Origin: an uncultured Gammaproteobacteria bacterium
GTDB lineage: Bacteria > Pseudomonadota > Gammaproteobacteria > JACCXJ01
Assembly: GCA_963764725.1 (NCBI GenBank)
Contig: CAVXTM010000016.1
Span: 1-64,000, forward strand
DNA: 64,000 bases
Reading direction: 5' to 3'
Part shown: piece by piece, positions 1 to 64,000 of the stretch
Layout: every line of letters starts with the position of its first letter
Numbering within the stretch: the first letter of the stretch is position 1
Position numbers and translations under genes: made by a program
The notes under the pieces: model-generated
The model's database searches: none
Told to the model about the DNA's origin: nothing
Seen by the model: the letters and a program-made list of their open reading frames with translations, nothing else

Positions 1-75
1 TGAACACCGCCACACCCTTCAGGAACTTAATTAACCTGCCGGAAGGCGGGGATTTCAGTATTGTCTCTGCCCACC

Positions 76-2082
76 ATGAACGCACCTTTCACCCACGACG
101 TCTTCCTGAGCCACAGCTCGAAGGACAAGGCGGTCGTGCGCGCCGTCGCGGAGCGGTTGCGGACGGACGGGCTGCGCGTGTGGTTCGATGATTGGGTGCT
201 CAAGCCCGGCGACAGCATCCCGGCGAAGATCGAGGAAGGGCTGGAGCACTCGCGCGTGCTCGTGCTCTGCATGTCGGCGAATGCGTTCGGCTCGGACTGG
301 GCGCAGTTGGAGGCCGGCACGTTCCGGTTTCGCGACCCGCTGAACAAGGAGCGCCGCTTCATTCCCCTGCGGCTCGACGACGCCCCCATCAAAGGCTCCC
401 TGGCGCAATTCCTTTACATCAACTGGCTGCCGGAGGACCGCGAGCAGGAGTATGCGAAGCTCCTCGAAGCCTGCCGACCGCCAGCGAAGCCGCCGGTGGC
501 GGAGGCAGGGGCCTGCGTCGCGAGCAGGTTGCAGAAAAGGCCATCCAGCTCGACACCAAGGCGGCGATCTTGCCTACGCATTCAGTCCAGATGGAAAGCG
601 CGCGCTTACTGGCGGCCGAAGACAAGACCGTGCGGCTGTGGGACGTGGAGACGGGGCGCTGCCTGCGCGTGCTCGAAGGCCACACGCAACGAGTCCGGAG
701 CGTGGCGTGGAGCGCCGATCAACGCCGCGCGCTCTCCGGCTCCGAGGACAAGACCGTGCGGCTGTGGGACGTGGAGACCGGGCGCTGCCTGCGCGTGCTC
801 GAAGGCCACACCGGTACGCGGTCTAGGAGCGTGGCGTGGAGCGCCGATCAACGCCGCGCCCTCTCCGGCTCCGATGACCAGACCGTGCGGCTGTGGGACG
901 TGGAGACGGGGCGCTGCCTGCGCGTGCTCGAAGGCCACCACGGCGGCGTCAGGAACGTGGCGTGGAGCGCCGATCGGACGCCGCGCCTTCTCCGGCGACG
1001 ACGATGGCGGCATCCGGGTGTGGGATCTGTCGGAATTTGTCACCGAGGCGCGAGCACCGGAAGCCACCGCGCCAGCCTTGCCGCTCGCGCCGGACCAGGT
1101 CCAATACACGAACGCCAAAGTCCTCCTCGTCGGCGAGAGCGGCGCGGGCAAGACCGGGCTTTCCAAGCGGCTGGCTTTGAACGACTGGAAACCCAGCGAC
1201 TCGACGGTCGGCGCGTGGGCGACGCAGTGGAAGCTGCCCGTGTCTTCCGGCGACGGCGTCGAGCGGGAAATCTGGCTCTGGGATTTCGGCGGCCAGGCGG
1301 ACCAGCGGTTGATCCACCAGCTCTACATGGACGAAACCGCGCTGGCGGTGCTGGTCTTCGACGGCCAGAAGGAAGACCTCTTCGAGACGCTGGGCCAGTG
1401 GGACCGCGATCTCACCCGCGCCTCGCGCAAGGCGTTCGCCAAGCTGCTGGTCGCCGGGCGCGTGGATGCCGGCGGCCTGCGCGTCAGCCGGAGCCAGATC
1501 GAAACCTTCGCGAAGGAACGCGGCTACCTGCAATTTCTGGAAACCAGCGCCAAGACCAACCTCGGCTGCGAGGAACTCAAGCAGGCCATCCTCGACGGCA
1601 TCCGCTGGGAGGACATCCCGTGGCGCTCCTCGCCGCTGCTCTTCAAGCGGCTCAAGGAGGAGATCATCCGCCTCAAGGACGAAGGCCGGGTGCTGATGCG
1701 CTTCAACGAACTGCGCGAGACGCTGCAACTGCGCCTGTCCGGCGAAGTCGCGCACTTCACCGACGAGGAACTGAAGGCGGTGGTGAGCCTGCTGGCCGGT
1801 CCCGGCGTGGTGTGGGAGCTGAAGTTCGGCAGTTGGGTGCTGCTCCAGCCGGAGCGCATCAACGCCTACGCCCAGGCCGTGATCCAGACGATGCGCGCGG
1901 ATGAACACGAACGCGGCTGCCTGCCGGAGGAGCGGGTCTTGAACGGCGACCTGACGTATCATCGTCCTCGATGGAGCGCCTCGACGCCGACGAGGAGCGC
2001 TTCGTCCTGCTGGCCATGCACCAGACGCTGGTCGAGCGCGGCCTCTGCCTGCGCGAGCACACGGACAAGGGCACGCTGCTGA
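76..2082 (+). CDS. ORF piece carrying the TIR domain (5' end) and the Roc GTPase/COR-N region (3' end); its middle part is out of frame
   Basis: ORF 61..2082 with ATG at 76. TIR motifs and KVLLVGESGAGKTGL, WLWDFGGQ and FLETSAKT (Roc G1/G3/G5). Confidence 0.6.
   Translation: MNAPFTHDVFLSHSSKDKAVVRAVAERLRTDGLRVWFDDWVLKPGDSIPAKIEEGLEHSRVLVLCMSANAFGSDWAQLEAGTFRFRDPLNKERRFIPLRLDDAPIKGSLAQFLYINWLPEDREQEYAKLLEACRPPAKPPVAEAGACVASRLQKRPSSSTPRRRSCLRIQSRWKARAYWRPKTRPCGCGTWRRGAACACSKATRNESGAWRGAPINAARSPAPRTRPCGCGTWRPGAACACSKATPVRGLGAWRGAPINAAPSPAPMTRPCGCGTWRRGAACACSKATTAASGTWRGAPIGRRAFSGDDDGGIRVWDLSEFVTEARAPEATAPALPLAPDQVQYTNAKVLLVGESGAGKTGLSKRLALNDWKPSDSTVGAWATQWKLPVSSGDGVEREIWLWDFGGQADQRLIHQLYMDETALAVLVFDGQKEDLFETLGQWDRDLTRASRKAFAKLLVAGRVDAGGLRVSRSQIETFAKERGYLQFLETSAKTNLGCEELKQAILDGIRWEDIPWRSSPLLFKRLKEEIIRLKDEGRVLMRFNELRETLQLRLSGEVAHFTDEELKAVVSLLAGPGVVWELKFGSWVLLQPERINAYAQAVIQTMRADEHERGCLPEERVLNGDLTYHRPRWSASTPTRSASSCWPCTRRWSSAASACASTRTRARC
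620..1030 (+). repeat. Near-identical 126-129 bp tandem repeats encoding WD40 blades
   Basis: GACCGTGCGGCTGTGGGACGTGGAGAC starts at 626, 752 and 881; unit translates DKTVRLWDVETGRCLRVLEGH...VAWSAD. Confidence 0.92.
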
Positions 2083-3110
2083 TCTTCCCCAGCTACTACC
2101 GCCGCGAACGCCCGGAGCTGGTCGGGCATCCGGCGGTGCTGGTGAGCTATCGCTTCAACGGCTTTCTCGACGACATCTACGCCACGCTGGTGGTGCGGCT
2201 GCATCACACCGAGCCGTTCGAGCAGGATCAGCTCTGGCGCTACGCCGCCGATTTCAAGACGCTCACCGGCAAACAACTCGGCGTGAAGCTGACCCGCCGG
2301 GCGGAAGGCGCGGGCGAGCTGGAGGTGTATTTCGATCCGGCGATCGCGGTCGAGGAAAAGATCATCTTCAGCAAATACGTCCACGAGCACCTGCTGCAGA
2401 AGGCGCCGGGACGTGGTGCGGCTGCGCCATTACGTCTGCCCGCACTGCGGCACGCCGGTGGGCAATCGCGAGGTGGCGATGAACGGCTGAACGATGGCTG
2501 CAAGCCGGCAACGGAGCCGGGTCAAGCCGAGCAAGGAGATCCGACGATCATCTGCGTGAACTGCGAGAAGCGCGTGCCGCTGTGGGACGAACTGGAGCAG
2601 CTCTTCGCCAGCCCGGAGATGCAGCAGCGGGTGCGCGAACTGCAGGAGCAGTCCGCCATCGTGCTCGACAACGAGAGCAAGGAGCGCGCGCTGGTCGGCG
2701 AGGTGATCTCCACGGTGGCGCTCGCGGGTCAGATCAGCCGGGAGTTCAACGTGAGCGACCACGGCATCGACATGGAGATCGAGTTCAAGGACGACGACGG
2801 CGAGGCGACCGGGCGGAAGCTCTACCTGCAACTGAAGTCGGGCGACTCCTACCTGCGCGAGCGGAAGAGCGACGGCGCGGAAATCTTCACGATCAAGGAC
2901 GAGCGCCACGCCCGCTACTGGATGGCGCAGGCGTTTCCCGTGCTGCTGGTGATCCGGAACTCAGAGGGCGAGGTCCGCTGGATGGAAGTGCGCGACTGGC
3001 TGAAACGCGCGAGCGACAACGGCAAGAAACCCGTGAAGCAGATCGTCTTCGAGGGCGAGCGCTTCGACGTGATGAGCGTGCGCCGCTGGCGGGACAAGGC
3101 GCTGGCGTAA
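1971..3110 (+). CDS. ORF piece carrying COR-C and the C-terminal DUF4365-like PD-(D/E)XK nuclease domain
   Basis: SDHGIDMEIEF...KLYLQLKSG...YW...PVLLV...WM pattern typical of DUF4365. Confidence 0.65.
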   Translation: MERLDADEERFVLLAMHQTLVERGLCLREHTDKGTLLIFPSYYRRERPELVGHPAVLVSYRFNGFLDDIYATLVVRLHHTEPFEQDQLWRYAADFKTLTGKQLGVKLTRRAEGAGELEVYFDPAIAVEEKIIFSKYVHEHLLQKAPGRGAAAPLRLPALRHAGGQSRGGDERLNDGCKPATEPGQAEQGDPTIICVNCEKRVPLWDELEQLFASPEMQQRVRELQEQSAIVLDNESKERALVGEVISTVALAGQISREFNVSDHGIDMEIEFKDDDGEATGRKLYLQLKSGDSYLRERKSDGAEIFTIKDERHARYWMAQAFPVLLVIRNSEGEVRWMEVRDWLKRASDNGKKPVKQIVFEGERFDVMSVRRWRDKALA

Positions 3111-3152
3111 ACCAAAAAAAAACTAAAAAAAAGGGGGACGGATCGCTCTATG

Positions 3153-3294
3153 GGCACTTCTAACTAAAATTGCGACGGATACCTTCTCCCCTTTAGGGAG
3201 AAGGCTAGGATGAGGGGAATAAAAATCATCGAGTTACATCCCCTCACCCTAGCTCTCTCCCGGTCCGGTGGGAGAGGGGATTTTTAGAAATGCC
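3153..3294. repeat. Small palindromic MITE/REP-like element with imperfect terminal inverted repeats
   Basis: GGCACTTCTAA (3153-3163) vs TTAGAAATGCC (3284-3294). Internal hairpins CCTTCTCCC-5nt-GGGAGAAGG and CTCTCTCCC-8nt-GGGAGAGGG, linked by the inverted pair CTAGGATGAGGGG / CCCCTCACCCTAG. Confidence 0.65.
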
Positions 3295-3473
3295 TTTTCG
3301 AGTATTACGCGCCCACCGTTGGGGGCGGGGGCGGAATGGCTATGCGCCGTAGCCAAATAAGTGCCCGACGACACATTCGTCCACGGCGTATCTAACGGAC
3401 AAACTCAAAGCAGAGAAACAGTATGGCCGCGGTGATCCGCACTTCGTTCCGCAAGGCACCGATCGAAGCACCG

Positions 3474-5072
3474 CTACATCGGCCGGCGCAGCACGGTGGG
3501 TGAGGGCGGGCGGGACGCATCGGGAAGCGGATAGTCCAGGGTGTAGTGAAGGCCGCGGCTCTCCTTGCGCCGCAGGGCAGATTCGATGATAAGCTCTGCG
3601 ACCTGCACGAGATTACGCAGCTCGATGAGATCTACGGTGACACGAAAGTTACCGTAATATTCGACGATTTCATCGCGCAAGAGTTGCACCCGGCGGCTGG
3701 CCCGCTGCAAGCGCTTTGTGGAGCGCACGATGCCGACATAGTCCCACATAAAGCGGCGCAATTCGTCCCAATTATGGGCCACGACGACCTCCTCGTCGGA
3801 GTCCGTCACTTGCGTTTCATCCCAATCGGGGACCGATGGCACGCGCGGCGCGCCCGCCAGTTGCGTGCGGATGTCCATAGAGGCGGCGCGCGCCATGACG
3901 AGGCATTCCAACAAGGAATTGCTGGCCATGCGGTTGGCCCCGTGCAGGCCCGTGTAAGCGACTTCGCCGATGGCATAAAGCGCCGGAACCGCGCTACGCC
4001 CGTAGCGATCGGTAACTACCCCGCCGCACATATAGTGTGCAGCGGGCACGACGGGGATCGGCTCGCGGGTCATGTCGATGCCGTACTCAAGGCAGCGGGC
4101 GGCGATAGTGGGAAAGTGGCCGAGAATAAACTCCGCCGGTTTATGCGAGATGTCGAGGTAGACAAAATCGACGCCCAAGCGTTTCATCTCGTGATCGATC
4201 GCGCGCGCAACGATGTCGCGGGGCGCGAGCTCCGCGCGCGCATCGAAACGGTCCATGAAAGCCGAGCCGTCGGGCAGCAGGAGTTTCCCACCCTCGCCAC
4301 GGACAGCCTCGGTAATGAGAAAGGACTTCGCCCGAGGATGATAAAGGCAGGTAGGGTGGAACTGAAAAAACTCCATGCTGGCGATGGGACAACCGGCGCG
4401 CCAGGCCATCGCCACGCCGTCGCCAGTCGCGACATCGGGATTGCTCGTATATAGGTAGACCTTGCCGGCCCCGCCGGTAGCGAGAATCACGAAGCGGGCT
4501 TCAAAGGTGAGTACCCGGCGCGCGTCCGTATCCAAGACGTACGCGCCTAGGCAGCGCTCCGCGCCGAGACCGAACTTGGCCGCGGTTATGAGGTCGATCG
4601 CCAGGTGGTGCTCGAACACATCAATGGAGGGATGAGCACGGACCCGGTCTTCAAGGATGTTTTCAATGGCGCGTCCGGTGGCGTCCGCTGCATGGATAAT
4701 GCGCCGGTGGCTATGCCCCCCTTCGCGGGTCAGGTGATATTCTATGCCCCCTACCTTTGGTTCGGCGCGCGTGAACGCGACACCTTGTTCGATAAGCCAC
4801 TGCACGCTTTCACGTCCGCGTTCGACGACGTAGCGTACCGCCTCGAGATCGCAAAGGCCGGCGCCGGCGGTCAAGGTATCCTGCACATGGGACTCGATCG
4901 AGTCACAGCTATCGAGCACCGCTGAGATCCCCCCTTGCGCGTAGAGTGTCGCGCCTTCCTGTAACGGGCCCTTCGACAGGAGGGCGACCCGCGCGCCTTT
5001 CGCGAGCTGAAGCGCGACACTTAATCCGGAAGCACCGCTGCCGATGACGAGGACATCGTACTGGTGCGTCAT
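3474..5072 (-). CDS. nadB: L-aspartate oxidase
   Basis: GSGASG FAD motif, [35 protein letters not shown]; divergent from rpoE as usual. Confidence 0.97.
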
Positions 5073-5160
5073 AGCGCGATAGAGGCAGAACGGTTCAAAG
5101 ATTCAGATGCCATTAAATCGGTATATAATGCGCCCCGCCAATCTCATGGCGTCGCGCTGC

Positions 5161-5187
5161 GAACTTGATAAGGGTCATACGGTCTAT
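5161..5187 (+). promoter_or_regulatory. Sigma-E (RpoE/AlgU) autoregulatory promoter
   Basis: GAACTT-N16-TCTAT about 45 bp upstream of the rpoE ATG, matching the RpoE/AlgU consensus. A sigma70-like TATAAT also lies at 5124-5129. Confidence 0.75.
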
Positions 5188-5232
5188 CTAGCAGTACAGT
5201 GCGCCGCTCAATAATACAAGGAGAATGCCCCG

Positions 5233-5808
5233 ATGGGCGAGACCGGCGCCGATGCACAGCTTGTCAAGAGGGTTCAGAAGGGCGACAAAAAAGCGTTTGA
5301 TCTACTCGTGTTGAAATACCAGCAGAGGATCATTAAATTGGTGTCCCGATATGTACGTGATCCCACCGACACCTTGGATGTTGCTCAGGATGCATTTCTA
5401 AAGGCCTACCGCGCCCTGCCAAACTTCCGCGGCGATAGCGCCTTCTATACATGGCTATACCGCATAGCTATCAATACGGCGAAAAATTATCTCGTAACCC
5501 AGTCCCGGCGCCCAATGGAATCCGAAAGTTTTCGCGTCGAAGGAGAGCAAGTCGAACTGGAATCGATGCTTAAGGATCTCGCGACGCCTGAAAGTCTCTT
5601 GATTACCGATGAGATCAAGGAGGCCATCGCCGAGGCCATCGAACAGTTACCCGATGACCTTCGCACCGCCATTAATCTTCGTGAGGTCGAGGGTTTGAGC
5701 TATGAGGAAATCGCCGATGTAATGACTTGCCCGATTGGAACGGTCCGATCGCGGATATTCCGGGCTAGGGAAGCGATCGACCATCGGTTAAAAGCGTTAT
5801 TGGAGTGA
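5233..5808 (+). CDS. rpoE: RNA polymerase sigma factor RpoE
   Basis: LVKRVQKGDKKAFDLLVLKYQ, FRGDSAFYTWLYRIAINTAKN, CPIGTVRSRIFRAREAID. Confidence 0.98.
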   Translation: MGETGADAQLVKRVQKGDKKAFDLLVLKYQQRIIKLVSRYVRDPTDTLDVAQDAFLKAYRALPNFRGDSAFYTWLYRIAINTAKNYLVTQSRRPMESESFRVEGEQVELESMLKDLATPESLLITDEIKEAIAEAIEQLPDDLRTAINLREVEGLSYEEIADVMTCPIGTVRSRIFRAREAIDHRLKALLE

Positions 5809-5817
5809 CGAAAAGCT

Positions 5818-6357
5818 ATGAGAAGTGAACGGCGAGAACAGATATCCGCACTTTTGGACGGTGAACTATCAGAGCGCGAGGCCGGTCCGTTATTGATTGA
5901 AATGCGGACCGATCCGGAGTTGAGATCGGCTTGGTCGCGCTATCACTTGATGAGTGACGCGTTATGCCAGCGCCTGCCGGATACGGCGTGTCCGGATATA
6001 TCCAGGAGGGTGTCCTTGGCGCTGGAGCAGGAGCCCGCCTGTCTGCCGATGCGCTGGAGGTTGGAGTCGCGATGGAAGCCGGCCGCGGGGCTCGCCATAG
6101 CGGCTGCTCTCGCGGGAGTCGGGTTCTTCGGTCTTAACCGTAATCAATTACCGGAGCAAGTGCCACAGGTGAGCACTATCGGATCCGCTGAATTTCATCC
6201 CCTGCCCATAGCCACGGTTAAGTGGAACGGTCAACCGGTTGATGCATCGTCGCGCCTGAGCGCGTATATAGTCAATCATCAACAATTCAATTCTAGCCCG
6301 CAGACGCAAGGCTTAACGCCTTACTTCCGGGTGGTTACCCATGAAACCCAGCCGTGA
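5818..6357 (+). CDS. rseA: Anti-sigma-E factor RseA/MucA
   Basis: EQISALLDGEL...WSRYHLMSD, TM segment, YIVNH; follows rpoE. Confidence 0.9.
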   Translation: MRSERREQISALLDGELSEREAGPLLIEMRTDPELRSAWSRYHLMSDALCQRLPDTACPDISRRVSLALEQEPACLPMRWRLESRWKPAAGLAIAAALAGVGFFGLNRNQLPEQVPQVSTIGSAEFHPLPIATVKWNGQPVDASSRLSAYIVNHQQFNSSPQTQGLTPYFRVVTHETQP

Positions 6358-7336
6358 AATCGGGGCGTTCCGCCGGCTGACTCCGTGTTTTTTGATCCTC
6401 ACCCTATCCGCGCCGCCGGTTTCCGCTGCCGACACCTCCAACCAAGCCCGTGCCATCCTTGCCAAGATGGCCCATGCGACCCGTGCCAACAACTATGACG
6501 GGACCTTCGTGTCGATCCGCGGCGCTGACGCCGCGAGTATGCGTATCATTCATAGAACCGATAGCCGCGGAGAACATGAACGTCTGATTGCGCTTACTGG
6601 CACGGCCAAAGAAGTGATCCGCCGCAATGACGAGGTGATCTGTATCTTTCCAAATGAGCGCAGCGTCATGGTCGACAAAACCTCGCAACAGGCATTCTTT
6701 GGGACAGCGTGGAGGCAGCCGATCGAGCAGGTCGCTGCGCTCTACGATTTTTCCGTCCTCGGCGGAGATCGAATCGCGGGCAGGCCGACATGGGTCTTGG
6801 GCATACAACCCAAGGACACCGATCGGTATAGCTACCGCCTCTGGATTGACACAAGCTCCAGCTTGTTGTTGAAGTCACAGGTGCTGGACGGTGGCGGCAG
6901 CATCCTCGAGCAAATGCTGTTTACAGCGTTGGAGACACCCGCGGTGATTTCAGAGAGCGCGCTGCAGGCATCGATTAGCGGGGAGGGCTATACTTGGTAT
7001 CGGAACGAAACACCCCGAGCGTCCAGTGAGCGGAATTCGGGATGGAAGGTAGGATGGTTGCCGCGTGGTTTCGCGATGACCGAGCAGGAGATGCATGACA
7101 TGCCCAAAGACAAGAAAGCGGTAAAGCACAAGGTGTTTTCGGACGGCTTGGCGACGGTCTCGGTATTTATCGAGAAAAATGAGAAGCAGGCGGTCCCGGT
7201 GCAGGGATATTCCGCGTTTGGTGCATTGAATACTTACAGTACCTTGGCGGACGGACATCAAATCACCGTTGTCGGCGAGGTGCCGGCGGCGACGGTGCGG
7301 CAGATAGCCACCTCCGTAAGCCCGGTTGCCCCCTAA
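6341..7336 (+). CDS. rseB: Sigma-E regulator RseB/MucB
   Basis: Signal peptide, NYDGTFV, WLPRGF, FSDGLATVSVFIE, ITVVGEVP. Confidence 0.93.
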   Translation: MKPSREIGAFRRLTPCFLILTLSAPPVSAADTSNQARAILAKMAHATRANNYDGTFVSIRGADAASMRIIHRTDSRGEHERLIALTGTAKEVIRRNDEVICIFPNERSVMVDKTSQQAFFGTAWRQPIEQVAALYDFSVLGGDRIAGRPTWVLGIQPKDTDRYSYRLWIDTSSSLLLKSQVLDGGGSILEQMLFTALETPAVISESALQASISGEGYTWYRNETPRASSERNSGWKVGWLPRGFAMTEQEMHDMPKDKKAVKHKVFSDGLATVSVFIEKNEKQAVPVQGYSAFGALNTYSTLADGHQITVVGEVPAATVRQIATSVSPVAP

Positions 7337-7439
7337 GCGGCCCGTGGAAGTCACGGCCGACCCTCGTCACGCTTTGTTCGAGTTATAAAAGGTTGCATTG
7401 GAAAAATCTTACCCCTTGTGGAAGGGAGGCAAAGTCACG

Positions 7440-8876
7440 ATGGGACTAATACACTCTTTTTCTAAAGCGCTCTTGGCGCTCGCGGCGCTATTCAGCATGC
7501 AGACAGCCGTTGGCAACTCGCTGCCGGACTTTACCGATCTTGCCTCGGAGAACGCCCCGGCCGTGGTAAATATCGGGACGACACTGAAAGAATCCGAAAA
7601 ACGCGCCGATGGTGCACCCCCTCAGCTCCAAATACCTGATATTCCCGAAGACAGCCCGTTAAATGAGTTCTTTCGCCGCTTTTTTGGCGATAATATCGAG
7701 GGACCTGAGCTCTCTCCACGATCATCATTGGGGTCCGGCTTTATCCTCTCCAAGGACGGCTACGTGATCTCCAACTATCACGTCGTCAAGGATGCGGATG
7801 AGATTTGGGTGCGTCTGAGCGATCGGCGCGAATTTCTGGCCAAGCCGATTGGTCACGACGAGCGCAGCGATTTGGCAGTATTGAAAATTGAAGCCACCGA
7901 TTTGCCGACTGTTACGCTCGGCCGTTCCTCGGATCTTAAGGTCGGAGAATGGGTTTTAGCCATCGGCTCACCGTTCGGGTTCGATCACTCTGTGACGGCG
8001 GGGATCGTGAGCGCGAAGGGGCGGGCGTTGCCGAATGAAAACTACGTCCCCTTTATTCAAACAGATGTCGCGATCAACCCGGGAAACTCGGGCGGTCCGC
8101 TGTTTAATCTGGACGGGGAGGTCGTTGGTGTGAATTCGCAGATTTACAGCCGGACTGGCGGTTTTATGGGATTGTCGTTTGCGATCCCGGTCGAAGTCGT
8201 GATGAATGTGTATCACCAGATCGTCGCCAAGGGCAAGGTGTCGCGAGGCTGGTTAGGCGTGCTGATTCAGGAGGTCACTCGAGAGCTTGCGGAATCCTTC
8301 GGAATGGCTCGCCCGCATGGGGCTTTGGTCGCCAAGGTGCTTCCGGACAGCCCGGCCGCCGAAGCCGGGATTCAGCCCGGCGACGTGGTGGTCGAATTTA
8401 ACGGTATCGAGATCGATCTGTCCTCGGATTTACCGCCGCTCGTCGGTAACACGGAGGTTGGCAAACGGGCCCCTTTAAAGCTTATTCGTGAGGGCGAACC
8501 GAAAGTGGTGGAAATTGCCGTCGGGGAGCTTCCGCAAGAAGAAGAGCTGAAGCTGGCGTCCTCGGATCGAGGTACGGCGGAGGCGATCACGGATAATCGC
8601 TTGAAGATTGCGGTGAAAGATCTTTCCGGCAAGCAACGTAAAGCGCTCGAAATCGAAGGCGATCACGGGGTGGTTGTGGAAGCGGTGAAACCGGGACCGG
8701 CGAAAAGCGCCGGGATCCGTAAGGGCGACGCCATATTGCTAATCGACAACGTGAAGGTCAAGGACAGCAAGCATTTCACCGAAATAGTGGCGACCTTGCC
8801 CGCGGGGAAGCCCATACCGGCCCTTATTCAACGCCAAGGCGGTCCGATTTTTCTGGCGATCAAAATCGCCGAGTAG
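7440..8876 (+). CDS. degP: Do/DegQ-family periplasmic serine protease (MucD-like) with 2 PDZ domains
   Basis: LPDF, GSGFI, NYHVV, SDLAVLKI, INPGNSGGPL; ATG 7440 preceded by GGAGG. Confidence 0.9.
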   Translation: MGLIHSFSKALLALAALFSMQTAVGNSLPDFTDLASENAPAVVNIGTTLKESEKRADGAPPQLQIPDIPEDSPLNEFFRRFFGDNIEGPELSPRSSLGSGFILSKDGYVISNYHVVKDADEIWVRLSDRREFLAKPIGHDERSDLAVLKIEATDLPTVTLGRSSDLKVGEWVLAIGSPFGFDHSVTAGIVSAKGRALPNENYVPFIQTDVAINPGNSGGPLFNLDGEVVGVNSQIYSRTGGFMGLSFAIPVEVVMNVYHQIVAKGKVSRGWLGVLIQEVTRELAESFGMARPHGALVAKVLPDSPAAEAGIQPGDVVVEFNGIEIDLSSDLPPLVGNTEVGKRAPLKLIREGEPKVVEIAVGELPQEEELKLASSDRGTAEAITDNRLKIAVKDLSGKQRKALEIEGDHGVVVEAVKPGPAKSAGIRKGDAILLIDNVKVKDSKHFTEIVATLPAGKPIPALIQRQGGPIFLAIKIAE

Positions 8877-8941
8877 GGGGTTCAGCGTGGAATTCCGCTG
8901 CGGTATGAGGTGTTCAGGCGCCGGTCGCAATCGACTAGAAT

Positions 8942-8966
8942 GACGGCCTGCGAACGTCAGGCCGTC
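8942..8966 (+). terminator. Hairpin between degP and lepA
   Basis: GACGGCCTG-7nt-CAGGCCGTC perfect 9-bp stem; no U tract. Confidence 0.3.
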
Positions 8967-9082
8967 CCCATTGCGAAGTCGAATCCCCGTATAATTCTCG
9001 TGCTGGCCAATATAAGCGTGCGTGGCGTGAACGGCCGGGCTTTCGCCTGCCCTGTGGTGTAGAGCCAGCGAGCGCGAGCGCC

Positions 9083-10879
9083 ATGGAGCACGTGCGAAAC
9101 TTCTCGATCATTGCCCATATCGATCATGGTAAGTCCACCTTGGCCGATCGTTTTATCCAGTTGTGCGGCGGACTCAGTCAGCGCGAGATGGCCGAACAAG
9201 TGCTGGACTCGATGGACATCGAGCGCGAGCGCGGGATCACCATCAAGGCTCAGAGCGTAACCTTGGGCTTTCGCGCCGATGACGGCATTACCTACCAGCT
9301 TAATTTCATCGATACTCCGGGGCATGTTGACTTTAGCTACGAGGTATCGCGCTCGCTCGCCGCCTGCGAGGGGGCACTGTTGGTCGTCGATGCGGCGCAG
9401 GGTGTGGAAGCCCAGACCGTCGCTAACTGCCATACGGCTGCCGAGCACGGACTCGAGATTATCCCGGTTCTCAATAAAGTCGATTTACCCGCCGCCGATC
9501 CGGAACGTGTGCGCGCGGAGATCGAGGATATTATCGGTATCGATTCGAGCGAGGCGCTCGTGGTCAGCGCGAAGACGGGACAGGCTGTGGGCGATCTTCT
9601 GAACGCGATCGTAAAACGGGTGCCCAAGCCGCGCGGGAACCCGGAAGCGCCTTTGAAAGCCTTGATTATCGACTCCTGGTTCGACAATTACCTGGGGGTC
9701 GTGTCCTTGGTGCGCGTATTCGATGGCGTGATCGAAACCGGTGCTAAGGTTCGGGTCATGTCGGCGGGGCGCGAATACGAAATCACCGAGCTCGGTGTCT
9801 TCACACCTAAGCGCGTGGTATGCAAGACATTGCGCACGGGGGAGGTGGGTTTCGTCGTGGCCGGGATAAAAGAAATCGACGGCGCCCCGGTCGGGGATAC
9901 GTTTACCGGCGCAAGGCGGCCAGCCGCCGAGCCGCTCGCGGGCTTTAAGGAGATCAAACCCAACGTCTTCGCCGGCCTTTACCCCAGCGACTCAAACGAT
10001 TACGAAGCGTTTCGCGAAGCTTTGGCGAAACTGCGCTTGAACGACTCGGCGCTGCGTTATGAACCCGAGACCTCGCAAGCACTAGGATTTGGATTCCGGT
10101 GTGGATTTCTGGGCTTGTTGCATATGGAGATCGTCCAGGAGCGTTTGGAGCGAGAGTATAAACTCGCCCTCATTACTACCGCGCCCACGGTAGTCTATGA
10201 GGTAGCCACTACCTCGGGCGAGGTCCTACGCATCGAGAATCCGGCCAAGCTCCCGCCCCAGAACGAAATCGCCGAGATCCGGGAACCCATCATTCAAGTT
10301 GACATACTGGTGCCGCAGGCGCACCTCGGCAACGTGATTACGCTATGCGTGGATCGGCGCGGTTCGCAAACGAAACTCCACTACGGGCGGCGACAGGTCG
10401 CCGTGAGCTACGAGCTGCCAATGAGCGAGATGGTGCTCGATTTTTTCGATCGGCTGAAGTCCTTAACGCGCGGTTATGCGTCGTTGGACTATAGCTTTCT
10501 CCGGTTTCAACGGGCGTCACTGGTGAAGCTTGATATCTTGATCAATGGCGATCGGGTAGACGCCTTGTCCGCCATCGTTCACCAGAACCAAGCCCAACGG
10601 CGCGGCCGGGAGCTTGCCGAAAAGATGCGGGAATTGATCCCGCGCCAAATGTTTGAGGTCGTGATACAAGCGGCTATAGGGGCGCAAATCGTGGCACGGG
10701 AGACGGTAAAGCCGCTGCGAAAAAACGTTACTGCGAAATGTTACGGAGGCGATGTGACTCGAAAACGGAAACTTCTCGAAAAGCAAAAGGCCGGCAAGCG
10801 GCGCATGAAACAAGTAGGAACGGTCGAGATCCCACAGGAAGCCTTTATGGCCGTGCTGACCGTGGGTAAGGCGAAATGA
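9083..10879 (+). CDS. lepA: Elongation factor 4
   Basis: [37 protein letters not shown]. Confidence 0.99.
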
Positions 10880-11646
10880 ACGTAGATTTCGCGTTGGTCA
10901 TGGTAGTGTTGGTATTCATCAGCGGACTGGTCTGGCTAGCGGACACTGTGTTTTTCGCGCCACGCCGCGATCCGGCCGCCAAGCTCCCGCTAATGGTGGA
11001 CTATGCGCGCTCCTTGTTTCCGATTTTCCTCATCGTGCTGCTCCTGCGGTCGTTTCTGGTCGAGCCATTTCGCATTCCTTCGGGCTCCATGATGCCAACG
11101 CTCTTGATCGGAGATTATATTGTCGTCAACAAGTATGTTTATGGTCTTAGGCTCCCGGTTCTCAATACGAAGGTCATACGATTGGGCGCGCCCGAACGCG
11201 GTGATGTCGTCGTATTTCGATACCCGGAAGACCCCTCGACTCCGTTTATCAAACGCGTGATAGGTTTGCCTGGGGACCGCATTGCTTACCACGACAAGGC
11301 ATTGTGGATTAACGACGAACGGATTTCGCAAACGCGGTTGGGTCCGTATGAGGGCGTAGGCGCTGGTACCTCGATGACCGGGGCGGCTTTAATCGACGAA
11401 GATCTCTATGATGTCAAGCATGCTATTCTCGTCGAACCCGAGCGGCCATCATTGGAGACCGAGACGGTGGTGCCCGATGGCCATTATTTCGTGATGGGTG
11501 ACAATCGCGACAACAGCAAGGACAGCCGCTACTGGGGCACCGTACCCGATGATCACCTCATCGGGAAAGCATTTATGATCTGGATGAACTGGGACAGTCA
11601 GAACGGGGGGATTGATTGGCAGCGCCTAGGCCGTTCGATTCGTTAA
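10876..11646 (+). CDS. lepB: Signal peptidase I
   Basis: [43 protein letters not shown]. Confidence 0.98.
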
Positions 11647-11675
11647 CGCACACTCATAGCACTAAGGAGTACGTC

Positions 11676-12086
11676 ATGAAGCATGACAACCTACCGGCAA
11701 AGCAGCGGGGACTCACCCTCTGGGGACTTTTGATGGGCGGCGCGCTCCTCGGATTCGCGGCCCTGACCCTTATGAAGCTGTTTCCGCTCTACAACCAAAG
11801 TTTCAAAGTGCGTGCCGCCATGCAAGCCGTGGCCGGTATGCCGGAAATCGGCCAAAAAGGCGTACAGGAGATCAGGAACTTAATCGAGCGTAACTTCGAG
11901 GTCTCCGATGTGGACACGATTACCGGAAGTGATCTCCAGAAATATTTGAAGGTCGTAGCTAACTCCGATGGCAAGGGCCGTCTCATGACCATGACCTATG
12001 AAGATCGCGGACCGCTCTTTGGTGATCTGGATGTCGTCTTGAAGTTCAACGAAAGCATCGCCATCCCAGGCATGGGTATCGAGTGA
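11676..12086 (+). CDS. DUF4845-family protein
   Basis: KQRGLTL N-terminus plus TM segment; conserved position between lepB and rnc; AAGGAG RBS before ATG 11676. Confidence 0.8.
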   Translation: MKHDNLPAKQRGLTLWGLLMGGALLGFAALTLMKLFPLYNQSFKVRAAMQAVAGMPEIGQKGVQEIRNLIERNFEVSDVDTITGSDLQKYLKVVANSDGKGRLMTMTYEDRGPLFGDLDVVLKFNESIAIPGMGIE

Positions 12087-12766
12087 CAGCGACTTCAGGG
12101 ATCAGCGAGGCGCTTGGGTATGGTTTTAAGACTAGAAGCTTATTAACGTCCGCTCTTACTCACAGCAGCGCGGGGGAAGAAAACAACGAACGGCTGGAAT
12201 TCCTCGGTGACGCCGTGCTCGATCTTGTAGTTGCGGAAGCGCTTTTCGAGCGTTTCCCGTACGCGCAAGAAGGTGAATTGAGCCGCTTGCGTTCGACACT
12301 CGTCAACCGGGAAACACTGGCCGTGGTGGCGCGTTACCTCGACCTGGCAGGCCATCTCACCTTGGGCCAAGGCGAAAAAAAAAGCGGCGGGATGCAGCGG
12401 GAATCGATACTCGCCAACGCGCTCGAAGCGATTATCGGCGCCATCTATCTCGATGGGGGACTGGCAGTCTGTCGCGAACGGGTGCTGGCGTGGTTCTCAT
12501 CGATGCTGGATCGGACCCTGCCGGAGGCGATCAGAAAGGATCCGAAAACGGAGCTTCAGGAAATACTGCAAGCACGCCGCCTTCCGCTTCCCACCTACGC
12601 GGTGGCCCGCGTTGCCGGTAAACCTCACAAGCAGCTTTTTACCGTCACCTGCCAGTGCGTACCGTTGCCCTCGCCGGTGTCGGCGCAGGGCTCGAGCCGC
12701 AGGCGCGCGGAGCAGGCGGCAGCGGAGCAAGCCCTGCGGCTACTGCGCGAGGCGAGTGATTCCTGA
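12083..12766 (+). CDS. rnc: Ribonuclease III
   Basis: NNERLEFLGDAVL signature; dsRBD KDPKTELQE. Confidence 0.98.
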   Translation: MTATSGISEALGYGFKTRSLLTSALTHSSAGEENNERLEFLGDAVLDLVVAEALFERFPYAQEGELSRLRSTLVNRETLAVVARYLDLAGHLTLGQGEKKSGGMQRESILANALEAIIGAIYLDGGLAVCRERVLAWFSSMLDRTLPEAIRKDPKTELQEILQARRLPLPTYAVARVAGKPHKQLFTVTCQCVPLPSPVSAQGSSRRRAEQAAAEQALRLLREASDS

Positions 12767-12772
12767 TCGCTA

Positions 12773-13675
12773 ATGATCCTTGCTAGCCCCGTGAGCCGCT
12801 GCGGGATGGTTGCCATCGTCGGGCGTCCCAACGTCGGCAAATCAACGTTTCTTAACCGAGTTATCGGACAGAAGCTCAGCATCACCTCGCGCAAACCTCA
12901 GACGACCCGTTATCAGATCCTCGGCATTAAGACAGAAGGTTTCCATCAGATCGTGTTCGTGGATACACCTGGACTGCATCACGGGCGGCACGGGGCGCTC
13001 GATCGCGCCTTAAATCGGGAGGCCATTAAGGCAATTGCACAGGTCGATATTATCCTATTCATGGTGGAGGCGTTGCGCTGGACGGAGGATGATCAGTACG
13101 TCTTGAACTGTATAAAGCCGGCCGCGTGTCCGGTCCTGGTTGCGGTTAATAAAGTCGACACCGTCGCGGATAAATCCAAACTCTTGCCTTACCTCAGCGA
13201 AGTCAGCGGATTCATGGATCTCGCCGAGATCGTTCCGCTGTCGAGCTCCACCGGTGACAACATCGTCGCATTGGAGGAGGCATTGAAGTCCAGGCTTCCC
13301 GAGGGGGCCGCACTATTTCCCGCGGGCGAACTGACCGATCGCGGCGAGCGGTTTTTCGCGGCCGAGCTGATCCGCGAGCAGTTGCTGCACAAGCTCGGAG
13401 CGGAGGTGCCGCACCGCTTGACCGTAATGATAGACGAGTTCGTCTCGAAACCGCACATAACATGTATCGATGCCACGATTTGGGTAGAGCGGCCGGGCCA
13501 AAAGCGAATCGTGATCGGCGCGCATGGGGCGGTGCTGAAAGCCGCGGGTCAACTTGCACGATTGGAGATGGAGCGCTTGTTCGGCAGCAGGGTTTTTCTG
13601 CGGACTTGGGTCAAGGTCAAGGAAAGGTGGTCCGATGATATTCGGGCGTTGGGCCAGCTAGGGTTTCACGCTTAA
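12773..13675 (+). CDS. era: GTPase Era
   Basis: GRPNVGKST, SITSRKPQTTR, DTPG, NKVD, KH domain. Confidence 0.98.
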   Translation: MILASPVSRCGMVAIVGRPNVGKSTFLNRVIGQKLSITSRKPQTTRYQILGIKTEGFHQIVFVDTPGLHHGRHGALDRALNREAIKAIAQVDIILFMVEALRWTEDDQYVLNCIKPAACPVLVAVNKVDTVADKSKLLPYLSEVSGFMDLAEIVPLSSSTGDNIVALEEALKSRLPEGAALFPAGELTDRGERFFAAELIREQLLHKLGAEVPHRLTVMIDEFVSKPHITCIDATIWVERPGQKRIVIGAHGAVLKAAGQLARLEMERLFGSRVFLRTWVKVKERWSDDIRALGQLGFHA

Positions 13676-13706
13676 GACGTGGCTTGTGTCTCGATAGGGG
13701 TGGCCG

Positions 13707-14402
13707 GTGCGTGTTGACCTGCACAGCGCGTTTGTCCTGCACCAGCGTTCGTATCGAGAGACGAGCTTACTTTTAGAAGTTTTCTCCTTGCGCTCAGGAA
13801 GGGTGGGATTGATCGCGAAGGGCGCAAACCGGCAGCGTTCGACGTTCCGCGGCGCTCTGCAATTCTTTAGGCCGCTACTTCTGGCCTGGGCAGGACGGGG
13901 GGAGCTGTCGACGCTCGTCGGAGCCGAGGTCGACGGACCCTTCTCTGCCTTGAGCGGCCGGGCGCTCTTAAGCGCTTTCTATCTCAATGAACTCTTGATG
14001 CGGGTATTGCATCGGGACGATCCGCATCCAGCGCTCTTCGCGGCCTATCGCCAAGCCTTGGAAAGCCTCGCGCAAGCCGGGAACGAGGAGCCGGCCTTGC
14101 GCTTGTTCGAGAAACGTCTGCTCGAAGACATCGGCTATGGCCTTAGTCTGAGCTTTGATGTGGATACCAATGCTCCCATTGAACCTGAACGCGATTATTA
14201 CTATCAAAGTGATAAAGGTCCCTGGCGCGATCCACCCGCGCACATCGACACCGTTAAGGTAAAGGGGCGCACCTTGATCGCCTTAGCCGCGGCGCTCCTC
14301 CATGAACCTGAAGCACTCAATGAGTCGAAACGGTTGATGCGATTTATCCTTGCTTCTCATATCGGCGCCCGGCCGTTGGCCAGCCGGCAGTTGTTCAGTT
14401 AG
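13707..14402 (+). CDS. recO: DNA repair protein RecO
   Basis: [31 protein letters not shown]. Confidence 0.96.
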
Positions 14403-14415
14403 AGCGTCCAGGTCA

Positions 14416-15156
14416 ATGGTTACACGAGGACCAATTCTGCTTGGAGTCAACATCGACCATGTGGCGACGTTAAGGCAAGCACGGGGAACCCAGTACCCCG
14501 ATCCCGTTCAAGCCGCCATGGAAGCGCAGCACGCCGGAGCGGACGCCATCACGATCCATTTGCGTGAGGACCGGCGCCATATACAGGAGCGCGATGTGGA
14601 ACTGCTCGCCGCCGTGCTTCAAGTGCGCATGAACCTCGAAATGGCAGTGACCGATGCTATGCTCGCGTTGGCCGAGCGGATCCGACCGGCGGACTGTTGT
14701 TTTGTGCCCGAAAGACGACAGGAATTGACCACCGAAGGGGGGTTGGATGTCGCGGCACAACTCGACGCGATTTCAGGGGCATGCAAACGTATCGAGCGTG
14801 TGGGCGCTCGCGCGTCGCTGTTTGTCGACCCAGATCCGCGCCAAATCGAAGCCGCCCGCGAGGCGGGCGCGACGGTCATCGAAATCCACACCGGACGCTA
14901 TGCGGACGCGGCGGATCCAGGCGCGCGAGAGCGCGAGCTACAGCGTATTGTTGCGGCGGGTCGGATGGCCGCAAGTCAGGGGTTGCGAGTCCATGCCGGA
15001 CACGGGCTCAACTATCAGAATGTTGACCCAATTGCGGCCATAGCCGAGGTAGAGGAGCTCAATATTGGGCACGCGATCGTCGCGCGCGCGGTGTTCAGCG
15101 GTCTCGCGGAGGCGGTGCGCGAGATGAAAAGGCTGATGCTGGAAGCACGGCGATGA
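14416..15156 (+). CDS. pdxJ: Pyridoxine 5'-phosphate synthase
   Basis: [37 protein letters not shown]. Confidence 0.98.
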
Positions 15157-15422
15157 TCCGTGGGATCAGCGTGGACATCGTCAGGGTCGAGCGCATGCGC
15201 GCAGGCTTACAGCGTCTCGGACACCGGTTTTCACGCCGGGTCCTCACCCCTCAAGAGCACGCGATTTGCCGTGGCCTGCGTGGTTTTGAAGATCCGGAAC
15301 ACCGGCGGCCGGTGATTAAGAAACTCCTGAAACAGCCCCGACGGCATGCACGCTACTCGCAAGGAACGGTTTCGCATAATCCTTGGCGCTCGGCTCGCGA
15401 TGCGAGCGATCCCTTAGCTTAA
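15153..15422 (+). pseudogene. acpS: Truncated holo-ACP synthase
   Basis: First ~39 aa ([15 protein letters not shown]...RFSRRVLTPQE) match the AcpS N-terminus in the canonical position after pdxJ; the RFAAKEA motif is missing. Confidence 0.8.
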
Positions 15423-17705
15423 CTCTTCCGGGATTGACGGCGGGTTAGTTACGACGGCCCGGTCTTCTCGGCGAGCATAACCCTCGGGTTCGGGAGCGCC
15501 GGCCGGAAAACTTTGCGGTGAGCTTGTGTCTAATCCGGCCGGACGCTCAGGCAACGGACCCATCGTCTCCTCGGGATCGCTCGGGCGCTTGCCGTCCTCG
15601 TTCGGGGTCGAGACGCGTTGGCCATCGGCCGGTCCACCGAACCCTGAGCCCGTTCCCCGAGAGGAACGGCGCCCGCCACGGCGGCCGGAGCGAGAGCGGC
15701 CCCGTTGCCGCTGCGAGATATGCCGCTCGCCGGCGACCGCGCTGGGGGTTTCGTTTCCTACCACAGATACCGGCGCATCACCAGACGCTTCGGAAGCCGC
15801 CGCGGAAGGAGCTTCAAGGGCGGCTGGGTCTGGCGCACGCGCCGGTGATCGCTGCTGCCGGCCGCGGCCGCCTCGGGACGATCGCCCGCCGCGCCGACGC
15901 GGTGGACGGTCACCATCCATAGCGGGGCGTTGCTGTAGCGGTGGTGTGACTTGTTCCGGTGCTCCGATCTCTTCCGCACCGGGTTGGACCGACTGAGGTT
16001 CCTCTTTCTCGTCACCGAACAAAGTCGATATAAACCTGCGGATGAATCCCGCATGCGACGGTGTGGTTGGCAGCAGAGGTTGTTCACTGCGGATCTGGGG
16101 TGCTGGTATATCTCTCAAAACCTCCTTGACAGCAGGTTCTTCTTGCCGCCGTTTATCTCTGGTTCCCATGTCCCCCGCGTCCACTGCCCGCACGGGTATG
16201 AGGCGATAGCTAGGATCGGCCGCGCCGTGAAGATCATGCTGGCGGATGCGCTTAAGCTCGTAGTGAGGTGTTTCGAGCATGGGATTCGGAATAACAATCA
16301 CGCGAATCTGTTGCCGAGTTTCAATACCGCTAATCTCCTGGCGTTTCTCATTGACCAGAAAGGTCGCGACCTCCACCGGCAAATGCACCACGATTTTGGC
16401 GGTCGATTCCTTCATCGCCTCTTCTTCCATTACGCGCAATACTGAAAGCGCGAGCGATTCGACACCGCGAATGGTGCCCAAACCGCTGCACCGCGGACAC
16501 ACGATATGGCTAAACTCATCAAGGGAAGGCCTAAGGCGTTGCCGCGACATCTCAAGGAGCCCGAATCTCGAAATGCGGCCTAACTGCACGCGAGCCCGAT
16601 CCATCTTAAGAGCGTCCTGTAGGCGATTTTCGACCTGGCGCTGGTTCTTTTGATTCTCCATATCGATAAAATCAATCACGATCAAGCCCCCGAGATCACG
16701 CAACCGAAGTTGGCGCGCGACTTCTTCGGCTGCCTCCACGTTCGTATTGAACGCGGTCTCTTCGATATCGCCGCCTCGCGTAGCACGGGCCGAATTGATA
16801 TCGATCGTGATCAAAGCCTCGGTGGGTTCGATGACTAGCGAACCGCCCGAAGGAAGCTCGATCTTGCGGGCAAACGCAGATTCAATCTGGCTTTCGATCT
16901 GATAGCGAGTGAAAAGCGGGACACCATCTTGATATAGCTTGAGTTTGTTGAGGTTTTGCGGCATCACCTGCTGCATGAAATCCCGGGCTTTTTCGCATAG
17001 GCCCGGGTCGTCGATGAGAATCTCGGCGATGTCATTACGCAGGTAATCGCGGATCGCGCGGATTATTACGTCCCGATCCTGATAAATCAGAAAGGGCGCC
17101 GGACGGTCTTTCGATGCCTCCTCGATCGCGCTCCACAAGTGCAGCAGATAGTCGAGGTCCCACTGCAACTCCTCGACCGCTTTGCCCATACCGGCGGTGC
17201 GGAGGATAAGTCCCATGCTTTCGGGGATATTGAGACCACTCATGGCGTCTCGCGCCTCCTCGCGTTCCAGGCCTTCGATCTGCCGCGAGACACCTCCAGC
17301 GCGCGGGTTATTGGGCATCAATACGAGATAGCGTCCGGGAATACTAATGAAGGTGCTCAGCGAAGCGCCTTTGGTGCCGCGCTCGTCTTTCTCTACCTGT
17401 ACGGTGAGTTCTTGCCCCTCCCTAAGCACCTCCCGGATATTGACACGCGTTCCGCCGCGCGGCGATTCGACAAATAAGGACCGTGTGACCTCCTTCAGCG
17501 GCAAGAATCCATGCCGTCCGGCGCCATAATCGACGAAGGCCGCTTCGAGGCTCGGTTCGATGCGTATGACCTTCCCCTTATAAATATTCGATTTTCTTTG
17601 CTCGCGACCGGTGGCCTCAATATCAAGGTCGTAAAGGCGTTGTCCGTCGACAAGGGCGACACGCAACTCCTCCGATTGAGTTGCGTTGATAAGCATTCTT
17701 TTCAT
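15414..17705 (-). CDS. rne: Ribonuclease E
   Basis: [37 protein letters not shown] Zn-link, Arg-rich disordered C-terminus. Confidence 0.98.
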
Positions 17706-18105
17706 GTCTTCTGCATATTCCTGTCAGGCGCCTTCGTAATGGACGGGAGGCGCCCCGGTAAAAATTCACTATTTCCATAGCCGGTATGAGTGACATTTCT
17801 GGGTATCACGAGGTGATTGACGGCGGCCGACAGTCGCTATGCTCTGGTAATTATCTTAGGGTTCAGAAGGGGCTAAGCCTCGCTTCGAGGCTCGTAACGC
17901 CGGACGAAGCCGTAATGTAGCACGTACCCCGCCATCGCGATTAAGCAAGGGGGATAATCCACGCTCGCTATGAAGCAGGCCGCTCACTCGCCACTGCACC
18001 GTTGCGTTGTTTATTACGCGATAGGCTACGAATTCCTGGTAAGCTCGATAGCGCATTTGCGACTCCGATATACTTACCGCAAGCTAATATAGCAACGATA
18101 CAGCA

Positions 18106-19155
18106 ATGCGGCAATCGGGCACTAATTTCAACCAGCATGGGACTAGAGCTAGGGATGGGACGCACTTGGTACACGTTCCAGCACGCCAAATTATTGTTGA
18201 TTTAGAGCATGACGGGCGTCGCATCGACAATTTTTTGGCCTGGACGCTCAAGGGGATCCCTCGGGACCGGATCTACCGGATGCTGAGAAACGGCGAAGTG
18301 CGTGTGAACGGTGGCCGTATTCGGCAAGACTATCGCTTAACAACCGGCGAGGTACTGCGTCTGCCACCCGTGCGCATGACCCCGAACGAGGCCATGACTG
18401 CTCCCGAAAGTTTACGGGCGGCGGTACGCGATAGCGTGCTTTATGAGGATCAGGAGCTTCTCGTCCTGAACAAACCAGCGCGGATCGCGGTCCATGGAGG
18501 AGTGGGGATCCGCAACGGGCTGATCGAGGTTTTGCGCGATCTTAGGCCCGATGCGCCCTACATAGAGCTCGTGCATCGGCTCGATCGCGGCACTTCGGGG
18601 TGTCTGATGATCGCGAAACGGCCGCGATTTCTGCGGGCGATGCACGGCCTTATTCGGTTGGGCGCTGTTGCGAAGACTTACCTTGGTCTCATCAGTGGTC
18701 ATTGGCCGGTTAGCGCAGGTACGATTAAAACCGGCCTAAAGAAAAACGGGGTACGTTCGTCGGAGCGCATGGTGTGCGTGGCCGACGATGGCAAGTTTGC
18801 CGAGACACACATCGAGCCGATCGAGCGATTCGAAAACGCGACCTTGGTGCGGGTGCAACTTAAGACCGGTAGAACGCATCAAATCCGGGTCCACACCGCC
18901 TATGTCGGTCATCCGCTAGCCGGCGATGACAAATATGGCGATAAGGCATTCAACCGAGCGATGCGACATTACGGTTTACGGGACTTGTTTTTGCATTCTT
19001 ACCGTATCGAGTTTGTGGCGCCGAACTCCAATGAGCAAATATCAGTGCAAGCGCCGCTACCGGCAGGATTGCTGTCGGTTCTGGAGTCATTGCGGCGCGA
19101 CCGGAGTCACGCGGTGAGCGGCGAGTTCGCCGCGCGTCACCGGGGATTGCTTTAG
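18106..19155 (+). CDS. rluC: 23S rRNA pseudouridine synthase RluC
   Basis: S4 domain, LVHRLDRGTSG, TGRTHQIRVH; divergent from rne. Start codon uncertain. Confidence 0.92.
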   Translation: MRQSGTNFNQHGTRARDGTHLVHVPARQIIVDLEHDGRRIDNFLAWTLKGIPRDRIYRMLRNGEVRVNGGRIRQDYRLTTGEVLRLPPVRMTPNEAMTAPESLRAAVRDSVLYEDQELLVLNKPARIAVHGGVGIRNGLIEVLRDLRPDAPYIELVHRLDRGTSGCLMIAKRPRFLRAMHGLIRLGAVAKTYLGLISGHWPVSAGTIKTGLKKNGVRSSERMVCVADDGKFAETHIEPIERFENATLVRVQLKTGRTHQIRVHTAYVGHPLAGDDKYGDKAFNRAMRHYGLRDLFLHSYRIEFVAPNSNEQISVQAPLPAGLLSVLESLRRDRSHAVSGEFAARHRGLL

Positions 19156-19183
19156 CCATCTAATTTACGATAGGTTAGTGAAA

Positions 19184-20134
19184 ATGGATCAGACTGAGGG
19201 TAAAGAACCGGTTGGGAATTGGGAGCACGCGCTCATCCGCGATCTCGCGTTAGCGGCGATCACGGAGCAGCGGCGCGCGCGTCGGTGGAGTATCTTGTTC
19301 AGGTCGGTCGCGGTTATTTACGTACTGGTCTTGTCGGCGTTTTACTTTTCAAGCCAATGGGAAGAAGGTTCCCTGTCCGGCGAGGTGCACACCGCCTTGG
19401 TGGACGTTGACGGAGTCATCGGATCGGACCCGCAGGCCAGCGCGGACAGTGTGATTACTGGCCTGCGCGCTGCCTTTAAGAGCGATAAGACCAAAGCCGT
19501 CATCATGCGTATCAATAGTCCGGGCGGCAGTGCCGTGCACGCGGGTTATATCAACGATGAGATGTTTCGTTTGCGAGCGCTGCATCCGAACATTCCGGTG
19601 TACGCGGTAATCACGGATATCTGCGCCTCGGGTGGCTATTACATTGCCGTGGCGGCAAATAAAATCTATGCCGACAAGGCGAGCTTGGTAGGATCGATCG
19701 GGGTAGCGATGGACGGTTTTGGGTTTGTCGGTACCTTAGAGCGTCTCGGCATTGAGCGCCGGTTACATACGGCCGGCACGCACAAGGGATTTCTCGATCC
19801 ATTCTTACCCGCTAACCCCGAGGATTCCAAACATCTTCAGGTCGTATTGGATCGGGTCCATCAGCAGTTTATCGATATCGTAAGAAAAGGCCGCGGCGAC
19901 CGTTTGAAATCTGATCCCGCGCTGTTCACGGGGCTCGTGTGGAGCGGTGAGCAAAGCCTCAATCTGGGGCTCATTGACGCCTTGGGCAGTAGCGGTTTCG
20001 TGGCGCGCGAGGTCATCGGAGCTGAGAATATCGTCGATTTTACTCATCGCGAGCATTACTTTGACCGTTGGGCCAAGCAATTGGGTGCGACGGCGGCGAA
20101 AGTGTTCATGAACCCGATTCCGGCGCTGCGGTAG
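19184..20134 (+). CDS. S49 family peptidase (SppA-like)
   Basis: RINSPGGS, CASGGYYIA, SLVGSIGV. Confidence 0.92.
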   Translation: MDQTEGKEPVGNWEHALIRDLALAAITEQRRARRWSILFRSVAVIYVLVLSAFYFSSQWEEGSLSGEVHTALVDVDGVIGSDPQASADSVITGLRAAFKSDKTKAVIMRINSPGGSAVHAGYINDEMFRLRALHPNIPVYAVITDICASGGYYIAVAANKIYADKASLVGSIGVAMDGFGFVGTLERLGIERRLHTAGTHKGFLDPFLPANPEDSKHLQVVLDRVHQQFIDIVRKGRGDRLKSDPALFTGLVWSGEQSLNLGLIDALGSSGFVAREVIGAENIVDFTHREHYFDRWAKQLGATAAKVFMNPIPALR

Positions 20135-20771
20135 GAGCCCATAGACCCTGACCACCCTCGGGCGCGAGGACATCGATTCCCTCGTTACGTAGCATGCCGA
20201 CCAGATGAATAAGCGGTAGGCCAATGAGCGCGGTCGGGTCCTCGCCTTCCATCTTTTCTACCAATGCGATGCCGAGGCCTTCCGATTTGAAACTGCCGGT
20301 GCACCCGAAAGGTTGTTCCGCCGAGAGATAGCATCGTATCTGCTCCTCGTGCATGATGCGGAAATACACATCAAAGGGGATGCACGCGAGTTGCATACGC
20401 CGGGTTTCAGTGTTTAATAAAGCCAATCCCGTCAAGAAATGCACACAGCGTCCGCTCAGCGCTATAAGCTGCTCGCACGCTGCCGCAAAATCGCCCGGTT
20501 TCCCTAGCAAACGGCCACCGCAGATGGCGATCTGATCGGACCCGATAATCAGTGCCTTGGTATAATGCGGTAGGACTGCTTCCGCTTTTGCCCTCGCAAG
20601 CCGTAACGCCAGATTGCTAGCATCCTCGCCCGGCGCCGGGGATTCATCCACATCGGGGACGCGGACGAAAAAGGGCAAGCCGAGGCGCTGCAGCAAAGCC
20701 TTCCGCTGAGGGGACGACGATGCTAAGACCAAGGACCGAGGATGAGTTTCTGTCACATTAGAATCAAGCAT
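20106..20771 (-). CDS. Maf family nucleotide pyrophosphatase (YceF-like)
   Basis: LVLASSSPQRKALL, IIGSDQ, LGKP, GSFKSEGLG. Confidence 0.92.
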   Translation of the reverse strand: MLDSNVTETHPRSLVLASSSPQRKALLQRLGLPFFVRVPDVDESPAPGEDASNLALRLARAKAEAVLPHYTKALIIGSDQIAICGGRLLGKPGDFAAACEQLIALSGRCVHFLTGLALLNTETRRMQLACIPFDVYFRIMHEEQIRCYLSAEQPFGCTGSFKSEGLGIALVEKMEGEDPTALIGLPLIHLVGMLRNEGIDVLAPEGGQGLWAPTAAPESGS

Positions 20772-20796
20772 CGGTGCTAGTATCCGGAGCGACCGG

Positions 20797-21837
20797 TCAC
20801 ACCGAAGGCACTTGTTGCGTAAGGCAGTGAAAAGCGCCCAATCCCCAAACGAGATCGGTGCAATCGATACCGATGATCTCACGCCCGGGGAAGCAGGATT
20901 GAATAATGTCCCTCGCTGCGGCATCCATCGGATCGTTAAAAAACGGCATTAGCACCACCCGGTTGGCGATGTAAAAGTTCGCATAGCTGGCCGGCAAACG
21001 CGTGCCGTCATAAAAAACCGGGGCAGGCATCGGTAAGGTTTTGATGATCAGCGGCCGGCCGTCGATGCCCGTCATCGTTCTCAGCCGCGCTAGGTTATCC
21101 TCAAGCGGAGCGAAGTTATCGTCATCCGGATCTTCTTCGACGACCGTGACGGCCGTATCGGCGGATACGAAGCGTGTGAGATCATCCACGTGACCATCGG
21201 TATCATCGCCGAGGATGCCCTCGCCCAACCACAATACCTTTTCGATGCCCAGAAACACGCGCAGTCGCCACTCGATCTCGGCGCGATTTAGATGTGGATT
21301 GCGATTGGGGTTAAGCAGGCATTGCTCGGTAGTCAGCGCCAGTCCTGTGCCGTTCACGTCGATCGAACCTCCCTCCAAGATACAATCGGCTTTATAGCAA
21401 GGGACGGCGAGTGCCTCGGCCATCCGTGCTGGAATGGCGTTGTCCAGATCGTAAGGCGGATATTTTTCTCCCCAGGCATTGTATTCGAAGTCAATCGCGG
21501 CAAGCTTGTTGCCGCCTGGACGGGTCACGAACACCGCGCCGTAGTCGCGGCACCAGGCATCGTTGGTAGGAAAGCGATGAATTTCTATGGTGCCTGAGAT
21601 CCCCGCGCACAGTGAGCGCACGTGCCGTTCTTGGGATGCGTCGAGCACGTTGATGCGCACCGTTTCGCTGCGCGCGAGCGCCTTCACCATCTTGACGATG
21701 ATGGGCTCGATGGCCGCGAATTTTCCCGGCCAACTCTCGCGCTTATGCGGCCACGACATCCAAGTGGCTTGGTGGGGTGCCCATTCCGCGGGCATGCGAT
21801 AGCCTCGTGCGGACGGTGACGCGTCTGGGACCGACAT
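20797..21837 (-). CDS. Agmatine deiminase family protein
   Basis: RMPAEW, DAWCRDYG, LEGGSIDVNG, DDTDGHVD, GAFHCLTQQ. Confidence 0.93.
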   Translation of the reverse strand: MSVPDASPSARGYRMPAEWAPHQATWMSWPHKRESWPGKFAAIEPIIVKMVKALARSETVRINVLDASQERHVRSLCAGISGTIEIHRFPTNDAWCRDYGAVFVTRPGGNKLAAIDFEYNAWGEKYPPYDLDNAIPARMAEALAVPCYKADCILEGGSIDVNGTGLALTTEQCLLNPNRNPHLNRAEIEWRLRVFLGIEKVLWLGEGILGDDTDGHVDDLTRFVSADTAVTVVEEDPDDDNFAPLEDNLARLRTMTGIDGRPLIIKTLPMPAPVFYDGTRLPASYANFYIANRVVLMPFFNDPMDAAARDIIQSCFPGREIIGIDCTDLVWGLGAFHCLTQQVPSV

Positions 21838-21960
21838 CGTATTTAATGGAAGTTGTTACCCGTTTCGCAAGCCGACGTCCGGTCCCTCATGTTCCTTGGA
21901 CACGCGCTTGAAATGCCGGTGCATAATAGCAATGCGAGGCAGCGAAGAAAACTCGGTGGA

Positions 21961-22206
21961 ATGGGAAAGCTTAGGGTGAAAGCGTTAGTGCTCGTAGCAG
22001 TAAACGATATCATATTCCGCGTGATCTCGGATGCCGGGCAGCATGTAGGCAACTTGAAGAAAATCCGGGGCGTATGGAAGTTCAAGGCCATCGGATACGA
22101 CAGCAATGGTCTTGTGATCCCGGGCGGCGGGCCACTCACGGACCGGCATAATGCGGTGTTCGACAGTCCGGACCCGAATCTCCTTACCTCGCGACTGCTG
22201 CGGTGA
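21961..22206 (+). CDS. Small hypothetical protein
   Basis: Protein-like ORF (GQHVGNLKKIRGVWKFKAIGY...PGGGPLT) filling the gap before moaA; start uncertain. Confidence 0.6.
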   Translation: MGKLRVKALVLVAVNDIIFRVISDAGQHVGNLKKIRGVWKFKAIGYDSNGLVIPGGGPLTDRHNAVFDSPDPNLLTSRLLR

Positions 22207-22279
22207 TCGTCTGACTGACCCTACTTCCGAGACCGCCAGCAAGCTTGAGTGGCAACAAAGTTGAGTATACTAGTCAACG

Positions 22280-23329
22280 ATGTCTACCATCCTCCAATCT
22301 GTCCGCGGAACGCATGACGGCGTTTCGATCAGGGATGCCTTGCATCGGCCGCTGCGGGATCTGCGGATCTCGGTCACCGACCGTTGCAACTTCCGTTGCC
22401 CGTACTGCATGCCCAAGGAGGTGTTTGGGCGGGATTGGGCGTTCTTACCGCGGGCGGAGCTATTGAACTTTGAAGAAATCGCCCGTCTGGCGCGGGTCTT
22501 TGTTGCCCTTGGGATCGAGAAGATCCGGATCACGGGAGGCGAGCCCCTATTACGCCGCGATCTGCCGAAGCTCATCGCGCGGATTGCGCGTATCGAGGGT
22601 GCCCACGACCTGACACTCACAACAAATGGCGTGTTGTTGTCGCGCATGGCGGACGACTTGAAGCAGGCGGGGTTGCAGCGATTGACCGTGAGCCTAGACG
22701 CCATCGATGAAACCGTCTTTCGGGCAATGAGCGATGTCAACATCTCAGCGGCCCAGGTACTGGACGGAATCGGCGCCGCGGTCGCGGCCGGTTTGCATCC
22801 GATCAAGGTCAACATGGTGGTTAGACGCGGGATGAATGACCATTGCATCGGCGCTATGGCCGGGCACTTCCGCCATACGGGCCATATCCTGCGGTTTATC
22901 GAATACATGGATGTCGGCGATAGCAACGGCTGGCGCATGCAGGACGTAGTCCCGGCCCGCGAGATCATCGGCGCCATTGAAAAGGAGTGGCCCCTTGAAC
23001 CCCTTGAGCGGAACTACCCGGGCGAAGTAGCCGTCCGCTATCGCTATCGTGACGGGGGAGGGGAGATCGGGATGATTGCTTCGGTAACCCAGCCGTTCTG
23101 CCGGGGATGCACGCGCAGCCGGATCACGGCGGACGGAACGTTCTACACGTGCTTATTCGCCACGCGCGGGTACGATCTCCGTCAACTATTGCGCCAGGGC
23201 GCGAACGACGGCGAGATCAGTGCGTTTATTTCTTCCGTGTGGCGGGGACGCAGCGACCGCTATTCCGAGATCCGGCACGGCGCCGGCATCGGCTTACCTA
23301 AGGTCGAGATGTCGCGAGTCGGCGGATAA
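22280..23329 (+). CDS. moaA: GTP 3',8-cyclase MoaA
   Basis: LRISVTDRCNFRCPYC, FCRGCTRSR...C, C-terminal GG. Confidence 0.97.
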   Translation: MSTILQSVRGTHDGVSIRDALHRPLRDLRISVTDRCNFRCPYCMPKEVFGRDWAFLPRAELLNFEEIARLARVFVALGIEKIRITGGEPLLRRDLPKLIARIARIEGAHDLTLTTNGVLLSRMADDLKQAGLQRLTVSLDAIDETVFRAMSDVNISAAQVLDGIGAAVAAGLHPIKVNMVVRRGMNDHCIGAMAGHFRHTGHILRFIEYMDVGDSNGWRMQDVVPAREIIGAIEKEWPLEPLERNYPGEVAVRYRYRDGGGEIGMIASVTQPFCRGCTRSRITADGTFYTCLFATRGYDLRQLLRQGANDGEISAFISSVWRGRSDRYSEIRHGAGIGLPKVEMSRVGG

Positions 23330-23349
23330 TTAGGAGCAAGCTGAAAAAA

Positions 23350-23734
23350 GGCTGCCTGCGGGGCTGCCATGCCACGCGCGAGCGCAAGCGTGCCATCGGC
23401 GCGTTGCAAGAGGCGGCTGCCCGGGTTCGGCACGAGAAGATTGCTTAACATCGCGCGGATGCAGATGAGCCTGGAGAACTGGGCGGACGCCGCGAAATCG
23501 TTTGCGACCGCGCTCGATAAAGGCGGGCTCAAGGAGCTCGATGAGACCCAGTTCCTGTTCGGCATTGCTTGCTACCACGAAGGCGATAAAAAGTGCGCGG
23601 CCTCGGCGTTGCAAGTGGCGAGCAAGAGCCGGCGATTCCGCAAGCAGGCGCAACGCTGGCTGGAGCGCATTATTGGGGAAGATAGCAAACTTACCTCCGC
23701 CAAGCCCAAGGAGGCACGCGCACTAACCAACTGA
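23350..23734 (+). pseudogene. 3' remnant of a TPR-repeat protein
   Basis: TPR-like helices (ALDKGGLK...LFGIACYH...AQRWL) in one frame and ERKRAIGALQEAA in another frame just upstream; no N-terminus. Confidence 0.55.
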
Positions 23735-23931
23735 ACGCATGCGTGAGGTTCAGATTGCATCGCGAGCTACGCGCGTTGTGCTATTCGGCTTCTTCAGACG
23801 CACCCTGCGGATGGGCAAGGAGTCGCTGCGCGCAGCAAACGTGCGGCAAAAGTGGCGGCCGGTGTACCGGACAAGACCGCGGGAAATAAATTTAATCCCT
23901 GAAGTGCTATGCTACGGGTGAAGGTGTTCCC

Positions 23932-24429
23932 ATGCGCGCTCCCACACTCGATATCCTGGTAAAGCTCATGAAACCCACGGGACGCGCATGGCTCCTCATG
24001 GCGGCAGCCGTGAGTTTTTTTGTTGCCATTCTCCACGTTGTCATTGTCTTGATCGGTCCCCCGGCGTATAGCTTTTTCGGTGGCCAACGACTCGCCCGGC
24101 TCGCCGCGAGCGGTTCCTCTTCCCCGGTGATCCAAACCCTTTCGTTGGCTGCCGTGCATGCTCTCTTCGGCAGCTATGCGCTCGCGGGAGCAGGCATAAT
24201 CCGCCGCTTGCCCTTGCTTACCGTTGCCCTATTTGCGATCGGCGGTATGTATGCATTCCGCGGGTTGAGCTTCATCGAACAGGCGCTGCAACTTCTTCGA
24301 GATCCTGACTCACTCCCGTTTCGCGTCCTCTTCTATTCCCTCGTGTCCTTCGTTACCGGTTGCGCCTATATCGTGGGAAGCGTAAAGAGATGGGGGTGGC
24401 TTCGAGGCGAGGGAGAGATCGAAGCATGA
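23932..24429 (+). CDS. Hypothetical membrane protein (4 TM)
   Basis: Hydrophobic segments; LHVVIVLIGPPAYSFFGG, YALAGAG..RRLP motif. Confidence 0.75.
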   Translation: MRAPTLDILVKLMKPTGRAWLLMAAAVSFFVAILHVVIVLIGPPAYSFFGGQRLARLAASGSSSPVIQTLSLAAVHALFGSYALAGAGIIRRLPLLTVALFAIGGMYAFRGLSFIEQALQLLRDPDSLPFRVLFYSLVSFVTGCAYIVGSVKRWGWLRGEGEIEA

Positions 24430-24534
24430 GGGGCGCTATGCTCTGATTGGCGCGCCGCCCAGTGCTGAAGCGCATACACGATCGGTCCACGCAGCAACCC
24501 TGTCTATTACCTGTTTTGAATAAGGAGCAAAACG

Positions 24535-25056
24535 ATGAAAATGCGAAGCTATCTTGGCGTTCTTACTCTCTTGGCGAGCCAACTTCTTCGGGCTGAGGTG
24601 CTGACTGTCGAGCTACACAACATCAACGACCGCGGTGTGGGGACAGTCCTCGGGTACCTGACGTTTTCGGAGCGATTGGGGGGGCTCCTGATACAACACG
24701 AGCTTGCCGGGTTGCCCCCCGGGCCTCATGGCTTTCATCTCCATGAAAATCCGAGCTGTGATGCGGGCGAGAAAGACGGCTCCGTGCAGCCCGGGTGGTC
24801 GGCCGGAAACCATTACGACCCGGCCAAGAGCGGCCGTCATGAGGGTCCGCAAGGTGCGGGGCATTTAGGCGACTTACCGATCCTCAACGTGGACGAGGCG
24901 GGGCGGGCAATCGGCGCGCTCACCGCCCCGCGGCTGAAGATGAGCGATCTCAAGGGGCGGGCAGTGATCATCCATGCGGGATCGGACACCTATTCCGATC
25001 AGCCGGAGAAGGGCGGCGGCGGAGGTGCGCGCATAGCCTGCGGCGTTATCCAGTAG
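24535..25056 (+). CDS. sodC: Periplasmic Cu/Zn superoxide dismutase
   Basis: HGFHLHENPSC, GHLGDLP, IIHAGSD, GGGARIACGVI; AAGGAG RBS. Confidence 0.96.
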   Translation: MKMRSYLGVLTLLASQLLRAEVLTVELHNINDRGVGTVLGYLTFSERLGGLLIQHELAGLPPGPHGFHLHENPSCDAGEKDGSVQPGWSAGNHYDPAKSGRHEGPQGAGHLGDLPILNVDEAGRAIGALTAPRLKMSDLKGRAVIIHAGSDTYSDQPEKGGGGGARIACGVIQ

Positions 25057-25356
25057 ACGTGCTGAGGTGTCGGAAGCGCAAAAACACGCGTGGTGAGCCA
25101 CATAATCTGTGTAACAACCCAGCATCTCAGGCGAGATATTCCGGCCGGCTGCCGGACAACGACTGTCGTTTCCGGCCGGTAACCGTATTCGAGCGAAACC
25201 TTGAACTCAAGTGTACCGAAAGGGTAGGGCGGTACCGATCACAGCGAGCACCGTTGCACCCCGGCATTTTTCACAGCACCGTGTTGCTGGCTATAATAAT
25301 CATCATCACGGTTTGGAACGTCTATCGAATCTCGCCAGAATCGAGGGGGAATCGTT

Positions 25357-25929
25357 GTGTACAAAGCACTCTTAGGTTTCGCTTGTGTGCTGTTGAGCGC
25401 CACCGTGGCGGGAGCGCAAACTGTCTATATCAGCGACGATGTAGGCGTTTATCTGCACCGTGGGCCCAGCAATCAGTTTAAGCTTGTTGGAACCGTACCC
25501 GCCGGGTCGCGCGTGACCTTGGTCGATCGGAACGAGACGACGGGTTACGTAAAGATCGTGGATGGGGAGGGAAAATCGGGCTGGCTGGAGAATCGTTTCG
25601 TCAGCACTGAGATCAGCCGGCGCGAGCGTCTGGCAAGTGTGGAACGCGAGCTGGAACAACTCAAGGAACAATTTAAGGGCTCCGGATCGAAGCTCGCGGC
25701 TTATCAATCGGAATTGACCCAGTTGAAACACCAGAATCAAACCCTCGATCATGAGGCCAAGCTACGGAGCAGCGAGGTTATGCGCCTCCAGAACGAGTTG
25801 GCCGGAAAGGACCAACAAAATCAGATCAAATGGTTTCAGATCGGCGCGGTGGTGCTTGCGGCGGGTATTGTGCTGGGATTGCTGGCGCCGCACTTGACGA
25901 AACGGCGCCGCCGTAATGACGGCTGGTAG
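25357..25929 (+). CDS. SH3-domain protein (TIGR04211/YgiM-like)
   Basis: Signal peptide, YISDD...GPSNQF SH3b, coiled coil, TM plus RRRRNDGW tail. Confidence 0.88.
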   Translation: MYKALLGFACVLLSATVAGAQTVYISDDVGVYLHRGPSNQFKLVGTVPAGSRVTLVDRNETTGYVKIVDGEGKSGWLENRFVSTEISRRERLASVERELEQLKEQFKGSGSKLAAYQSELTQLKHQNQTLDHEAKLRSSEVMRLQNELAGKDQQNQIKWFQIGAVVLAAGIVLGLLAPHLTKRRRRNDGW

Positions 25930-26044
25930 ATTGCTTGAGCGCGATGCGGATAAGAGCCTCGCTCGGAAGCCTCCCCCCGCAGGCCATGGAATTGGAATCG
26001 ATTTAGATTTCGCAACCACGGCGTATGCAACCCCGTGGGGCGAC

Positions 26045-26086
26045 CAAAGGGGAGAGCTGCGCCTCTCCCCTTTGTGGAAACTCCAC
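26045..26086. terminator. Strong hairpin between convergent genes (possible bidirectional terminator)
   Basis: CAAAGGGGAGAG-CTGCGC-CTCTCCCCTTTG perfect 12-bp stem, followed by GTGGA-AAC-TCCAC. Confidence 0.5.
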
Positions 26087-26126
26087 ATCGCTAACGGTCC
26101 CCGCGGCAACACCGCGTAGAATAGAT

Positions 26127-26897
26127 TTAACGTGTGATCACAGCGACCACCGGAGCGTCTCGAAGCATGGATGCAAGCACGACCCGATCAAAGCGCCGCG
26201 TCAGCGCCAGGGCCCATTTAGCGACCTGACGGGCGAGCGCTTCTTGCTCGGGCTCGTCAACCATATTGATGAGGGGGACGACCGCGGCCTTGCCGATCCC
26301 TTTAAGCGCGCCTTGCTCATCGGTGAGGAGGCGCGCCACATGCTCCGGGGTGATGGTCTCACCGGGTTCGACTCCGGTCACCGCACTGATGCGATCGGCG
26401 CGATGTGCGATCGAGTCGCTAAGGCGTTCGCCTATGGCGTGGGCGGAAACTATCGGCACTACCGTGGAGGCATTCTCGGGAAGTTGCGGCTCATCGGGCG
26501 CTGGAGCTTTGATCAACCTGGAACGCGCACCGTCGGCTTTAACCAGGGTCACGTCGAAGGCGCCCGCTTCATGAATATGCGGCACCTCATTCGGCGCCAG
26601 CCCGCGTAGACGCCCGGGTTTGATGGAGGGTTGCGCCAGCGCCACGGTACGATGCATTCCCGTATGCCTCACCGCCTCGAGGAGCGTGCTGTATTCGGCG
26701 ACGATCCTATGCGCGTTCAAAGCCTCCGGAAACGGCGGAATGTGCACCGTGGCGGTCACGGCGACACGGCCCGGGCACACCGCCGCAAGGCGGTAGAGCG
26801 TGCTTTTTTTTCCGCCTGCCCCCACAAAACAAATGATGCCGCCTTGAATGGCGAGGGCATCGACGAGCGAGATGCGAACGTCCGTCCAACTAAGCAT
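26127..26897 (-). CDS. yqeC: Selenium-dependent molybdenum hydroxylase accessory protein YqeC
   Basis: CFVGAGGKKST, TATVHI, VKADGARSRLIKAPAPDEP, LINMVD. Confidence 0.85.
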   Translation of the reverse strand: MLSWTDVRISLVDALAIQGGIICFVGAGGKKSTLYRLAAVCPGRVAVTATVHIPPFPEALNAHRIVAEYSTLLEAVRHTGMHRTVALAQPSIKPGRLRGLAPNEVPHIHEAGAFDVTLVKADGARSRLIKAPAPDEPQLPENASTVVPIVSAHAIGERLSDSIAHRADRISAVTGVEPGETITPEHVARLLTDEQGALKGIGKAAVVPLINMVDEPEQEALARQVAKWALALTRRFDRVVLASMLRDAPVVAVITR

Positions 26898-27990
26898 TAA
26901 TGTTTACCTGGACGGAGAGGATGCGTGGCAAATAGCTCGTGATCAGGGTCCAGTGATCGCCCGCATCCCGGCTCGCGAACAGATGTCCGCTGGAGGTCCC
27001 GAAATAAACTCCACCGGGATCAAGACCATCGGTGGCCAAAGCTTCTCGCAGCACGGTGACATAAACATGTTCCTGGGGCAAGCCGTGTGTCAGGGCCTGC
27101 CAACTGGTACCGGCATCGCGGCTGCGATAAACGCGCAGATTGGCGCCGGCGGTGGTACGGACATGCTGATTGTCCTCGGGGATCACATAGACCATGTCGG
27201 GATGTTCCGGGGCGGCCGCGATGGCATAGCCAAAATCGCTCGGTAGACCTGCAGTTATTTCAATCCAGGTCGCGCCGCGATCATCGCTCCGATAGGTGCC
27301 GTTATAGCATTGGCGGTAGAGGCGGCCGGGTAGAGTAGGGTGCGCGACTAAACGGTGAATGTTATGGCCGGTCTCCGGATGCGGGCGTGGGATGTTCTTC
27401 GCGCGCACGCCGCGGTTGATCGGGATCCAAGTGATCCCCTTGTCATCGGATCGAAACGCGCCGCCGGCGGAGACCGCGGCATAGACGCAATTCGAGTCAC
27501 TCGGATCGCTGTAAATGGAGTGGACCGCAAAGCCGCCGCGGGCCGGTTCCCACGTGTGACGTGTCGGATGCCGGTTTAGCCCCATTACCGGGGCCCAGCT
27601 TTCACCGCCATCGGCGCTTGCAAATAAACCGGGCGGATCGATCCCGGCATACAGGTGCCCGGGATCTTCGCGATCAGCGGCCGCGACAAACCAAACCGCA
27701 TCGAGGCTTGAACGGAATTCACCCGGGCTATGGCAAGGAACGGCCGGCAACGGGCACCAACTGCGGCCGCCGTCGGTGCTGCGATAGACATGGGCGCCCC
27801 AGACAGGATGGTTTGCCGCCGCGTAACCGAGACGCGGGGCTCTCGGGTGCAGCCAGGCATGCGTGACTTCGTAGCCGACGATGTGAGGCCCATCCATTTC
27901 CCACTGTGCCCGGCGATGATCGGAGCGCATACAAAACAAACCCTTTTGTGTGCCCACCAAGAGTGTGGTGCGGAAATTTCCCGGTCGCAT
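26890..27990 (-). CDS. BNR/Asp-box beta-propeller (sialidase-like) protein
   Basis: LLVGTQKGLF N-terminus; repeated S-x-D-x-G-x-x-W boxes. Confidence 0.85.
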   Translation of the reverse strand: MRPGNFRTTLLVGTQKGLFCMRSDHRRAQWEMDGPHIVGYEVTHAWLHPRAPRLGYAAANHPVWGAHVYRSTDGGRSWCPLPAVPCHSPGEFRSSLDAVWFVAAADREDPGHLYAGIDPPGLFASADGGESWAPVMGLNRHPTRHTWEPARGGFAVHSIYSDPSDSNCVYAAVSAGGAFRSDDKGITWIPINRGVRAKNIPRPHPETGHNIHRLVAHPTLPGRLYRQCYNGTYRSDDRGATWIEITAGLPSDFGYAIAAAPEHPDMVYVIPEDNQHVRTTAGANLRVYRSRDAGTSWQALTHGLPQEHVYVTVLREALATDGLDPGGVYFGTSSGHLFASRDAGDHWTLITSYLPRILSVQVNINA

Positions 27991-28061
27991 TTTGCATGTT
28001 AACCCGGCTCGCGCTGGAGGAGGGGTCGATGGTCCCCGCGGCAAGACTGCGGTGCGTCTAT

Positions 28062-29432
28062 TTAGTGACCCTTTATTCCAACCTTAATGACGGTTTCCCT
28101 GTTACGCTCATCGAGCGTGTGCATCTCGACAGGCCGGCGCCAAACGCAATGGACATACTCGAGCACCTTGCGGGCATACTCGCTATCGAGTCCGCGTCCG
28201 TCCGCGATGGCGTCGTGCTTGAGATCCAAGGTGCCGTCTGTCTGTAATTGAGCCACTCCGATCCGCGGCGCTCCGAAATGATACCGCGGGGACAAGATTT
28301 GTTCGCGGATGGCGTTGATATCTGCCTCATTGACTTTGATCTCGCCGCAGCGTTTGGCGCTATAGCTGAACAGTCCTAGCTCCGCCGCCAGTTCCTCGTT
28401 TAGATAATTGTGCACGAAGCTAAAGTCATCTTCTTCCCGCATAATCCTGCGGGCTTTATCCAACCCGCGGTCCTCGACGAGGCGATCCCACAGAACGAAC
28501 CCGAGATGATAGGGATTGATCTGCAGCGCGATCTCGTGTTCTCCGGCGAAGGGACGAACGACGTCGGAATGGGCGCGGAGCGCGTCTAGGTAATGGTCGT
28601 TCGGCAGAAAACGCGCCTCCCTGAGCAAACGCGCATGCCAATAGGACGCCCATCCTTCGTTCATGATCTGACAGGAGAATACCGGGTAGAAATAGAACGA
28701 TTCCTCGCGCACGGCGAGAAAAATATCGCGTTCCCAGTCCTCCATCTCCGGGGCATAGTGCGCGATAAACCACAGTAGGTCATACTCGGGGTGAGGCGGA
28801 ACGGGAGCACGCACATGCTCGTGACCGCTGACCTTTCGTAGGACCTCGCCCGGCAGCGAGGTGAATCGCTTTCGGAATCCCTCGGCGGGAGGCGGATCCT
28901 CGACGGCGGCATTCGCCGGATACGGCGGCCGCGACAAGGTTTGATTGTCGTCGATATGCTGTTCCAGTGCGAGCGCCGCATCGAGCACCATTTCCACCCG
29001 CTTTTGGCCATGGGCCGAGGCAGCGTTTTCGATATGGAGCGCGTGCGCCGCGGCTTGCTCGACTACATGATACCCGGCTTGCTCTTGCGCACGCTGAAAC
29101 AGAAGATTGTTTTTTGAAAAATCCGCGTGTCCCAACACGTGCGCGATCACCAAGGCATTTTCCTGAATCGTATTGGTGTTCGCAAGGTAGGCGCGTCCCG
29201 GATTTCCCGGGAAGACCACCTCGAAAATCTTTGAATGTCCCATGCGATGCTGAACCAACTGATAGATGTACCGCACCCCGAAGGACCAGTGCGGCATGCG
29301 CACGGGAAATCCATAGACAGCGACCTCCATCATGAAGGTCGAGGGTACCACCTCAAACTCAACAGGATAAAAATCAAGCCCCTGATCGTGCGCGAGTTGC
29401 TCCAATGGGCCACAGTAGGGATTGCGCTTCAT
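28062..29432 (-). CDS. spoVR: SpoVR/YcgB family protein
   Basis: HWSFG, SKIFEVV, AHVLGHADF, QIMNEGWASYWH, INPYHLG. Confidence 0.9.
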   Translation of the reverse strand: MKRNPYCGPLEQLAHDQGLDFYPVEFEVVPSTFMMEVAVYGFPVRMPHWSFGVRYIYQLVQHRMGHSKIFEVVFPGNPGRAYLANTNTIQENALVIAHVLGHADFSKNNLLFQRAQEQAGYHVVEQAAAHALHIENAASAHGQKRVEMVLDAALALEQHIDDNQTLSRPPYPANAAVEDPPPAEGFRKRFTSLPGEVLRKVSGHEHVRAPVPPHPEYDLLWFIAHYAPEMEDWERDIFLAVREESFYFYPVFSCQIMNEGWASYWHARLLREARFLPNDHYLDALRAHSDVVRPFAGEHEIALQINPYHLGFVLWDRLVEDRGLDKARRIMREEDDFSFVHNYLNEELAAELGLFSYSAKRCGEIKVNEADINAIREQILSPRYHFGAPRIGVAQLQTDGTLDLKHDAIADGRGLDSEYARKVLEYVHCVWRRPVEMHTLDERNRETVIKVGIKGH

Positions 29433-29436
29433 GTTG

Positions 29437-30618
29437 CTAGGGAGCGTGCTGTGCTTGGTGGTTGAAGAATTTTTTTATGCCGGGCCAGATATCTTCCTGC
29501 CCCCCAACCACATAGCTCCCGACGCGTAGCCCCCGGTTTAGCAAACTCTGAAATAGGGCGCTCATCTGAGTGTCGAGGGCGTCCGACAAGGTCTGCGCAA
29601 TCTCGACATAGCCGACGAAATTCCCGGCCGCGGCTACTTTCTCCAAGGCAGCCTCTGATGGCTCGCGATCCTCGATAAAATTATCGCCGTCAGAGGCGTA
29701 GAATAGATACGTGTTGTAACGGCTCGGATGGAATCGTTTCTCCAGTATTTCCAGCGCCAAAGCGAAACCGCTCGAGGCCTGGGTCCCGCCCTGGGCGGTG
29801 ACTTTGAAGAACTCCTCCTCGGAGAACTCCCATGCGGTCGCGGTGTGGGCGATAAATACTGTACTTATATTCAAATATTGGCGCCTCAGACCCTGCAGAA
29901 CCCAGAAGAAGAAAGCCTTGGCGAGCTTGCGGTCAGCCTCCTCCATACTTGAGGAGGCGTCCAATAGAAAAAAGACAACGGCGTTCATTGCCGGCCTCTG
30001 GCGTTTCGCGAGTTGCCGAAAACGCAGATCCTCATTGGTGAAATCGGGCGCATCGTCTTGGACCGAGCGGCGTTTGATCGCCTCTTTCAAAGTGCGCCGC
30101 CGATCCAGACGCGAGCGGGCGCCGCGCCGATCCCAGCCTTCGCGTACGAGTTGCTCATCGACCAGCGTTTCCCCGGGCCGCGGCTCAAGGTTCGGAAGCT
30201 CGAGCTCCTCCCAGAGCCAATCAACGATATCGTCAACCTTGAATTCGAGCAGCAGCTGTACGCCGCCCGGTTCGTTCCCGGCTTGCCTATCGGCGCTGTC
30301 GAAGAGTCCACGCGCGGGCCGCAAGATGTCTCCGGGTTTCACCTTACCCGGTTGCCCTTGCCCAACGCCATCTTTTTGATCCGAGTCCTTCAGGCGGAAG
30401 CGGTAATGCTCTAAAAGCTTTACGGGCACCCGTAGCGTACGGTTATCGGGACGGGAGATCACATCGGAACCGGCAATCAGCTCAGGCAGGCGTTGCTTAA
30501 CGCTGTCGCGGATCTTTTCGTTATGCCGCAGCCAGTCGCGTGCGCCGCGTGAAAACAAATCGTACCACTCCGTGTCCTTGGATTGCCGGCCTCGATCGCG
30601 GTGCTGATTTCGGTTCAT
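29437..30618 (-). CDS. yeaH: YeaH/YhbH (DUF444) vWA-like protein
   Basis: ELELPNL, DLRFR, FFLLDASSSM, GGT..SS, YASDGDNF. Confidence 0.88.
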   Translation of the reverse strand: MNRNQHRDRGRQSKDTEWYDLFSRGARDWLRHNEKIRDSVKQRLPELIAGSDVISRPDNRTLRVPVKLLEHYRFRLKDSDQKDGVGQGQPGKVKPGDILRPARGLFDSADRQAGNEPGGVQLLLEFKVDDIVDWLWEELELPNLEPRPGETLVDEQLVREGWDRRGARSRLDRRRTLKEAIKRRSVQDDAPDFTNEDLRFRQLAKRQRPAMNAVVFFLLDASSSMEEADRKLAKAFFFWVLQGLRRQYLNISTVFIAHTATAWEFSEEEFFKVTAQGGTQASSGFALALEILEKRFHPSRYNTYLFYASDGDNFIEDREPSEAALEKVAAAGNFVGYVEIAQTLSDALDTQMSALFQSLLNRGLRVGSYVVGGQEDIWPGIKKFFNHQAQHAP

Positions 30619-30650
30619 CGGTATTGTAATCTTTGCTGCTTATTCCGCAT

Positions 30651-32585
30651 TCATTCCTGAGACAACAAGGTCGTTACGTAATTCAACGCTTCTTTAGCGC
30701 TGTGCTCATCATAGCCGTATTCGTCGACTAAGCGTTGTTGCACGGCCGATATCTTTTGCTTCGCATCGTCGTCAGGACGGCTGGTCGAGGTGACAAGCCG
30801 GAGCACGTCGCGGCGTTCCTCGAATAGATACTGCTCGATCGCTTCGTGAAGCCGCGCGTGACTGTCGAGCGTGAACTTTTCGCCTTGCTTATATGCGACC
30901 ATCGCCTTACGCACCACCTCCTGACGAAAGGACAGCTTGCCAGATTCCGAGATATTAATCTTCTCTTCCACGGCACGCTGGAACCGTTCATCGGGCGATC
31001 TGCCTTCACCCGTGATCGGATCGGTGATTTCACGGTGATCGAGCGTCGCCTCCACCTCATCGAGGTACTTCTCCAGCAAGGATTGCGCTTCGTGCTCGAA
31101 GGAGGCAAACAAGGCTTTGTGCACGTCTTCCTTTACCCAGCGGTTGTAAAAATCCTTGCGCGCAACTACCAAAAAATCCAACCACTGGCGTTTCTGCTTG
31201 GCGTCCATGCGGGCATCGGATTCGATCGCGTCTTTCAATGCGAGCAGGACCTCCATGCTGGTCAGGCTGCGCGCCTCGCTTTTCGTGATCGCTTTCGAGA
31301 GGGCGTTGATCACGAATCTCGGACTGACACCCGACATGCCTTCTTCCGGTGTCTCAGCGCGGATGCGGTCCACTTCGGCCAGGCTCACCCCTTCCACATG
31401 TTCTCCGGTGTACAGACGTGCTTTCTTGCTGAGATCCAAACCCTCGCGCTCGGATTTATGCAAACGCGTCAGGACCGCAAAAATAGCGGCACTGTCCAGG
31501 GCATGGGGGTCAAGATGCACCTCCCGAAAGGTGGGCGTCGAAGAGATTAACTTTGTATAGATTCGGCTTTCATCCTGGTACGCCAAGGTATACGGCACCT
31601 TGACGATGACCATGCGATCCAACAAGGCTTCATTCTCCCGTTCCTGCAGGAATTTTTGAAACTCCGCGAGGTTGGTGTGCGCCACAATGGTTTCATCAAG
31701 GTAAATCAAGGGGAAACGGGACACCTTGACGTTTTTCTCTTGTGTCAGTGTCAGTAGTAGATAGAGAAATTCCCGCTTCACTTTAAGAATCTCGATCATC
31801 TCCAAGATCCCGCGGCTTGCGGCATAGACGGCGCCCGACCAGGACCAAGCGCGTGGATCACCTTCGTCGCCGAACTTACTAACCTTAGATAGGTCCACGG
31901 AGCCCACCAAATCGGCGATATCTGCGGTGGTGGGATCATGGGGCGCATAGGTCCCGATCCCGGTTCGACCGGCTTCCGAAATGAAAATACGCTGGACCGG
32001 GAAACGCATGAAATCGCCGGCAAACTCGTCCGCGAGGCGAACCCGGCAGAACGGACAAAGCTCTCCGGCTATCTCTACCCCATAGGTCTCCCGAAAGTTG
32101 CCTCGAAGCGTGTGCGGGATAAGATGAAGAGGGCTCTGATCGACCGGACATCCCTTGATGGCATAGAGCGCTCCGGCATCGGTATGACTGTATTCTTCGA
32201 GGCCGCGTTTCAACAGGATTACCATCGTGGATTTGCCACCCGAAGGCGGTCCTAAGAGCAGCAACAAACGGCGCCCGACCTCCGAGCCCGCACTCGCGGC
32301 TTTGAAGTAATCGGCTATGCGTTCGAGCGCATCCGTAATGCCGAAAAGCTCATCCGTGAACAGGCCGTAGGGCCGCGCGTCGTTGCCGTTCTCGCGTTCC
32401 TTGGCCCCGGTACGGCGCAGCATACTCCAAACGTACTGGTGACTGTTGCGCGTGTAGCGCTCAGGCCGTTGCGGTAGAATGTTCTCTAGAAACTCTTTGA
32501 AATTGCCTTCCCAATGTTTCGCGCGGTGCTCTTGTGTGAAAGCCGTCAGCGATTCGAGAAATTGTCCTCGCGGATCCGTGGTCAT
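30651..32585 (-). CDS. prkA: PrkA/YeaG family AAA+ serine protein kinase
   Basis: LLLGPPSGGKST, GDEGDPRAW, LLTLTQE, ENEALLDR, GMSGVSPRFV. Confidence 0.92.
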   Translation of the reverse strand: MTTDPRGQFLESLTAFTQEHRAKHWEGNFKEFLENILPQRPERYTRNSHQYVWSMLRRTGAKERENGNDARPYGLFTDELFGITDALERIADYFKAASAGSEVGRRLLLLLGPPSGGKSTMVILLKRGLEEYSHTDAGALYAIKGCPVDQSPLHLIPHTLRGNFRETYGVEIAGELCPFCRVRLADEFAGDFMRFPVQRIFISEAGRTGIGTYAPHDPTTADIADLVGSVDLSKVSKFGDEGDPRAWSWSGAVYAASRGILEMIEILKVKREFLYLLLTLTQEKNVKVSRFPLIYLDETIVAHTNLAEFQKFLQERENEALLDRMVIVKVPYTLAYQDESRIYTKLISSTPTFREVHLDPHALDSAAIFAVLTRLHKSEREGLDLSKKARLYTGEHVEGVSLAEVDRIRAETPEEGMSGVSPRFVINALSKAITKSEARSLTSMEVLLALKDAIESDARMDAKQKRQWLDFLVVARKDFYNRWVKEDVHKALFASFEHEAQSLLEKYLDEVEATLDHREITDPITGEGRSPDERFQRAVEEKINISESGKLSFRQEVVRKAMVAYKQGEKFTLDSHARLHEAIEQYLFEERRDVLRLVTSTSRPDDDAKQKISAVQQRLVDEYGYDEHSAKEALNYVTTLLSQE

Positions 32586-32759
32586 ATGTTCTCCGAATAA
32601 TCTAAAAATGCGCGTGCCTTTAAATCGAGTACCCGGTTCGCCTACGCGTTTAGCTCAATGGTAGTAGCAATGGTGCCCTCATTACTAGGTGGTTGTGGCG
32701 CTGAGTTAGTTCCACCGCACAAAGTTTAGTCCAGCTCGTTTAAAAGCAAGCGCCGCTCG

Positions 32760-33917
32760 TTAGCGATCCGTGACCAGTTCAAGGGCGCGGTCGAGTTGAT
32801 TGCGCGGAGTATAAAAGTGAGGTGAAAATCGAATTGCGCCGCCACGAATCGCGCAAACGACACCCTCCGCGCGAAGTTTTCGATAGAGCGTTTCGCTCAG
32901 ATGACGGCGGTGACGGAAGCTGACGACACCAGACTGGTGCCCCGGATGTGCCGGGGAGCGCAGCTCTAAATCAGGATGTAGGTTAATTCGATCAGTAAGA
33001 TAACTCGTATTATTCAACACCATTCTAGAGATAGCGGCCATACCGATCTCGTGCAGCAGCGACAAGCTGGCCGACAAGGCATGCGCTCCAAGGAGGTTGG
33101 GGCTGCCGCATTCAAACCGCCGCGCCGAATCCGCGGGAAGCCAGTCCTTGTGGTCGAATGCGTTCGGATCCTGCGTCATGTGCCAGCCGAACTCGCTCAG
33201 CGTGATTTCGTCGCGGATGGCCGGATTGACATAAAAAAGGGCGATGCCCTCCGGGCCGAGCATCCATTTGTGCGCGTCGGCGACGACAAAATCCGCGTGA
33301 CAGGTGCTCACGTCGAAATTCAACGCTCCGAGCGTTTGAATCGCGTCAACGCAAAGTAATATCCCATGTTTTCGGCAGTAGGCGCCAATCAAATCGAGAT
33401 CGATCCGAAAACCGCTCGCGTATTGCACGGAGCTGATCGCAAGCAGCCGGGTACGCCCGTCGCACGCATCGAGCAACGGCTGTTCCGGACAGGGATGGTT
33501 CCTCAGCAACTCGATCTGACGCACGGCCACGCCGCGGGATTGCAACGCTTCCCAAGGAATACGATTACTCGGAAACTCTTCGGCTGAAATCACGATGTTG
33601 TCACCGGCGCTCCACGCGATCCCGTTGGCGACGAAAGACAGACCTTCGGAGGTGTTTTTCAGCAACGCTATATCATCGCTGGCTGGGGCGTTAATGAGCT
33701 GCCGTAGTTGCTCTCTCAGTCGCCGTTCCGTCTCCAGCCAATGGCTATAGTTCGAAGCGCCGTGGTGGACATTGTGGTCCGCGAATGCTTTTACCGCTTC
33801 GGCGGCACGCCGGGGCCATGGCGCAACACCCGCGTGGTTCAAATAAATGGTATTTTTTGCGACGGGGAATTCGTCCCGCCACAGGGACGCATCTATTTGA
33901 GGATATAGATTCGACAT
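32760..33917 (-). CDS. Class V PLP-dependent aminotransferase (cysteine desulfurase/C-S lyase-like)
   Basis: IYLNHAG, NTSEGL, EFPSN, VDAIQ, DAHKWMLGP, RFSPHFY. Confidence 0.88.
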   Translation of the reverse strand: MSNLYPQIDASLWRDEFPVAKNTIYLNHAGVAPWPRRAAEAVKAFADHNVHHGASNYSHWLETERRLREQLRQLINAPASDDIALLKNTSEGLSFVANGIAWSAGDNIVISAEEFPSNRIPWEALQSRGVAVRQIELLRNHPCPEQPLLDACDGRTRLLAISSVQYASGFRIDLDLIGAYCRKHGILLCVDAIQTLGALNFDVSTCHADFVVADAHKWMLGPEGIALFYVNPAIRDEITLSEFGWHMTQDPNAFDHKDWLPADSARRFECGSPNLLGAHALSASLSLLHEIGMAAISRMVLNNTSYLTDRINLHPDLELRSPAHPGHQSGVVSFRHRRHLSETLYRKLRAEGVVCAIRGGAIRFSPHFYTPRNQLDRALELVTDR

Positions 33918-34048
33918 GGTGCGCATAATGTGTATTATGTTAACTAGTATTTTTCTGTATCCTCTCAACCTCTCACGACAAGCATATGTAAACCGGTACC
34001 GTAAATGCGCCGATACCGATTTCCGAACGACTCAGGGATGCCTTATGC

Positions 34049-34711
34049 ATGACAATAGAATCTCGTGACAATAGAATCTCGTGTTTAATTTTACTTCTCG
34101 TTCTTTTCCCAGGGTTGGGTTTCGCGGCCCCGAAGTTCATGGTTGTCGGTCTATTTAAAGATAAAGCCATCCTGGACATCAACGGCAAACAGCGTCTACT
34201 CGCCGCGGGACACCAGACTCCCGAGGGTATTACCCTCATATCCGCCGATAGTAAAGGAGCCGTGATAGAAGTCGAGGGAAAACGCGAAACCTACGTTCTC
34301 GGCAACCGCATCGGCACTCAATTCGCCGCCGCAACGGCCGGCGCCACGGTGCACATTTTGCCTAATTACATGGGAATGTATAACGTAGGCGGCGCTATCA
34401 ACGGATTCGGGGTGAGTTTCATGGTCAACACCGGCGCCACGCAGGTAGCAATAAACAAACACGTTGCCCGGCGTCTGGGCATCGACTATAGGCTGATCGG
34501 AAACGAAGGCGTCAGCTCGACAGCTTCGGGAATCGTAAGATCCTTCGGGGTTACGCTCAAGAAAGTTCGGGTCGGGGACATTGAGCTTATGGACGTGCCC
34601 GCCACGGTTATCGATGGCGACTTCCCCAAAGAAACCTTACTCGGAATGTCGTTCCTAAGCCGGATCGATATGGACCGCAAAGGCGGGCTCATGGTGTTGC
34701 GAAAAAAATAG
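34049..34711 (+). CDS. Clan AA (TIGR02281-like) aspartic protease homologue with catalytic Asp replaced by Asn
   Basis: GLFKDKAIL N-domain; FMVNTGAT (canonical DTGA); LLGMSFL. Confidence 0.85.
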   Translation: MTIESRDNRISCLILLLVLFPGLGFAAPKFMVVGLFKDKAILDINGKQRLLAAGHQTPEGITLISADSKGAVIEVEGKRETYVLGNRIGTQFAAATAGATVHILPNYMGMYNVGGAINGFGVSFMVNTGATQVAINKHVARRLGIDYRLIGNEGVSSTASGIVRSFGVTLKKVRVGDIELMDVPATVIDGDFPKETLLGMSFLSRIDMDRKGGLMVLRKK

Positions 34712-34849
34712 TAGGCTCGCGTCGCTGGCCGGTGATCTTAGAGAAGCGCCATTTTAATAAAACGACCCCACGATCGCGTTCCATGGATTCCATCCTCCCG
34801 CTTTCTCGCGCACAAACGCGCCCCTCTTCATCTTCACAGGGCCTTTGAC

Positions 34850-35188
34850 GCCAATATCGCTGGCCTGCTCGGCGAGATTGAGGCTTGTCTCGATGGCCGC
34901 GTGCACCCCGAGATGATCGTCGTGGACGACGGCAGCACCGACGTGGCCTTCAATCACCGGCCTCGGCTCGGTTCCTGATCCAATGGCTCACGAGCGAGCG
35001 CTAAACGCAGCGTGATCCCCAGGACATTCTGGTACTTCAGCGTCGGCGGCAGTTTAGTCCTGCTTTGCTACTCAGTGCATAAGGTCGATCCCGTCTTCAT
35101 CGTGGGCCAAATCACGGGACTGTTTATCTACGTCCGCAATCTGTACCTACTGCATCGCGTCGAAAGCGATCCCCGTGCTTCGACGTAG
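34850..35188 (+). pseudogene. Fused, deleted remnants of a GT2 glycosyltransferase and a lipid-A-biosynthesis N-terminal (LAB_N) domain gene
   Basis: NIAGLLGEIEACL...EMIVVDDGSTD directly joined to FNHRPR; then SARFLIQWLTSER / KRSVIPRTFWYFS...DPVFIVGQ...IYVRNL with a frameshift. Confidence 0.8.
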
Positions 35189-35493
35189 GCGATCCTTAAA
35201 GCCGCATCTTCCCGATGCAGAGGCCCGAGACAGGATCTCGCCACTCGGTGTACTGCCGGGTATGGCCCTTGATCCGTCGGTGCTTCCAGCCCGATCCCCA
35301 CAACATAAACGCCCACACCGCATCCGCATGTCTTAAAAGCAGGTGCATACGCATAGTGAACACCTCGCCAGGACTAGCGAGCCCATGTAGGACTCCTGGG
35401 CTATTAGCAGCATTATTTGTGCCGCGGGAGACTTTGAGGCTATGAGTGGCACATGTTATCACTGCGTACAAATGCCGGTGAGGCGAGGAGCGT

Positions 35494-35877
35494 TCAGTCT
35501 TCGTCTCGCGAGCGGTCGTTTTCATCTAGGCCGTCGCCCCAGTCATCTTCCTCCTCATCCTCTCCTGCCTCATTTTTTTCCCCCGGCCGCTTAGGATGTT
35601 TTGAACGCGGGCTCCAATCGTCGCTCGACTTGGATCCTTTCGCTTCATCCTCATAGCCGGGATCTTGGCCGCTTTGTTCGGTCCACTCCTCGGGAACCTC
35701 GATCGGCTCGATCTCTAAATCGTACCATTCGTCAATATCCATTTCGTCAAGTGCGCCGTTGGCATACTGAACCTCAATGACTCCACGCTCATCGTCCACA
35801 TCGACGACCTCGAATTTCTGGCCACGCTCCATGTGCTCGTACCAACTCCCGGCGACCGGATCAACTTCGTTGTTCAT
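35494..35877 (-). CDS. Acidic hypothetical protein (DUF6763-like)
   Basis: DPVAGSWY...FEVVDVD...IEVQY...PEEW; GGAG RBS. Family assignment is from memory. Confidence 0.75.
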   Translation of the reverse strand: MNNEVDPVAGSWYEHMERGQKFEVVDVDDERGVIEVQYANGALDEMDIDEWYDLEIEPIEVPEEWTEQSGQDPGYEDEAKGSKSSDDWSPRSKHPKRPGEKNEAGEDEEEDDWGDGLDENDRSRDED

Positions 35878-35975
35878 CGTTGTCTCCCGTGGCCTGTCCG
35901 CGCGCCCTGATAGGACGTATTGGTTTAATGCAAAGCATAGAGCATCTTTCGCGAATTAACCTAAGGCAAGGCCAT

Positions 35976-36752
35976 TCATTCACGCAACCCCCATATGGCG
36001 CCCAAACGCTGCATGGGCCGCAACACGAGCCGGTAAGGCAGATCGGGGCCCGGCCGCCTTGCCTTACCGGGGAAGTTATGATGATCCCGGTGTTCGGATT
36101 CTCCGAGCAGCACCGCCGACGGCACGCGATAGTTACGGGCCGTGCACCCCTCGTGATCTGACGCGCCGCGGTGGGACATGACGTTAAACCAAAGCGTGCC
36201 GAAAGGCGACAAAAAGGCGGGGACCAAAATTACCAGGGTGGACAACGCCCGCGATCCGCTCAGTCCCCAGACCGCCAGCCATTCCACCCATGGGATAACA
36301 AAACACCACTTGTCGAGCCACGCGGTCTCGGGATAACGCAGCTTGATTCGGCGGCGCGCATTCCTCAGGTCATAGGGCCAACCCAACCAAGCGTAAAGGA
36401 CCGAGCGGGCCACGGGTGAGTGCGGGTCCTCTAGGGTATCGCAGTGGAAGTGGTGATGGCGGTGATTCGCGGCCCACCAGGACATACCTCCTTGGTTGGA
36501 CGCCGCGCACGAATAGGCAATCACGAATTCGAACCAGCGTTTGGCCTTGAACGCATTGTGTGAAAAGTACCGATGCAATCCGAGCGTCATGCCAAGGATC
36601 GAGTGCCGGTTGCCTTGCAGGATAATCAAGATCCACGTCAGGGGCTCGATCAGCAGCGGCTTGACTGCCTCAAGGTCAAGGAGGATCAAGGGCACGATGT
36701 AAACGATGATCGTGCAAGTGCCGAAAATGCGCTGAAGGGTCCAGAACAACAT
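35976..36752 (-). CDS. Fatty acid (acyl-CoA delta-9-like) desaturase
   Basis: His boxes HRYFSH, HRHHH and HRDHH; DPHSP. Confidence 0.88.
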   Translation of the reverse strand: MLFWTLQRIFGTCTIIVYIVPLILLDLEAVKPLLIEPLTWILIILQGNRHSILGMTLGLHRYFSHNAFKAKRWFEFVIAYSCAASNQGGMSWWAANHRHHHFHCDTLEDPHSPVARSVLYAWLGWPYDLRNARRRIKLRYPETAWLDKWCFVIPWVEWLAVWGLSGSRALSTLVILVPAFLSPFGTLWFNVMSHRGASDHEGCTARNYRVPSAVLLGESEHRDHHNFPGKARRPGPDLPYRLVLRPMQRLGAIWGLRE

Positions 36753-36832
36753 TGGGTTATGATTTCGGACTTACACGGTGCACGCGCATAAATTGATTAT
36801 TGTAGAAGACCAAGACGGAGGTTACAAAATCG

Positions 36833-38248
36833 GTGTACGGAAATCATCCACTGCAAGCCTCTCAGCCCCCAAGCATGGCGCGCCAACCCCGTGGTCTGGC
36901 ACTATTGTTCGTGGTGGAGATGTGGGAGCGATATTCGTACTACGGGATGCGGGCGCTGTTGATCCTGTTTCTGATCACGGAGACCGGGGGCGGCGGATTG
37001 GGTTGGACGGTCGAGCGCGCGGGACAATTGTACGGTTGGTACACGGGACTCGTGTATCTTACTCCGGTCATCGGCGGCTACCTCGCCGACCGCTACCTCG
37101 GCACTCACCGCGCCCTCGTCGCCGGCGGCATCTTGATCGCGCTCGGGCATTTCTCACTCGCACTCGAGAATACCGTGGCGTTTTATTCCGGCTTGATCCT
37201 CTTGGTGTTGGGTACCGGGTTTTTCAAATCCAATATTTCCACGATGGTCGGCCAACTCTATGGACTTCATGATCCGCGTCGCGACAGCGGTTTTACCATT
37301 TACTATATGGGGATCAATCTCGGAGCGCTCATCGGCCCGCTCATTTGTGGCTATCTGGCGCATAGCAGCCGCTTCGGGTGGGGCTACGGTTTCGGGGCGG
37401 CCGGGGTCGGAATGCTGGCCGGGCTTGCCGTTTATCTCGGCGGCAGAAAACGGTTTCTAGGAGACATAGGTATAGCGAACGCACCACGCACGCCGGATGT
37501 TCAAGCACGTCCGCTGTTAAACCACGAGGAAAAAGAGCGGATTGGGGCGATGCTGGTGATGGCGTTCTTCGTGATGTTCTTTTGGCTTGCGTTCGAGCAA
37601 GCCGGTTCCTCCATGGCGGTGTTTGCCGAGCGCAGCACCGATCGCACCACGCCGGGGTGGTTACACTGGTTGCTGGCCGAGGAACGATTTCCGGCGGCTT
37701 GGTTTCAAGCGGTCAACCCCGCCTTCATTCTGTTGCTCGCCCCCCTTTTTTCCATGCTCTGGCTGCGCCTCGGATGCGCCGGTTTGGAGCCACGAACCCC
37801 GGTAAAAATGGCATCGGGATTGATCCTCCTCGGGAGCGGTTTCCTGGTCTTGGTGTTCGCCGCGGCGCAGAGCGACCGCGGTATGCCGGTAAGCCCGCTG
37901 TGGTTGGTTGGGGCCTATCTCTTACATACCTGTGGCGAGCTGTGCCTGTCCCCCGTGGGTCTCGCCCTCGTCACGCGCATCGCACCGCTCAAGTATGCCT
38001 CGATGTTGATGGGAGTGTGGTTCCTGGCCAACTTTGCAGCCAATCTCGCGGCCGGCTATTTCGCGGGCATGCTCGATGCCTTTAGCGAGGGCCGCGTCGT
38101 GACGATCCTAGGCGGCCAAGCGGACTTTTTCCTGATTCTGGTAGTAACTTCTTGTGCCGCCGGAATTCTCCTGTGGCTGCTCGCGCCCTGGCTTAACCGA
38201 CTCATGCATGGCCGCGACCAGCGTAGCGCATCCGCGCCGCAGGCCTAA
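36833..38248 (+). CDS. Proton-dependent oligopeptide transporter (POT/PTR2)
   Basis: EMWERYSYYGMR, GGYLAD, GTGFFKSN, FTIYYMGINLG, GELCLSP. Confidence 0.94.
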   Translation: MYGNHPLQASQPPSMARQPRGLALLFVVEMWERYSYYGMRALLILFLITETGGGGLGWTVERAGQLYGWYTGLVYLTPVIGGYLADRYLGTHRALVAGGILIALGHFSLALENTVAFYSGLILLVLGTGFFKSNISTMVGQLYGLHDPRRDSGFTIYYMGINLGALIGPLICGYLAHSSRFGWGYGFGAAGVGMLAGLAVYLGGRKRFLGDIGIANAPRTPDVQARPLLNHEEKERIGAMLVMAFFVMFFWLAFEQAGSSMAVFAERSTDRTTPGWLHWLLAEERFPAAWFQAVNPAFILLLAPLFSMLWLRLGCAGLEPRTPVKMASGLILLGSGFLVLVFAAAQSDRGMPVSPLWLVGAYLLHTCGELCLSPVGLALVTRIAPLKYASMLMGVWFLANFAANLAAGYFAGMLDAFSEGRVVTILGGQADFFLILVVTSCAAGILLWLLAPWLNRLMHGRDQRSASAPQA

Positions 38249-38567
38249 ACCATCCCCTATTTTGTGAATTTTTCACAGAACTTTTGTGACAAATTACCGC
38301 GATTTGTACGCGCATCATTCGGTATTCTACGAACCAATTCGTTATCTACTCAACCGCGGGTAACGCGATTGCCTCCTCCCCCGCCGCGACATGCGGCTCA
38401 TTTTGGCACAGGGATGTGCCACCTTTTATTCAAGCGACTCCCCTGCCCCGCCGCCCGCGTGTAACGCCTATGGTGCTGACCAGGTCTTTAATGCATACTG
38501 CGGCGAGCTTCGCATGAATCGATAGCCGTTATCGGATCGACCTTGGTTTCGCCACCTTCACATCGCC

Positions 38568-38855
38568 ATGAACAATCTGCATGAAAAGATCCGCGGCAGC
38601 CCATGGCTCGCCGCCCTGCTCCTGGTCCCGGCCTTCGCAATCACGATCCTCTTCGCGGGTTTTTTCTTTGCGCTTTTTGTTAGCGTTTTCCTGGTGCTGG
38701 GGGCGATCCTCGGAATGCGCTTTTGGTGGATCAAACGCCGCCTGAAAAAATCCGCCGGCCCAGGGATCATCGATGGCGAATTCATCGTCGTCGATAAACG
38801 GATCACCATTGTCAAGGGAGAGCACGCCCGCGATCGTGACGCCGGGGATGACTGA
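38568..38855 (+). CDS. Small membrane protein
   Basis: Hydrophobic N-terminus, C-terminal IIDGEF motif. Confidence 0.7.
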   Translation: MNNLHEKIRGSPWLAALLLVPAFAITILFAGFFFALFVSVFLVLGAILGMRFWWIKRRLKKSAGPGIIDGEFIVVDKRITIVKGEHARDRDAGDD

Positions 38856-38877
38856 AAGATTTCGCTTACGCGGCGGT

Positions 38878-39864
38878 TTATTGATCGGTACGATCGATCG
38901 CGAACCGGTCGCAGCGCACCAGTGTCCGCAGCCCGAGCAAGGCGGGAACGGGATGGGTGAGGAGATAGGTTGGCAGGGTCTCTAAGTAGTGCCGATACCG
39001 TCCTTTAGCGACAAAGCGTTCGCGAAAACGCGATCCCGCCAATGCATGGGCGATTTGCGGCAAGATCCCGCCCGCCAAGTAAATCCCACCTCGAGCGGCC
39101 AAGGTCAGGGCGAGATCTCCCGCCACTGTGCCGAGAAAGCAGAAGAACATGTCCACGGCTTGCGCGGCATAGCGGTCCTCTCCGAGTAGGGCTCTGGCGG
39201 TGATCTCGGCCGGGGTTCGATCCGAGGCCACATCACCGGCGAGCGCCGCCAGACTTTGATAGATCGCCACCAACCCGGGTCCGGACACTGCGCGCTCCGC
39301 GGACACGTGCCCGAAGCGGGCCCGTAGGCACCTGAGCACAGCCGCTTCGGCGTCGTTCATCGGCGCCAAGGTAACGTGCCCGCCTTCGCTTGCAAGCGGG
39401 ACCCATCCCGAGCGGTAAGGGATGAGCCCGGACACCCCGAGGCCGGTGCCGGGCCCAATCACACCCAGCGGCGCGTTCGCTTGCGGTTCCCCCGCGCCGA
39501 TCTGATGTCGATGCGAGGCTTCGAGCCGCGGCAACGCATGGGCAACGGCGGTAAAGTCATTGATCACCTCGATGCGCTCCCAGCCGAGGGCCTCCTTGAT
39601 CGCCTGGATAGAAAAGGACCACCCGCGATTGACCATGCGCACGCGATCTCCCACGATGGGCGCCGCGACCGCCAGCGCACCGGCACGGATAGCGGACTCT
39701 GTCCCCTCCTCCTCCAGATAGCTCCGCAGCGCCGAAATCAAGTCCGGTAGCGTGTCATTCGACAGGACCCGGATCGCCCCGATGTCGTCGCAATCGTCGA
39801 GGATGCCGATCCGGGTCCGTGATCCACCGATGTCAGCCAATAACCATGGGCGCCCTGTGTTCAT
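38878..39864 (-). CDS. glk: Glucokinase
   Basis: LLADIGGS, INDF, GPGTGLG, SEGGH, SAERAVSGPGL, FVAKGR. Confidence 0.95.
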   Translation of the reverse strand: MNTGRPWLLADIGGSRTRIGILDDCDDIGAIRVLSNDTLPDLISALRSYLEEEGTESAIRAGALAVAAPIVGDRVRMVNRGWSFSIQAIKEALGWERIEVINDFTAVAHALPRLEASHRHQIGAGEPQANAPLGVIGPGTGLGVSGLIPYRSGWVPLASEGGHVTLAPMNDAEAAVLRCLRARFGHVSAERAVSGPGLVAIYQSLAALAGDVASDRTPAEITARALLGEDRYAAQAVDMFFCFLGTVAGDLALTLAARGGIYLAGGILPQIAHALAGSRFRERFVAKGRYRHYLETLPTYLLTHPVPALLGLRTLVRCDRFAIDRTDQ

Positions 39865-40023
39865 CCTAAGGAAACTCGTGGAGAGCGCCCGCGATGCCGA
39901 AGCAGCGATTGAGGAACTTCGATCGGGAAACGTTGCCTTGCATCTAACGAGGTCTTTCTTCGATAAGCAACGACAGGGCTGGGCGCAGTATTTCACAATA
40001 GCATCGCCACGTATAATACGCTC

Positions 40024-40554
40024 TTGACCAACTGGCGAAACCACTCGGCGGCCGTGATCCCGAACCGCGTTGCATTTGTGCTCATCTTCCTGCTCTGCGG
40101 GGGGTCGCTCGGGTTTGGGATTTATCTCGAGATCGTTCGAGGACTCGAACCTTGTCCCTTGTGCATGATTCAACGGCTGTTCTTTGCGGGCGCGGGTCTC
40201 TTGGGATTCCTCGCCGCCGTGCACGGTCCGGCCCGAACCGGCAGCCGCGTCTACAGCGCCTTTATCGGTTTATCCGCGCTCGCTGGAGGCGGCGTCGCCG
40301 GGCGGCAGGTGTGGTTACAGCACCTGCCGCCGGATCAGGCACCGCAATGCGGTCCGGGCTTCGACTACTTGATGGATACCTACCCCATGCTCGAAGCACT
40401 CGCCAAGATCCTGCGCGGCAGTGGGGAATGCGCGGAGATCGGGTGGAGCTTCTTGAGTCTCTCGATCGCGGAGTGGGCGCTCGGGTTATTTATTGTGCTG
40501 CTTGGGCTTTGCATTGTTCAGATCGCGCGGCCTCCCCCGACGATAAGCGGCTAA
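40024..40554 (+). CDS. dsbB: Disulfide bond formation protein DsbB
   Basis: LEPCPLCMIQR, QVWLQ, CGPG, GSGEC. Confidence 0.93.
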   Translation: MTNWRNHSAAVIPNRVAFVLIFLLCGGSLGFGIYLEIVRGLEPCPLCMIQRLFFAGAGLLGFLAAVHGPARTGSRVYSAFIGLSALAGGGVAGRQVWLQHLPPDQAPQCGPGFDYLMDTYPMLEALAKILRGSGECAEIGWSFLSLSIAEWALGLFIVLLGLCIVQIARPPPTISG

Positions 40555-40562
40555 GCTCACGC

Positions 40563-41378
40563 CTATTCACCGCTTTGCAGAAGCAATCCGCGCGCGCGCG
40601 CGACGTCGAACACCCGCAGGAACACAATCGCCGCCAATACGATATAGAGGACATTCAATTCCGCCGCGGCAGCGAATCGATCGACATCGAAGCGGTGCTC
40701 GAACATCACCGTGCGCATCCCCTCGAACACATGGCTGCTGGGCAAGCACCACGCCACCGGTTGCAGCCAGGCGGGTAAGGTGGCGATCGGATAGTAGATC
40801 CCGCTGATCGGGGCGATGGCAAAAATCGAGGCCCAGGCGAGCGATTCCACACCCAAGCCAAAACGCAGCAAGAGCGCGCAGATCACAAGTCCGATGGCCC
40901 AGCCGAAGATCAGCAAGTTGGCGAAAAACGCGATGAGCGGCATACCCATCGCAAAAATGGAGTATTGATAGAGCGGGATCGCGAGGAGCGCCGCCGTTCC
41001 CACCCCGATACAGGCACGCACGAAGCTGATGCTGATCAACGCCAGCACCAACTCGTAAGGACGCAGCGGACTCGCAAACAACTGACCGAGGTTGCGCGCG
41101 AACATCTCCTCCATGAACACGACCGAAACCCCGAGCTGCGCCCGAAACAGCACGTCCCAGAGCAGCACGGCCGCAATCAATACCCCGGCGCCATGGGCTA
41201 CCCAGGAACTATTGGTGGCGAAAAATTGCGTGACCAGCCCCCACAGGATCATCTGCACGGTGGGCCAATACGCTTGTTCGAGGATCCGCGGCCACGATCC
41301 GCGCAGAAGATAAAGGTAACGCAGTATCATTGCCCCGATGCGGCGCGCCGAGAAGACCTCCTCCGGAACCGCGATCAT
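40563..41378 (-). CDS. ABC-2 type transporter permease
   Basis: SWPRILE..YWP, LWDVLFRAQLG, YYP..LP..LQ; overlaps the ATPase stop codon. Confidence 0.9.
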   Translation of the reverse strand: MIAVPEEVFSARRIGAMILRYLYLLRGSWPRILEQAYWPTVQMILWGLVTQFFATNSSWVAHGAGVLIAAVLLWDVLFRAQLGVSVVFMEEMFARNLGQLFASPLRPYELVLALISISFVRACIGVGTAALLAIPLYQYSIFAMGMPLIAFFANLLIFGWAIGLVICALLLRFGLGVESLAWASIFAIAPISGIYYPIATLPAWLQPVAWCLPSSHVFEGMRTVMFEHRFDVDRFAAAAELNVLYIVLAAIVFLRVFDVARARGLLLQSGE

Positions 41379-42139
41379 CGCACGCTGTACCGTGCTTGCC
41401 TGTCGGCGGGATCCCCGTTGCGGACGATGTGCAAGAATACCTCTTCCATCGTCGTGCGGCCATATTTTGCGATCAGATGCATAGGCTTCCCGCGATCGAC
41501 GATCGCCCCCGATCGCATGATCAAAACCTGGGTGCAAACCCGCTCGACCTCCGTCATGTTGTGCGAGGCCAGAAGGATGGTTGCGCCGTTGGCTCGCTGG
41601 TAGTGAACTAAGTACTGACGGATGCGATCGGCGCTGTCCGGATCGAGGGAAGCCGTGGGCTCATCGAGTAAGACCAACTCGGGTCTATTAAGCAAAGCCT
41701 TAGCCAGCACCACGCGGGTCTTCTGACCAGCCGACAGGGTCCGGTACTCAAGCCGCATCAAACCCTCGATGTCGAGGTGCCGCCCAAGCTCCCTGACGCG
41801 CGATTGGATATCACGCACCCCATAGAGACGTGCGTACACATCGAGGTTTTCGGCGACGGTCAGCCGTTGCGGTAGATCGACGTAAGGCGAGGAAAAGTTC
41901 ATGCGCGCCAATACGCTATAACGATGGGTCCGCAGATCCCTCCCCAAGACGCGGATCAGTCCCGCCGTTGGGGTGATCAAGCCGAGGAGCATGGCCAGTG
42001 TCGTTGTCTTACCCGCCCCGTTCGCGCCGAGTAGCGCACAGATGGATCCACGCTCGATGCTGAAGCTGATATTCTCCACGGCCACGACGGCGCCAAACCG
42101 TTTCAATAGGCCCTCGACCGCTACCGCCGGATCGGGCAT
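41375..42139 (-). CDS. ABC transporter ATP-binding protein
   Basis: GANGAGKTT, LSAGQ, LLDEPT, SH. Confidence 0.95.
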   Translation of the reverse strand: MPDPAVAVEGLLKRFGAVVAVENISFSIERGSICALLGANGAGKTTTLAMLLGLITPTAGLIRVLGRDLRTHRYSVLARMNFSSPYVDLPQRLTVAENLDVYARLYGVRDIQSRVRELGRHLDIEGLMRLEYRTLSAGQKTRVVLAKALLNRPELVLLDEPTASLDPDSADRIRQYLVHYQRANGATILLASHNMTEVERVCTQVLIMRSGAIVDRGKPMHLIAKYGRTTMEEVFLHIVRNGDPADRQARYSVR

Positions 42140-42149
42140 ACGGCGTGGC

Positions 42150-43502
42150 CTATGCCGGCGGAAAACGCCCGGACATGGAGCGCATGAGCTTTCCCAGCCC
42201 GCCTTTTTTCGAGACCTGCTTCATCGCGCGTTGCATCTGGGTAAATTGCTTCAACAGGCGGTTCACATCCTGGATCTGGGTGCCGGAGCCGGCGGCGATC
42301 CGGCGTTTATGCGAGGCCTTGATATTGTCGGGATAGCGGCGTTCTTTAGGCGTCATCGAATTGATGATTGCCTCGGTCTTACCCAGCTCTTTGTCATTGA
42401 CTTGGTCCATCATGTGTTGGGGGACATCCGACAGTCCCGGTAAACGGCTCATCAAGCTCCCCAAGCCTCCAATCCCCCGCATCTGCCGGATCTGATCGCG
42501 AAAATCCCGGAGATCGAATCCCTGGCCTTTGTGCAGTTTCTCGGCCATGTCCATGGCCTGCTCACGATCGACCTTCCGTTCCACCTCTTCGATAACCCCA
42601 AGCACATCGCCCATGCCCAGGATGCGCGCGGCCACGCGATCCGGATAAAATGGCTCGAGCGCCGTGCTCTTCTCGCCGGCGCCGACGAATTTAACCGGCT
42701 TGCCCGTGACATGGCGCACCGAGAGCGCCGCCCCTCCACGTGCATCACCGTCGGTCTTGGTAAGAATGACTCCGGTCAAGGGCAAGGCCGCATCGAAAGC
42801 CCGCGCCGTATTGACCGCGTCTTGGCCCATCATGCTATCGATGACAAACAAGGTCTCGGCCGGATCCATTACTCGGTGGAGGCGCGTGATCTCATCCATC
42901 ATCTCCGCGTCGATGTGCAATCGTCCCGCGGTATCGACGATGAGCACATCGTGAAATCGCCTCTTCGCATGCGAGAGCGCTTCGGAGGCGATCGCCGCTG
43001 GATCTTGAGCCGGATCGGCTGGGTAGCATTCGACACCTATTTCGCTTGCCAACACGCTCAACTGATCGATGGCCGCCGGTCGACGCACATCACAGCTCAC
43101 CATGAGCACCGATTTTTTCTCGCGCTCCTTCAGGTACCGGGCCAATTTGGCGGCCGATGTGGTTTTGCCCGATCCCTGCAAGCCAACCATCAACACAACA
43201 GCCGGCGGCGGCCGATTCAGGTCGAGGCGTTCGCATTGTTCGCCCATCAATGCCGTCAATTCGTTGCGGACGACGCGAATGAATGCCTGTCCGGGGGTGA
43301 GGCTGGCGACAACCTCCTCGCCCACCGCTCGCGTTCGCACATGCTCGACAAACCAACGCACCACGGGCAGGGCTACATCGGCTTCGAGCAAGGCCATGCG
43401 CAGCTCTCGCAAGGTCGATTGGATATTTTCGTCCGTCAGGCGGCCTTGCCCGCGGAGTTCCTTGACAATGCGCGTTAGGCGTTGGGAGAGGTTGTCAAAC
43501 AT
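42150..43502 (-). CDS. ffh: Signal recognition particle protein Ffh
   Basis: GLQGSGKTT, DTAGR, TKTDGDARGG, RILGMGD, M domain. Confidence 0.99.
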   Translation of the reverse strand: MFDNLSQRLTRIVKELRGQGRLTDENIQSTLRELRMALLEADVALPVVRWFVEHVRTRAVGEEVVASLTPGQAFIRVVRNELTALMGEQCERLDLNRPPPAVVLMVGLQGSGKTTSAAKLARYLKEREKKSVLMVSCDVRRPAAIDQLSVLASEIGVECYPADPAQDPAAIASEALSHAKRRFHDVLIVDTAGRLHIDAEMMDEITRLHRVMDPAETLFVIDSMMGQDAVNTARAFDAALPLTGVILTKTDGDARGGAALSVRHVTGKPVKFVGAGEKSTALEPFYPDRVAARILGMGDVLGVIEEVERKVDREQAMDMAEKLHKGQGFDLRDFRDQIRQMRGIGGLGSLMSRLPGLSDVPQHMMDQVNDKELGKTEAIINSMTPKERRYPDNIKASHKRRIAAGSGTQIQDVNRLLKQFTQMQRAMKQVSKKGGLGKLMRSMSGRFPPA

Positions 43503-43567
43503 GGCGGCGCGATCCCGGGTTTGCTAGGAGCCGAATCATACTAACATAATCCCTTGAACAGGCCGCG

Positions 43568-43894
43568 GTGTTGCACCAAGGGGTCCTCACCGGCTCGGAT
43601 CTTCAACACGGTTTCGCTCGTGGCCAGGGTCGTGGGGTGGCATCATTGGTCGCGCCGGTAGAAAACCTCGCCTTGGTGCTACTACCAAGCGCGGGCCTTG
43701 GGATCGGCTTGGAATTGCTGTTCCCCAACGGACGCATGCTGCTGGCATCGGCGCCGCTCGGGATGAGGCTCCATGACGTGCTGTCCGTGACCACGTACAG
43801 ACTCCTGACCCATCGTGGCGCTGCAAGCGGTGCTAATTGCCTTGGAAGAACGGCTGCTGCGAACACGCCGCTACCTGGCCGCGATGCAACTCTA
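43568..43894 (+). pseudogene. ypjD: Remnant of a YpjD/CcsA-like inner-membrane (cytochrome c assembly family) gene
   Basis: Divergent from ffh (canonical position). PVENLALVLLP...LELLFP...LH..LS..Y.LLT, then +1 shift into IVALQAVLIALEERLLR and a stop; both ends missing. Confidence 0.7.
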
Positions 43895-45604
43895 ATCGCC
43901 GCTCGTTGCGCCCAGTTTCAGCACCAGATAGCGCTCATTGGTAAAAACCACCTCGCCTTGCAGTTGCCGCGCATCAAAGGGCTGCTCGAACACGGCGTAG
44001 GCGATCCCGAATTCCCTCGCCAGCGAAGCCAAACGCGTTTGATCCATGCGTAGATAGCCGGCCTCGGCTTCATTCAGGTTCCTTACCTTGGGATCGCCGC
44101 TCACACGCCCCAGGCGGCGATACCATTCCATGAGCTCGGTGGGCTTGATGGGGGTGGACTTCCAGTCCACGACCACCGCCCGGGCGGCATGCAGCCGAAA
44201 GGTCTTTAAGCTCGGTGAGATAAGGAATTGTGCATCCGTGGCGGTAGATTGCGCCCACTGAAAGAGCTCCTGCTTAGGCGCCGAGAGGCCGCGCAGGACA
44301 TTGGACGCTTTGTAGGCGGGAGCCGCTGAGAAGGCAAGGCCTACAAGCGCCAACCCAAGCGGCACCATCGCCGGCGGAATCATCGTGAGATAGCGCCGGG
44401 TCTTACCGCGCGCAAGCAACACATAAGCAAATAAGGTAAGAATAACGATGACGACGTAGGTAGGATTGACCTGTAGGAGACCGACCTCGGTTGGCTGTAC
44501 CTTCGAGCCATGGTGAATGAGAATGAGCCCGCCTCCGGCCGCCGCCAAGACCCACTGCCACTTAAAACCCTTGGCGGTCTCGCGTTCCGCGCTCGCGCTG
44601 AAGTAAGGCGCGATCCGAGTGACGATTACGAGCTGGGCCAGCAAGACCGAAAACGGTGCCATGCGCCAGAAGAATAGCTGTGAAACAAAGGGGACATAGA
44701 CGAGCGTGGTCAGCACCGTGGCGGTCATCACGAGGCCAAGAAACACCGCATAGACCTTCGCCAGCCGGGAGGAGATCCGCGCGTCGGAGGATTTCAGGTC
44801 GAGACAGCTCATGGCCAGCAACTGCCATCCTGCGAAGGAAATAAAGTCCGCGAGATAATTCCGCGGGACATAGTGATGCGGCGAGCGTATGAACTGAAAG
44901 ATATTGCGCGCATCTCCCCCCAGGGGATCGGTCGCCATGGCATAGAGCATGGGAAACTCGAAGAGCAAGACAGCGACGCTCGGCCCCAACTGTAGACACA
45001 GGCGGCGCGCAATGTCCTCGCGCCCGAGGGCGAGATGAACAAGACCGAAGAAAACGAAATCGAGCAGCAAAAAGTTAGTATGAAAAAAGCCGCCTATCGC
45101 CACCAGCACGCCGGACCAGAGGTAGCGTTCCGCAAGCAGCAATAGGAGCCCGATCACGACCGCGGAGGCCGCGACCGAGGAGGGTTCGAGAATCGAGGTC
45201 AGGATATGGCTGCTGGCTACGCTGCGGGTCTTCTCCAAGAGCACAAAGCACATGAGGATCAGGATCGCGACTAGAGCATCGCGCCGATAATAGCGATACA
45301 AGAAGCTATAAATCGTCAGCAGCAGCGCGGCCACCAGCGCCACATTCGCGCCGGCGACCATCCATGGCGCCGGACCCAACGATGCTAAAAGCTCGATCAA
45401 CAGTGCGAAATTTCGATGATACGCCGTGGTCTGCGCGGCGAGCCAGTCATAGCGCAGGAACTCTGGATCGAGCTCCCGGAGCGGGTACAGAAGATAGGTG
45501 TTGTGGTTCGCGAGCCCATAGCACAAACCAAAGCTCAATCCCACTGCCACCGCGAGCAGTAGAACCAGCGCATGCTGAAACGCGGCTCCTTCACGCTCTG
45601 TCAT
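43892..45604 (-). CDS. Multi-TM membrane protein, putative GT-C glycosyltransferase (DUF6798-like)
   Basis: About 12-13 TM segments; RSPHHY; C-terminal FRL...VVVDWKSTP...W..R; downstream of gtrA/gtrB-like genes. Confidence 0.7.
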   Translation of the reverse strand: MTEREGAAFQHALVLLLAVAVGLSFGLCYGLANHNTYLLYPLRELDPEFLRYDWLAAQTTAYHRNFALLIELLASLGPAPWMVAGANVALVAALLLTIYSFLYRYYRRDALVAILILMCFVLLEKTRSVASSHILTSILEPSSVAASAVVIGLLLLLAERYLWSGVLVAIGGFFHTNFLLLDFVFFGLVHLALGREDIARRLCLQLGPSVAVLLFEFPMLYAMATDPLGGDARNIFQFIRSPHHYVPRNYLADFISFAGWQLLAMSCLDLKSSDARISSRLAKVYAVFLGLVMTATVLTTLVYVPFVSQLFFWRMAPFSVLLAQLVIVTRIAPYFSASAERETAKGFKWQWVLAAAGGGLILIHHGSKVQPTEVGLLQVNPTYVVIVILTLFAYVLLARGKTRRYLTMIPPAMVPLGLALVGLAFSAAPAYKASNVLRGLSAPKQELFQWAQSTATDAQFLISPSLKTFRLHAARAVVVDWKSTPIKPTELMEWYRRLGRVSGDPKVRNLNEAEAGYLRMDQTRLASLAREFGIAYAVFEQPFDARQLQGEVVFTNERYLVLKLGATSGD

Positions 45605-45994
45605 TTAGAATACCCAGTATTTCAGCGATAAATAATTCAGGACAGTGATAAACGCCATCACGGTGATCCACGTGGGAGCTGCCGGCCAGCTCCACATGTC
45701 CACGGTAACGCTCATCAGCACACTGCTCGCCATGAGCAACAGACCTTGCACGAGCGTGAAGCGTAGCGCCTGTCGTAGGACTCGGTCTTCGGCTCCGAAG
45801 GTCCAGCCGCGGTTCCAATAGAAGCTCCACATTGATCCAAGCCCATAACTTGCCATCTGCGCAACCCCGGCGCGGTAGGAATAACCGCCCAATAGCGACA
45901 GGACGAGAACGAAGACGGCGTAGCTGAGTGCCGTGTTCGTGATCCCAACGGTGATAAAACGCGCGACCGGTGAGTTCCAGAGACGAACTCCCAT
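45605..45994 (-). CDS. GtrA family flippase-like protein
   Basis: RFITVGITNT, FYWNRGWTF, LNY...YWVF. Confidence 0.88.
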   Translation of the reverse strand: MGVRLWNSPVARFITVGITNTALSYAVFVLVLSLLGGYSYRAGVAQMASYGLGSMWSFYWNRGWTFGAEDRVLRQALRFTLVQGLLLMASSVLMSVTVDMWSWPAAPTWITVMAFITVLNYLSLKYWVF

Positions 45995-46006
45995 GAAGTC
46001 CTCGAT

Positions 46007-46981
46007 TCAGGTCCGTGGCAGATTGACGCTGTCGCGAATGATCACCGTCGGGCGGTTCTGCAAGCTTTGGTGGATCCAGGCAAGATAACTGCCGATGATG
46101 CCGAGGATGATAAACAGCACCCCGAACAAGAACGACAGGATCCCCACGGTGGAGGCCCAGCCCGAAACCGTCTCCCCTTGAAAATACCGCGCCAGCACGT
46201 AAGCAATCTCGACAAAAGCCAAAAGACTGGTGGCGATCCCGAGCCAGATCCCAATGCGCAGCGGCTTGGTCGAAAACGATATGATGGCGTCGCCGGCGAA
46301 GCTGAGCATTTTTCGCAGAGTGTAGTTGCTCGACCCGTGTATACGCCGCTCGGGCTGAAAGGGCACCTCCGTCGCAGGCAAACCCAGCCACTGGACCGCA
46401 CCCCGCAGGAACAGCTCCGCGGCCTTGAGATTCACCAAGGCATCGACCGCGGTGCGGTCGAGAAGCCGGAAGTCGGAGTTACCTTCGGCCATCGGCACCT
46501 CGGCGAGGATCGAGAACAACTTGTAGAAGTACCTTGAGGTTAATCGCTTGAAGCGACTGGCCACCACTTCATCGCGCCGTTGGGTGTTCACGACCTTGTA
46601 ACCCTGCCGCCAAGCTTCATAGAGCGAAGGGATAAGCTCTGGGGGATGTTGTAGATCGCCGTCCATGCTGACCACGGCCTGGCCGCGCGCGAGCTGGAGT
46701 CCCGCCAGGAGGGCCCGCTGGTGCCCGAAATTCCGCGAGAGCGACACACCTATTATGGCAGGACTTTCGGCGGCAAGCCTAGCAATCCGCTGCCAGGTTG
46801 CGTCGCGGCTGCCGTCATCGACGAGGACAATTTCATAGGTAACCCCGATCCCCTTCAGCACGGCAACGAGCTCTCGCACTAAAGGGTGGACGCTGCCTTC
46901 CTCGTTGCACATGGGGACCACGACCGAAAGCGCGGGTCGCGCCTTAGCACCGACCCCAACCTCTACTGCCGGCGATGTCAA
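46007..46981 (-). CDS. GT2 polyprenol-phosphate glycosyltransferase (GtrB/ArnC-like)
   Basis: VVVPMCNE, VDDGSRD, SRNFGHQ, MDGDLQHPP, two C-terminal TMs. Confidence 0.93.
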   Translation of the reverse strand: MTSPAVEVGVGAKARPALSVVVPMCNEEGSVHPLVRELVAVLKGIGVTYEIVLVDDGSRDATWQRIARLAAESPAIIGVSLSRNFGHQRALLAGLQLARGQAVVSMDGDLQHPPELIPSLYEAWRQGYKVVNTQRRDEVVASRFKRLTSRYFYKLFSILAEVPMAEGNSDFRLLDRTAVDALVNLKAAELFLRGAVQWLGLPATEVPFQPERRIHGSSNYTLRKMLSFAGDAIISFSTKPLRIGIWLGIATSLLAFVEIAYVLARYFQGETVSGWASTVGILSFLFGVLFIILGIIGSYLAWIHQSLQNRPTVIIRDSVNLPRT

Positions 46982-48006
46982 GGAGTTAGAGGCGGAGACC
47001 GGAAACGGCGGGTAAGTATTGCGTACATGCTCGTCAAGGGCTCAAGATAAACCTTTGCGAGCGTTGGGTGGTACTGCGGCGCCCCGATCCCGACACCGAG
47101 AATGAGATTCTTGCGGATCTCCTCACTTGGCAGGACCAGGCTGCCGAACATCCAGTCCCAGATTGCGAAGACCTCCCCATAATTGCGGTTCCAGTGCTCG
47201 GGCCTGGCGCTGTGATGGATTTGATGGTGCGCGGGGCTGATGAAAATATGATTGAGCACGGGACCGAAAGAAAACCATATATGGGAATGGCGTAAGTTCG
47301 CGCCGAAGATCCGGAACAGCGCCGAGACGGCGTTGATTCCGAGGATCGTCAGCGCCTCCATCTCGCCCAGAAACAGAAAGATGGTGATCCCTTGAAATAC
47401 GCCCAGCACCGGCGCGCCGATGAATAACTTGACGATGTTATAGAGCGGGTGCTTGCGAAAATAGGTAAACGGGGTCAGCACTTCCGCGGAATGATGCACG
47501 CGATGGATCGGCCAGAGCAAATCCACTTGGTGATGCAGCCGGTGGTTTATATAGGTGACGAAATCGGATACGAGGGCGTAGACGATGGTAAATGCGAGGA
47601 TGACCCCGCCGCCGATCGGTATGCCTTGCCAGGTGGCCGCGAAGGCAGAAGTCAGCAAGCCGATGACGTAGCTCGCGACCAGGGCGGCACTGAACAGCTC
47701 GGCGATGGGCCCGAAGGTCACGGGACCGACGAAGTGGTAGCTAACGAATATCTTGTAATCGACGATCGCGGACGGATGCGTATAGATCCGCTTCGGGAAA
47801 ACGAATTTAATAAACTCCGCGAGACGCAGCGCGCCATCCCGCTGGTAATAGCGTTTATAGGCGATGGCGGCCAATAGTAGCGCCGAGAGCAGAAACACCC
47901 AATACAAGCGGCTGCTAACATCGAAGGGGGATCGCACGATGTCCAAGCTTTCGTCCAGGATCCACCCGACAAACCGCTCGCAAAAGTCCAACAGGCTATG
48001 GAACAT
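46978..48006 (-). CDS. Sterol desaturase / fatty acid hydroxylase family protein
   Basis: HRLHH, HRVHH, HHQIHH, WDWMFG. Confidence 0.9.
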   Translation of the reverse strand: MFHSLLDFCERFVGWILDESLDIVRSPFDVSSRLYWVFLLSALLLAAIAYKRYYQRDGALRLAEFIKFVFPKRIYTHPSAIVDYKIFVSYHFVGPVTFGPIAELFSAALVASYVIGLLTSAFAATWQGIPIGGGVILAFTIVYALVSDFVTYINHRLHHQVDLLWPIHRVHHSAEVLTPFTYFRKHPLYNIVKLFIGAPVLGVFQGITIFLFLGEMEALTILGINAVSALFRIFGANLRHSHIWFSFGPVLNHIFISPAHHQIHHSARPEHWNRNYGEVFAIWDWMFGSLVLPSEEIRKNLILGVGIGAPQYHPTLAKVYLEPLTSMYAILTRRFRSPPLTP

Positions 48007-48230
48007 TATTTCAGAAATCCTTCATATCGTTACCGATGGGCCTGCGAGCGTGCCCGCATAGATGCGCCACGCGTTGGCGTTATTCAACCCGCCCTTCAAG
48101 TTCCTATTATGCAGGATAACTTATTGTTGTTGCACTCCCCGCCTCGAGACGGTTTCTCTTAAGACACCGAAGGCACAAGAAGTTCTCGGGATCGGGATGC
48201 GCAGTAGATTGATTTCCAACCCCTAAGACA

Positions 48231-50021
48231 GCGAGCCGACCCCGAGTCGTACGCCGGCCGAAACTGAGCGCCATCTCTGCCTGGCCATGACAGCCAACTA
48301 TCTCGACAAAAGGCGGCGGCCAGCTTCCCCGCATACTCACCGTTGCCGACCCGAAAATTCCCCCGATTCTAGGCCTAGGCCCCGCATGTTTGACAACCTA
48401 CTTGCCTCGCACTACTCTGCATCTTGACGAAAAAAAAGGGCGTTTATTTTTCCAGCGCGGCCTCTGGCCGAACCCAATGCCAGACGAAGCTTCTTTGCGA
48501 AAAGCAAAGAAGTCACGGTGAAAGAATATATGTCCATGAATATCGTCTCGCCGGTTCGATTATCGTTGAATCGACGCCAGTATGCGCGGGCGACTGCCCG
48601 CCGGCTCGCGCTGGTCATGTTGTCGATCACCGTTCTTTACCCGCGAACTGCCGTTCCCCAGCCGAGCGACCTTACGATCAAATCAAATGAGGCAACTTTT
48701 CGGACTGAAAGCAAGAGCATCAAAACTCAAAGAAGGGACAACACCCTACCGGGCGGTGCTGCCAACCCGAGAAAGCCACTCCAGTTATTGGGACAGAGCG
48801 TCAAGCCTGGCTCCATTCAACGGCTTTCCTGGGCGCCTTTCTCCGGCATCGCCGAGGCGACGTCCGTCGTCGTCGTAAGAGGCGTCAGGCCCGGGCCGAT
48901 GCTCTGTCTGACGGCTGCTGTCCACGGTAATGAGATCAACGGTATCCAGATCGTACAGCGAATCATACACTCGCTCGAACCGGACAAACTGAGCGGCAAT
49001 GTCATCGCGGTGCCGATCGTGAACCTGCAAGGGTTTCGCCGGAAATCCCGTTATCTGTCGAATAGGCTTGACCTGAACCGATACTTTCCGGGCCATCCGC
49101 AGGGCAACGCGGCCGCCAGGATAGCTTACTCGTTCTTCCACGGGATCGTGATGCAATGCGATGCGCTAGTCGACATTCACACCGCATCGTTTCAGCGCAC
49201 GAATCTGACACAGTTGCGCGCCAACGCGCTCAAGCCCGCGGTTAAACGACTGACACAAGGCTTTGGCCCGATTGCCGTCTTACACAGCGAGGGAATCCGT
49301 GGGACATTGCGCCGCGCTGCTGATGCCGCAGGCGTGCCTGCCGTGACACTGGAACTTGGCGAATCGCACCGGATCCAGCTCGCCAAAGTGGAACAAGGGT
49401 ACAGGGGAATTCAATCCCTGATGGCCGCGTTGGAGATGGTCGATAAGAAAAAGCCGGCGGCCGACGCCCCTTTAATCTTCCATCGTTCGATATGGGTTCG
49501 CGGCAACGGCGGCGGGCTCTTCTTGTCGCGCGTCAGCCTAGGGCAGGCCGTACACACCGGGCAGCTATTGGGCATCGTGACCGACCCCATCAGCGAGGAG
49601 CGTAACGAGATCTTGTCTTCCCATGACGGACGCGTGCTGGGCATGGCCATCAACCAGGTCGTCATGCCGGGCAAAAGGTTGTTTCGGATCGGGATGCAAG
49701 CGCACAATTCGGTAAAAAATCCGCTGGCTGTCGGCGGCCGCAAGGAAAGGCAGCGCGCACGGTGATTACTAGCCCCGCGGCACGCGATGAGCCCGATACG
49801 CTGGCATATCGCCGTTGACGTTTCTGACCTTGTTCGCAAGCCCGAGCCCCGAGGCGATGCATTTGTTGGAGAGGCGATCACGGCCGCGCTCGTCGAAGCT
49901 GGCGCGCCTACCCTAAGTCATACACCGGTCCAAAGTGGGCGCAATGTTTGCTTAGGCATGACATGGCGACTATTTCGACAAAAAGCAGCCGCCAGCTTCC
50001 CCGCATACTCATCGTTACCGA
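48231..50021 (+). repeat. Diverged ~120 bp direct repeat (48231-48349 and 49902-50021)
   Basis: Exact core GCCAGCTTCCCCGCATACTCA at 48319 and 49991; flanks align with roughly 80% identity by hand. Confidence 0.85.
48518..49765 (+). CDS. Succinylglutamate desuccinylase/aspartoacylase (M14-like) family protein
   Basis: AAVHGNEING, DLNRYFPG, VDIHT, VTLELG; start uncertain. Confidence 0.88.
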   Translation: MKEYMSMNIVSPVRLSLNRRQYARATARRLALVMLSITVLYPRTAVPQPSDLTIKSNEATFRTESKSIKTQRRDNTLPGGAANPRKPLQLLGQSVKPGSIQRLSWAPFSGIAEATSVVVVRGVRPGPMLCLTAAVHGNEINGIQIVQRIIHSLEPDKLSGNVIAVPIVNLQGFRRKSRYLSNRLDLNRYFPGHPQGNAAARIAYSFFHGIVMQCDALVDIHTASFQRTNLTQLRANALKPAVKRLTQGFGPIAVLHSEGIRGTLRRAADAAGVPAVTLELGESHRIQLAKVEQGYRGIQSLMAALEMVDKKKPAADAPLIFHRSIWVRGNGGGLFLSRVSLGQAVHTGQLLGIVTDPISEERNEILSSHDGRVLGMAINQVVMPGKRLFRIGMQAHNSVKNPLAVGGRKERQRAR

Positions 50022-52293
50022 AGAACCCGATAACGCTCTGATCCATGCACTCTGTCGCGTAGCTTCTGCCACCCCGGTCGACGATACGTTCCGTTGCCTA
50101 GAGGCTGTCCTCTTCGGCCCGACGCCGAAAGACTCTCCCGAGTCAACGTTTGAATTGACCCGCTGCCAGCGAGCCGAAGAGGCCCTCGCCAGCGTAACAG
50201 CGACTCGTGCGGAAGGCCGCCCTTATTCGCTCGCTTTTATCAGCGGGCGCGACGGCATTTCGGCCGCCGAGCAAATTCACGCTTTGGATCCCGACATCAA
50301 TATCGTGATCGTGGCCGCGTCTGGGGATGTCGATTCACAGAAAATCGGAGCCCGCCTTCCGCCATCCGACAATGTCCTTTGTATTCAACAGCCCATCGAC
50401 GCACATGAGATCTACCGCTGCGCCGTGGCGCTCGCCGCGAAATGGAAGGTTGAACGAAAGTTGCGCTTCCACAGTGGCGATCTCGCGCGTTTAAACGGCC
50501 AGTTGCTAAAGGATATCTCTGCGCGCGAACAAGCCGAGGGGACCTTGCGTCTGCTTCATACCGCGATCGTGCACACACAAGATGTGACAGCGATCATGAC
50601 GGCAGCCCCCGACCCGCAAGATTCTCGCATCGTATACGTCAACCCGGCCGTGAGCCGGGTGCTGGGATACAGTCCGCAGGAAGCCATGGGTCAGGTACTC
50701 TCCGTGCTTTTCGGTCCGGAGACAGACCCCGCCGCACTAGAGCGGCTGCGGCATCAGTTAATCCAGGGTGAAGCCTTCGCCGGACAGCTCTGTGGCCTTC
50801 GTAAGGATGCCAGCGCCTTGGTGATGGATGTGAGGATTAATCCAGTCCCCAATGAGAAGGGCCATATCACCCACTACGTTGCGCTGATTCGGGACGTGAC
50901 CGAGGCCAGCCGGGCCGCCATAAAAGCCGCCTACCAGGCGGCGCATGATCCATTGACGGAGCTTCCGAACCGGCGCGAATTCGAGCGCCGTTTGGCGCTC
51001 ATGGTAGAGCACGCGCGCGAACACGGTAAGCAACACGCGCTTTGCTACATCGATCTCGATCAATTCAAGGTCGTCAACGATACCTGCGGTCATGGGGCGG
51101 GCGACGAGTTGCTGCGGCAGATTTCGGGAATATTAAAGAGCCGCTTGCGCGAGCGCGATACCTTGGCTCGATTGGGAGGAGACGAATTCGCCGTGCTTCT
51201 GGGAGAATGCTCGGTCAACCAAGCCCTGCGCGTCGCCAACGAACTGCGCGAGGTGATCCAAGACTACCGATTCTGTTGGACCAATAAGCTCTTTAAAGTG
51301 GGGGCCAGTATCGGCGTGGTGCCGTTCAGCAAAGCCTGTACCGGTGGTGAAAGCTTATTAAGCGCCGCGGACAGCGCCTGCATTACCGCCAAGGAAGAAG
51401 GGCGTAATCGGGTTCATCTCTACGGGCGCGAAACCATGGAGATCCCCCAGCGCCACGACGAAATGCAATGGATCCCAAGGTTACACCAAGCGCTGGCGGA
51501 TAACAGGTTTCAACTGTATTTCCAGCCTATCGTGCCGTTGGGCAGCGAATTCGAGGGCATGCACGGGGAGATACTAATCAGGATGATCGGTGAGGGCGGG
51601 GAGCTTATACTTCCGGGCGCGTTTATCCCCGCTGCGGAGCGTTACAATCAAATGCTCGCGATTGACCATTGGGTCGTGCGCTCAACCCTATCCGCTATTA
51701 GCCCCGTCCTACCGGGAGGGCTGTGTGTGTCGATTAATCTGTCTTCACAATCCATCAGCAACGCGGACTTCCTCCAATTTGTAATGGATGAACTTAGCAA
51801 ACATGACGTGCTGTCCAATCAGATAATATTTGAGATCACGGAGACCGCGGCAATTATCAATTTGAACGCGGCGATGAGTTTTATTACGACCTTAAAAGGC
51901 CGCGGCTGCCGCTTTGCCCTGGACGATTTTGGCAGCGGCCTATCATCCTTTGCTTATTTAAAAATACTCCCTATAGATTATCTAAAGATAGACGGCCGTT
52001 TTATTCAGGACATCACTCACGATCCGGTGGCCGCTACGATCGTCGAAGCGATATGCCGCATTGGCCATGTCATGGGGCTTGAGCTTGTCGCCGAATCCGT
52101 GGAATCACAGACCACCGTGGAGATGCTACGGAAGGTCGGCGTAAATTATGGACAAGGAAACGGGATTGCCCCGCCCATTCCCCTTCGTGATGCCATCAAG
52201 CACTTGATCCCGGCGGAAACGCCCTGCCCTCAGGATACCTTGGTTCGGCGCATGCGCGCGTGGCCTACCCAGGCTAGCACACACAGCGTGTAA
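49963..52293 (+). CDS. Degenerate REC-PAS-GGDEF-EAL protein
   Basis: PAS (YVNPA), HDPLTELPNRR, LARLGGDEF, EILIRM, FEITE, LDDFG. Confidence 0.92.
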   Translation: MATISTKSSRQLPRILIVTEEPDNALIHALCRVASATPVDDTFRCLEAVLFGPTPKDSPESTFELTRCQRAEEALASVTATRAEGRPYSLAFISGRDGISAAEQIHALDPDINIVIVAASGDVDSQKIGARLPPSDNVLCIQQPIDAHEIYRCAVALAAKWKVERKLRFHSGDLARLNGQLLKDISAREQAEGTLRLLHTAIVHTQDVTAIMTAAPDPQDSRIVYVNPAVSRVLGYSPQEAMGQVLSVLFGPETDPAALERLRHQLIQGEAFAGQLCGLRKDASALVMDVRINPVPNEKGHITHYVALIRDVTEASRAAIKAAYQAAHDPLTELPNRREFERRLALMVEHAREHGKQHALCYIDLDQFKVVNDTCGHGAGDELLRQISGILKSRLRERDTLARLGGDEFAVLLGECSVNQALRVANELREVIQDYRFCWTNKLFKVGASIGVVPFSKACTGGESLLSAADSACITAKEEGRNRVHLYGRETMEIPQRHDEMQWIPRLHQALADNRFQLYFQPIVPLGSEFEGMHGEILIRMIGEGGELILPGAFIPAAERYNQMLAIDHWVVRSTLSAISPVLPGGLCVSINLSSQSISNADFLQFVMDELSKHDVLSNQIIFEITETAAIINLNAAMSFITTLKGRGCRFALDDFGSGLSSFAYLKILPIDYLKIDGRFIQDITHDPVAATIVEAICRIGHVMGLELVAESVESQTTVEMLRKVGVNYGQGNGIAPPIPLRDAIKHLIPAETPCPQDTLVRRMRAWPTQASTHSV

Positions 52294-52593
52294 TTTCGAT
52301 CCTCCCCCTGACGCCGCGATCCAAGCACCCGGCCCGGCTTGCAGCGGCGAAGCGCTTCCGCCCGTGAATCGTGCATAAGTTACAAACCAGATGGTAATTT
52401 TTCGCAGAACTCTCTGTTCCCGTCGCCTATTCTAGCGAGCGTCATGACTACGCGCACCTAATCTTCCGGTGTTTACTGTCGATAGGGGGACATCGGTGTG
52501 TGCTAAATCCATTGGCGCACAATCCGCGTAGAGATCGGTGAGAATCCGGAACACATGCTCATGATGCGAACCGAGGTGACAGGGAAACGAGAG

Positions 52594-52794
52594 ATGAATA
52601 CGTTCGAGGCGATTGCGGCAAGCACCGGCGAGCTCGCGCGGCTGTTGAACCATCATTATGGAGATGGCACCGTCTATGTACCGAGCGGAGGATCGCTCCA
52701 GCTCTACCACACCTGCGTCGACGTTGGGCTGATTACCGAGGACGGGTTCATTACCCGCCAAGGCCGGGAGCTCATCGCCCGTTCTCTGACTTAG
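52594..52794 (+). CDS. Small hypothetical protein
   Basis: Protein-like ORF ending GLITEDGFITRQGRELI (wHTH-like tail). Confidence 0.55.
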   Translation: MNTFEAIAASTGELARLLNHHYGDGTVYVPSGGSLQLYHTCVDVGLITEDGFITRQGRELIARSLT

Positions 52795-52965
52795 CAGCGT
52801 CCTTAATCCCCCTATTACCGCTACGGTGCCCGGGGCGATATCAGTCACCGCGGCGCTACGCTCTCGCGCCGGCCCCAGAGTCACCCTACTCTGCCGCGCG
52901 CGTAAGCATGGCATTACGGGTTTTTTGTGTCTATCATGGGCGGCCTTTGGCAAGGAGAGAATGAC

Positions 52966-53235
52966 ATGAGCTTTGCGGAGCATTTTCAGAACGGCGAGAC
53001 CTGGAAGCGAGGCGCTTACATGTTGCTGTTTGCGGTTATCTATACCGTCGCCGAGATCGTCGCTTGGGGAGTCGCGCTGTTCCAGTTCGGTTCAAAGCTC
53101 GTCACCGGGGACATCAATCCGCGCCTCGTGGATTTTGGCCAGCGGCTCAGTACCTATATCTATCAGCTATTGGTGTACGTGACCTTCAAGTCGGACGATA
53201 AGCCTTATCCCTTCAGCGATTGGCCCGCGGCGTAG
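52966..53235 (+). CDS. DUF4389-family membrane protein
   Basis: W.R..YMLLF, FGQRLS.YIYQ, KPYPFSDWP; AAGGAG RBS. Confidence 0.85.
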   Translation: MSFAEHFQNGETWKRGAYMLLFAVIYTVAEIVAWGVALFQFGSKLVTGDINPRLVDFGQRLSTYIYQLLVYVTFKSDDKPYPFSDWPAA

Positions 53236-53263
53236 TGACGCGTTTACTTTAAACCCATTTGTC

Positions 53264-56200
53264 ATGGAGTTTTCCGAACGCGTCCCGCCGTACCCCGCGG
53301 CCGGCGTCTCAGCGTCCGCGCAAGTAAGTCTAGCGCTCGGATTTACCGCCTTTGCGTATGTGGACTTATACGAGCCTCACCGGCTCAGGGATCTGCTTGC
53401 GGTTTTCGATGATTACGTCGCGGATCGAGACCCCGCTCTGTCTGCCGAGTTCGGCCAATACCGCGCCACATTGGGCGCAGGACTGCCGCCACAAACGATA
53501 TCGGACTTGCTCGTGCGCATGGCGCCCTACGTCGGCGAATTCGTCGCCAAGCTCTTCGGCGTCGCGAGCGAGCGCGACCGCCAGCGTGCTGCCATACAAG
53601 AAGAACTGGACACGGTTTTTGTCTTCCGCAACGAAGTCTTGGCGCAAGCGCAAGAAAAGTTCAGGCCGGAGGATCTCATCACCTGGGACCTCCAACAATT
53701 GCAGCGGCAAATCGAGATTCTAAAACACATCATCGCTCCCGGTGTCCACGCGAGCGATCCTGAACGGGCCCTCGCCGGTGTCGCGAGCAAGCTATGGCGT
53801 CTGCGGCAGCGCTGCGCCGCGGGTATCTCTAGACAAGAACCGGCGGACAAGCACTTAGATCAAGACCTGTGCGCCGTTCGCACCGGTATCGAAGCCGACC
53901 CCGAAGCCCGGGTGACCTTTGCCGATTGCTTGACCGAAACGTGCGCGCACGCGTTCGTCCTTCGGCTGCTCGATCGCATCGAGCGCTGGAGCTTCGCCGC
54001 ACGGCACGATGCGGGAATAAACGCAACGGTGGCGAATTGGGTGAGCTTCAAGCACGCTCGAAAAACGGACTTCCAGCACCTGGTCCATGCCGAGCAGCTC
54101 CAACGCGACGGCTATAAGGTTCTCAGCGGACCGATGGCGCGACGTCGGCGGCGCGACGGCTTTGCTCTGACCGATCCCCGCCACGACGAGCGCCACGTGC
54201 TTTATGAAATAGATCACTGTATCTATTGTCACGACCGCGATACCGATTCCTGTTCCAAGGGCATGCGAAACCGCAGAGACGGGAGCTACAAGATCAACCC
54301 GCTCGGGGTGACGATCACGGGCTGCCCGCTGGAGGAGAAGATCTCCGAAATGCACGTGCTCAAGCGGCAGGGGGACAATATTGGAGCGCTCGCGCTCATC
54401 ATGATCGACAACCCGATGTGCCCGGGCACGGGCCACAGGATCTGTAACGACTGCATGAAGGGATGCATCTACCAGAAGACCGAGCCCGTCAATATTCCAC
54501 AGATCGAAACCAACGTCCTGACCGAGGTCTTGTTCATGCCGTGGGGGTTCGAGATCTACGGGCTTTTCACGCGCTGGAATCCGCTCAATGTCAAACGCTC
54601 CGTGGCCCTGCCCTATAACGGTAAGAATGTGCTCATCGCCGGCCTCGGCCCCGCCGGCTACACCTTGGCCCACTACCTACTCAACGAGGGGTTCGGCGTG
54701 GTCGGCATCGATGGTTTGAAGATCGAGCCTCTGCCGCGAGACCTGAGCGGCGATTGGGATCAACCACCGCTGCCGGTCCGGGATTTTGGCGAGCTTTACG
54801 AGGACTTGGATACCCGCGTCATGACGGGTTTCGGCGGGGTAGCGGAATACGGAATCACCGTGCGTTGGGACAAGAACTTCCTCAAAGTCATTTATCTCAC
54901 ACTCGCCCGGCGGCGGACGTTTCGCTGTTACGGCGGCATCCGTTTCGGCGGCACGCTGACAATCAACGAGGCTTGGGATCTCGGGTTTCACCATATCGCC
55001 GTCGCGAGCGGCGCCGGCAAACCCACGATCATCGAGCTTGCGAATAACCTCATGCGGGGGATCCGCAAGGCTTCGGATTTTCTCATGGCGCTGCAACTGA
55101 CCGGCGCCGCCAAACATTCATCCCTCGCCAACCTTCAGGTGCGGTTGCCCGCCGGCGTCATTGGCGGCGGACTCACGGCGATCGACACGGCGACCGAACT
55201 GCTCGCTTATTATCCGGTGCAGGTCGAGAAGGTCCTGCACCGTTATGAAGTGCTGGCGAGGCGTTATGAAGAGCAATCCGTGCGTGCCCGTTACGACGAC
55301 GAGGAACTGCTGATCCTGGATGAATTACTTGATCACGGACGCACCATACGCGCCGAGCGCTCGCGCGCTCTTGCGGCCGGCGAAACCCCGAATTTCCTGC
55401 CGTTGCTCGAACAATGGGGGGGCGTGACATTATTCTACCGAAAGGGTCTGCGCGACGCCCCGGCGTACAGACAGAACCACGAGGAGATCGAAAAGGCGCT
55501 GGAAGAAGGCATTGCCCTCGCGGAAGGCATGAGTCCTAGCGAGGCCATAGGCGATCGCTTCGGCCATCTGCGGGCGGTGCGTTTCGAGCGTCTGACTCCA
55601 AAGGACGGTCGCTGGATCGCCGCAGACGATGCGGTTGAAGTGCCGCTGCGCAGCCTTTTCATTGCCGCCGGCACCTCGCCCAATACTATCTATGAAAGCG
55701 AACACCCCGGCAGTTTCGAGATGGACACCAAGGCCCACTTCTACCAAAGATTCGAGCCGAATGCGTGCGGGCTGGAAGCGATGCACGATCTCACCGCGCC
55801 GAAAGTCGGCAAGCGCGCGCCCTTCACTTCGTATCGGCGGCAAGGTAAGTTTATTACTTTCTATGGGGACAACCATCCAGTGTACGCGGGGAACGTTGTC
55901 AAAGCGATGGCCAGCGCCCGTGACGGCTATCCGTACATCGTGAGATTGTTCGAACACGAGCTGCGCCAACTCGATCCGGCCGATCAGCGCTACCGCGATC
56001 GAGCGCTGCGGGCGTTTCACGCCACGCTCGATGAGTCACTGCTCGCGACCGTGGTGGCGGTCCAGCGGCTCACGCCCACCATCCTCGAGATCGTGGTCCA
56101 CGCGCCGATGCAAGCGCGCAAGTTTCGTCCCGGTCAGTTTTATCGAATTCAAAACTTCGAGACGCTTGCCCCGCGGATGGAAGGCACTGTTTTAGCTGCG

Positions 56201-57022
56201 GAAGGCTTGGCGCTCACCGGCGCCTCGGTGGACAAGGAGAAGGGCTTGATAACACTGATCACCCTCGAGATGGGAAGCTCCTCCCGGCTCTGCCGGTTGT
56301 GGCAACCTGGGGATCCGGTTGTTGTGATGGGCGTCACCGGCGCGCCGACCGACATCCCTTCCGGTAAAACCGTCGTGCTCGCGGGCGGCGGATTGGGCAA
56401 TGCGGTGCTGTTCTCGATCGGTAAAGCCTTGCGCGCGGCCGGCAATCGAGTGATCTATTTCGCCGGTTACAAGAGCCGCGATGATGTCTTCAAGGTCGAG
56501 GACATCGAGGCCGCAGCGGATGTGATCGTGTGGTCCGTGGATCCCGCGCCCACGGCCCGGACGATCGCGATCACGCGGCCCCAGGACAAGAGTTTCATAG
56601 GTAACATCCTCGATGCCATGGTGGCCTATGCCAAGGGCAAGCTCGGAGATACGCCGATCCATCTGGATGATGTGGACCATATCATTGCCATCGGTTCCGA
56701 TCGCATGATGGCGGCCGTGAAAGAAGCCCGCAATGGAATACTGAAGCCCTATCTGAAACCTAAGCACGTCGCCATCGGCTCGATCAACTCTCCGATGCAG
56801 TGCATGATGAAGGGCGTATGCGCGCAATGCCTGTGCAAGCACGTCGATCCCAGTACTGGCCAGGAATACTTTGTCTATTCGTGTTACAACCAGGACCAAG
56901 AGCTCGATCGTGTCGACTTTCCGCACTTGAATGCGCGGCTGCGGCAGAACTCTGTTCAGGAAAAGCTCTCCGCGCTGTGGTTGGACTACCTGTTGGAGAA
57001 ACGCGGCACTCCCAGCGTCTGA
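53264..57022 (+). CDS. Large Fe-S flavoprotein: GltD/NfnB-like domain fused to a C-terminal FNR/NfnA(PyrK)-like domain
   Basis: CIYCH...CSKG...GCP, MCPGTGHRICNDCMKGC, GLGPAG, GGGLTAID; C-terminal PGQFY, GGGLGNA, SPMQCMMKGVCAQC...SC. Confidence 0.88.
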   Translation: MEFSERVPPYPAAGVSASAQVSLALGFTAFAYVDLYEPHRLRDLLAVFDDYVADRDPALSAEFGQYRATLGAGLPPQTISDLLVRMAPYVGEFVAKLFGVASERDRQRAAIQEELDTVFVFRNEVLAQAQEKFRPEDLITWDLQQLQRQIEILKHIIAPGVHASDPERALAGVASKLWRLRQRCAAGISRQEPADKHLDQDLCAVRTGIEADPEARVTFADCLTETCAHAFVLRLLDRIERWSFAARHDAGINATVANWVSFKHARKTDFQHLVHAEQLQRDGYKVLSGPMARRRRRDGFALTDPRHDERHVLYEIDHCIYCHDRDTDSCSKGMRNRRDGSYKINPLGVTITGCPLEEKISEMHVLKRQGDNIGALALIMIDNPMCPGTGHRICNDCMKGCIYQKTEPVNIPQIETNVLTEVLFMPWGFEIYGLFTRWNPLNVKRSVALPYNGKNVLIAGLGPAGYTLAHYLLNEGFGVVGIDGLKIEPLPRDLSGDWDQPPLPVRDFGELYEDLDTRVMTGFGGVAEYGITVRWDKNFLKVIYLTLARRRTFRCYGGIRFGGTLTINEAWDLGFHHIAVASGAGKPTIIELANNLMRGIRKASDFLMALQLTGAAKHSSLANLQVRLPAGVIGGGLTAIDTATELLAYYPVQVEKVLHRYEVLARRYEEQSVRARYDDEELLILDELLDHGRTIRAERSRALAAGETPNFLPLLEQWGGVTLFYRKGLRDAPAYRQNHEEIEKALEEGIALAEGMSPSEAIGDRFGHLRAVRFERLTPKDGRWIAADDAVEVPLRSLFIAAGTSPNTIYESEHPGSFEMDTKAHFYQRFEPNACGLEAMHDLTAPKVGKRAPFTSYRRQGKFITFYGDNHPVYAGNVVKAMASARDGYPYIVRLFEHELRQLDPADQRYRDRALRAFHATLDESLLATVVAVQRLTPTILEIVVHAPMQARKFRPGQFYRIQNFETLAPRMEGTVLAAEGLALTGASVDKEKGLITLITLEMGSSSRLCRLWQPGDPVVVMGVTGAPTDIPSGKTVVLAGGGLGNAVLFSIGKALRAAGNRVIYFAGYKSRDDVFKVEDIEAAADVIVWSVDPAPTARTIAITRPQDKSFIGNILDAMVAYAKGKLGDTPIHLDDVDHIIAIGSDRMMAAVKEARNGILKPYLKPKHVAIGSINSPMQCMMKGVCAQCLCKHVDPSTGQEYFVYSCYNQDQELDRVDFPHLNARLRQNSVQEKLSALWLDYLLEKRGTPSV

Positions 57023-57027
57023 ATCGC

Positions 57028-57777
57028 ATGCAGGGCCGCGTACTGGTCATCGCCGGGTCCGATTCGAGCGGTGGGGCCGGAATTCAGGCCGACATTACGA
57101 CCATCGCGGCCCTCGGCGGTCGCGCGGCCACCGCGATCACCGCGCTGACGGCGCAAAACACGCGGCGCGTCCACGCGATCGTCGGCATCGAACCCGATTT
57201 CGTCGCCCGCCAAGCGGAGGCCGTGCTCCGAGGCATCGGCGCCGACTGCATCAAGACCGGCATGCTCTACAGCGCGGAGATCATTGACGCCGTCTGCGAT
57301 CTGATCGAAGCGCGAGCACCCGACCTACCCTGGGTGGTCGATCCGGTGATGCTTGCGACTAGCGGTGCGACGCTTCTCGATCCTCCGGGGATCGGGCGTT
57401 TGGTGGGGCGCGTTTTCCCGCACGCGGCTGTTTTGACCCCCAATGTTCCTGAGGCCGAGCGGCTCACGGGCATGCGCATTACCACCGACGAACACATGAT
57501 CGCCGCCGCCAAGCACTTGCTCGGACAAGGTCCTAAGGCGATACTATTGAAAGGCGGTCACAGATCTGGGGATACTATCAGCGATTTCCTGGTCACCGAC
57601 GCGGACCTCCAAGTATTTCAACATCCTCGCATCGAAACGCCGCACTTGCGCGGCACGGGATGCACGCTGGGCTCCGCCGTCGCCACCGGCTTGGCCCAAG
57701 GCATGACCATTGGCTCGGCGGTGGCGCGCGCGACGGAGTACGTGCTGTACCGGCTAAGGTTCGGCAATTCCAAATGA
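57028..57777 (+). CDS. thiD: Hydroxymethylpyrimidine/phosphomethylpyrimidine kinase
   Basis: IAGSDSSGGAGIQAD, KTGML, VVDPVM, TPN, LKGGH, GTGCTL. Confidence 0.93.
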   Translation: MQGRVLVIAGSDSSGGAGIQADITTIAALGGRAATAITALTAQNTRRVHAIVGIEPDFVARQAEAVLRGIGADCIKTGMLYSAEIIDAVCDLIEARAPDLPWVVDPVMLATSGATLLDPPGIGRLVGRVFPHAAVLTPNVPEAERLTGMRITTDEHMIAAAKHLLGQGPKAILLKGGHRSGDTISDFLVTDADLQVFQHPRIETPHLRGTGCTLGSAVATGLAQGMTIGSAVARATEYVLYRLRFGNSK

Positions 57778-57871
57778 CATCTAGCTTGCTCTTCGGGCAG
57801 AGAAGGAGCCGGTAGCGTTGGGTCCGGCTAAGGAGTTCGGAAGCGATTCCACCCGCCGGTGCTCCATGGCG

Positions 57872-59638
57872 CTACAAAACCACCGGCTCCCACCCGAGTT
57901 CATCCACGATTCGGAACAGGTCCGTGTCGCTCACGATACCGACGGGCAAACCGCTCTGTTCGACGACCACACGGCGAATATGCGACTCCACCATCCTGGA
58001 GGCGCACTCTTGCAAGGACATGTCGATAGGCACCGTAACCAGAGGTTTGGTAGCGATCTCCTCCACCTTGACGCGCGCCGGGGAACGATTAGCGTGAATA
58101 ATCCGGCCGATGATATCCCGCTGGGTCATGATTGCCCACAGGCCATCCCTGCCGGGTTCCACGACCACGCTGCTGATGCCGTGCTCGCGCATCAAGTGCA
58201 TCACTTGATCGACGAATACCCCGGGCTTCACGGTCCTGATGTGACTCATGATGTCGGCCACCGTATGCGGCGTGCGTCCCGAGGCGCGCATTTCGACGAA
58301 GGGCTCCGCCATGCGCCGCGCCTCGCGCTCTTCCCTCTCGGATTGAATGGCCGCGTACCACTCCCTGCGCCGCGCCTCGATATCGACCTTCGCCTGCATC
58401 TGATCGATCAACGCATCCGCGAATCGGCTCGTTGAAACTGCCGTCGCGCCGTCCATCAAGCGCGCAAAATCATAGGTCACGATCTTCCGCTGAATGACTT
58501 CGGGATACGCGAAGGTAATGAGATCCGCCACCTCGTTCCAGCCGAGGTATTCGAACATCATGACGCCGCTGAACAAGAGCGAGCCGGGGTTGACCTTATC
58601 CTGGTTAGCGTATTTGGGCGCCGTGCCATGGGTGGCCTCGAAGACCGCCACGAAGTCGGCCATGTTCGCGCCCGGGGCGATCCCCACCCCGCCCACCTCG
58701 GCGGCGATGGCGTCGGAGAGATAGTCGCCATTGAGGTTCGTGGTCGCAATCACGTCGAACTCGTTCGGCCGAAGCAACATCAGTTGAAACATGATATCCG
58801 CGATTCGGTCCTTGATAACCACCTTGTCCTTGGGTTGCTTACCGCCGTGCACGCTGTAAAGATCGGCCTCGGTGATGGTCCGATCGCCGAACTCCTCGCG
58901 CGCAACCTCATAGCCCCAGTTGCGGAACGCGCCTTCCGTATACTTCTGAATATTCCCTTTATGTACGAGCGTGACGCTCTCGCGGCCGTGATCCAGAGCA
59001 TACTGGATCGCCTTGCGAACCAGGCGTTTGCTGCCAAAGGCACTGATCGGTTTGATGCCGATTCCGGAGTCTTCGAAGAATTTGGCCCCCATCTCATCCT
59101 TCAGGAACTGCTCGACCCTTCTGGCTTCGGCGCTCCCGGCCTGATATTCGATCCCCGCGTAAACGTCTTCGGTATTTTCGCGAAAGATCACCACATCCAC
59201 GAATTCCGGCTGGCGCATAGGCGAAGGCACCCCCGGGTAATACCGGATCGGGCGTACGCAAGCATAGAGGTCCAAGTCCTGGCGCAGAGCCACGTTCAGC
59301 GAGCGAAATCCGGCTCCCACGGGTGTGGTGAGCGGTCCCTTGATCGACACGATGGTCTGCTGTAATGCCTCCTTCACCTCGTCGGGAAAGACATTGCCGT
59401 CGTATTTCTCGGCAGCCTTTTCGCCCATGTAGACTTCCATCCAATGAACCTTGCGCTGGCCGCCGTAGGCCTGTTCGATCGCCGCATCCCAAACCCGCAG
59501 ACAAGCCCGCATGATATCCGGACCGATACCGTCACCTTCGACATAAGCGAGGATGGGATGATCGGGGATGACGAGCCGGCCGTTCTCAATGGATAGGCGT
59601 TGACCCTGCTGCGGAAACTCGACGTGTTGATAGGGCAT
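57872..59638 (-). CDS. icd: NADP-dependent isocitrate dehydrogenase with C-terminal CBS-pair fusion
   Basis: EGDGIGPD, KGPLTTP, RSLNVALRQ, RENTED, HKGNI, NLNGDY, EATHGTAPKY; then a charged helical linker and two CBS repeats. Confidence 0.95.
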   Translation of the reverse strand: MPYQHVEFPQQGQRLSIENGRLVIPDHPILAYVEGDGIGPDIMRACLRVWDAAIEQAYGGQRKVHWMEVYMGEKAAEKYDGNVFPDEVKEALQQTIVSIKGPLTTPVGAGFRSLNVALRQDLDLYACVRPIRYYPGVPSPMRQPEFVDVVIFRENTEDVYAGIEYQAGSAEARRVEQFLKDEMGAKFFEDSGIGIKPISAFGSKRLVRKAIQYALDHGRESVTLVHKGNIQKYTEGAFRNWGYEVAREEFGDRTITEADLYSVHGGKQPKDKVVIKDRIADIMFQLMLLRPNEFDVIATTNLNGDYLSDAIAAEVGGVGIAPGANMADFVAVFEATHGTAPKYANQDKVNPGSLLFSGVMMFEYLGWNEVADLITFAYPEVIQRKIVTYDFARLMDGATAVSTSRFADALIDQMQAKVDIEARRREWYAAIQSEREEREARRMAEPFVEMRASGRTPHTVADIMSHIRTVKPGVFVDQVMHLMREHGISSVVVEPGRDGLWAIMTQRDIIGRIIHANRSPARVKVEEIATKPLVTVPIDMSLQECASRMVESHIRRVVVEQSGLPVGIVSDTDLFRIVDELGWEPVVL

Positions 59639-59784
59639 TTGACCGACGACCGAATAAGCTCGTAGTGCGCGGCGATTGCTTGCTCCCGGACGGCCGTGCG
59701 ATGCGGGACATTTTCCGCCGTCACGCCGACAATGTCCACGCTGGCGGCGATGCCCCTGCTATCTGACTGCGATTTCCCGGTGTT

Positions 59785-61074
59785 TTAAGGTAACGCCTTC
59801 GCGAGCGCCTTACCCGACTCGATCAAGCGCTCGATCAGCACTTGCTGAAACACTTTGCCCAACCGCAATTGCGTGGGCAGCGAGGCCCAGTCTCGAACGG
59901 GGGCGCTGACCTTCATTACCGTGGCTGCTTGGGTAGCGACCACCGTTGCGCTACGGCGTCCCTCGGTGAGATAGCCAATCTCACCGAAACATTCGCCTTC
60001 CCTCAATGCGGCGATGTCCTTGCCATCTTTTTGGATTGCAACCTCGCCGGAAACGAGGATATAAAAGGCGGCTTCGATAGCGCCCTGCTGCAGAATGCAT
60101 GCGCCCGGATCGTAAGACTCCCAGACAGAGATCTTCACAAGATCACTCACTTCCATTGCCGAAAGGGCCTTGCAAAACTTCAAGGAACGGGCAATCCGAA
60201 CCTTCTCTTCCTGCGGTAGCGCCAACTGAGGATCATTGATCTCGTTGGCAAGCGTTTCGAGATCGGCGCCAAGATCCACCGCACGTTGATAACGAAGCGC
60301 CTGATCTTTCTGTAAACAGCGTTTGACGATGGCGGCTAAGCGTTTGGGCACCTCGGGCCGCAACGCTTCGACGGGGTCCGGATCTTTTTTTAGTATGTTA
60401 TTGATCACCACCGGTATATCCCGCGCGGCAAACGGCGTCTTTCCGGTTAGTAGCTGATAGCTCACAACCCCGAGCGAAAAGATGTCCGATTGCCCTGTGA
60501 GATCGCCTCCTCGCGCCTGCTCGGGTGACATATAGAGCGGGGATCCAAACCAGCCCATGACCTGCGTTTGATCACTATTAGCGCGCTGCGAGATGCCGAA
60601 ATCGCCCAATTTAACGACGTCTCTGGAAGTCAGCATAATGTTAGCGGGTTTGATGTCGCGATGGGTGACCCCTTTGCCGTGGGCATACACCAAGGCATCG
60701 GTACACTGGCGTATCAGTTTTACTGCCTGCTCGACGGGCAACAGCTTGCTCGCTTGGGTGTAGGTCTTCAGGGTGCGCGCTTGCTCCACGTACTCCATCG
60801 CGATATAACACAGACCCTGTTCGTAATTCGCGTCGTAGATCCTGAGAATGTTCGGGTGATCGAGCGCGCCCGCGGTCTGGGCTTCATTGAAGAAAAGCTT
60901 TTGCTGTTGCCGTGCCTCCACATCTTCCTCGAGGGTCGCCGGTATTTTACTTACCTTAATCGCAACCTTGCGGTCGATGACGGGATCATAAGCGACATAA
61001 ACCGTAGCCATGGCTCCCTGGCCCGCGATCCCTGTGATTTGGTACTTACCGATCTTCGCCGGCAAGGCTGACAT
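59785..61074 (-). CDS. Hanks-type Ser/Thr protein kinase with C-terminal cNMP-binding domain
   Basis: GQGAMATV, VAIK, HRDIKPAN, DFG, YMSPEQ; GECFGE...RRSATVVA; no TM segment. Confidence 0.92.
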   Translation of the reverse strand: MSALPAKIGKYQITGIAGQGAMATVYVAYDPVIDRKVAIKVSKIPATLEEDVEARQQQKLFFNEAQTAGALDHPNILRIYDANYEQGLCYIAMEYVEQARTLKTYTQASKLLPVEQAVKLIRQCTDALVYAHGKGVTHRDIKPANIMLTSRDVVKLGDFGISQRANSDQTQVMGWFGSPLYMSPEQARGGDLTGQSDIFSLGVVSYQLLTGKTPFAARDIPVVINNILKKDPDPVEALRPEVPKRLAAIVKRCLQKDQALRYQRAVDLGADLETLANEINDPQLALPQEEKVRIARSLKFCKALSAMEVSDLVKISVWESYDPGACILQQGAIEAAFYILVSGEVAIQKDGKDIAALREGECFGEIGYLTEGRRSATVVATQAATVMKVSAPVRDWASLPTQLRLGKVFQQVLIERLIESGKALAKALP

Positions 61075-61078
61075 CGTT

Positions 61079-64000
61079 TTAACGCTCCGACAAATGCAGC
61101 GCTGTTGTCGTCAACTCAACGGCGTAATCCACCCCAATCTTGCGGAGCGCGGTGAGGGCCTCCTCCCCCTCGGCGTTTTCGGCCACGGTCTTCGCGCCGA
61201 ATAATCGGCCCAGCTCATGCGCCGATTGGACCACCGCGTGTGCCTTTAAATTATGCGTCATGTCGCTGACGAACGTCCCGCTGATGGCGACAAAGTCGAC
61301 CGGAAGATCATCAAGAAGCGCATGCTTCGCAGTATTCTGGCCAAAGCATGCCAAGGAGAATCGGCAGCCGAATTCATGCACGGTACGGATAAAATGGTGT
61401 GCCGGTTCCGCATTCGCGAGGACCGTGTCCTCGGTGGCTTCAAAGCAAACCTTACCGGGCGGCACCGGATGTTCCGTCAGCAGATTCAGTACATATTCGA
61501 TTAGCCCCGCGTCGTTCAATGAGTCGCTTGACAGTCTAAAGACATACGCGCCCGTCTGCGCGGCATGGTTGCGATGGGCCCCCATCCACTGAATGCTTTC
61601 TCGTAACAGCAAGTGCTCCAGGATACGAACCTTCGGGGACAAGTGGGGCGTCTCGCATTCAAGCGGAACCGCGATGACCTCCTCCGCGCATAAAAACCGC
61701 GGGACGATCCGATAAAGGGGCGCCAGGTTCTCCGCCGGCTGCAGGGCTGTGACCCGTTGCGCGTAGGGAATGATTGATTCATTGGACAGCGCGTGATCGA
61801 GGTGGGTTTCCCAGTCAATTCCTTCCTCGCACCTGCTCGATGTCCCGCCGCATCCTGACAGGTCGAGCTTGTATCCCCCAGGCGCATCTACCTGCTCCGC
61901 TAACGAGCGCGCGCGGTCGAGGTGCTCTTGCGCCGTTCCCCCTTGAGGCCCGAACGCGACGACGCCGATATGGACGCGCAATTTCGAAAGCGCGCTCGTC
62001 CGTTTGATGGGCATATTCGACAAAGCTTCGTGTTGAGCATGGACTATTGCTTCGCCCTGGGTCGGATCCCCCGCCGGCAATACCCACGCGAGGCTGGTCC
62101 TGTCAAGGCGTGCCAACGTAGCCGGGGCCGGCAGCGACTGCTGCAAGAGCGTGGTTGATTGCTTGAGGATTCCATCGAAGCGCTGAGGGTCTATCCGCTC
62201 GTTCGCTTCTTTCAGTTGCACATGACCGAGCAAGCCCGTTACGCCTTCCGAGCGCGCCATTGCCGCGCTCAACCGGTGGATAAACGCCTGCCGGTTTTCA
62301 AGACCGGTGGTTCGGTCATGACAGGCAGCCTGATGGATGTCATGAAAGACGGAATAAGTCGCAGCACGAAGCGCCTGATCGATCGCCGTGACCTCGGTGG
62401 AATCGGCCAATTTGATCGCGCCACGGCGTAACTGCATGGCTAACTCGTGCAGCGTAAGCGATGCCGCCTTATTTCCCTCCTTGTCCGCGAAAACGTAAAG
62501 ATTGTGATTCTCAGCGATCCAAGCGAGGTAACGGCGCTCGCTCGATCCATGGCGGCCGCGGAATTGAAATGCCTGGCCCACTCGGAACTGTTTCGCGTGT
62601 TCGAGCCAGATCAGCCATTCCTTGGGAAAGTCGGGGCGCCCGTCTGTCTTCAGCTCGGTTCGCTTAGCAGCCATGCCCTGTACAACACGTGACTGCAAGA
62701 ATGCCTGCTGCTTATTACAATCCTCGATCACTTGTGTAACGTTGTTCTCATAGTCACCAATCCGCTGGGCCTCGAGTGCTTGTATGTCAGCCAAGGCTTC
62801 TCGTATTGGAGCCGTGCTATCGTTGTCTCCACCGTCGATTCTCGCAGCAAGGTGTTCGATCACTTCACTTAATCTTTGCTGGTGATCCCCGCTTCGTGGT
62901 AACGCGTGCTGTAATCGGGCGAGCTCGTTGACAAACCGATAAACAGGATGCGAGGGATCGCTCAAGAACTCCGGCTCGGACAAGGCGAGCTTGTGAAGGG
63001 GTACCGCTAAGCGCTGAAGCCAGGTCGGAGTACCATTGGTTGCTGCTACATCACCGCCAATCCAGGTGGTGAGGCGACTCACAACGTCGAGCACATACTC
63101 ATCGTCTGGGTGTATTGAACGCCGGTCCGCACCGGCTTCGATCCGGCTTTCTAGAGCAGCGACTAACCCAGCCTTGACGGTCGGGCTCTGACCTGCCTCA
63201 GCCGCGGACAGGGTTAACTCCCGTTCTACCGCGGGTAATGCGGCGATCAGATCGGAAGCGTTGTAATACGGTTCCGATCCCGCGAGCGCTGGAGAACCGC
63301 CGTGTCCTTGAGCCTGGCAACCGGGATCCTGACCTCCCGGTGGGTAGGTGCCAACGGCATCTTGTCCGATCCACTGCCGGAGTTGCAGTAACTTGCCAAC
63401 CGGGTTGCACGGACTCGGGTTGGGTGATGCCCGTGTTCCCTCGCCTACCAGAGGCGTTACCGCAGACTGCATTCGGCGTCCCGCCGCACCTCCTCGGTCC
63501 GACTGTGTGACGTACGCATCGTGGACACCCCCCCGGGCTACTGTCTCCGGCGCGACCGGTGATTCGCGTTGGACGCTCTTATGTGCGGTGGGCGTCCCGT
63601 CGAGGTTGGGCAGCACATTGAGTTTTTTTAAACATTCATTCACGCTGTGATAAAAACCACCCAGGTTCGCAAGCAACGATGCGCTCACCGCTGGATAGGC
63701 AGCCTGACACTGTCGGGTGGTGAAATCGAGGTTGTGCAATGCATCGGCAATGAGGTTGCACAGGACTACCGGGCCGATCGGATTCGTCGTTCTATCGATC
63801 TCTGACCGAGACACAAAGGAGAACCTTCTTTGTAGTCGGAAAAGGTCGTCCTTAAACCGCAGCTCGACCCGCACGACCGCTTCGCTCAGCGACAGAAAGT
63901 CCTCAAATTCATCTTGTTTTACCAGCACTAGCTCGTTTGCGTTTCGGAGAGGAGTGACCGCCTTGGTTGGAAACGCGCTGGACTGGGACCAATCGAGAGA
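61079..64000 (-). CDS. DUF1631-like protein with degenerate GGDEF and EAL domains (5' end outside window)
   Basis: Frame stays open from 63928 to the window end. N-terminal EFED.L...NPIGP and HPV..FVNEL; degenerate LARLDRTSL (GGDEF site) and FSLACFG (DDFG site). Confidence 0.8.
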   Translation of the reverse strand, partial: SLDWSQSSAFPTKAVTPLRNANELVLVKQDEFEDFLSLSEAVVRVELRFKDDLFRLQRRFSFVSRSEIDRTTNPIGPVVLCNLIADALHNLDFTTRQCQAAYPAVSASLLANLGGFYHSVNECLKKLNVLPNLDGTPTAHKSVQRESPVAPETVARGGVHDAYVTQSDRGGAAGRRMQSAVTPLVGEGTRASPNPSPCNPVGKLLQLRQWIGQDAVGTYPPGGQDPGCQAQGHGGSPALAGSEPYYNASDLIAALPAVERELTLSAAEAGQSPTVKAGLVAALESRIEAGADRRSIHPDDEYVLDVVSRLTTWIGGDVAATNGTPTWLQRLAVPLHKLALSEPEFLSDPSHPVYRFVNELARLQHALPRSGDHQQRLSEVIEHLAARIDGGDNDSTAPIREALADIQALEAQRIGDYENNVTQVIEDCNKQQAFLQSRVVQGMAAKRTELKTDGRPDFPKEWLIWLEHAKQFRVGQAFQFRGRHGSSERRYLAWIAENHNLYVFADKEGNKAASLTLHELAMQLRRGAIKLADSTEVTAIDQALRAATYSVFHDIHQAACHDRTTGLENRQAFIHRLSAAMARSEGVTGLLGHVQLKEANERIDPQRFDGILKQSTTLLQQSLPAPATLARLDRTSLAWVLPAGDPTQGEAIVHAQHEALSNMPIKRTSALSKLRVHIGVVAFGPQGGTAQEHLDRARSLAEQVDAPGGYKLDLSGCGGTSSRCEEGIDWETHLDHALSNESIIPYAQRVTALQPAENLAPLYRIVPRFLCAEEVIAVPLECETPHLSPKVRILEHLLLRESIQWMGAHRNHAAQTGAYVFRLSSDSLNDAGLIEYVLNLLTEHPVPPGKVCFEATEDTVLANAEPAHHFIRTVHEFGCRFSLACFGQNTAKHALLDDLPVDFVAISGTFVSDMTHNLKAHAVVQSAHELGRLFGAKTVAENAEGEEALTALRKIGVDYAVELTTTALHLSER

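Follow-up and report, generated by a model that had tools for sequence, protein, structure and literature searches.

The tandem of a Roc GTPase and a COR domain lies at the centre of conflict systems that have been described in bacteria. Kaur et al. (2021) predicted prokaryotic counter-invader systems in which an AP-GTPase (Roc) and COR are combined with repeat sensors and with effector domains that number more than 24 and include TIR (PMC8195603), and passages in two papers by these authors tie such systems to bacteria of multicellular habit (PMC7159879, PMC8195603). A further example comes from Runella, where the protease of a gasdermin system is labelled Roc-COR-CHAT (bioRxiv 10.1101/2021.06.07.447441). 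DREN nuclease domains are known from SPARDA, where the domain alone is described as monomeric and inactive and as activated by tetramerisation (PMC12205087).

Here we describe a gene at the beginning of a 64,000-nucleotide stretch of DNA from an uncultured gammaproteobacterium (the whole of this stretch is referred to as the window), alongside the protein family to which it belongs. The gene lies on the forward strand at 76–3110 and encodes, in order, a TIR domain, WD40 repeats, a Roc GTPase, a COR domain, a CxxC...CxxC zinc ribbon and a DUF4365/DREN nuclease. Our main reading, to which we assign a probability of roughly 0.6, is that the window copy is a horizontally acquired and inactivated member of this TIR-WD40-Roc-COR-zinc ribbon-DREN family, and that the intact family acts as an NLR-like, ROCO-switched immune or suicide receptor. 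The family has Roc, COR, a variable repeat sensor and variable effectors in one chain. The proteins described by Kaur et al. (2021) are likewise single chains that join a central Roc-COR switch to a fast-evolving repeat sensor and variable effectors, and a counter-invader role is predicted for them (PMC8195603). The form set out in that paper carries N-terminal LRRs and C-terminal effectors, whereas here the sensor consists of WD40 repeats, the TIR domain is N-terminal and a second effector is found at the C-terminus (PMC8195603). The Runella protein, part of a bacterial cell-death system, is similar in that it joins Roc-COR to an immune effector domain; as described, that system differs in being multi-gene, with a CHAT protease acting on a separate gasdermin and with no TIR, WD40 or nuclease domain. 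The first-pass annotation of this DNA knew of no characterised system with the architecture, which is too strong since ROCO conflict systems are in print, although a literature search found no published description of the exact TIR-WD40-Roc-COR-Zn ribbon-DREN arrangement. Given the Kaur proteins and Roc-COR-CHAT, the architecture is a variation on known ROCO-centred conflict systems.

Both effector domains, DREN and TIR, are shared with SPARDA and SPARTA: the DREN fold of the family matches the XauSPARDA, EaeSPARDA and NbaSPARDA chains, and the PADLOC models Aga_REase and Aga_TIR match the corresponding ends of the family protein. In contrast to those systems, the family has neither Argonaute nor APAZ, the PADLOC matches cover the effector part only (e.g. 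23–118 of 429), and the trigger would be WD40 and Roc-COR, with no guide-target duplex. Membership of SPARDA/SPARTA was rejected, as the Aga models match the REase/TIR part only and no neighbouring gene is conserved in the 80 loci. Bacterial STAND or NLR-like proteins such as Avs and bNACHT, and the fungal HET-E/NWD WD40 NLRs, combine an effector, an NTPase switch and a repeat sensor. The family follows the same tripartite logic, with WD40 repeats that are internally similar and variable at few positions, but its NTPase is a Ras-like GTPase and a STAND ATPase is absent. The sole match to a STAND/NLR NTPase was nSTAND3 at E 0.094, below the cut-off, so that membership of this class was rejected; with its Ras-like NTPase the family would resemble an NLR in its way of working only. 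Thoeris membership was also rejected, with weak ThsB domain matches only and no conserved neighbour in 80 loci. In PADLOC-DB v2 and NCBIfam no full-length model was found, and P0003 and P0012 gave matches at the level of domains only. With LRRK1, LRRK2 and the Roco proteins of C. tepidum and M. barkeri the family shares the Roc-COR tandem fold, these being the top Foldseek matches; it differs from them in having no kinase and no LRRs.

The TIR domain of the window copy occupies positions 76–510 in frame 1 (Pfam TIR_2, 2.3e-28) and contains FLSHSS and the motif S-D-W-A-Q-L-E with its candidate catalytic Glu. It is followed by a linker and first WD40 blade (511–615), in which three-frame translation and DNA alignment with nine relatives locate three frame changes, and by an array of near-identical WD40 units (616–996), mostly in frame 3, made up of three tandem units of ~126–129 nt. 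Tandem Repeats Finder reports a period of 129, 3.0 copies and 90% matches for this array, one unit of which has an extra codon, and Pfam WD40 (1.4e-34) matches in three stretches over 513–983. Frame 1 is then open from 985 to 1962 and encodes the last WD40 blade, a linker, the Roc GTPase (~1117–1594) and the first half of COR, with Pfam matches to Ras (7.5e-21) and Roc (2e-17). The second half of COR (1965–2403, frame 3) is conserved with homologues. Here the annotated COR stands by fold, being covered in the Roc-COR matches of an intact homologue, but not by sequence, as the stretch 1971–2408 and the COR pieces of the window match no Pfam family at E ≤ 0.1. The first CxxC of the zinc ribbon, CPHC, was located in frame 1 at 2407–2484 by three-frame translation, and is separated from the second by a linker in frame 2 (2485–2534) that is shorter or longer in relatives than in the window; the zinc-ribbon piece has sub-cut-off Pfam scores only (E 0.003–0.08). 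The second CxxC, CVNC, the DUF4365/DREN PD-(D/E)XK nuclease domain and the stop codon are found in frame 3 at 2535–3110, with Pfam DUF4365 (PF14280) matching at 2478–3107 (5.1e-24). Every motif quoted in the first-pass annotation was recovered by three-frame translation, SDWAQLE, GESGAGKT, DFGGQ, ETSAKT and CPHC in frame 1 and CVNC, DHGID and QLKSG in frame 3. Translation and the Pfam matches bear out its N-terminal TIR domain retaining the W-x-x-x-E Glu, its WD40 repeats and Roc GTPase, and its C-terminal PD-(D/E)XK-type DUF4365 domain, which also has a nuclease fold in the model of a relative.

As assembled, the gene is not open. The joined path contains no stop codon, as the claim that the joined frames give one protein of ~1000 aa would have it, but it needs eight frame changes, more than that claim implied; all are small indels and seven of the eight are insertions. 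The three in the first-blade region lie at ~516 (+2), ~567 (−1) and ~612 (+1). A +1 insertion at 976, unique to the window in comparison with the DNA of eight relatives, shifts frame 3 to frame 1, and relatives' contigs in sequencing runs X1 and X2 (one contig each) have one base fewer at 975. Against the same number of relatives, a +2 insertion at 1963–1964 shifts frame 1 to frame 3 and a +1 insertion at 2405 shifts frame 3 to frame 1, with relatives in X1 and X2 missing one base at 2401. The last two changes, at ~2485 and ~2531 in the CxxC linker, were placed using three-frame translation and the relatives' DNA.

Intact homologues of ~1100–1200 aa in a single polypeptide are common and occur in many phyla. 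The prospect that the TIR/WD40 and Roc/DUF4365 parts would prove to be separate genes was not borne out, as a single ORF of 1100–1200 aa is present in 48 of the 80 fetched loci. Among 8000 scored candidates, 2090 proteins were recovered at E ≤ 1e-3, the best 120 of which are 77–97% identical over Roc-COR (window 985–1962). A COR profile gave 1874 clusters of relatives at E ≤ 1e-3 (clustered at 50% identity), and of 189 stretches in GTDB species genomes that matched a search pattern, 148 code for a relative, so that the system is widespread, in at least 148 GTDB species genomes by this one pattern scan.

The residues proposed as catalytic are nearly invariant in the intact homologues. The Glu of W-x-x-x-E, which we take to be the catalytic residue from work on plant and bacterial TIR domains, is present in all 48 and the Trp in 47. 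In the Roc domain G1, G3 and G5 are conserved, as in the Ras-like Roc GTPases of ROCO proteins (P-loop G..GK, G 48/48 and K 47/48; DFGGQ 47/48; A of SAK 48/48), whilst G4 is a non-canonical GRVD without NKxD (R 48/48, D 47/48). Across 44 sequences, the first Cys pair of the zinc ribbon is at least 90% conserved, and no variation is seen in the second pair or in the nuclease residues E (of EIEFK) and K (of QLK). Within DREN, E135 and K153 never vary, and conservation is at least 90% at D127, D131 and E133; the individual roles of these acidic residues and Lys are putative. The family has a WD40 propeller of ~7 blades, mostly six or seven with seven the commonest: seven blade anchors were counted in 20 of 48 intact relatives, six in 12, five in seven and eight in four. 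The window copy has only about four blades (four RLWD/RVWD anchors) and falls short of such a propeller. Over 301 WD40 units, sequence entropy peaks at unit positions 4, 22, 6, 3 and 24, reaching 3.3–4.0 bits, compared with ~1–2.5 bits at most other positions.

Structure prediction confirmed a Roc-COR fold in the family at the level of models. The structure modelled for an intact relative (pLDDT 81.7) matches LRRK1 (9.5e-20) and C. tepidum Roco 6hlu and 3dpu (1e-17 and 7e-17) in Foldseek, and M. barkeri Roco2 4wnr with a TM score of 0.71 on the target. COR directly after Roc was found by fold only, in 6hlu, 3dpu, 4wnr, LRRK1 and LRRK2 over 340–727 alignment columns; sequence identity to the LRRK and Roco structures is 13–19%, and by sequence alone the GTPase is nearest to Rab proteins. 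A restriction-endonuclease-like PD-(D/E)XK DREN fold was confirmed in the same way, with SPARDA chains as top Foldseek matches of the C-terminal model (pLDDT 82.8; 7.6e-9), followed by I-Ssp6803I and Hjc. When four DREN copies were modelled together the complex scored 0.85, compared with 0.00 for the best of three controls, a value that may reflect likeness to SPARDA tetramers. Of proteins with solved structures, 20 of 30 pairs and 1 of 23 single chains reach that mark. At least 90% of contacts recur between runs, partner pLDDT is at least 83, and the DREN domain is predicted to self-associate, as in SPARDA.

The window copy was acquired horizontally. It lies within an insertion, at the edge nearest to nadB; the inserted DNA spans at least 14 kb, includes IS elements and is missing from two genomes of the same genus, G004 and G006, which are syntenic with contig C10 of the source genome, G000. 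In both, the DNA abutting nadB matches G000:C10:255043–261465, which identifies C10:261466–271988 together with window 1–3444 as extra DNA in G000; IS5-like transposases, one of which is split, lie within this extra DNA. Homology to the same-genus genomes begins at window ~3439–3474, and the right border of the insertion is formed by the first gene syntenic with relatives, a 532-aa ORF on the reverse strand (3474–5072) that is presumably L-aspartate oxidase, nadB. Shortly beyond the downstream end of the foreign gene, native DNA is recognisable by a dispersed repeat of ~100–120 bp (3174–3295) that is genus-typical and has many matches both in G000 and in genomes of the same genus. GC content is 0.64–0.70 within the gene and 0.52–0.63 downstream, and phyla are intermixed on the family tree (26 label changes compared with a minimum of 13).

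With eight frameshifts and a shortened repeat array, the window copy most likely yields no full-length protein. It shows no decay by substitution, however, so that the breaks are either very recent or errors of assembly, and inactivation, if real, must be very recent. The alternative, which we regard as a credible but clearly less probable reading, is that the gene is intact in the organism and that the frameshifts are errors of consensus calling or assembly, limited to a contig end that is heterogeneous or has poor coverage, arising for example from an island present in only part of the population or from reads cross-recruited from the many related genes of the same sample. Such errors would account for window pieces that show no change at any of the 227 columns with at least 95% conservation (intact members differ at a median of 2.5), for an end branch of 0.039 compared with a median of 0.16, for window-specific changes that are 14 synonymous to 11 non-synonymous, unlike the roughly 1:3 expected under neutrality, and for a path with eight indels yet zero nonsense changes. 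The gene also starts 75 bases from the contig start, beside an assembly gap; P0001, which at 97% identity is the closest protein in the database, keeps its frame at the positions equivalent to 976, 1963 and 2405; and soil and cave metagenomes hold hundreds of relatives' contigs, 680 of them in X1. Yet the following 27 kb has ordinary long ORFs, which argues that the assembly is not generally noisy, and the indels lie outside long homopolymers. Contig C10 ends inside a ~2 kb repeat that has two further copies at 98.6–98.9% identity, and tRNA-like sequence is interrupted at several contig ends, both of which suggest a short-read assembly; short reads seldom produce indel errors. Decay is seen elsewhere too, with relatives from other assemblies split in at least 7 of 80 loci and a deleted remnant in the same-genus genome G001 (unpublished). 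For the source genome the finding is modest under the inactivated-gene reading: a recently acquired gene, apparently dead, in a variable region rich in IS elements beside nadB.

The intact family would act as an NLR-like, ROCO-switched receptor for immunity or cell suicide. The variable face of the propeller may bind a ligand derived from an invader, and Roc-COR would turn binding into a changed nucleotide state and assembly. This assembly would gather TIR domains for NAD+ cleavage and put DREN domains into an active tetramer for indiscriminate nucleic-acid cleavage, and the infected cell would be killed or arrested; propeller sensing, GTPase switching and both enzymatic activities are what we infer from these domains. 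We advance tentatively, as slightly less probable than its opposite, the broader proposal of an immune receptor encoded by one gene that spreads horizontally among phyla. In it an LRRK2-type Roc-COR would replace the STAND ATPase, WD40 ligand capture would fire a TIR NADase and a tetramerisation-activated DREN, and a near-frozen core would be paired with a diversifying sensor face. If true, no earlier bacterial immune receptor would have combined a GTPase switch with two effectors, and ROCO activation could be studied in a tractable bacterial model. How ligand sensing governs Roc-COR in ROCO proteins, LRRK2 among them, is a matter of continuing debate, and a compact bacterial member with a clear sensor and two outputs that are easy to assay, loss of NAD+ and cleavage of nucleic acid, would offer a simple read-out of ROCO activation. 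To bacterial immunity it would add a single-gene GTPase-switched system reusing SPARTA/SPARDA effector domains without Argonaute.

Instead of depleting NAD+ itself, the TIR domain could work in the manner of Thoeris and produce a nucleotide signal that is received by an effector encoded by another gene. We consider this very unlikely. Weak matches of the TIR domain to ThsB models (E 1e-6 and weaker) and to a Thoeris type III model (8.6e-5, far below the cut-off) speak for it; against it, no neighbouring gene is conserved in 80 loci, where the largest non-family cluster occurs in 12, and the protein already carries a nuclease effector of its own. A different reading, improbable to a lesser degree, is that the family is not anti-phage, being instead a ROCO protein of regulated suicide, kin discrimination or stress signalling, or a selfish element that spreads horizontally. 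The defence-island context expected by the first-pass annotation was not supported, as no consistent one was found among 132 nearest-neighbour proteins from 33 loci. These are mostly housekeeping-like (e.g. UvrB, ComEC and carbamoyl-phosphate synthase), with scattered strong PADLOC matches only (DpdF, PDC-S71, PsyrT, PDC-S05 and NERD+UvrD once each, mad2 twice). No mobile-element partner was found in the 80 loci either. The core is 77–97% identical across phyla among the best 120 proteins, which runs counter to a defence role in that defence genes usually diverge fast, and phyla are intermixed on the tree. The frequent decay, in split loci and the window copy itself, would also fit, as would the multicellular habit noted in passages of Kaur et al. 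(PMC7159879, PMC8195603). Against this non-immune reading, TIR (Thoeris, SPARTA) and DREN (SPARDA) are best known as immune effectors, and the concentration of WD40 variability at few positions is in keeping with an arms race. The added modules also differ among relatives: those found by the COR profile include TIR-Roc-COR-DUF4365-HEAT-AAA_21 and Roc-COR-DUF4365-AAA_21 proteins, and others have a longer WD40 region or an N-terminal receiver domain.

Translation of positions 1-3200 of the window in three frames revealed a single coding path on the plus strand, which runs from an ATG at 76 to a stop codon at 3108-3110, jumps between frames and holds no other stop codon when joined (76-3110). The first-pass annotation had described here one gene encoding TIR, WD40, Roc, COR, zinc-ribbon and DUF4365 domains; this observation is confirmed, and every motif it quoted was found in the translation. 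When the separate open pieces were run against Pfam, all on the plus strand, they matched TIR_2 (76-510, 2.3e-28), three stretches of WD40 (513-983, 1.4e-34), Ras and Roc (985-1962, 7.5e-21 and 2e-17) and DUF4365 (2478-3107, 5.1e-24), whilst the zinc-ribbon piece (2407-2484) gave sub-threshold matches only and no Pfam family matched 1971-2408. In the WD40 part, near-identical units of about 126-129 nt follow one another in tandem; one unit carries an extra codon, and the array has only four blade anchors. The gene lies in the first 64 kb of a contig (C16) of a 4.2 Mb genome in 19 contigs; GC content is 0.64-0.70 within the gene versus 0.52-0.63 over the next 7 kb, and the 27 kb downstream hold ordinary long ORFs. 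The stretch 5233-15156 is an ordinary run of intact ORFs (156-598 aa) that, by ORF sizes and order alone, reads as an rpoE-rseA-rseB-protease-lepA-lepB-rnc-era-recO-pdxJ-like cluster.

The frame changes were placed using tblastn and frame-aware alignment to intact relatives, together with DNA alignments to eight or nine relatives. Eight were found on the plus strand: +2 at about 516, -1 at about 567, +1 at about 612, +1 at 976, +2 at about 1963, +1 at about 2405, and two that fall within a linker of variable length among relatives, at about 2485 and about 2531. Programmed frameshifting was rejected as their cause, given eight shifts in both directions and open frames in relatives. The linker between the two CxxC motifs of the zinc ribbon (2484-2534) has a short (~10 aa) or a long (~33 aa) form in relatives, and that of the window is an intermediate, frame-shifted version.

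The gene belongs to a large and widespread family. A word-indexed protein search with the open Roc-COR piece as query, limited to longer proteins, scored 8000 candidates, of which 2090 reached E<=1e-3; the best 120 of these are 77-97% identical, mostly 1100-1150 aa long and bear, where the source supplies one, the name 'TIR domain-containing protein' or 'small GTP-binding protein'. Scanning the GTDB species genomes with one pattern gave 189 candidate stretches, 148 of which were confirmed as family, and the 80 loci retained belong to Acidobacteriota, Verrucomicrobiota, Planctomycetota, Pseudomonadota (Bradyrhizobium, Magnetospirillum, Gallionella and Nitrotoga), Cyanobacteriota (Acaryochloris marina MBIC11017), Nitrospirota and others. 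By our own ORF calls, a single ORF of 1100-1200 aa is present at 48 of the 80, and the match is split across adjacent ORFs in at least seven (L019, L035, L044, L052, L066, L067 and L080); others are truncated at a contig end, hold fewer repeats or encode longer proteins (1260-1738 aa). The proposed one-polypeptide architecture is therefore the rule in the family, and broken copies are not rare. Candidate intact homologues from cultured strains are those of Acaryochloris marina MBIC11017 (L065), Bradyrhizobium sp. LTSP885 (L027) and Magnetospirillum fulvum DSM 13234 (L038), with lengths of about 1117-1409 aa. A COR-only profile retrieved 1874 clusters (50% identity) at E<=1e-3 and 553 at E<=1e-30. 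Seven length variants among these relatives were scanned with Pfam; the arrangements found include a 1413-aa protein with TIR and a WD40 region about twice as long, TIR-Roc-COR-DUF4365-HEAT-AAA_23/AAA_21, Roc-COR-DUF4365-AAA_21, TIR-WD40-Roc-COR with a C-terminal AAA_21, an N-terminal receiver domain, and a C-terminal phage-integrase domain that may be a gene-call fusion. The survey thus identifies Roc-COR-DUF4365 as the constant core around which the remaining modules vary. Three database proteins (P0126, P0127 and P0175) carry an AbiEii/OLD-like ABC ATPase module (AAA_23/AAA_15/AAA_21) after DUF4365, a second NTPase in the same chain, and some of them are without WD40 or TIR. At some loci two or three family members lie side by side, and some genomes hold a pair of distant paralogues (L054, L055, L056, L036 and L071; L003/L069, L008/L042 and L022/L073), as with the two on one chromosome that are 78% and 52% identical to the family protein P0003. 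No second copy of the window gene was found in its own genome. Two large WD40 open frames of that genome, of 2258 and 976 aa (G000:C11:250014-252074 and G000:C15:269490-271277), matched the repeat part of the query only.

The COR domain, which sequence profiles missed, is confirmed by fold. An AlphaFold2 model of the Roc-to-end part of an intact relative (L032; 45-row alignment, pLDDT 81.7, pTM 0.64) matches LRRK1 (9.5e-20), the C. tepidum Roco LRR-Roc-COR and RocCOR structures (1e-17 and 7e-17), LRRK2 and M. barkeri Roco2 RocCORdC (TM 0.71 on target), and these ROCO structures outrank plain Rab GTPases. By sequence, the Roc-to-end part found only Rab proteins in the PDB, over the GTPase part only, and the C-terminal 242 aa found nothing there (best E 0.12). 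The nuclease fold assigned to the C-terminus holds as well: a model of the last 245 aa (pLDDT 82.8) best matches the DREN domains, DREN being an alias of DUF4365, of three SPARDA short Argonaute systems (7.6e-9 to 8e-5), followed by I-Ssp6803I and archaeal Hjc. Among 48 intact proteins, the TIR glutamate, the P-loop glycine, the arginine of the G4 motif (GRVD) and the alanine of SAK are kept in all, and the P-loop lysine, DFGGQ and the aspartate of G4 in 47. In a C-terminal alignment of 44 sequences the second cysteine pair, E135 and K153 are invariant, and the first cysteine pair, D127, D131 and E133 show conservation of at least 90%. The window copy retains all of these residues. Across 301 WD40 units, entropy peaks (3.3-4.0 bits) at unit positions 4, 22, 6, 3 and 24 and stays at about 1-2.5 bits at most other positions; we take the peak positions to lie on the propeller's top face.

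TIR NADases require assembly. Likewise, in the NbaSPARDA study, DREN by itself is monomeric and inactive and is activated by tetramerisation on a filament (PMC12205087). Complex prediction for four copies of the family DREN scored 0.85 versus 0.00 for the best of three controls, with at least 90% of contacts agreeing across runs and partner pLDDT of at least 83; of proteins solved as pairs 20 of 30 attain that mark, and of those solved as single chains 1 of 23 does. The prediction supports putative self-association of DREN in the family, and resemblance to SPARDA may account for it. Read most simply, the protein would be an NLR-like receptor, whose propeller would capture a ligand; capture, together with a Roc-COR nucleotide switch, would lead to assembly, and assembly would switch on both effectors, TIR and DREN. 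No conserved partner gene or operon was found, the largest non-family cluster occurring in 12 of the 80 loci, and the system is therefore considered self-contained.

Prokaryotic counter-invader proteins built on an AP-GTPase (Roc) and COR have been predicted by Kaur et al. 2021 (PMC8195603); in the form described there, LRRs stand at the N-terminus, and the domains that can occupy the C-terminal slot number at least 24, TIR among them. In Kaur et al. 2020 (PMC7159879), Roc-COR appears in the reference list only. A figure legend gives the Runella gasdermin protease the label Roc-COR-CHAT (bioRxiv 10.1101/2021.06.07.447441). DUF4365 is mentioned in 21 papers of the literature searched, and, to judge by titles and abstract openings, the top-ranked of them deal mostly with short Argonaute systems. 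The literature searched, with figures, supplements and subscription journals outside its scope, contained no description of a TIR-WD40-Roc-COR-DUF4365 protein and no named ROCO anti-phage system beyond those of Kaur et al. and the Runella protease. The family merits an experiment.

The first-pass interpretation, of an NLR-like defence protein, is supported in part only: the COR and nuclease folds stand, whereas defence-island context was not borne out among 132 neighbours of 33 loci (two nearest called genes per side, greedy ORF calls), a shallow scan with no background rate that is weak evidence in either direction. PADLOC and NCBIfam gave domain-level matches only for the protein itself, the TIR part matching the PDC-S66, ThsB and Aga_TIR models and the C-terminus Aga_REase-APAZ and PDC-M02A. 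Strong PADLOC matches were scattered among the neighbours (DpdF, PDC-S71, PsyrT, PDC-S05 and NERD+UvrD once each, mad2 twice), and the families that lead their Pfam tally are of a housekeeping kind, HEAT repeats, UvrB, helicases and ComEC among them.

The copy in the window itself is probably dead, and we read it as a real and recent pseudogene (probability roughly 0.6-0.65). Decay is indicated by the eight breaks and short repeat array, by a split transposase in the same island, by split family copies in other assemblies, and by a remnant in an unpublished same-genus genome (G001). This remnant is a 95-aa ORF (L090, G001:C70, 3390-3677) in which the first 67 TIR residues run on, with the frame kept, into the final 27 of the protein; the junction left by the deletion, which links window 274 to 3036, recurs in contigs of two soil metagenome runs. 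That the frame breaks are instead errors of consensus or assembly is a tentative alternative, which draws on how little else has changed. At 227 columns conserved to at least 95% the window pieces never depart from the consensus (median 2.5 departures for an intact member), the end branch is 0.039 versus a median of 0.16, window-specific codon changes number 14 synonymous and 11 non-synonymous (29 and 37 in L029, a related locus), and the gene touches the contig end. If substitutions outnumber indels, as we assume they usually do, eight neutral indels should bring many more non-synonymous and some nonsense changes; inactivation was therefore either very recent or is a consensus error.

Against such an error, indel errors seldom arise from short reads, and short reads are hinted at by contig ends that fall within a 2-kb repeat whose copies are 98.6-98.9% identical and by others cut within tRNA-like sequence; aragorn placed one whole tRNA within 300 bases of a contig end. 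Long-read indel noise was rejected on inspection of the 14-16 gap columns between repeat copies: these are four or five events of 1, 4-5 and 9 bases beside 14 substitutions, and hence no signature of noise. A search for the source reads found no sequencing run with more than 0.23 of the sampled words, four runs examined held only short contigs of relatives, and the start of the contig overlaps no other contig end of the genome.

As to the origin of the window copy, horizontal transfer is the best reading. The Roc-COR tree intermixes phyla (26 label changes against a minimum of 13), and the nearest rows to the window are Acidobacteriota, with 93% identity to L029. No same-genus orthologue was found at the same locus, and same-genus matches are limited to WD40 or TIR pieces and the G001 remnant; a genome of the same family (G013) has a full-length relative, 39% identical, on a short contig. 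Same-genus homology begins at the stop of nadB (an ORF read as L-aspartate oxidase; 3474-5072, minus strand). The far side of nadB in two same-genus genomes (G004 and G006) matches G000:C10:255043-261465, on another contig of the window's genome, at 92-94%, and the extra DNA is therefore C10:261466-271988, an assembly gap and window 1-3444. The C10 part (L106, 1967-12489) holds two IS5-like DDE transposases, one intact and one split in two, as well as a HAD hydrolase, ORFs without a Pfam match and several multi-copy repeats. A further genome (G003) carries another insert there, and the region next to nadB has the appearance of a hot spot for integration. At 3174-3295, 60 bases past the gene's stop, is a dispersed repeat characteristic of the genus, which argues against a chimeric join. 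This repeat is about 100-120 bp long, has internal inverted symmetry and resembles a REP/MITE-type element; 16 matches are listed in the window's genome, its own place included and some being both strands of one site, and many more occur in same-genus genomes.
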